Below the pieces are notes generated by a model, which was not told the DNA's origin, searched no databases, and saw only the letters and a list, made by a program, of their open reading frames with translations. From Acidaminococcaceae bacterium (GTDB taxonomy: Bacteria > Bacillota > Negativicutes > Acidaminococcales > Acidaminococcaceae), in assembly GCA_045598465.1 (NCBI GenBank), contig JAZLMD010000141.1:1-28457 (forward strand): a stretch of DNA of 28,457 bases. The letters are read 5' to 3'. The position numbers and the translations under genes are program-made. Positions 1-28,457 of this stretch are shown here, in pieces; the first letter of the stretch is position 1; the number at the start of each line of letters is the position of its first letter.

Positions 1-2
1 CT

Positions 3-779
3 GCGGTGTTCAATATGGATGATGCTTCTTCCCCCGTTATTATGGCTAAAACCGGGACGTCTGTCCTAACCTATGGTATGCAGGATGCTAATGATATTTA
101 TCCGAAAGATATAAAGATTTTTGCCAAAGGGATGGATTTACAACTGGTGACTCCCCAGGGAACTATGCAGCTGCACACCAGAATTACCGGTGCGTTTAAT
201 GTGTATAATATAATGAGTACGGTTGGGGCATTGTTGGCAGAGGGAATTGATATCAGGATTATTGAAAAGGAAATAAACGGTTTTGCCGGGGTTCCAGGCA
301 GATTCCAATTGGTGGATTGCGGTCAGGATTTTACTGTTGTTGTGGATTATGCCCATACTCCGGACGGTTTGGAAAATGTTTTGGCTACCGCCCGTAAGAT
401 TACGGAAAATAATTTGTGGGTGGTGTTCGGGTGCGGTGGTGACAGGGACAATACCAAGCGGCCCATTATGGGGCATATAGCAGGTACTCTTGCAGATAAT
501 GTGGTGGTGACCAGTGACAATCCCAGAACCGAGGAGCCGGAAAAGATTTTGGACCAGATTTGCGGGGTGTTGGATAATGACAAGAAAAAATATGTGCGTA
601 TTGCCGATCGTAGGGAGGCCATTGGTTATGCCCTGAAAAATGCCGTAAAGGGTGATGTGGTGATGATTGCCGGCAAGGGGCATGAAAATTATCAAATTTT
701 GAAGACGGGAACAATCCAGTTTGATGATAAAGAAGTTGCAGAGGAGTTTTTGACAAAATGTTTGCACTTAATGAAATAA
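3..779 (+). CDS. murE: UDP-N-acetylmuramoyl-L-alanyl-D-glutamate--2,6-diaminopimelate ligase, 5'-truncated by the window edge
   Basis: Open frame runs off the 5' end. Motifs VVVDYAHTPDGL, VFGCGGDRD, SDNPRTE (DNPR is the meso-DAP specificity motif) and IAGKGHE. Confidence 0.96.
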   Translation, partial: AVFNMDDASSPVIMAKTGTSVLTYGMQDANDIYPKDIKIFAKGMDLQLVTPQGTMQLHTRITGAFNVYNIMSTVGALLAEGIDIRIIEKEINGFAGVPGRFQLVDCGQDFTVVVDYAHTPDGLENVLATARKITENNLWVVFGCGGDRDNTKRPIMGHIAGTLADNVVVTSDNPRTEEPEKILDQICGVLDNDKKKYVRIADRREAIGYALKNAVKGDVVMIAGKGHENYQILKTGTIQFDDKEVAEEFLTKCLHLMK

Positions 780-2152
780 AGCGATTCTTATGTTTGGATT
801 ATCAGTTGGATTTGGGATACCAAGAGGAAGAAGTATTTTTTGGACGGGTAACTACTGATTCTAGAGATGTTCAACCTGGAGATTTGTTTTTTGCGTTGGT
901 GGGGGAAAAATTTGACGGACATAATTTTGTTGTCAAGGCCGTTGAGTCCGGAGCCAAGGGTGTGGTCATCTCCAAGGACATGGATGTGCCGAAGGGAGCG
1001 GTAAAATTATTGGTGGAGGACACTCTCAAGGCCTATCAGGCATTGGCAGCCGCCTATCGCAAAAAAAAGAAAAATCTGAAGGTTATCGGTATCACAGGTT
1101 CAAACGGCAAAACTTCCACCAAGGATATTCTGGCCCACTGTTTGAGTACAAGGTATAAAGTGGTTAAGACACAGGCCAATTTCAATAACGAAATCGGTTT
1201 GCCGAAAACCGTTTTGGAGATTCAGGATGATACGGAAATCGCAATAGTTGAAATGGGGATGCGGGGACTGAATCAAATCAGGGAGTTGTGTTATATTGCC
1301 CGTCCTGAGAGTGCTTTGATTACTAATGTGGGGGTTAGTCACATAGAGATATTGGGTTCCCGTGAAAAAATAGCTAATGCCAAAAGGGAAATTCTGGAAG
1401 GACTGAATTGTGATGGCTATGCAGTATTGAACGGGGACGATGTGTATACAAGGAAGATGGGGGAGGAGTGCATGGCCCAACCCATTTACTTCGGAATGCA
1501 GGATAGTAATGATTACTATGCGACAGATTTGTTGATGAATCCAGATGGTACGGATTTTGTTTGTCATGAAAGAATCAGCGGGCATAAGGTTGGTGTCCAC
1601 CTGCCACTTTTAGGAATACATAATGTGTACAATGTTTTGGCTGCAATTGCCATGGCGGTATGTTACGGGGTGGATATGGTAACAAGCGCTAATGCACTTG
1701 GAAGTGTGCAGTTGACGGAGCGTCGGCTACAAATTATCAAACGGGGTGATGTGACTTTTATTGACGATAGTTATAATGCCAATCCCCATAGCATGAGAGC
1801 GGCATTGGAAACGTTGAAAATGGTGAAGGACGGTTCGGAAAAGAAATATCGTTGTCGCAGTATTGCGGTTTTGGCGGATATGCTGGAACTGGGGGAAATT
1901 ACCCAAAAGGCCCATGAGGAAATAGGCCTGATGTGTAAGGATACAGGCATGGATTACCTTATCACCTATGGGGAAAATGCGAAGAATATTTATTGGGAAG
2001 CTAAAAAAGCAGGAGTGAAAGCCCAGTTATGCGATAATGTCAAACAGGCCTATGAGTGCTTGGCCCATATTGTGCGTTCTGGGGATGTGGTTCTTCTGAA
2101 AGGCAGTCATTCTATGGAAGTAAATAAGGTGTTGGATTATTTTGATGAATAA
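758..2152 (+). CDS. murF: UDP-N-acetylmuramoyl-tripeptide--D-alanyl-D-alanine ligase
   Basis: TDSR, GEKFDGH, ITGSNGKTSTKD, NFNNEIGLP, DDSYNANP, DMLELG and LKGSH motifs. GAGGAG upstream of ATG 758. Overlaps the murE end. Confidence 0.96.
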   Translation: MFALNEIKRFLCLDYQLDLGYQEEEVFFGRVTTDSRDVQPGDLFFALVGEKFDGHNFVVKAVESGAKGVVISKDMDVPKGAVKLLVEDTLKAYQALAAAYRKKKKNLKVIGITGSNGKTSTKDILAHCLSTRYKVVKTQANFNNEIGLPKTVLEIQDDTEIAIVEMGMRGLNQIRELCYIARPESALITNVGVSHIEILGSREKIANAKREILEGLNCDGYAVLNGDDVYTRKMGEECMAQPIYFGMQDSNDYYATDLLMNPDGTDFVCHERISGHKVGVHLPLLGIHNVYNVLAAIAMAVCYGVDMVTSANALGSVQLTERRLQIIKRGDVTFIDDSYNANPHSMRAALETLKMVKDGSEKKYRCRSIAVLADMLELGEITQKAHEEIGLMCKDTGMDYLITYGENAKNIYWEAKKAGVKAQLCDNVKQAYECLAHIVRSGDVVLLKGSHSMEVNKVLDYFDE

Positions 2153-3113
2153 TGTTTTGTGGATGGGAATGGCTGCCTTTGCAGTTTGTGGAGCGTTGGG
2201 ACCTGTCGTTATTCCTTTGCTGCACAAGTTAAGATTTGGACAGAATGTGAGAGGTTGCGGCCCGGAAAGCCATAAACAGAAATCAGGTACTCCCACTATG
2301 GGCGGGGTAATGATTCTGGTGGGGCTCATGGTGGCAGTGGCATTTTTCGGGGAATGTACCCCGCCCCTCAAAGTGGCACTTTTTTTGACCTTGTCCCATG
2401 GTGTGATAGGCGCTCTGGATGACGGGATTAAGATTGTCAAAAAACGTAATCTTGGTTTGAATGTAATGCAGAAATTTGTTTTGCAGATACTGGTAGCGGC
2501 CGGGTTCGTATGGTACGGAGTTATGACAAAGTTCCCGTCTGAATTGTGGGTTCCCGGCTTCAATATGTATTTTGATTTGGGATATTGGTACTATTTGGTA
2601 GTATTCGCTTTGCTTTTGGGGACGACCAATGCGGTGAACTTTACGGACGGGCTGGACGGATTGGTATCCTTGGTATCCCTGCCTGTATTTCTGACTTTCG
2701 GATTTTTTGCCTATACTCTTGGGAAAACGGATTTGATGGGGTTCAGCGCAGCCCTGTTCGGCAGTTTGTTGGGATTTTTTATTTATAACCGGCATCCTGC
2801 TAAAGTATTTATGGGTGATACCGGTTCTTTGGCCCTGGGTGGTGCGGTGGCGGCCCTGGCTCTGCTTTTGAAATGTGAGTTGTTGCTGATTGTTTTGGGC
2901 GGGATATATGTGGCGGAAGCGTTGAGCGTTATTTTGCAGGTGGGTTCTTTTAAGTTGCGGCATGGTAAAAGAATCTTTCGCATGGCTCCAATTCATCATC
3001 ATTTTGAGTTAGGCGGTTGGGGAGAGGTGCTGACGGTAAAAGTGTTCTTCCTTGTGAGTTGCCTGTTGGCGGCTGTTAGTTTCCTTTTGTGGGTAATAAA
3101 ATTTGTAATTTGA
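2145..3113 (+). CDS. mraY: phospho-N-acetylmuramoyl-pentapeptide transferase
   Basis: Polytopic membrane protein with KSGTPTMGG, NAVNFTDGLDGL, VFMGDTGSLALG and MAPIHHHFEL. ATG 2145 preferred over TTG 2142. Confidence 0.96.
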   Translation: MNNVLWMGMAAFAVCGALGPVVIPLLHKLRFGQNVRGCGPESHKQKSGTPTMGGVMILVGLMVAVAFFGECTPPLKVALFLTLSHGVIGALDDGIKIVKKRNLGLNVMQKFVLQILVAAGFVWYGVMTKFPSELWVPGFNMYFDLGYWYYLVVFALLLGTTNAVNFTDGLDGLVSLVSLPVFLTFGFFAYTLGKTDLMGFSAALFGSLLGFFIYNRHPAKVFMGDTGSLALGGAVAALALLLKCELLLIVLGGIYVAEALSVILQVGSFKLRHGKRIFRMAPIHHHFELGGWGEVLTVKVFFLVSCLLAAVSFLLWVIKFVI

Positions 3114-3124
3114 GGCAGGAGGAT

Positions 3125-4402
3125 ATGAAGGTTTTGGTTTATGGTGCAGGTATCAGCGGACAGGGGGTGGCTGAGGTTCTGCAAAAAGATGGGAACGATG
3201 TGCTGATATATACCGATGCAATGAATTCCTTTGCTGAAAGTATTGAAGGGGTTGATTTGCTGGTGCTTTCCCCAGGTGTTTCTCCGGAAAAGGAGGAAAT
3301 CCGCTTGGCTCTGAGTAAGGGGATTAAGGTTGTGCCGGAAGTTGAGGTGGCTTTTACACACTATTCGGGCAGAATGGCGGCTATAACAGGCACAAACGGA
3401 AAAACCACCACCACTACTTTGGTGGGGGAAATGCTGAAGACATTGGGAGTGCCTGTGAAAGTGGCGGGCAACATTGGTCTGAGCTTGAGTAAGGAAACGG
3501 AGGGATTGACGGATAATGCCTGGGTGGCGGCGGAACTGAGCAGTTTTCAGTTGGAAATGGTGCAGAATTTTGCCCCAACCATCAGTTGTATTTTGAATTT
3601 GACTCCGGATCATTTGGAACGGCACCATACATTGGAGAATTACTATCGGGCCAAGAAAAATATCTGTTTGCAGCAAAATGAAAAGCAGTTCGCCGTACTG
3701 AATTATGATGATGCCAACATTCGCAGTTGGGCTTATGATTTACGGTGCAGGGTTTGTTATTTCAGCCGGTGCATGGAACTGCCTGAGGGTGCATTTATTC
3801 GGAACGGCAGTTTTGTTGTGGCGTGGGATGGCAAAGAAGAAATCATATGTTCGGTAAAAGATATGAAAATTTTCGGCCCCCATAACGAGGAAAATGTTTT
3901 GGCGGCCATCGCTGTGGCCTATTTGGCAGGATGCCGGGCATCAGATTTGGCTAAGGTAATCAGGGAGTTTAAGTCGGTGGAACATCGTTTGGAATATGTA
4001 CGCACATTGGATGGGGTCAGATACTATAACGATTCAAAGGCCACCAATGCGGATAGTGCGGTGAAAGCGTTGGAATCATTCCCGGAGGGGCATGTGGTTC
4101 TCATTGCGGGAGGACATGACAAGCTGACGGATTTGCACGACCTTATGGGAATGATAAAAAAGAATGTGGATGTTTTGATTTTGCTGGGGGAGGCCAAGAC
4201 AAGGTTTCTGGCTGCTGCTGAAGCGAAGGGAATCAAAAACATCCATTTGGCCGAATCCTATGATGATGCGGTTTTGCTGGCAAGAAAATTTGCCAAGGAG
4301 CCCCAGGTTGTCCTGTTAAGTCCTGCCTGCAGCAGTTACGATATGTTCAGTAGTTTTGAAGAACGGGGAAAGAAATTTAAGGAATTGGTACAAGCATTAT
4401 GA
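3125..4402 (+). CDS. murD: UDP-N-acetylmuramoyl-L-alanine--D-glutamate ligase
   Basis: GAGISG, SPGV, ITGTNGKTTTT, ELSSFQLE, HLERH, YNDSKATN and LSPACSSYDMF. Start moved to ATG 3125 behind AGGAGG. Confidence 0.96.
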   Translation: MKVLVYGAGISGQGVAEVLQKDGNDVLIYTDAMNSFAESIEGVDLLVLSPGVSPEKEEIRLALSKGIKVVPEVEVAFTHYSGRMAAITGTNGKTTTTTLVGEMLKTLGVPVKVAGNIGLSLSKETEGLTDNAWVAAELSSFQLEMVQNFAPTISCILNLTPDHLERHHTLENYYRAKKNICLQQNEKQFAVLNYDDANIRSWAYDLRCRVCYFSRCMELPEGAFIRNGSFVVAWDGKEEIICSVKDMKIFGPHNEENVLAAIAVAYLAGCRASDLAKVIREFKSVEHRLEYVRTLDGVRYYNDSKATNADSAVKALESFPEGHVVLIAGGHDKLTDLHDLMGMIKKNVDVLILLGEAKTRFLAAAEAKGIKNIHLAESYDDAVLLARKFAKEPQVVLLSPACSSYDMFSSFEERGKKFKELVQAL

Positions 4403-6867
4403 AAATTTTGATTAGTGGTGGCGGTACGGGAGGGCATATTTATCCGGCTCTCTCTATTGCAGATGAATTGAAAAAAATAGTTTCTGAGATTGAGATTGTT
4501 TACGTGGGAACGGCAGCAGGGTTGGAACGTAATATTGTGCCACGTTACGGTTATGAAATGCGTTATATTGAGGTGGCCGGATTTCGCAGAAGTTTGAGTT
4601 TTGACACCATCAGAAGCATCTATTTGCTGTACAAAGGGCTGAAGCAGGCGAAGGAACTTATTGCTGCAGAAAAACCTGATTTGGTGATTGGTACCGGCGG
4701 TTATGTTTGCGGGCCTGTGGTTTATCAGGCGGCCAAGGCGGGTATTCCCACTTGCATTCAGGAGCAGAACGCTTTGCCCGGTGTGACCAACAGGATTTTG
4801 GCAAGGATGGTGAATAAAGTTTTGCTTGGTTATGAAGAGGCGGCAAAACATTTCAAGGCCAAGGGTGAGGTGGTGTATACCGGTAATCCTATCCGCGAGG
4901 AAATTTTGTGTCAGAACAGGGAGCGTAGTTATCAGGAGCTGCGCTTAGATCCACAGTTGAAGACAGTTTTGGTTTTTGGCGGCAGCCGTGGCGCCAAGAG
5001 TATCAATAGTGCTATGGTTGATGTGGAATTACAGTTGAGTAAACGCAATGATGTGCAGGTTTTGCATGCAACGGGGGAGACCAATTATACGGATCATATC
5101 AAGGCCTTGGGAAGCAAAGGTGGTGTCAACGGGAATATTCATATTGTTCCGTACTTACATAATATGCCTTCCGCTTTGGCAGTGGCTGATTTTGTTGTTT
5201 GTCGGGCCGGGGCAATCGGCCTGGCGGAAATTATGGCTAAAGGTTTGCCGGCAATTTTGATTCCTTTTCCTTTTGCAACCGGCAATCATCAGGAATTCAA
5301 TGCCAGGGCGTTGGAAAGCAAGGGGGCGGCCAGGGTTATCTTGGACAAGGATTTGAACGGGAAAATTTTGCTTGAGCAAATTAAGGAGTTGCTGGACAGT
5401 CCGGACGTATTGCAAGATATGCATGTGTCCGCTTTGAGGGAAGCGAAACCCATGGCGGGCCGTGATATTGCGGACACGGTAATGGCCTGCCTTTTTGAAG
5501 GATATAAAAAAGTTCATTTTGTAGGGATAGGGGGGGCGGGGATGAGCGCCATTGCCAGCGTCCTGTTGAAGCGTGGTTACAAAGTTCAAGGCAGTGACCT
5601 GAATTCCGGGGAGGTGGTTTCCCGCTTGATCGGTCAGGGGGCGCAAATAAAGATTGGGCATGCCGCCGAGAATATTGAAGGGGCGGATTGCCTGGTTTTG
5701 AGCACTGCCATCCATACTGATAATTCGGAGGTGTTGGCTGCCAAAGAGAAAGGCATACCTGTTTTTCACCGTAGCAATATTTTGAGTTGGCTTGTGAATG
5801 TTAAAGATGGTGTAACCGTGGCCGGGGCACATGGGAAAACTACTGTTACATCCATGCTGGCATTTATTGCGGATAAAGCCGGTATTGGGGCGACTGCCCT
5901 CATAGGCGGGGATGTGGCCCAATTAGGGGGAAATGCGATTACTGGGGATGGAGGTTATGTTATCGCAGAGGCAGACGAGAGCGATGGTTCTTTCCTAAAG
6001 TTCAAGTCCAAAATTGCTGTGGTAACTAATATTGAAGACGATCACTTGGACCACTACGGTACTGAGGAAAATATTTATTGCGCCTTCAAAGAATTTGTGG
6101 CTAATGTTAAAGAGGGCGGCAGAGCAGTACTTTGTGTTGATAATGTTAATGTCAGACGGTTGGTAAATGACCTTGAGGGCGCTTTGCCTGTAGTGACTTA
6201 CGGATTGCACGACGGAGAATATAGGGCTGTTGATATCGAATTCAAGGGTGTGGGAAGTATTTATACCTTGTTGCATGACGGTACGGTGATCGCCCGTGTG
6301 GAACTTTCTGTTCCCGGAATTCATAATGTTCAGAACAGTGTGGGGGCTTTTGCCGCTGCTGCAAGTATGGGTATTTCGGAGGAAACGATTATTGCCGGTT
6401 TGAAGGAATTTGGCGGGGCAAGAAGAAGGTTTGAAACCAAGGCCAGGGTGGATGATATTTGGTTTGTGGATGATTATGCCCATCATCCCACTGAAATCAA
6501 GGCGGTGTTAAAAGCAGCCAGGGAAACCGGCAGCGAGAGGATTGTGGTATGTTTCCAGCCCCATCGCTACACCAGGACAAAATTGCTGATGGGTGAATTC
6601 TTGCATGCCTTCGATGATTGTGATATGCTCGTTATAACTGATGTTTACGCAGCCAGTGAGGAGTCGGTGGAGGGTGGTACCAGCGATGTGTTGGTCCGGA
6701 ACATTAAGGCGGAAACGGGCAAAAATGTTATCCATACACCAACCTATGAAGATGCCTACAACTATTTGAAAAATCAAATCCGGCCGGGGGATTTGGTAAT
6801 GAGCATTGGTGCCGGCAGGGCAGATTTGGTAATTGAACGTTTGGCGGCAGAAAGGAAAAAATTATGA
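4399..6867 (+). CDS. murG/murC: fused MurG (N-acetylglucosaminyl transferase, about aa 1-363) and MurC (L-alanine ligase, about aa 365-822)
   Basis: N-half has GGGTGGHIYP, HEQN-like IQEQNA, GGSRGA and RAGA. C-half has HFVGIGGAGMS, AGAHGKTT, EADESDGSF, DDYAHHPTEI and FQPHRYTRT. No stop codon lies between them. ATGA overlaps with murD and ddl. Confidence 0.95.
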   Translation: MKILISGGGTGGHIYPALSIADELKKIVSEIEIVYVGTAAGLERNIVPRYGYEMRYIEVAGFRRSLSFDTIRSIYLLYKGLKQAKELIAAEKPDLVIGTGGYVCGPVVYQAAKAGIPTCIQEQNALPGVTNRILARMVNKVLLGYEEAAKHFKAKGEVVYTGNPIREEILCQNRERSYQELRLDPQLKTVLVFGGSRGAKSINSAMVDVELQLSKRNDVQVLHATGETNYTDHIKALGSKGGVNGNIHIVPYLHNMPSALAVADFVVCRAGAIGLAEIMAKGLPAILIPFPFATGNHQEFNARALESKGAARVILDKDLNGKILLEQIKELLDSPDVLQDMHVSALREAKPMAGRDIADTVMACLFEGYKKVHFVGIGGAGMSAIASVLLKRGYKVQGSDLNSGEVVSRLIGQGAQIKIGHAAENIEGADCLVLSTAIHTDNSEVLAAKEKGIPVFHRSNILSWLVNVKDGVTVAGAHGKTTVTSMLAFIADKAGIGATALIGGDVAQLGGNAITGDGGYVIAEADESDGSFLKFKSKIAVVTNIEDDHLDHYGTEENIYCAFKEFVANVKEGGRAVLCVDNVNVRRLVNDLEGALPVVTYGLHDGEYRAVDIEFKGVGSIYTLLHDGTVIARVELSVPGIHNVQNSVGAFAAAASMGISEETIIAGLKEFGGARRRFETKARVDDIWFVDDYAHHPTEIKAVLKAARETGSERIVVCFQPHRYTRTKLLMGEFLHAFDDCDMLVITDVYAASEESVEGGTSDVLVRNIKAETGKNVIHTPTYEDAYNYLKNQIRPGDLVMSIGAGRADLVIERLAAERKKL

Positions 6868-7802
6868 TTGACAAAAAAACCAGAATTGCAGTAGTGATGG
6901 GTGGCCCCTCCAAAGAGGTGGAGATTAGTCGTAAAACCGGAACGGCAATTTATCAGGCATTGTCCGGCCTGGGTTACAACGTTGTTCCTTTGGAGTTGAA
7001 CCCCAAAACTGTTATGCAGGATTTGGTGGAAAACGGAATAGAAGCAGTTTTTAATGCCTTGCACGGTTTGTATGGTGAGGATGGCAGGATTCAGAGTATT
7101 TTGGAATCCATGGGGATCCCTTATACCGGCAGCGGGGTACTGGCCAGCGCTGTGGCTATGGATAAGAGTGCTACCAAGCGTTATTTGGATTATGACGGAA
7201 TTACCACGCCGAAGTTTTTGCTGTTCAATAGGCAGTATGACAGTGTGGAAGATGTTGAAAAGACAATCCTTCAAGAAATAGGCATACCTTTGGTAGTTAA
7301 GGCGGCCAGTCAGGGTAGCAGTATCGGTGTGGAAATTGTGAAAGACGCACAAAATTTGAGGTCGAAAATTTCTGCATGCTTTGAATACGGTAATAATCTT
7401 GTGGTGGAAGAGTATATCGAGGGCAGGGAGCTGACTTGTGCTGTTATGGAGAAAGAGGGAAAACCCTATGCTCTGCCAGTGATTTGGATAGAGCCGCACG
7501 AAGGATTTTATGATTACCGCAACAAGTATACCAAGGGTTGCACCACTTATCATTGTCCCGCACCCATCGGAGCGGAACTGACCACCAAGGCCAAGGATTT
7601 GTCCGTAAGAACCTACAAATGCTTAGGGTTGAGTGGTGTGGCAAGAATTGATATGATTATGGGCAAAGATGATGAGATTTTTGTATTAGAAGCTAACACT
7701 GTGCCTGGAATGACGGAGACCAGTTTGGTACCTAAGATGGCGGCGGCGGCGGGAATTAGTTTTGCGGCTTTGTGTGAGATGATTTTGTTAAGTGCAAGAT
7801 GA
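6864..7802 (+). CDS. ddl: D-alanine--D-alanine ligase
   Basis: VVMGGPSKE, LHGLYGEDG, GSSIGV, VEEYIEGRE, FYDYRNKY (Tyr-type omega loop, as in D-Ala-D-Ala ligases) and LEANTVPG. Confidence 0.95.
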   Translation: MIDKKTRIAVVMGGPSKEVEISRKTGTAIYQALSGLGYNVVPLELNPKTVMQDLVENGIEAVFNALHGLYGEDGRIQSILESMGIPYTGSGVLASAVAMDKSATKRYLDYDGITTPKFLLFNRQYDSVEDVEKTILQEIGIPLVVKAASQGSSIGVEIVKDAQNLRSKISACFEYGNNLVVEEYIEGRELTCAVMEKEGKPYALPVIWIEPHEGFYDYRNKYTKGCTTYHCPAPIGAELTTKAKDLSVRTYKCLGLSGVARIDMIMGKDDEIFVLEANTVPGMTETSLVPKMAAAAGISFAALCEMILLSAR

Positions 7803-7821
7803 TTTGTTTTGGGAGTAGGAT

Positions 7822-8601
7822 TTGGATGAGAGCATTCGCAGACAACTGAAAAGGAGAAAAAGGGAGAGACGGTGGAGGTTTGTCAGAAATATTTTTGTGG
7901 TTGTTCTGATTGTAGGTTCGCTGTGTGAATTGTGGAGATATGTGCATGATCCTAATTTCGCTTTCGGTTCCATCAGGATAGAAGGCAGCAGGCATTTGAC
8001 CCAAGATGAAATTCTCAAGATGTCAGAGCAGGGGCTGCCGGTAAACATTATCAATTTGAACACATCAAAGATAGAATATGCGCTTAATCATGATGCACGT
8101 TTTTTGGAAGGGAAATGCAGGTACAAATGGCCCGGTGTTTTGGAAGTTACGGTGATAGAAAGGGCTCCGGCGATTTACATCAAAGACAGTTACGGTTCGT
8201 ACATCAAAATTGATTATGATGGTGTGGTGATGTCAGTTACCAAAGGCATACCTGATCATTCGGCTCCCATTTTGCTGAACGAACTGTTGGACAATGCTTT
8301 CGTTGGAGATACGGTTAAAAACCAAAGAGTATTGGCAACTTTGAAGTTTTTGGGAGTTGTCACTTATGATGCCTGCAAAGATTTTGCAGAGATGAAGTTT
8401 GATGAATACAACAACTTGCACATACTCTTGAAGACAGGAGTGAGGTTTGTGGTTGATATTTTCGAGAATGTGGAAATTAAAGGCAAGGCCTTCCGAAGCA
8501 TTTATGATGAAATCAAGAATCGTTTCCTTGATGTGGAATATGTGGATTTGCGCTTCAACAAACCATATTTGCGGATGAGGAACGGTCGAATAAAAAAATA
8601 G
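7822..8601 (+). CDS. ftsQ: cell division protein FtsQ/DivIB (basic N-terminus, one TM helix, POTRA domain)
   Basis: Bitopic layout, POTRA-like IRIEGSRHLTQDEI...WPGVLEVTVIER, C-terminal YVDLRF, and position between ddl and ftsZ. TTG start behind GGAG. Confidence 0.85.
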   Translation: MDESIRRQLKRRKRERRWRFVRNIFVVVLIVGSLCELWRYVHDPNFAFGSIRIEGSRHLTQDEILKMSEQGLPVNIINLNTSKIEYALNHDARFLEGKCRYKWPGVLEVTVIERAPAIYIKDSYGSYIKIDYDGVVMSVTKGIPDHSAPILLNELLDNAFVGDTVKNQRVLATLKFLGVVTYDACKDFAEMKFDEYNNLHILLKTGVRFVVDIFENVEIKGKAFRSIYDEIKNRFLDVEYVDLRFNKPYLRMRNGRIKK

Positions 8602-8610
8602 ACAGTTATA

Positions 8611-8639
8611 TTGCCAAAACACATACAATGCTGTATACT
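8611..8639 (+). promoter_or_regulatory. sigma-A type promoter for ftsZ-nrdR
   Basis: TTGCCA (8611-8616), 17 bp spacer, TATACT (8634-8639) in the ftsQ-ftsZ gap. Confidence 0.7.
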
Positions 8640-8699
8640 TATTACGAGTGAACATTGTGTGGTAATTGTTTTCAAAATTCATTTGTAAGGAGAGATAAT

Positions 8700-9821
8700 A
8701 TGGAATCAACTATGTTTGACGAGTTTGTGGGAACAAAGGTGGCAACCGGCACCGCTGATTTGAAAGTAATTGGTGTTGGTGGTGGTGGCGGTAATGCGGT
8801 TAACAGAATGATTGAAGCATCTGTTAAAAATGTTGATTTTATTGCTGCCAATACGGATATGCGGGCTTTGGGCAATAACCTGGCCAGCAAAAAAATTCAG
8901 CTGGGGCAGAAATTGACCAAGGGGCTCGGGTCTGGAGCCAATCCTACAGTAGGCGCCCAGGCGGCAGAGGAAAGCCGTCAGGAGATTCGGGATGCCTTGG
9001 AAGGGGCGGACATGGTATTTGTTGCTGCAGGTATGGGAAAGGGTACCGGTACCGGTGCGGCTCCTATTGTGGCTGAGTGTGCCAAGGAGACGGGGGCTGT
9101 CACTGTTGGCGTTGTTACCAAACCATTTGATTTTGAGGGCAAGCGCCGTATGCAGCAGGCCATGGAAGGTATTGCAGCATTGCAGGAAAAGGTGGATACC
9201 CTGATTGTTATTCCCAATCAAAAGTTGTTGGATGTCTCCGACAAGAAAACTACTATGGCGGAAGCATTTCGTATGGCTGATGAGGCATTGCGTATGGGGG
9301 TGCAGGGTATCAGTGATATTATTAGCGAACCTGGCGGTCCAAATGATGTGGTTGTTGATTTTGCGGATGTGAAGGCAGTTATGAGCGAGGCCGGCGGTGC
9401 TCTTATGGGTATTGGGGAGGCCCGGGGTGAAGGGGCTGCCACAGAAGCGGCTAAGAAAGCTATTCAGTCACAACTCTTAGAAGAGACCATTGATGGGGCA
9501 AAGGGTGTAGTTGTCAATATCATTGGTGGTCCGGATTTGAGTATGTTTGAGCTGACTGAGGCCAACGCCGTCATTCAGGGAGCGGCTGATCCTAATGCCA
9601 ATTTCATTTGGGGTTTGCGTCAGAAGGACGATATGGGCGATATGGTGAGAATTACCGTTATTGCCACCGGATTTAAACGTAATGATGCACCTTTCGGAAA
9701 GGGTCCGGCGTTGGTTCCGCCTGCCCGTCAGCATGAGACAAAACCTGTGCAAAAACCAGCGGGCAGCTCCGGCGTTAGAGGAGGGAACGACTTGCCTCCT
9801 TGGTTGGTAAACAAGAGGTAA
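8700..9821 (+). CDS. ftsZ: cell division protein FtsZ with variant T4 and T7 loops
   Basis: [47 protein letters not shown] and a C-terminal DLPPWL peptide. ATG 8700 behind AAGGAG. Confidence 0.95.
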
Positions 9822-9826
9822 GCGTC

Positions 9827-10300
9827 ATGAAATGTCCCTTTTGCACATCTGAGGATACGAGAGTAGTCGACACTCGTAGTGTGGAAGACAATGCCAGCAT
9901 ACGTCGTCGTCGGGAATGTCCGAACTGCAACAGACGTTTTACTACTTACGAGAAGTACGAAGAGACGCCATTGGTTGTATGCAAGAAAGACGGCCGCCGC
10001 GAGCTTTTTGACAGCAAGAAATTGTTGGGCGGTTTGTTGAAGGCATTTGAAAAAAGGCCGGTGTCTTATGAAAAAATTAAGTTTATTGCAGATTCGGTCG
10101 AGAGGGAAGTGAGGTTGTCCTTCGACAGCGAGGTTTCTTCGGTAGTACTGGGAGAGAAGGTTATGGACTATTTGGAAAAGACGGATCAGATTGCTTATGT
10201 GCGTTTTGCCAGCGTATATCGTCAGTTTGCAGATGTGAATAATTTTATGCAGGAAATTCAAAAGATGATTGCTCGGAATGAAAAAAGTAAATCAGAGTAA
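9827..10300 (+). CDS. nrdR: transcriptional repressor NrdR
   Basis: MKCPFC...TRVVDTR...IRRRRECPNCNRRFTTYE zinc ribbon, ATP cone, and AYVRFASVYRQF. Confidence 0.97.
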   Translation: MKCPFCTSEDTRVVDTRSVEDNASIRRRRECPNCNRRFTTYEKYEETPLVVCKKDGRRELFDSKKLLGGLLKAFEKRPVSYEKIKFIADSVEREVRLSFDSEVSSVVLGEKVMDYLEKTDQIAYVRFASVYRQFADVNNFMQEIQKMIARNEKSKSE

Positions 10301-10305
10301 ATTGC

Positions 10306-10330
10306 AGCCCGGCCAACGGCCGGGCTTTTC
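10306..10330 (+). terminator. intrinsic terminator after nrdR
   Basis: AGCCCGGCC-aac-GGCCGGGCT perfect 9-bp stem followed by a T run. Confidence 0.85.
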
Positions 10331-10364
10331 ATAGGAATTTTGTATAATTGTTTCATTTAGGGTA

Positions 10365-10393
10365 TTGACAAGCAAGCTGTTTACCAGTATAAT
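10365..10393 (+). promoter_or_regulatory. consensus sigma-A promoter for tRNA-Ile2 and probably the riboswitch-symporter unit
   Basis: TTGACA (10365-10370), 17 bp spacer, TATAAT (10388-10393). Confidence 0.9.
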
Positions 10394-10416
10394 AAAAAAT
10401 AGTTTAGGTGGTATTG

Positions 10417-10493
10417 GGGCCTATAGCTCAGTTGGTTAGAGCCGCCGGCTCATAACCGGCTGGTCGTAGGTTCGAGTCCTACTGGGCCCACCA
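10417..10493 (+). tRNA. tRNA-Ile2 (anticodon CAT, lysidine-modified type)
   Basis: 77-nt cloverleaf with GGGCCTA/TGGGCCC acceptor stem, GCCGG-CTCATAA-CCGGC anticodon arm, GGTTCGA T-loop and encoded CCA. The body resembles Ile2 rather than initiator or elongator Met. Confidence 0.85.
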
Positions 10494-10503
10494 ATTTGAT
10501 AAC

Positions 10504-10665
10504 GCAGTTTTCGGGAGAAAGCAGGTTGCTTACCGAAGGATTAACACTCTCAGGTGCTCATGTGGGCGGATACCGATTACTGCATGTGAAACTCCGGAGA
10601 GACCTATTTCAGGCGCCGAAGGGGCACGGGAGCAATCCCTAATCTCTCAGGCAAAAGGACGGGGC
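10504..10665 (+). ncRNA. tandem glycine riboswitch
   Basis: Two aptamers, each with GGAGA...CCGAAGG...CTCTCAGG. The second ends CAGGCAAAAGGAC. It lies upstream of an alanine/glycine symporter. Confidence 0.92.
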
Positions 10666-10708
10666 GTGTGCAGAGGAAAACTCTGATGTTTTTCTTTTAT
10701 TGCATTGG

Positions 10709-10736
10709 AGCCGGAGTTGCAAACTTCGGCTTTTTT
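10709..10736 (+). terminator. riboswitch expression-platform terminator
   Basis: AGCCGGAGTT-gca-AACTTCGGCT stem (one G-U pair) followed by TTTTT, between the aptamers and the CDS. Confidence 0.85.
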
Positions 10737-10841
10737 GTTGGAAAGGAGGAAAATAACTGTTTGAAAAAGTATTGACTTACAGGTTTTGTGACGGGTTGAA
10801 TTGTGTTATTGCTATTGTTTAGTTAAGGAGGTAGTTTCCAA

Positions 10842-12176
10842 ATGTTGGCTGTTTTGGATACAATTGATGGTTATATCTGGGGTTTGCCCATGATGGTGCT
10901 TTTGATAGGCACAGGTGTTTTGTTGACTGTCCGTCTTGGTTTATTGCAGGTTTTCAAATTGCCTATGGCGTTGAAGCTGATTTTTAAGTCCGAGAATAAG
11001 GGTGATGGTGATGTGGATCCTTTCAAGGCCCTTTGTACGGCTCTGGCCGCTACCGTTGGTACCGGTAATATCGTGGGGGTTGCTACTGCTATCAAGACCG
11101 GCGGTCCCGGTGCACTTTTCTGGATGTGGTTGGCGGCTTTCTTCGGTATGGCCACCAAGTATGCGGAGTGTATGTTGGCAGTTAAATATCGTACTGTGGA
11201 TGCCAACGGTAATATTGCGGGCGGACCTATGCACTACATTGAGCAGGGTCTGGGGCCCAAGTACAAATGGTTGGCGGTGCTGTTTGCTGTGTTTGGCGGT
11301 TTGGCCGGTTTGTTGGGTATCGGTACTTTTACTCAGGTCAATTCTGTTGCGGATATTGTGAGTATTTCCGTGGGGATTGAGCCCATGATTACCGACTTTA
11401 TTATCGCTATTTTGGTTGCTGTCATAACAATTGGCGGCTTGCGGTCTATTGCCAATGCGGCCAGTGCCATTGTCCCCACTATGGCGGTTCTGTATTTTGT
11501 TGTAACGGTTGCTTTGCTCTGCATTTATGCGGATCAGATTCCTGCTGCCATTTCTTTGGTTTTGCATGATGCTTTTACGGGTACGGCGGCGGTTGGCGGT
11601 TTTCTTGGTTCCAGCATAATGCTGGCTATGCGTAGCGGTGTTGCCCGCGGTATTTTTAGTAACGAATCCGGTTTGGGCTCCGCTCCCATCGTGGCCGCGG
11701 CTGCAAAAACCAAGTGGGCGGCAGAACAGGGTTTGGTTTCCATGACCGGCACTTTCATTGATACCATTGTCATTTGTACCCTTACCGGTTTGAGCTTGAT
11801 TGTGACGGGTTGCTGGACGGGTCCCTGGAAAGGTGCGGCATTGACTAATACTGCATTTACTTCCGCTTTCCCCACAATGGGTACTTATCTGTTGACTCTT
11901 TCCTTGGCTTTGTTTGCGTTTACTACCATTTTGGGATGGAACTATTACTCCGAACGTTGTTGGGTTTACCTCTTCGGCACAAAAATAATCAAACCTTACA
12001 GAATTCTTTTCGTAGTGTTGGTTGCCTTGACTCCTTTCCTGCAATTGGAAGAAATATGGTGTTTGGCGGATATCTTCAATGGTCTGATGGCCTTCCCGAA
12101 CCTTGTGGCATTGCTTTGTTTGAGCGGGGTGGTTGTATCTGAGACGAAATTGTATTTTGACCATTTGAAAAAATAA
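10842..12176 (+). CDS. alanine/glycine:cation symporter (AGCS family)
   Basis: ALAATVGTGNIVGVA, GGPGALFWMW, GGPMHYI, RGIFSNESGLGS and DIFNGLMAFPN. Many TM helices. AAGGAGG ribosome-binding site. Confidence 0.95.
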   Translation: MLAVLDTIDGYIWGLPMMVLLIGTGVLLTVRLGLLQVFKLPMALKLIFKSENKGDGDVDPFKALCTALAATVGTGNIVGVATAIKTGGPGALFWMWLAAFFGMATKYAECMLAVKYRTVDANGNIAGGPMHYIEQGLGPKYKWLAVLFAVFGGLAGLLGIGTFTQVNSVADIVSISVGIEPMITDFIIAILVAVITIGGLRSIANAASAIVPTMAVLYFVVTVALLCIYADQIPAAISLVLHDAFTGTAAVGGFLGSSIMLAMRSGVARGIFSNESGLGSAPIVAAAAKTKWAAEQGLVSMTGTFIDTIVICTLTGLSLIVTGCWTGPWKGAALTNTAFTSAFPTMGTYLLTLSLALFAFTTILGWNYYSERCWVYLFGTKIIKPYRILFVVLVALTPFLQLEEIWCLADIFNGLMAFPNLVALLCLSGVVVSETKLYFDHLKK

Positions 12177-12190
12177 ACATCACAAAACTA

Positions 12191-12219
12191 TTGAAATATC
12201 GTTGCGTGTGTATTATAAT
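12191..12219 (+). promoter_or_regulatory. sigma-A promoter for the tRNA-Pro/tRNA-Gly/LptA-like/tRNA-Arg unit
   Basis: TTGAAA (12191-12196), 17 bp spacer, TATAAT (12214-12219). Confidence 0.8.
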
Positions 12220-12220
12220 A

Positions 12221-12253
12221 AGACCGTGGGTTGCATGCCCATGGTCTTATTTT
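12221..12253 (+). terminator. hairpin, probable terminator of the symporter transcript
   Basis: AGACCGTGGG-ttgcatg-CCCATGGTCT 10-bp stem followed by TATTTT. Confidence 0.5.
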
Positions 12254-12330
12254 CGGGGTGTAGCTCAGTTTGGTAGAGCACCTGCCTTGGGAGCAGGGGG
12301 TCGCAGGTTCAAATCCTGTCGCTCCGACCA
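12254..12330 (+). tRNA. tRNA-Pro (TGG)
   Basis: Cloverleaf with CCTGC-CTTGGGA-GCAGG anticodon arm, GGTTCAAATCC and CCA end. Confidence 0.95.
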
Positions 12331-12342
12331 AACGGAGGATAT

Positions 12343-12416
12343 GCGGGCGTAGTTTAGTGGTAAAACTCCAGCCTTCCAAGCTGATGTTGTGGGTTCGATT
12401 CCCATCGCCCGCTCCA
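12343..12416 (+). tRNA. tRNA-Gly (TCC)
   Basis: GCGGGCG/CGCCCGC acceptor stem, CTTCCAA loop, GGTTCGATTCCC and TCCA end. Confidence 0.95.
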
Positions 12417-12438
12417 TTTTTTAGTTAAGGAGAACGCT

Positions 12439-12921
12439 ATGAAAAAGGTATTGATAGTGCTTGTCGGGATATTTGCTATTGCTTGTAACGTTTGTTTCGC
12501 CGATGCAGCTACTGATGCGGAGAAGAAGGGGCATTTTAGTGTGACAAGTGACCATCGTTCCTTTAATCCCTTTAATGTGAGCTATACGCTCAAGGGGAAT
12601 GTTGTAGCCAAGTTCCCTAATAAGGAGGGTGTTGTTACTGTCAGGGCGGATAAGGGTGTGGCCTATTTCTTTGCCCAGAAGGTGGTTGCCAAGGGTAATG
12701 TTGCTTTGGATTTCAATGGTCTGTATTTGGCTTGCGATGAGGCGATCATACTTCTCAAATCAAAGACGGCTAATCTTTATGGCAATGTGGTTTTCAAATC
12801 TGCCACGGATCATATCACCGCTCCTGAGGGGCGTTATGATTGGCGAAACAGGGTGGCTAATTTCAATAATGCAGTACGTAATGGGGCCGCCCCGGTACCG
12901 ACTTTGGTTTATGAGGTATAG
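12439..12921 (+). CDS. exported OstA/LptA-like beta-jellyroll protein (putative)
   Basis: Signal peptide MKKVLIVLVGIFAIACNVCFA. Repeated LKGNV / AKGNV / LYGNV and RADK / ACDE strand motifs typical of OstA/LptA folds. AAGGAG ribosome-binding site. Confidence 0.65.
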   Translation: MKKVLIVLVGIFAIACNVCFADAATDAEKKGHFSVTSDHRSFNPFNVSYTLKGNVVAKFPNKEGVVTVRADKGVAYFFAQKVVAKGNVALDFNGLYLACDEAIILLKSKTANLYGNVVFKSATDHITAPEGRYDWRNRVANFNNAVRNGAAPVPTLVYEV

Positions 12922-12942
12922 CCGCAGCAGGTTCTTGTCTTT

Positions 12943-13019
12943 GGTCCAGTAGCTCAGTTGGACAGAGCAACGGCCTTCTAAGCCGTGGGTCGGGGGTTCG
13001 AATCCCTCCTGGATCACCA
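12943..13019 (+). tRNA. tRNA-Arg (TCT)
   Basis: GGTCCAG/CTGGATC acceptor stem, ACGGC-CTTCTAA-GCCGT anticodon arm and CCA end. Confidence 0.95.
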
Positions 13020-13030
13020 AATCGGAAATT

Positions 13031-13063
13031 GACACCGGGTTTCAGCGTAAAACCGGTGTTTTT
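13031..13063 (+). terminator. intrinsic terminator after tRNA-Arg
   Basis: GACACCGG...CCGGTGTT stem followed by a T run. Confidence 0.8.
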
Positions 13064-13114
13064 GTTTGCAGTTGTTCTGTTTGAATAGAATTAAAACAAT
13101 TTTTATCAAAAACA

Positions 13115-13143
13115 TTGAAATGCGGAGTACAATATGATATACT
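13115..13143 (+). promoter_or_regulatory. extended -10 sigma-A promoter upstream of the M16 peptidase
   Basis: TTGAAA (13115-13120), 17 bp spacer containing TGn, TATACT (13138-13143). Confidence 0.75.
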
Positions 13144-13199
13144 TCCATATGAATAAAACTATATTTTGTTTTTAATTCTCATGTGTAGGAGAGTCACCA

Positions 13200-16118
13200 A
13201 TGGAACTGAAAATAGGAAATCTATATAGTGGGTTTAAGGTCTTGCGTCGGGAAGTGGTAGATGAACAGGATGCAGTGTGTTACGAGTTGGAGCACTTGCA
13301 ATCCGGGGCCAGGCTTCTGTATGTTGACGCGGAGGACGATAATAAGGTTTTCTGCATTTGTTTTCGCACCCCGGTTTTTGATGATACCGGCGTTGCCCAT
13401 ATCATGGAGCATAGCGTTCTTTGCGGTTCGAGGAAATATCACTTGAAGGAACCTTTTGTGGAATTGGCGAAGGGGTCTTTGAATACGTTTCTGAATGCTA
13501 TGACGTATTCGGATAAAACGGTTTACCCGGTGGCCAGCCGTAATGCCAAGGATTTCGATAATTTGATGGATGTGTATTTGGATGCGGTGTTTCATCCGTT
13601 GATTTATGATAACCCTTACACGTTCGAGCAGGAGGGGTGGCATTACGAGATAGGGACGGTTGAGGATGCTTTAGAGTACAACGGCGTTGTTTATAATGAG
13701 ATGAAGGGGGTATATTCCAATCCTGATTCCTATTTGGATCGGGTGGTGAAGCAGAGTTTGTTTCCGGATAATACCTATCGTTTTGACTCGGGCGGATATC
13801 CGGAGAATATACCGGATTTGAATCAAGAGCAGTTTTTGGCTTTTCACAAAAAATATTACTGTCCGGAGAATGCCAAGATTTATTTATACGGAGATTTGGA
13901 TATTGAGTCGGCTCTAAGGCATATTTCTGAAGGTTATTTGAACGACTATAGACGGACGGATGCCGATGACACCAGGGTGCAGCCCCAGAGAGCATTGATG
14001 AAAACAAAGGATGTTGTGGGAACTTATCCGGAAGTGGAGGGGGCACAAGGCGGCAACAAGGTTTATCACGAGTTGGCCATTGCTCTGAACAGAACTCCCG
14101 ACCGCAAGGATTTAGTGGCTTTGAGGTTGTTGAATGATACCATAATAGATTCCGATTCCGGGCCTTTGAAAAGGGCTCTTATTGAGGCCAAGGTTGCCCA
14201 GAATGTTACCGGTAGTATGGAGATCAGCTTGTTGCAGCCGGTGTTCAGTATCAGGGCGTCAGGTTCAACATTGGAGAGGCGGGAAGATTTTATTTCCATT
14301 GTTTACAGAGAGATGCAAAAGCTGACTCGTGAGGGCATCAATAAGGAATTATTGGAGGGCGGTTTGAATGCGGCGGAATTTAGGTTGCGGGAGAATGAAC
14401 ATGACGGCTACCCTAAGGGATTGATGCTGTGCTTGACGGCGATGGATGAATGGAATTATGAGTATGATCCCATTGAGACATTGCGTTACAGAAAGCTTTT
14501 TAGGGAATTGAGGGAAGGGCTGAAAACTGATTATTACGAAAAACTGATTGAGAACTATCTTTTGGACAATACGCATAAAGTGTTTGTCACCTTGCAGCCG
14601 GAGGCGGGCAGGGTTGAGGAGGAGAAAGCCCGTTTGGAAGAAAAGTTGGCCAGCGTGAAGAAGTCTATGTCTGCAGCTGAAGTTGACAGATGTGTTGCAG
14701 AGTGTAGGGAGTTGCACCGGCGGCAAGGGGCAACGGACAGTCCTGAGGATTTGGCCACCATTCCAATTTTACGGCTTAATGATATCAGGCGCAAGGCAGA
14801 AGATGTTTTTAAGGTTGTTACTGCATCAGGTAGCAATAGATTGATTTATGTCCCACAAAAGACCAACGGGATTGCTTATATGTCCTGGGGATTTGATGTA
14901 ACGAATATTCCAAAAGGAGATTTGCAATATCTTTTCCTGTTGTGTCTGCTTCTTGGTAAGATGGATACAAAGAGTTGTTCATATCAGGATTTGGAAAAAT
15001 TGGGACTGTTGTATACCGGTGGCATGCAGATTTATCCAGAGGTGGTTACCAGTAGGGATGATGCGGACGATTACAAGATTTATGTACGGGTTGCGGGCAA
15101 GGTGCTGGTGGAAAATCTTGACAAGTTTCTGATGCTGATAAGGGAAGTAGTCTGTAGTACGAAGTTTGACGATAAGAAAAGATTTAGGGAAATTGTGGAG
15201 GAAGCGAAGATTTCCATGGACGAAGCATTCTTTACAATTGGTAGGGATGTGGCCGTGAGCAGGTTGCGTTCCTACGTTTCCAAGTCGGCCAGGGTCAGTG
15301 ACTTGTTCAGTAAGAAGCTGTTTATGGATGATTTGTATGAATATTTTGATGCAAAAGCTGATGATGTACTGCAGAAGGTGGAGTTGCTCTGCCGGAAGAC
15401 GTTCGCCAAGGACGGGGTTGTAATGACTTATTCCTGTGATGAAGGCGACAGGGACAAAATTGGTGGTGTTATGCGAGAATTTTTTGATGATTTGCCAGAG
15501 AATGTTCTCGGTGGCGATGAACCTGATGTTCTTGTGATGGACGATACTAATGAGGCGATTACCTGTTCGGGCACAGTTCAATATGTTGTCCTTGGTGGAA
15601 ACTTCTATAGCAAAGGGTTTGATTACACCGGAGCTATGATGGTGCTGAAGAATATTTTAGCCTATGAATATCTTTGGATCAATGTCAGGGTGAGGGGAGG
15701 GGCCTATGGTGCCTTTGCCAGTTTTACGCCTAACGGTTATGTGGATTTCTCCACTTACAGGGATCCTCAGTTGCTCCAATCAATTGAGGTTCTTAGGAAA
15801 ATTCCCAAGTGGGTGAAGGGATTGCAGCTTAGCCGCAGGGAGTTGGACAAATATGTTATAGGAACGATCAGCGGTTTGGACCGACCTGTTACGAAGCAGG
15901 GCAGAATGCGGCTGGCTGAGGAAAGGTTTTTAAAAAATGTGGAAATGGATACAATGCAGAAAGTGAGAAGTCAGATTTTGGATGTGACGCTTGATGATTT
16001 GCATGCTTTGGCAGATGTAATCGAGAAAACTCTTGAGGATTCTTGCTATTGTGTTGTAGGCGGAAAGGAGGTTATTATTTCTAATTCAGATTTGTTTGAA
16101 AGAATTTTTGAAAATTAG
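13200..16118 (+). CDS. insulinase family (M16C, presequence-protease-like) zinc metallopeptidase
   Basis: Inverted zincin motif HIMEH in GVAHIMEHSVLCGSRKY. FLNAMTYSDKTVYP, GVVYNEMKG, VRVRGGAYG and YRDP. 972 aa. Confidence 0.92.
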   Translation: MELKIGNLYSGFKVLRREVVDEQDAVCYELEHLQSGARLLYVDAEDDNKVFCICFRTPVFDDTGVAHIMEHSVLCGSRKYHLKEPFVELAKGSLNTFLNAMTYSDKTVYPVASRNAKDFDNLMDVYLDAVFHPLIYDNPYTFEQEGWHYEIGTVEDALEYNGVVYNEMKGVYSNPDSYLDRVVKQSLFPDNTYRFDSGGYPENIPDLNQEQFLAFHKKYYCPENAKIYLYGDLDIESALRHISEGYLNDYRRTDADDTRVQPQRALMKTKDVVGTYPEVEGAQGGNKVYHELAIALNRTPDRKDLVALRLLNDTIIDSDSGPLKRALIEAKVAQNVTGSMEISLLQPVFSIRASGSTLERREDFISIVYREMQKLTREGINKELLEGGLNAAEFRLRENEHDGYPKGLMLCLTAMDEWNYEYDPIETLRYRKLFRELREGLKTDYYEKLIENYLLDNTHKVFVTLQPEAGRVEEEKARLEEKLASVKKSMSAAEVDRCVAECRELHRRQGATDSPEDLATIPILRLNDIRRKAEDVFKVVTASGSNRLIYVPQKTNGIAYMSWGFDVTNIPKGDLQYLFLLCLLLGKMDTKSCSYQDLEKLGLLYTGGMQIYPEVVTSRDDADDYKIYVRVAGKVLVENLDKFLMLIREVVCSTKFDDKKRFREIVEEAKISMDEAFFTIGRDVAVSRLRSYVSKSARVSDLFSKKLFMDDLYEYFDAKADDVLQKVELLCRKTFAKDGVVMTYSCDEGDRDKIGGVMREFFDDLPENVLGGDEPDVLVMDDTNEAITCSGTVQYVVLGGNFYSKGFDYTGAMMVLKNILAYEYLWINVRVRGGAYGAFASFTPNGYVDFSTYRDPQLLQSIEVLRKIPKWVKGLQLSRRELDKYVIGTISGLDRPVTKQGRMRLAEERFLKNVEMDTMQKVRSQILDVTLDDLHALADVIEKTLEDSCYCVVGGKEVIISNSDLFERIFEN

Positions 16119-16181
16119 TCAGAAAGCAAAATTTGTTATTGTTTTCTCGTGCATTGAAAATGCGGAAAGGAGTTTGTTGTT

Positions 16182-19076
16182 ATGGATGATTTATTGTTGA
16201 AAGTATTCAATTTTTTGGTGATACCGGAATCGTCGTTGTCGATTGTATTTCTGGTTTTGTTTGCTGTATGTTTTTTGTACGGCATTTTGAAAGTGGTGGA
16301 TTGTAGGCGTTCGCTGCAGGATTTTCACGACAATGGTTTGGCCAACTATCAGCAGGAGATGTACCGGCTTAACCAAAGGCAGTTTATGAACAAGTTCATT
16401 TCCGCTTTGTCTGCAAAAGAGGTCAAGATAACTGATATGCCCAATATTTTTGTGAGTATTGGCATTTTAGGTACGTTCTTGGGACTGGGTGTTGCTATTC
16501 ATGGTGCAGCCGATTTGTTGAATGCTGACAGGGTTGATTTGATGCAACTCAATTCAGTTCTGAGCGTTATTGCCTTCAAATTCCAGACAAGTGTTTGGGG
16601 AACTTGTTTTTCGTTGATTTTCCAAAAATTTATTTTGGAACCTTATTTTGTTTATCGGCAGAAGCAGTTGGGTGAGGTGGAAACTGCAATTTATGCGGAT
16701 GCCGTCAACCAAAGCACCGCTATGCAGTGGCAGTTGGCAGAATTGCAAGGTATGCATGCGGCTTTGACAAGTGAAAGCGACACCATGCGTAACAGTGAGC
16801 GAAATATTGCAGATGCGTTGCATCATCAAAGTAAGTCCTTGAGCGAAATGGCTGAGAAAATGAATCAAAGCCGGCTCGAGGACAATGCCAGGCAACTGAA
16901 GGAATTTAGAGCAGTTGCGGATAATATGCTTACTCAGCAAATGGCTTTCACGGATACGTTGAATGCTCAAAATCTTGTTAATAACAACAAGATTACAACG
17001 GAACTTTTGAATAAGATTGATGAATTGGTGGGGGACGAAAGAAGGAATAACCTGCTGTCAATCAAGGAACTTTTATCCAAGATTGGCACTCTTGTTGGGG
17101 ATTCTAACGACAGCAATATGAAGATTGCCGCCGAGTTGTTAGAGAAAGTTAATTCCATGGTAGATGACGTTAATGAATCCAATCTGTCAACCATCCAGGA
17201 GCTTTTGAAAAAAATCAGTGACTTAATCAGTCAATCATCCAGCAGCAATGCCCGTCTGGGACAAGATTTGCTTACGCATGTCACCCAGTTGGTTGACGAC
17301 ACCAGTAAGAACAATAATTTGAGTTTGCGGGATTTGTTGCGTAATGTGACTCAGTTGGTGGGAGATACCAATATCAGTAATGCACAGATTTCCAGGGAAG
17401 TGTTGGATAAAGTTGGTGAATTGATTTCAGAGCAGGGCACCACCAATGATGTTATGATCAAGGATTTGCTTGGTAAGGTGAGTGTATTAGTTAATGACAG
17501 CAATACGAGTAATGCGGCCATGACGAAGGACTTGTTGGAGAAGGTCGATACTTTGGTAAGTGACAGCAATACGAGTAATGCAGCCATGACGAAGGACTTG
17601 TTGGAGAAGGTCAATACTTTGGTAAGTGACAGTAATATGAGTAATGCGGTCATGACCAAGGAGTTGGTTGAGAAAGTAGATACATTGGTTAGCGACAGCA
17701 GTATGGCCAATGCGGCACTGACTAAGGAGTTGGTTGAGAAGGTAGATACATTGGTTAGCGACAGCAGTATGGCCAATGCGGCACTGACTAAGGAGTTGGT
17801 TGAAAAGGTAGATACACTGGTTAGTGACAGCAATATGGCCAATGTCAAAATGACACAAGAGTTGTTGGATGATGTTAGGAATTTGGTTGGAGCCGCTCAG
17901 GAAAGTTCTGTTGAAAGTGGCCAGGCAGTTATGGAAAATGTGGCCCAGCAACTTGTGCAACAGAAAGGTGAAATTCAGGAAATGTTGGCGCTTCAGAACG
18001 CAACCAATGAGAGGCTGAAGATTCAACAGGAAGTTCTGTTGGAGAATGCTGAGGTTAACAACAGGGAAAATATGGAGAGAAATGCGGAAAATATTAAAGA
18101 AGTGCTTGGTAAAGTTACGACTTTGATTGATGAATCCAAATCTTCCAATGCAGAGATGACCAAGGAATTGCTTTCCAACGTTAAGGCCTTTGTGGGAGAC
18201 GCTCAGGACTATGCCACCGAGAATGGTAGGTCTATTATGGCTAATGTGGCCGATCAGCTCATGCAACAGAAAAACGAGATTCAGGAAATGTTGGCTCGTC
18301 AGAACGAAATTAACGAGAAGTTGAAGGTTCAACAGGAAGTTTTGTTGGAGAATGCCGAGATTAACAGCAAAGAAAATATCGAGAAGAATACGGAAAACAT
18401 CAGACAGGTGCTTGAAAAGGTAGGTACCTTGATTGATGAATCAAAGTCTGCCCACATCGAAACTACTAAAGAGTTATTGGATAATGTTAAAGCATTGGTA
18501 GGCGATGCTCAGGATTATGCCAATAAGAATGGCAAATCGATTCTTGGTGGTGTTGCTGAGCAATTGACTAAGCAAAGAAAGCATATGGAAGAAATGATTA
18601 GTAAGCAAAGTCAATTGAATGAGGCTCTTTTGGGTGATGTTGCGGAAACAGAAGCTGCAAATGCCAAGAATATGCGTGAGGGTATTGTTCAGCAGATGGA
18701 AGAATATAAGCAGTATGCAAGGCAGTTGGCTGAAGAACAGAAACAAACGCAAGAAGCTCTGGAGAATCGGTTGCAGGTGCTTACTAATGATATTGACAAA
18801 AATAGCGACACAAGCAATGAAAATATTACGGAGTTGCGACGCGCAATTGATGTTCTTCAGAAGGCAATTGATACCAATAGCAATATATTGGAAGGTATTG
18901 TCGATAACTTTGTCAATAAGCAGAGGGATATGGACGAATTGCGTCGCAGTGAAATTAAAGCGATGGCGGAATCCTTTGGCACGCTTTTCAATCAGGAGAG
19001 TCAAAATATGGCGACTTGGAGAAAGATGAAAGAGGATATCAGTCGCAGCAGGAAGAAAAAAAATAGTGAACAGTAA
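16182..19076 (+). CDS. ZorA-like MotA/TolQ/ExbB-family membrane protein with an approximately 800-aa helical repeat tail
   Basis: Three hydrophobic segments (about aa 19-39, 87-106, 129-152), including PNIFVSIGILGTFLGL and FQTSVWG, which match the MotA/ZorA TM2/TM3 pattern. A coiled-coil/repeat tail follows. Directly upstream of a MotB-like gene. Confidence 0.8.
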   Translation: MDDLLLKVFNFLVIPESSLSIVFLVLFAVCFLYGILKVVDCRRSLQDFHDNGLANYQQEMYRLNQRQFMNKFISALSAKEVKITDMPNIFVSIGILGTFLGLGVAIHGAADLLNADRVDLMQLNSVLSVIAFKFQTSVWGTCFSLIFQKFILEPYFVYRQKQLGEVETAIYADAVNQSTAMQWQLAELQGMHAALTSESDTMRNSERNIADALHHQSKSLSEMAEKMNQSRLEDNARQLKEFRAVADNMLTQQMAFTDTLNAQNLVNNNKITTELLNKIDELVGDERRNNLLSIKELLSKIGTLVGDSNDSNMKIAAELLEKVNSMVDDVNESNLSTIQELLKKISDLISQSSSSNARLGQDLLTHVTQLVDDTSKNNNLSLRDLLRNVTQLVGDTNISNAQISREVLDKVGELISEQGTTNDVMIKDLLGKVSVLVNDSNTSNAAMTKDLLEKVDTLVSDSNTSNAAMTKDLLEKVNTLVSDSNMSNAVMTKELVEKVDTLVSDSSMANAALTKELVEKVDTLVSDSSMANAALTKELVEKVDTLVSDSNMANVKMTQELLDDVRNLVGAAQESSVESGQAVMENVAQQLVQQKGEIQEMLALQNATNERLKIQQEVLLENAEVNNRENMERNAENIKEVLGKVTTLIDESKSSNAEMTKELLSNVKAFVGDAQDYATENGRSIMANVADQLMQQKNEIQEMLARQNEINEKLKVQQEVLLENAEINSKENIEKNTENIRQVLEKVGTLIDESKSAHIETTKELLDNVKALVGDAQDYANKNGKSILGGVAEQLTKQRKHMEEMISKQSQLNEALLGDVAETEAANAKNMREGIVQQMEEYKQYARQLAEEQKQTQEALENRLQVLTNDIDKNSDTSNENITELRRAIDVLQKAIDTNSNILEGIVDNFVNKQRDMDELRRSEIKAMAESFGTLFNQESQNMATWRKMKEDISRSRKKKNSEQ
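16983..17906 (+). repeat. 14 tandem 66-bp (22-aa) coding repeats in the ZorA-like tail
   Basis: Consensus like NAAMTKELLEKVDTLVSDSNxS. Units at 17511/17577 and 17709/17775 each differ at 4 of 66 bases by my manual alignment. Outer units are more diverged. Confidence 0.92.
17841..18608 (+). repeat. about 2.5 copies of a 306-bp (102-aa) higher-order repeat in the ZorA-like tail
   Basis: Units start at 17841 (NVKMTQELL), 18147 (NAEMTKELL) and 18453 (HIETTKELL, partial). The first two share EIQEMLA, QQEVLLENAE and TLIDESKS. Confidence 0.88.
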
Positions 19077-19087
19077 GAGGTGGTATT

Positions 19088-19687
19088 ATGGGAACGAAGC
19101 GAAATCCATGGATATCTATAGCGGACCTCTTGAGTAGTGTTGTTCTGGTGGTTCTTTTGCTGTTTGTTATGGCGGCTATTGCACCTAAGTATACCCAGGA
19201 ACTGGCCCGTAATAGAATAATGAGCAAGTTCGATAGTGATTTGAACAAGTATGAATCCAGTGGACAGTTGAAAGTTAGGATTGATGAAAGCATTTTGGAA
19301 TTTACTGCTGTAACTTTTGAGCAGGGCAGTGCAAGTTTGAGTAAAAAGACCAATAATTTGGTCAAAGACATTGCAGTGAAATTGAAGGACTATATGCAGG
19401 AACATCCTAAGATGGAGATTTTGATTGAGGGTCATACAGATCCGGCTGTAGTTAAATCAGTTAGCAATGTTGGCGGTTATTTTGCAGATAATATTCAATT
19501 GTCAAGTTTGCGTGCCGCTAATGTTCGTAAGGCACTCTTGAAACACATGGGGGATGATTATGCCAAGAGGATTGGTGTTGCCGGTTATGGTGAAACCAGA
19601 TTGAAGAACATTAAGGACAGATATTCTGCAGAGAACCGTCGCGTTGAAATTAGAATTTTGTGGGATGGTAAAGATAAGGGCAAATGA
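19088..19687 (+). CDS. ZorB/MotB-like protein: TM helix with conserved Asp plus OmpA-like peptidoglycan-binding domain
   Basis: N-terminal PWISIADLLSS (Asp13). OmpA-like motifs IEGHTD, NIQLSSLRAANV, GYGE and NRRVEI. Confidence 0.85.
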   Translation: MGTKRNPWISIADLLSSVVLVVLLLFVMAAIAPKYTQELARNRIMSKFDSDLNKYESSGQLKVRIDESILEFTAVTFEQGSASLSKKTNNLVKDIAVKLKDYMQEHPKMEILIEGHTDPAVVKSVSNVGGYFADNIQLSSLRAANVRKALLKHMGDDYAKRIGVAGYGETRLKNIKDRYSAENRRVEIRILWDGKDKGK

Positions 19688-19709
19688 GTTCGGAATATTG
19701 GAGGAATAA

Positions 19710-21410
19710 TTGAAACTGTTTTCGGGAACTAAGGAAAAAAAGAAAGAAACAAAAATTAGCAAAAAAATATTTATGGTTCCTCTTGGCGGGTTAGGGGAAA
19801 TAGGGAAGAATATGACCGCCGTCTGCTACGATGATTCTATTATCGTCGTTGATGCCGGTTTGATGTTCCCGGAGGAAGATATGTTGGGAATTGATTTAGT
19901 GATTCCCGACATTACTTTCCTTTTGGAACGGAAGGAGCAAGTTAAGGCCATTTTTTTGACTCATGGGCACGAGGATCATATTGGGGCTTTACCATATGTT
20001 TTGAAAGAACTTAATGTCCCTGTGTATGGAACCGCTTTGACCTTGGGCATTTGTAAGGGACGCATGGAAGAAAATGGTGTCGGCACCAAGGGCTTCCATG
20101 TGATTGCTCCCGGTGATACAGTGAGGAAAGGGCCTTTTGTGGTTGATTTTATTCGAGTTAATCACAGTATTCCTGATTCCGTCGGGTTGAGTATCAATAC
20201 TCCCATTGGTCGAATCATTCATACTGGTGATTTTAAGATTGATCATACTCCTGTCGACGGGCAGGTGACGGAGTTCAATAAGTTTGCGGAATATGGCGAT
20301 GCAGGTGTGTTGTGTCTTCTGTCGGATAGTACTAATGCTGAAAGGGAAGGATTTACCCCCAGTGAAAAGATTGTGGGTAAAACTTTTGATGAAGAGTTTG
20401 CCCAGGCGCAGAACCGCATCATTGTGGCCACATTCTCCAGTAATGTTCATCGTATTCAGCAGGTGATTGATAGTGCAGTCAAGTATAAACGTAGGGTTGC
20501 AATCATTGGTCGCAGTATGGAAAATGTGGCAAAAATTGCTATTGAGTTGGGATATTTGAAAGTTCCGGAAGGTGTGTTGATTGATGTTGAGCAGGTCAGA
20601 AATTACAGACCCAAGCAAATAGTTGTTGTGACTACAGGCAGTCAGGGAGAACCTATGAGTGCTCTGACACGCATGTCACAGGGTGAACATAAGAAGTTAA
20701 ATATCGTTCCCGGAGATACAATTATCATTTCGGCCACACCTATCCCCGGCAATGAAAAATTAGTATCAAAGACGGTGGATAATCTGTATAAGCTTGGTGC
20801 AAATGTTGTTTATGAACGGTCCAGTGGGGTACATGTTTCCGGGCATGCCAGTCAGGAAGAATTGAAGTTGATGCTTAATTTGGTCAGACCGAAGTTCTTC
20901 GTTCCGCTTCACGGGGAATTTCGCCATTTGATTAAACATGCGCGATTGGCAAACAGTTTGGGGATGCCTAAGGAAAACATTGTCATTGCAGAGAACGGGG
21001 TTATTATCGAGTTAACCCAAGACCATATTAGTAGGAATGGTAAAGTCCAGGCCGGCAAAGTTATGGTGGACGGTTTGGGTGTGGGCGATGTTGGGAATGC
21101 CGTATTGAGGGAAAGAAAAGAACTTGCTGAAAACGGTATTTTCGTTGTTGTTTTAGGCATTGATCGCAAATCCGGTCAACTGGTCAACGGACCTGAGGTT
21201 TTTTCACAAGGTTTTATATTCGTAAGGGATGCAGAAGAGTTGATAACTGGAGCAAAGGAAGTGTTGGTTCGTTTCTTGGAAAAGACACCGAGAGGCAAAT
21301 TTTCTGACCGAACATCATTGAAATTGAGTTTGACCAGAGTACTGGAAAAATATTTGTTTGACAGGACTCATCGTCGTCCGGTGATACTACCTATTTTTAT
21401 AGACAACTGA
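19710..21410 (+). CDS. rnj: ribonuclease J
   Basis: PLGGLGEIGKNM, THGHEDHIG, HTGDFK, TFSSNVHR, GSQGEP and HVSGHA. TTG start behind GGAGG. Confidence 0.96.
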   Translation: MKLFSGTKEKKKETKISKKIFMVPLGGLGEIGKNMTAVCYDDSIIVVDAGLMFPEEDMLGIDLVIPDITFLLERKEQVKAIFLTHGHEDHIGALPYVLKELNVPVYGTALTLGICKGRMEENGVGTKGFHVIAPGDTVRKGPFVVDFIRVNHSIPDSVGLSINTPIGRIIHTGDFKIDHTPVDGQVTEFNKFAEYGDAGVLCLLSDSTNAEREGFTPSEKIVGKTFDEEFAQAQNRIIVATFSSNVHRIQQVIDSAVKYKRRVAIIGRSMENVAKIAIELGYLKVPEGVLIDVEQVRNYRPKQIVVVTTGSQGEPMSALTRMSQGEHKKLNIVPGDTIIISATPIPGNEKLVSKTVDNLYKLGANVVYERSSGVHVSGHASQEELKLMLNLVRPKFFVPLHGEFRHLIKHARLANSLGMPKENIVIAENGVIIELTQDHISRNGKVQAGKVMVDGLGVGDVGNAVLRERKELAENGIFVVVLGIDRKSGQLVNGPEVFSQGFIFVRDAEELITGAKEVLVRFLEKTPRGKFSDRTSLKLSLTRVLEKYLFDRTHRRPVILPIFIDN

Positions 21411-21418
21411 GGTTTTTT

Positions 21419-24217
21419 TTGAAGAGAAAAGAAGAGAGTGAAATTGAAGATAGGGAAGTTGGTCAGGGAGCTGACGAAAGTTGTTGGATGCGTTCAGTGG
21501 TAGGTGTGTTTTTTATTGTGTCAGCTGTTGCTGTTGTTGTTATTTATCTTGCGGGTGATTTTGTTCCTGTTTTGGGATTTGGCAAGACGGCTTTGAAGTT
21601 GGCTTTAGGCAGTTGTGGGGTCATATTGGCTGTGTTTATGGCGATTGTTGGTACCAACATTTTGTCCAATGGAGAGTATGGTTTTTTCTCATTAAGAAAC
21701 TTTTTTCTTTTCCTTTTGTTTTTGACAATTCCTGCTCTTGTGCATCATTTTAATGTTCCTATTGGCAAGGAACTGTTCCCGGATGTATTGAGGGAGGCAC
21801 GGGGAGGTGGACTTGTTGGTGGTTTGTTCGTACTTTTTTTGCATAGGGTATTGGATGGTGGTACTACTTTGTTTGTTTTGGTGATGATATTGATAGTTTC
21901 ATTCGTTTTTTTGTTACCTTACAAAGACATTTTTAGTGCGATTATTTGGCCTTTTGTTGAGTTAAAACGGATTATATTACGTAGGAATAGGAGTATTGGA
22001 GATGAGGACGATGAGGATGATGAGGAGGACGAGTATGATACCGGCGATGACGATGATGACGATGACGATGACAATGAGGTTGAGCAGTTGGGTGTGAGTA
22101 AAAAGGAGGCCCCTTCATTTTCTGCTAAAATGGAGCCGGTTACCTATACTGCGAAAGAAGGAGGGAGTGATAATTTTCTTTCCGCCCGTAGCATTATTGC
22201 CAGTCGCAGGTTAAAACAGCAGCAAAAGAAGGATGAACCTTCTGTTATTGAACAAATATATGGTCGCAAGGAGTTTAGAGGTTTTTCTGACGGTGTCAGA
22301 AAAGAAAATATTCTGAAGCGTATTATGAGCAGAAGGTCCGAGGATAATGTTTACAATCAGCCGGGAATTAGGGAAAATCTTAAAGAGCATCCGGTTGATA
22401 TTCCAATTTGGCAGGGGATTGAGGAAGTCGCTTCGCTTCAGCCATCAGCCATCAGCAAACAGTGTTCAGGGGAAGAGGAAGGTGATGACGCTTCGCTCCA
22501 GCCATCAGGATTGAGGGGTGAGGATAAGTATGATGATGTTGAACAATATAACGATGCGAAAGAAATGGATGGCGTTAATAATGGAGGATGTAAAGTAATT
22601 CCTTTGTTTGGAAGGAAATCTGTTGATAGTGTTGAATCAGCATCCGAAGAAGAAGGTCTTGTCATTAAGCATTATCGGGAAAATGAAGATGATGATACGG
22701 ATGTCAATGAGAATGTCATTGAGAATGGTAAGGGGACCTTGGCATCAGCTGCGGCCAAACCGAAATTGGGAAGAATTAGGTATAAATATCCAAAACCGGA
22801 TTTGTTGGACAAACCTAAGCATTTGAGTTCCTCTGTTTATGAGAAGGACATTCAGAAGCAAAGTGAAGTGCTAAAGCAAACTTTGGAAGATTTTGGGGTT
22901 AATGCCAGGATTGTGGGGGTTACTCGTGGTCCGAGTGTCACCCGTTTTGAGATTGTACCGGCCCCCGGGGTAAAGGTAAGTGCTATTACTAGTTTGGCAG
23001 ATGATATAGCATTGAATTTGGCGGCTGGCGGAGTGCGTTTTGAAGCGCCCATTCCCGGCAAAGCGGCCATAGGCATTGAGGTGCCTAATGTCCAGAACGA
23101 TTCGGTGTATTTTAGAGAGATTGTTGAAAGTGAAGCAGTTAAGGGGAACAGTTCCCCCCTGTGCATCGGGTTGGGTAAAGATATCAGTGGCAATGTTATT
23201 ACTGCTGATTTGACGAAAATGCCTCATCTTTTGGTTGCCGGGTCTACCGGAAGTGGAAAATCGGTTTGCATTAACACCCTAATAAGCGGTATTTTATTCA
23301 AAGCCCATCCGGAAGAAGTAAAATTGATTTTGGTTGATCCGAAAATGGTGGAATTATCAAATTATAATGGGATTCCTCATCTTTTGACTCCAGTTGTCAC
23401 GGATATGAAAAAAGCGGCTTCGGCGTTGCAGTGGGCGAGAAAAGAGATGGAAAGGCGTTATCAGATTTTTGCGGAAAACCGTGCCCGTGAGATTACGTCT
23501 TACAATTTGGGGGCGGAAGTAAAATTACCCTATATTGTCGTCATCATAGATGAGTTGTCCGATTTGATGATGGTGGCAAGGGTTGATGTGGAAGATGCCA
23601 TTTTAGCTTTGGCGCAAAAGGCCAGGGCGGCCGGCATTCATTTGGTTCTGGCAACCCAAAGACCTTCCGTGGACGTTATTACTGGGGTGATAAAAGCCAA
23701 TATTCCCTCGAGAATATCTTTTGCCGTATCTTCACAAATAGACAGCCGGACTATTTTGGATGTTAGCGGGGCGGAAAAATTGATTGGTAAGGGTGACATG
23801 TTGTTTTATCCTGTCGGATTTAATAAACCTGTGCGGGTGCAGGGGGCATTCATCAGTGATGGTGAAATCAATAGGGTTTCGGAGTTTGTTGTCGGGCAGC
23901 ATTATGCTTCTGATTTTGTAGAGGAAGTTACCGGTCAGGAGTTAGCTTCTGATGTCAGCAGGACGGGTGAAAATGTTGAAAACAAATTGGAAGATGAGAT
24001 ATTTTTGGATGTTCTGAGGTTAGTGATGGACACGGGGCAGGTTTCTGCATCTATGTTGCAAAGGAAATTTCGGGTTGGGTATACCCGTGCGGCACGGTTG
24101 GTTGACAAGTTGGAGGAAATGGGAATTGTGGGTCAGGTGACCGGCAGTAAACCGAGAGAATTGTTGATTACCCGCGAAGAAATAGAAAACAGGTTTTTTG
24201 ATGTGAATAGGAGTTAG
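21419..24217 (+). CDS. ftsK: DNA translocase FtsK/SpoIIIE
   Basis: N-terminal TM helices and a long linker, then GPSVTRFE, PHLLVAGSTGSGKS, IIDELSDLM, ATQRPS and a gamma domain SMLQRKFRVGYTRAARL. Confidence 0.96.
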   Translation: MKRKEESEIEDREVGQGADESCWMRSVVGVFFIVSAVAVVVIYLAGDFVPVLGFGKTALKLALGSCGVILAVFMAIVGTNILSNGEYGFFSLRNFFLFLLFLTIPALVHHFNVPIGKELFPDVLREARGGGLVGGLFVLFLHRVLDGGTTLFVLVMILIVSFVFLLPYKDIFSAIIWPFVELKRIILRRNRSIGDEDDEDDEEDEYDTGDDDDDDDDDNEVEQLGVSKKEAPSFSAKMEPVTYTAKEGGSDNFLSARSIIASRRLKQQQKKDEPSVIEQIYGRKEFRGFSDGVRKENILKRIMSRRSEDNVYNQPGIRENLKEHPVDIPIWQGIEEVASLQPSAISKQCSGEEEGDDASLQPSGLRGEDKYDDVEQYNDAKEMDGVNNGGCKVIPLFGRKSVDSVESASEEEGLVIKHYRENEDDDTDVNENVIENGKGTLASAAAKPKLGRIRYKYPKPDLLDKPKHLSSSVYEKDIQKQSEVLKQTLEDFGVNARIVGVTRGPSVTRFEIVPAPGVKVSAITSLADDIALNLAAGGVRFEAPIPGKAAIGIEVPNVQNDSVYFREIVESEAVKGNSSPLCIGLGKDISGNVITADLTKMPHLLVAGSTGSGKSVCINTLISGILFKAHPEEVKLILVDPKMVELSNYNGIPHLLTPVVTDMKKAASALQWARKEMERRYQIFAENRAREITSYNLGAEVKLPYIVVIIDELSDLMMVARVDVEDAILALAQKARAAGIHLVLATQRPSVDVITGVIKANIPSRISFAVSSQIDSRTILDVSGAEKLIGKGDMLFYPVGFNKPVRVQGAFISDGEINRVSEFVVGQHYASDFVEEVTGQELASDVSRTGENVENKLEDEIFLDVLRLVMDTGQVSASMLQRKFRVGYTRAARLVDKLEEMGIVGQVTGSKPRELLITREEIENRFFDVNRS

Positions 24218-24222
24218 TGATT

Positions 24223-25158
24223 ATGGATGAGGCAGTTGGAAAGATTCTTATGGAAAAGAGGGAATCGCTTTGTCTGACTATTGATGAAGTGGCTGAAAAG
24301 ACATCTCTCAGGGCTGAGTATCTGGAAAAAATAGAAAATGACGATTTTTCAGTTTTCAGGACTCCCATATATGCTAAAGGCACCATACGCGGTTATGCTA
24401 ATTTTTTAGGTTTGGACGGATTGGCTCTGGTGGAACAATTCAAGAAAAATCAGCTGGAGAGTGTTACTTTTGCCTCTGCTGATATCGGGCAGGATACCAT
24501 TGATGCTGTCTCTAAGAGCAAGGTTAAGGTCAATCTGATTCAGCAGCAGGGAGTAGGAACTCAGACCAGTTTTAGCAAGGATGGAAAATCTCTTCCTATC
24601 GGTCAGATTGTTTTTGGTTTTGTGTTGGTAGGTCTTATTGCCGTCGGCTGTTGTTTTGCTTCTGATTTGAAGTTTGATAAGATTGATTTTTCTTTTGTTG
24701 AAGGATTTTCAACGAAGATTAGCGAATTGTACGGTACAGTGACAAATCTGGTATCTGAGAATCGTCAGGAAAAACAGGACGCAGGGCGCAGGGAGCAAGG
24801 CACAAAGGACAGTACACAGGAGGCAGGCCTTGGTAGCGTTAAGCGTGAAGAGATAAGCGTTAAGGGGCAAGGCGTAAAGAAAGTGGAAGTTAAGGCGGAC
24901 AAGAACGCTATTGCACCACGTTATGACAAAGTTGTGGTGGAAATGACAGCCAGCGGACAATGCTGGATTGATGTTTTTGCTGATGGGAAAGCCATTTATA
25001 GCGGTATGATGACTAAGGGCCGTTATAAAATTTTTGAAGCTAATAAACGTGTTACGGTCCGTTACGGTAATATTGGGGTGATGCAGGTTATTGTGAACGG
25101 AAAACCTGTCAATATGCGTGGAGAAGCGGGAGTAACTACTCGTCATTATCCCAAGTGA
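24223..25158 (+). CDS. rodZ: RodZ-family protein (HTH, TM helix, DUF4115)
   Basis: GKILMEKRE...YLEKIEND...YAKGTIRGYANFLGL HTH, one TM helix, and C-terminal CWIDVFADG...VRYGN...VNGK. ATG 24223 fits the AGGAG spacing better than GTG 24217. Confidence 0.85.
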   Translation: MDEAVGKILMEKRESLCLTIDEVAEKTSLRAEYLEKIENDDFSVFRTPIYAKGTIRGYANFLGLDGLALVEQFKKNQLESVTFASADIGQDTIDAVSKSKVKVNLIQQQGVGTQTSFSKDGKSLPIGQIVFGFVLVGLIAVGCCFASDLKFDKIDFSFVEGFSTKISELYGTVTNLVSENRQEKQDAGRREQGTKDSTQEAGLGSVKREEISVKGQGVKKVEVKADKNAIAPRYDKVVVEMTASGQCWIDVFADGKAIYSGMMTKGRYKIFEANKRVTVRYGNIGVMQVIVNGKPVNMRGEAGVTTRHYPK

Positions 25159-25164
25159 GTAGTT

Positions 25165-26958
25165 ATGGATACCGCTTTTATCCCGACTACGCCTGAAGAG
25201 ATAATAGCAAGAGGATGGGGGAGCATTGATTTTTTATTTGTTAGCGGTGATGCTTATGTGGATCATCCGTCTTTTGCTCCTGCCATTATTTGTAGAATAT
25301 TGGAAGCACGGGGATATAAGGTTGCTATTTTGTCCCAGCCGAATTGGCACAGAATTGAGAATTTTGCGGTTTTAGGCAGGCCGAATTATGGGGTTTTGAT
25401 TTGTGGCGGCAATTTGGATTCTATGCTTTGCCATTATACTGCGGCCAAGAAACCTCGCAAAGATGACAAATATACTCCGGGTGGGGTTATGGGCAGGCGT
25501 CCCGATCATGCAACGGTGGTATATGCCCAAGCCATCAGAAAATTGTGGCCCGATATACCGGTGGTTATAGGTGGTATAGAGGCCAGTTTGAGACGTCTGG
25601 TGCATTACGATTATTGGGAAAACAAATTACTTCCTTCCATTTTGGAGGATAGTGGTGCGGATTTGCTGGTCTATGGCATGGGCGAGAAGCAAGTTATGGA
25701 GGTTGCTGATTACCTGGCCGGTGGAGCGGACATGGAGGATATGCACTATATTCCCGGTACGGCTTATGCCGTTGACAAGGGAAGATACGTGGCGATAGAT
25801 GGTGCTGTTGTACTTCCGTCCTATGATGAGATTGTCAAAGATAAGGTATTGTTTGCTAAGGCCTTCAGGGAACATTATGGTGAGTTGGATCCTTTTCGCA
25901 GTAAGGTTGTGGTGCAAAGGGGAATCAAAAAAGTAGTTGTGCAAAATCCTCCGGCTATGCCGCTGACTACAGCAGAGATGGATTGGGTTTATGATTTGCC
26001 TTATTGCCGTTCCTGCCACCCTTCTTATGATGCTTTGGGCGGAGTTAAGGCATTGGAAGAAGTGCAGTTCAGTATTATCAGCAGCAGGGGTTGCTTTGGC
26101 AGTTGTTCCTTCTGTGCCATTCATGCCCATCAGGGGAGGATTATCCAAAACCGCAGTCACGCTTCCATCTTGCGTGAGGCAAAATTATTGACAACAATGC
26201 CCGGATTTAAGGGGTATATTCATGATGTGGGGGGACCTACCGCCAATTTCCGGCATCCTGCTTGCGCCAAGCAGTTGATGGTGGGCACCTGTAGGGACAG
26301 GCAGTGCTTGTTTCCCGCTCCATGCCCTAATTTGAATGCGGATCACAGCGATTATTTGCAATTGCTCAGGGAAATACGTGCAATTCCAGGAATCAAGAAA
26401 GTGTTTATTCGTAGTGGCATCCGTTATGATTATCTTTTGCAGGATAAGGGCGGTGCTTTTTTGTGGGAACTTTGCAAGTATCATGTCAGCGGGCAGTTGA
26501 AAATAGCTCCGGAGCATGTTTCCGATAGGGTGCTGAAGCATATGGGGAAACCCGGGAAAAATGTTTATCTGGAGTTTATGCGGAAATTTGCCGATACTAA
26601 CAGGCGGCTGGGACTGCCCCAATATTTGGTACCTTACTTTATTAGCAGTCATCCGGGATGTAAACTCCGGGATGCGATTGAGTTGGCGGAGTTTTTGCGG
26701 GACATTGGGCATCAGCCCCAACAGGTCCAGGATTTTATACCAACCCCGGGCAGCGCTTCCACAGCCATGTATTACAGCGGTGTGGATTTGGAGACATTGA
26801 GGCCGGTTTATGTTGCCCGTTCATCACACGACAAGGCCATGCAACGGGCACTGATGCAATATAGAAATCCCCGTAATTATGCACTGGTGGTGCAGGCATT
26901 AAGACAGGCGGGAAGGATGGATTTGATAGGTAAAGGACGCAGGTGTCTTGTCAAATAA
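25165..26958 (+). CDS. YgiQ-family (UPF0313) radical SAM protein
   Basis: GDAYVDHPSF, GNLDSM, GGIEASLRR, RGCFGSCSFC (CxxxCxxC), DVGGPTAN, SGIRYD and QVQDFIPTP. Confidence 0.92.
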   Translation: MDTAFIPTTPEEIIARGWGSIDFLFVSGDAYVDHPSFAPAIICRILEARGYKVAILSQPNWHRIENFAVLGRPNYGVLICGGNLDSMLCHYTAAKKPRKDDKYTPGGVMGRRPDHATVVYAQAIRKLWPDIPVVIGGIEASLRRLVHYDYWENKLLPSILEDSGADLLVYGMGEKQVMEVADYLAGGADMEDMHYIPGTAYAVDKGRYVAIDGAVVLPSYDEIVKDKVLFAKAFREHYGELDPFRSKVVVQRGIKKVVVQNPPAMPLTTAEMDWVYDLPYCRSCHPSYDALGGVKALEEVQFSIISSRGCFGSCSFCAIHAHQGRIIQNRSHASILREAKLLTTMPGFKGYIHDVGGPTANFRHPACAKQLMVGTCRDRQCLFPAPCPNLNADHSDYLQLLREIRAIPGIKKVFIRSGIRYDYLLQDKGGAFLWELCKYHVSGQLKIAPEHVSDRVLKHMGKPGKNVYLEFMRKFADTNRRLGLPQYLVPYFISSHPGCKLRDAIELAEFLRDIGHQPQQVQDFIPTPGSASTAMYYSGVDLETLRPVYVARSSHDKAMQRALMQYRNPRNYALVVQALRQAGRMDLIGKGRRCLVK

Positions 26959-26959
26959 A

Positions 26960-27952
26960 ATGAAGAAAATTTTAGTATTGTTGATGATTGTTTTGGCATT
27001 ACTTGTTTCAGGTTGTCAGCAGAATTTTACTCAATTGACTGAATCACATCGGGAATTGGTTATTTATTCTGACTTGAATTCTGGTTTCATTCAAGCTCTG
27101 ACGGATGGTTTCAGCAAGGAACGGAACATTGGTTTGAGAATCATGAATTTGGATCAGTTGGATGGTTCAAAACAACATGCGGACGTTGTTCTCACCAGTC
27201 ATATTGTTCTTAACCAGTTGGCCATGGCGGGTTCCTTTGAAGTATTGAATTTGCCTGCTTTGGATTATATCTGTAGTGATTACAAAGACAGCAAAGATTA
27301 CTGGGCCGGGTTGCTTTATGATTCCCTGACTATAGTTGTCAATAAGGAGTTTTCCAGAAAATACGGGCAGGGTAATATTTCAGGGTGGCAGGATTTGGTG
27401 AAATTGTCAAACTGTCGGGTTGTGGTGGAACATTTTGACAACTCCGATTTGCAGAGGCAAATTTTGGCTGCCTTTGCTTCCAAGATGGGAAAGAAGAGGG
27501 TTATTGACTACTTCGCATCTTTGGAGGAAAAGGTTGTACATCATTCAAAATTTTCTTTCACACCCTTGAGAATGCTGTCGGCCGGTGATGCGGATATTGC
27601 CATCACATTGAAAAGTTATGCTTATGAGTTTGCCGAGGATGATTTCCCGGCTTATTTGGTGGAACCTAAAGAAGGTACTCCTGCCGTAATCTATGGAGTG
27701 GCAATATATAAAGGTTCAGATTCATTGGATGAGGCAAAGAGCTTTGTCCAGTGGCTTTTGAGTTCCCCCAGTGTGCGTAAAATTTCCTTAAAAGAGGAAA
27801 CCGGGCTTAATTTTATTATGCCGAAGGGGATACCGGGCCCGTTTATCAATTCTAAAAATCTTTGGTTCAACACCAAATTTCTTGAACAAAAGATTTTGAG
27901 TGATTTGGTTAATGAATGGTATGAGAAAGTCAGATTTAAGGGATTGTTTTGA
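26960..27952 (+). CDS. ABC transporter substrate-binding lipoprotein (Fe3+/thiamine-like class II fold), ligand unknown
   Basis: Lipobox LVSGC. Segments LVIYSD, IVVN, SGWQDL, GDADIAI, PKEGT and EAKSFVQWLLS. The start could instead be TTG 26948. Confidence 0.75.
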   Translation: MKKILVLLMIVLALLVSGCQQNFTQLTESHRELVIYSDLNSGFIQALTDGFSKERNIGLRIMNLDQLDGSKQHADVVLTSHIVLNQLAMAGSFEVLNLPALDYICSDYKDSKDYWAGLLYDSLTIVVNKEFSRKYGQGNISGWQDLVKLSNCRVVVEHFDNSDLQRQILAAFASKMGKKRVIDYFASLEEKVVHHSKFSFTPLRMLSAGDADIAITLKSYAYEFAEDDFPAYLVEPKEGTPAVIYGVAIYKGSDSLDEAKSFVQWLLSSPSVRKISLKEETGLNFIMPKGIPGPFINSKNLWFNTKFLEQKILSDLVNEWYEKVRFKGLF

Positions 27953-27954
27953 GA

Positions 27955-28457
27955 ATGAAGATTAGTCTTATCAGTTTGGGATGCCCGAAAAATTTGGTTG
28001 ATTCCGAGGTTATCCTCGGTTTGTTGAAAGAAAATAGCTTTGATATCATAGAGGATGCCGCTCAGGCGGAAATTATTATTGTCAATACCTGTGGCTTTAT
28101 TGAGAGTGCAAAAGAAGAGTCCGTTAGAGTTATTCTTGAGACGGCCGAACTTAAGAAAACAGGAGTGTTGAGGTATCTGGTGGTGGCCGGTTGTTTGGCG
28201 CAGCGTTACAGTGAGGATTTGTTCCGTGATTTGCCGGAGGTTGATGGTATTATCGGTACGGATTGTTTTACGGATATCATACCCTTTCTTCAGGAAGTTA
28301 TTGCGGGAAAGCGTTTGATTCATTTGCAACGTGAATTACCCTTGCCAACGGGGAGTAAGCGTGTTCTGACCACTCCCGGACATTATGCTTATCTGAAGAT
28401 TGCGGAGGGATGTTCCAATTGTTGTTCTTTTTGCTCCATACCTCTGATCAGGGGACC
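27955..28457 (+). CDS. rimO: ribosomal protein S12 methylthiotransferase, 3'-truncated by the window edge (not in the ORF track)
   Basis: Manual translation from ATG 27955 gives MKISLISLGCPKNLVDSE...VNTCGFIESAKEES...GCLAQRY...AYLKIAEGCSNCCSFCSIP. Confidence 0.93.
   Translation, partial: MKISLISLGCPKNLVDSEVILGLLKENSFDIIEDAAQAEIIIVNTCGFIESAKEESVRVILETAELKKTGVLRYLVVAGCLAQRYSEDLFRDLPEVDGIIGTDCFTDIIPFLQEVIAGKRLIHLQRELPLPTGSKRVLTTPGHYAYLKIAEGCSNCCSFCSIPLIRG

What the first reader, a model, noticed from the sequence alone, without database searches (positions are those of the whole stretch)
16182..19687. Effector-less ZorAB-like ion-driven motor wired into a housekeeping gene run
Seen: a three-TM MotA-type protein (GILGTFLGL with Thr98, FQTS with Ser137) with a tail of about 800 aa, followed 11 bp later by a MotB-type protein (WISIAD, OmpA-like domain). 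Established: this architecture is the ZorA5B2 membrane sensor of Zorya anti-phage systems, which normally sit beside effectors (ZorC/ZorD, ZorE or ZorF/ZorG). None of these is present here, and there are no flagellar or TonB genes or mobility genes. The neighbours are an M16C peptidase and rnj-ftsK-rodZ. Inference: this is either a new Zorya-like subtype using different or distant effectors, or a domesticated peptidoglycan-anchored motor with an envelope, division or sensing role.
Basis: partly seen in the sequence, partly recalled or inferred. Interest (0 to 1): 0.8.

Follow-up and report, generated by a model that had tools for sequence, protein, structure and literature searches.

The report
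Orphan Zorya-like membrane motor pair
Two adjacent genes in an uncultured gut-type Negativicutes bacterium encode a cell-wall-anchored, ion-driven membrane motor distantly related to the Zorya anti-phage motor. It has an unusually long inner tail and no partner genes, although its relatives in Selenomonas-type bacteria always sit in front of an undescribed Hsp70-like ATPase gene set that this lineage has apparently lost.

Summary
Window 16182-19076 encodes a 964-aa protein with three membrane helices and a tail of about 810 aa. Eleven bases later, 19088-19687 encodes a 199-aa MotB/ZorB-type protein with an OmpA-like domain. Thr98, Ser137 and Asp13 align with EcZorA Thr147 and Ser184 and with the ZorB channel Asp.

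The pair is only a distant ZorAB relative. It scores 46 and 60 bits on PADLOC Zor models and 32-34 bits against NCBIfam cut-offs of 100-190. It belongs to a separate family that I found almost only in Negativicutes.

No ZorC, D, E, F or G was found in this MAG (71% complete) or in congeners that are 96-98% complete.

The new result concerns the relatives. In all ten Selenomonadaceae-type loci examined, and in one outgroup locus, the A-B pair is followed by an unannotated gene set built around an Hsp70-fold ATPase. The window belongs to one of two clades that lack this set, most likely through loss.

The orphan pair is not decaying. It is kept behind the M16C peptidase gene in five diverged genomes, evolves as slowly as RNase J, and keeps a clade-specific tail tip.

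The function is unknown. It is most likely a stand-alone envelope sensor or motor. This scan has already noted over 100 "orphan ZorAB" pairs on other DNA.

The parts
16182..19076 (+). Gene A: 964-aa ZorA-like motor subunit, with three TM helices and a cytoplasmic tail of about 810 aa
   Evidence: ORF and translation. PADLOC ZorA1 6.8e-13, 46 bits, covering only aa 85-148. The family profile hits ZorA 8vvn_C at 1.8e-6. The AF2 model is all-helical with pLDDT 82, and the top Foldseek hits are ZorA, then TolQ, ExbB and PomA.
16164..16172 (+). Shine-Dalgarno sequence GGAAAGGAG, 9 nt before the ATG of gene A
   Evidence: Read from the sequence.
16230..16301 (+). TM1 (about aa 17-40), preceded by the family-invariant Pro15-Glu16
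   Evidence: Hydropathy scan, alignments A1 and A4, AF2 helix 18-59.
16437..16511 (+). TM2 (about aa 86-110) with invariant Pro87 and Thr98 (codon 16473-16475)
   Evidence: Invariant in 58 sequences. Aligns with EcZorA Pro136 and Thr147.
16539..16631 (+). TM3 (about aa 120-150) with the invariant FKFQ(T)S motif and Ser137 (codon 16590-16592)
   Evidence: Invariant in 58 sequences. Ser137 aligns with EcZorA Ser184.
16968..17891 (+). Array of about 14 tandem 22-aa repeats in the tail (aa 263-570). The youngest copies form a 66-bp x 5.3 array at 17486-17837.
   Evidence: TRF: 66-bp period, 88% matches. Protein autocorrelation 0.54 at period 22. Hydrophobic period 3.66 with no power at 3.5.
17892..18671 (+). 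About 2.6 copies of a 102-aa repeat in the tail (aa 571-830). TRF reports a 306-bp x 1.9 array at 17929-18522.
18729..19073 (+). Tail tip (last ~115 aa), conserved only within the orphan clade and ending in a Lys/Arg-rich tail
   Evidence: By BLAST the tip is 52-54% identical to G004, L017 and L043 and 33% to L045, with no hit to the tips of full-system relatives. By pairwise alignment it is 46-56% identical to G004, L017 and L055. Net charge of the last 30 aa is +3 to +6 in five orphan-clade members.
19075..19083 (+). Shine-Dalgarno sequence AAGAGGTGG for gene B, overlapping the stop codon of A
   Evidence: Read from the sequence.
19088..19687 (+). Gene B: 199-aa ZorB/MotB-like subunit, with an N-terminal TM helix carrying Asp13 (codon 19124-19126) and an OmpA-like peptidoglycan-binding domain (aa ~76-190, 19313-19657)
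   Evidence: Pfam OmpA 7.3e-13. PADLOC ZorB1 4.7e-17, 60 bits. PDB hits to ZorB 8vvi_A at 2.8e-4 and to MotB/PomB domains at about 1e-6. Invariant in 19 family sequences: D13, EGHTDP 114-119, N135, L138-S139, N183-R184-R185.
13200..16118 (+). Upstream M16C (PreP-type) peptidase gene. It is not part of the motor, but it is the conserved left-hand neighbour of the orphan pair in five genomes.
   Evidence: Pfam. M16C-A-B is seen in the window, G001 (L012), G004 (L008), L017 and L055.

Best explanation
The two genes encode a peptidoglycan-anchored, ion-driven motor of the MotAB/ExbBD/ZorAB type, presumably with 5:2 stoichiometry. Its A subunit carries a very long, non-heptad helical tail reaching into the cytoplasm, about 110 nm if scaled from E. 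coli ZorA.

The pair belongs to a distinct ZorAB-like family that I found almost only in Negativicutes. Its ancestral form was coupled to a downstream gene set centred on an Hsp70-fold ATPase. In the window's lineage (Acidaminococcaceae, Phascolarctobacterium-like MAGs) that gene set is absent, most likely lost. The pair has since been inherited vertically behind the M16C peptidase gene under strong purifying selection.

Inferred mechanism. B anchors to the wall through its OmpA-like domain. Ion flow past Asp13, Thr98 and Ser137 turns the A pentamer. The rotating tail, with its clade-specific conserved basic tip, passes an envelope signal to an unlinked and still unknown cytoplasmic target. 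By analogy with Zorya the signal could be phage attack or wall damage.

The architecture, the family relationship, the absence of known effectors and the conservation are shown. Rotation, stoichiometry, the trigger and the target are inferred.
For: Motor identity:
- Zor models are the only PADLOC hits of note.
- The family profile hits solved ZorA structures and places Pro87, Thr98 and Ser137 on EcZorA Pro136, Thr147 and Ser184. Hu et al. (PMC11946911) show these residues form the ion filter around ZorB Asp26.
- The Asp13, EGHTDP and NRR motifs are invariant in 19 B sequences.
- The AF2 model finds ZorA, TolQ, ExbB and PomA and nothing else in the top 41 hits.
- The tail's hydrophobic period is 3.60-3.66, as in type I ZorA of G034, with no heptad signal. 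This fits the right-handed tail bundle reported for EcZorA.

Distinct family:
- NCBIfam ZorA scores are 32-34 bits against cut-offs of 100 and 190.
- The branch to type I ZorAB is about 10 substitutions per site.
- 12 of 401 Negativicutes genomes carry the family. Only 12 loci were found among 185,579 species genomes, 11 of them in Negativicutes.

Lost partners:
- All 10 full loci carry A-B, usually a small ORF, C' and D'. Most of them, where the contig continues, also carry a coiled-coil gene, a radical SAM gene and a gene of about 490 aa.
- D' has an Hsp70 fold (Foldseek 2e-17).
- The outgroup pair L054 also has a D' homologue.
- The orphans form two separate clades in the tree.
- No C', D' or ZorC-G was found in G000, G004 or G001.

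Still functional:
- Both ORFs are intact.
- dN is 0.21 for B and 0.27 for the A motor, against 0.225 for RNase J and 0.44 for M16C, with dS saturated.
- B is 72-76% identical across genomes whose M16C is only 51-68% identical.
- The tail tip is conserved.
- L043 carries a tandem duplicate of the pair.
Against: No experiment or expression data exist for any family member. The 5:2 complex could not be modelled with these tools.

Similarity to ZorA is weak: the profile E-value against E. coli ZorA is 0.07-0.75, and the Foldseek E-value is about 2e-3 with TM about 0.3-0.45. The loop between TM1 and TM2 is only about 47 aa and is all-helical in the model. It therefore appears to lack the beta-hairpin of the EcZorA membrane-proximal domain, and the Ca2+-site region has no aligned counterpart.

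The direction of change (loss rather than gain) rests on one outgroup locus and a poorly resolved base of the tree.

In E. coli, ZorAB alone gives no defence, so a defence role for an orphan pair would need a new output. The window genome is only 71% complete. The searches for C' and D' in the congeners had no positive control.
Confidence: 0.6

Rival explanations
1. The pair has been domesticated for a housekeeping envelope, division or nucleoid role. It would be co-transcribed with rnj-ftsK-rodZ, for example as a wall-anchored tether or ruler whose basic tail tip contacts DNA or the division machinery.
For: All genes from M16C to rodZ lie on one strand with gaps of 11-63 nt, and no convincing terminator follows gene B. 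G004 has the same order. The pair is under strong purifying selection. The tail tip is basic. No mobile or defence genes lie in the window.
Against: The family is rare and patchy. Within the window's own family only genus g1 had it among the genomes sampled (2 of 92). Other genera have M16C without the pair. The downstream neighbours differ in L017 (dprA-topA), L055 (aro operon), L043 and L045. In L055 a 344-nt AT-rich gap separates M16C from A. Tail length varies from 410 to 809 aa among close relatives, which is not what a fixed ruler would show.
Confidence: 0.15
2. The motor works together with the upstream M16C peptidase. For example, the tail might recruit or regulate the peptidase, which would then replace the lost effector.
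For: M16C-A-B is kept in five genomes (window, G001, G004, L017, L055), while the downstream side has three different contexts.
Against: M16C is a core gene present without the pair in other genera. Orphan-clade members L043 and L045 lack M16C beside them. The A-B and M16C identities follow the same order of relatedness, which fits shared vertical descent from one insertion event. L055 has a long promoter-like gap between M16C and A.
Confidence: 0.1
3. The pair is a decaying remnant of the full system with no present function.
For: The partner genes found in relatives are missing. The tail carries young, expanding repeats.
Against: Both ORFs are intact in at least six diverged genomes. dN equals that of RNase J with dS saturated. 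All motor and wall-binding residues are invariant. The tail tip is conserved.
Confidence: 0.05
4. The pair is a canonical Zorya system (type I, II or III) whose effectors lie elsewhere in the genome.
For: The only PADLOC hits are Zor models. The MAG is 29% incomplete.
Against: ZorC (PF15611), ZorD, ZorE, ZorF and ZorG models found nothing in G000, G004 (98% complete) or G001 (96%). The ZorC and ZorD models did find the true type I system in G034. Scores are far below the curated ZorA cut-offs. A genuine type I system in the same bacterial family matches P0001 only at about 1e-6.
Confidence: 0.03

Closest known systems
ZorA-ZorB core of Zorya anti-phage systems (E. coli type I, PDB 8QYD; Shewanella sp. 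ANA-3 type I, 8VVN; PDB 8VVI, chain A deposited as a MotB-like protein and taken here as a ZorB; Hu et al. 2024, PMC11946911; Mariano et al. 2025, PMC11890865)
   Same: Adjacent A-then-B genes. A has three TM helices, with the TM2 Thr and TM3 Ser aligned to EcZorA Thr147 and Ser184 and the kink Pro aligned to Pro136. B has a single TM helix with the channel Asp and an OmpA-like wall-binding domain, and has no separate MotB plug match. The long helical cytoplasmic tail has a non-heptad period of about 3.6-3.66. ZorA is the best sequence and fold match.
   Different: Scores are far below the curated family cut-offs. The TM1-TM2 cytoplasmic loop is about half as long and is modelled as all-helical, so there is no beta-hairpin and no aligned Ca2+ site. 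B is shorter (199 against about 245 aa) with a 13-residue-shorter N-terminus. The tail is about 810 aa against 507 aa in EcZorA and is built from 22-aa and 102-aa tandem repeats. ZorC/D, ZorE and ZorF/G are absent. Relatives carry an Hsp70-fold ATPase set in their place.
ExbB-ExbD and TolQ-TolR 5:2 motors
   Same: Three-TM A subunit with a compact helical cytoplasmic domain. Foldseek places TolQ and ExbB directly after ZorA with similar scores.
   Different: ExbB and TolQ have no long tail. ExbD and TolR lack an OmpA-like domain. Pfam MotA_ExbB does not detect P0001. The genome has its own ordinary ExbB/TolQ-type gene elsewhere.
MotA-MotB and PomA-PomB flagellar stators
   Same: B shares the TM Asp and the OmpA-like domain, with PDB hits to MotB, MotS and PomB at 1e-6 to 1e-4.
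   Different: A has three TM helices, not four, and no FliG-contacting cytoplasmic domain. No flagellar genes lie in the window.
Other 'orphan ZorAB-like' pairs noted by this scan (103 notes in at least 100 genomes)
   Same: An effector-less, conserved, ZorAB-like pair. Several of those notes also found that the orphan is a detached copy of a motor that elsewhere travels with a specific partner gene.
   Different: No look-alike of this protein is in the scan's index. The partner set seen in this family's relatives (Hsp70-fold ATPase, coiled-coil proteins, radical SAM enzyme) is not mentioned in the notes shown.

Membership tests
Zorya system (types I-III) | ZorA-type A subunit recognised by curated family models | tested here: not met
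   NCBIfam antiphage_ZorA_2 scores 34.5 bits against a cut-off of 100, and ZorA_1 scores 32 against 190. PADLOC ZorA1 scores 46 bits over aa 85-148 only, whereas a true type I ZorA of the same bacterial family scores 157 bits.
Zorya system (types I-III) | Ion-filter residues in TM2 (Thr) and TM3 (Ser) of A, and the channel Asp in the TM helix of B | tested here: met
   Thr98 and Ser137 align with EcZorA Thr147 and Ser184 and are invariant in 58 sequences. Asp13 is invariant in 19 B sequences and aligns with the type I ZorB Asp.
Zorya system (types I-III) | Peptidoglycan-binding domain on B | tested here: met
   Pfam OmpA 7.3e-13. The EGHTDP, N135, L138-S139 and NRR motifs are invariant.
Zorya system (types I-III) | Long cytoplasmic helical tail on A | tested here: met
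   The tail is about 810 aa and is helical where modelled. Its hydrophobic period is 3.66, like type I ZorA of G034 at 3.65.
Zorya system (types I-III) | Membrane-proximal cytoplasmic domain with a beta-hairpin and a Ca2+ site (EcZorA Glu86, Glu89) | tested here: inconclusive
   The TM1-TM2 loop is about 47 aa with no strands in the AF2 model. The EcZorA region before residue 113 has no aligned counterpart. This rests on a monomer model only.
Zorya system (types I-III) | Cognate soluble partners in the operon: zorABCD, zorABE or zorGABF | tested here: not met
   The neighbours are M16C and RNase J. PF15611 and the PADLOC ZorD, ZorE, ZorF and ZorG models found nothing in G000, G004 or G001. The ZorF and ZorG models had no positive control.
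Zorya system (types I-III) | A5B2 stoichiometry and protection against phage | not testable with these tools
   Only single-chain structure prediction is offered, and no experimental data exist.
Negativicutes ZorAB-like family (defined here) | N-terminal 175 aa with Pro15-Glu16, the GI..TF.GLG motif in TM2 and the FKFQ.S.WG motif in TM3, followed by a B gene with the NPW..I.DL motif | tested here: met
   Alignments A1 and A4. B N-termini. The family forms a monophyletic group with 100/100 support.
Negativicutes ZorAB-like family (defined here) | Downstream C' and Hsp70-fold D' genes (full form) | tested here: not met
   Absent from the window. Not found in G000, G004, G001 or G049 with the L018 proteins as queries.
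MotA_ExbB (Pfam PF01618) | A match above the gathering threshold | tested here: not met
   P0001 has no PF01618 hit at E <= 0.1. The same model finds a separate gene on contig C166.

The most novel reading that the evidence does not exclude
This family would define a previously undescribed Zorya-like system in which the wall-anchored motor signals through its tail to an Hsp70-fold ATPase module (C', D', coiled-coil proteins, a radical SAM enzyme) and not to nucleases. The window's pair would then be a lineage in which the motor was kept for tens of millions of years after losing that module. It would have been re-wired, through a new conserved basic tail tip on a stalk of about 110 nm with variable length, to a chromosomal or other host target. 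That would make it a stand-alone mechanical link from envelope to cytoplasm and not an immune sensor.
Probability: 0.2. Interest if true: 0.8.

Novelty: new variant of a known kind. Interest (0 to 1): 0.6.

Why it matters
Zorya is the only case so far where a stator-type rotary motor is known to signal into the cytoplasm through a tail. In E. coli the motor is useless without its nucleases.

Here a ZorAB-like motor has been conserved as strongly as RNase J across deeply diverged genomes with no partner gene. This argues that such motors can have an output of their own, or can use unlinked host targets.

The relatives also show that the same type of motor can be coupled to a quite different cytoplasmic module, an Hsp70-fold ATPase with coiled-coil and radical SAM proteins. 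That module also occurs without the motor. This widens the known modularity of Zorya-like systems and points to an unannotated gene set with more than 200 members in gut and rumen-type metagenomes.

The 22-residue repeat stalk, which varies in copy number between close relatives while the tip stays conserved, offers a natural test of whether tail length matters.

Tried and rejected
- Known Zorya effectors elsewhere in the genome were rejected. PF15611 and the PADLOC ZorD, ZorE, ZorF and ZorG models found nothing in G000, G004 or G001.
- Partner genes of the relatives (C', D') relocated in the genome were not found. These searches had no positive control.
- Pfam, NCBIfam and PADLOC annotation of C', D', the small ORF, the coiled-coil proteins and the ~490-aa protein gave nothing useful. 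The exceptions were Fer4_12/Radical_SAM for the 210-aa protein and generic coiled-coil noise. A C' profile against the PDB gave nothing.
- Sequence-only detection of Hsp70 in D' stayed marginal, at E 0.003-0.1. Only the fold comparison was decisive.
- A literature search for a described defence system with an Hsp70-like ATPase, MotA and radical SAM found no paper. A search for 'orphan' or 'standalone' ZorAB found only the PADLOC paper, which discusses orphan single genes in general.
- Promoter and terminator scans around the pair were no better than shuffled sequence and gave no operon boundary.
- dN/dS could not be given as a ratio because dS is saturated.
- G003 (same genus, no match) is uninformative, because its M16C contig ends exactly where the pair would start.

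Full report
OBSERVATION

The window is contig C141 of a 0.997-Mb MAG that is 71% complete, in 182 contigs. On the + strand, 16182-19076 encodes 964 aa (P0001) and 19088-19687 encodes 199 aa (P0002), 11 nt apart. Each has a good Shine-Dalgarno sequence.

P0001 has hydrophobic segments at about aa 17-40 and 86-110. A third membrane helix at 120-150 is clear from the model. After that the protein is a helical tail to residue 964.

P0002 has one N-terminal membrane helix containing Asp13 and a Pfam OmpA domain at 7.3e-13. The neighbours are an M16C peptidase, RNase J, FtsK and RodZ. Upstream lie a dcw cluster and an alanine symporter.

RELATION TO ZorAB

The only defence-model hits are Zor models, and they are weak. 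ZorA1 scores 46 bits and covers only aa 85-148. ZorB1 scores 60 bits. A genuine type I ZorABCD system in another genus of the same bacterial family (G034) scores 157, 222, 161 and 1110 bits on the same library. NCBIfam ZorA models score 32-34 bits against cut-offs of 100 and 190.

A profile of 15 family N-termini hits the solved type I ZorA of Shewanella (8vvn) at 1.8e-6, and E. coli ZorA at 0.07-0.75. In that alignment Pro87, Thr98 and Ser137 fall on EcZorA Pro136, Thr147 and Ser184. Hu et al. identified these residues as the kink proline and the ion filter around ZorB Asp26 (PMC11946911).

Asp13 of B aligns with the Asp of type I ZorB and is invariant in 19 family sequences. So are the EGHTDP, Asn135, Leu138-Ser139 and NRR motifs of the OmpA-like domain.

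An AF2 model of residues 1-300 (58-sequence alignment, pLDDT 82) is all-helical. Its best PDB matches are ZorA (8vvn, 8qyk), then TolQ, ExbB and PomA. The scores are weak, with E from 2e-3 and TM 0.3-0.46.

The tail's hydrophobic periodicity is 3.66 residues with no power at 3.5. This matches type I ZorA of G034 at 3.65 and fits the right-handed bundle described for EcZorA.

The differences from ZorA are as follows:
- The TM1-TM2 loop is only about 47 aa and has no strands.
- The part of EcZorA before residue 113, which holds the Ca2+ site, has no aligned counterpart.
- B is about 45 aa shorter.
- The tail is about 810 aa against 507 aa in EcZorA. Scaled from the 70 nm measured for EcZorA, that is about 110 nm.

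THE TAIL

Residues 263-570 are about 14 tandem 22-aa units. The youngest are visible in the DNA as 66-bp x 5.3 copies with 88% matches. Residues 571-830 are about 2.6 copies of a 102-aa unit.

Tail length varies from 410 to 809 aa among close relatives. The last ~110 aa, however, stay 43-56% identical among the window, G004, L017, L043 and L055, with L045 at 33%. This tip has no detectable similarity to the tips of other family members. It ends in a basic stretch. The architecture is therefore a stalk of variable length with a conserved tip.

THE FAMILY AND ITS CONTEXTS

The N-terminal domain has 91 homologue clusters in the 5.8-billion-protein collection, none with a Pfam domain. It has 46 representative clusters at E <= 1e-30 among 1.84 billion representatives, followed by a tail of more distant relatives.

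Among 401 genomes of the class, 12 have it. Among one genome for each of 185,579 species, only 12 loci were found. These were in Acidaminococcaceae/Phascolarctobacterium MAGs (the window's genus), Selenomonadaceae and Pelosinus, plus one partial hit in Oceanicaulis.

Gene neighbourhoods fall into two classes.

Full form. Ten loci belong here, including Selenomonas massiliensis. The order is:
- A
- B
- usually a small ORF (about 54-87 aa where present)
- C' (377-425 aa)
- D' (885-933 aa)

Most of these loci, where the contig continues, go on with:
- a coiled-coil protein
- a Fer4_12 radical SAM protein of about 210 aa
- a protein of about 490 aa

These loci often lie beside transposases, HTH genes or AAA_15/RloB genes.

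Orphan form. This class has A-B only. It includes:
- the window, G001, G004, L017 and L055, all directly behind M16C but with three different downstream contexts
- L043, a tandem A-B-A2-B2 arrangement
- L045
- four Pelosinus genomes

C' and D' match nothing in Pfam or PADLOC. D' carries the motifs DFGTSST, DLGGGT.DF and GNASKQ. It gives marginal DnaK hits by sequence. Its AF2 model (43 sequences, pLDDT 87, pTM 0.86) matches full-length Hsp70s (DnaK, BiP, Ssb, Hsp110) at E 2e-17 and probability 1.0. D' is therefore an Hsp70-fold ATPase with an extra beta-rich N-terminal domain of about 270 aa.

D' has more than 218 homologue clusters, all unnamed. A distant D' (P0212) sits in a similar gene set without any A-B pair. 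That set has a C'-like protein, D', coiled-coil proteins, a radical SAM protein, a ~484-aa protein and an AAA+ protein. The Hsp70 set is therefore a module in its own right.

DIRECTION OF CHANGE

A tree of the A motor plus B (398 columns, IQ-TREE) gives these results:
- The family is monophyletic and very far from type I ZorAB.
- The window falls in a five-member clade without partners (support 95/100).
- Pelosinus forms a second orphan clade, sister to full systems (support 95/95).

The base of the tree is unresolved. A more distant pair (L054, profile E 6.6e-26) is also followed by a D' homologue with 26% identity over 591 aa, E 2e-39. Two independent losses are thus the simplest reading. 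This rests on one outgroup.

Neither C' nor D' was found in G000, G004, G001 or G049. None of the ZorC, D, E, F or G models found anything there either.

IS THE ORPHAN ALIVE?

Across the window, G004, L017 and L055, M16C is 51-68% identical. B is 72-76% identical and the A motor 60-69%. By Nei-Gojobori, dN is 0.21 for B and 0.27 for the A motor, against 0.225 for RNase J and 0.44 for M16C, with dS saturated throughout. The identities follow the same order for M16C and for A-B, which fits vertical descent from one insertion behind M16C.

Other genera of the family have M16C without the pair. The pair is therefore an old, lineage-specific acquisition that has been kept under strong constraint without its partners.

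MECHANISM

Shown: the architecture, the key residues, the family relationship, the absence of partners and the conservation.

Inferred by analogy with EcZorAB (PMC11946911):
- an A5B2 complex
- anchoring of B to peptidoglycan
- ion flow past Asp13, Thr98 and Ser137 driving rotation of A
- transmission of that signal along the tail

The output is unknown. The conserved clade-specific basic tip argues for a specific target that is not encoded next door.

A housekeeping role with rnj-ftsK-rodZ is unlikely, because that context is not conserved. A link to M16C is possible but is better explained by shared descent. In L055 a 344-nt AT-rich gap separates M16C from A.

COMPARISON AND NOVELTY

The pair works like a ZorAB core but fails the membership tests for any described Zorya type: the curated model scores and the cognate effectors. 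It is best filed as a new variant of a known kind.

The scan has already recorded 103 orphan ZorAB notes in at least 100 genomes, so the general phenomenon is not new to this project. No look-alike of this protein is in that index.

What this case adds:
- the link of the family to an undescribed Hsp70-fold ATPase module
- evidence that the orphan state is derived and long-lived
- the repeat-built stalk with a conserved tip

I found no paper describing such a system.

LIMITS

No multimer model was possible. The MAG is 71% complete. The neighbourhood survey covers about 25 loci and not all homologues.

Noticed in passing
L051:967-12502 and L052 (metagenome contigs ERZ28637036, ERZ27318690): A distant homologue of the Hsp70-fold protein D' (P0212, 36% identity) sits in a 9-gene same-strand set with no A-B motor. 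The order is 215 aa (weakly C'-like), D' 878, 262, coiled-coil 466, radical SAM 199, 484, coiled-coil 247, double AAA+ 857, 227. P0212 is listed on 74 contigs. This looks like an undescribed conserved module.
   Followed up: partly
L054:626-9100 (metagenome contig ERZ23491180): An outgroup ZorAB-like pair (569 aa and 230 aa) is followed by genes of 254, 183, 886 and 271 aa. The 886-aa product is a D' homologue (E 2e-39). A dynamin-family gene lies on the opposite strand just downstream.
   Followed up: partly
L043:8001-13397 (JGI 3300020112): A tandem duplication of the orphan pair, A(818)-B(204)-A2(555)-B2, with the contig ending inside B2. The two A copies differ strongly in tail length.
   Followed up: partly
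L010:2823-10435 (G034) and L011:2477-10084 (G021): Complete canonical type I Zorya operons (ZorA, ZorB, ZorC, ZorD) occur in another genus of the window's bacterial family. Both the classical system and the divergent family therefore exist in Acidaminococcaceae-type genomes.
   Followed up: yes
window 4399-6867: One 822-aa ORF carries both MurG domains (Glyco_transf_28 N and C, aa 3-345) and a complete Mur ligase (aa 371-806).
   Followed up: partly
window 12439-12921: A 160-aa ORF between the alanine symporter and M16C has no Pfam match at E <= 1e-5.
   Followed up: no
L018:5079-6930 and L044:1-1633: Full-form systems lie next to AAA_15/AAA_21 plus RloB genes, SMC_N-type ATPases, a WYL regulator, XRE-type HTH genes or transposases (also L027, L046, L022). 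This is a defence-island-like setting that the window lacks.
   Followed up: no
L042:914-2155 (Oceanicaulis sp. MAG): This was the only hit outside Negativicutes in the species-genome scan. It is a 413-aa ORF on a 2.6-kb contig with 52% identity over the TM2-TM3 core only. It is probably a different ZorA-like lineage.
   Followed up: no
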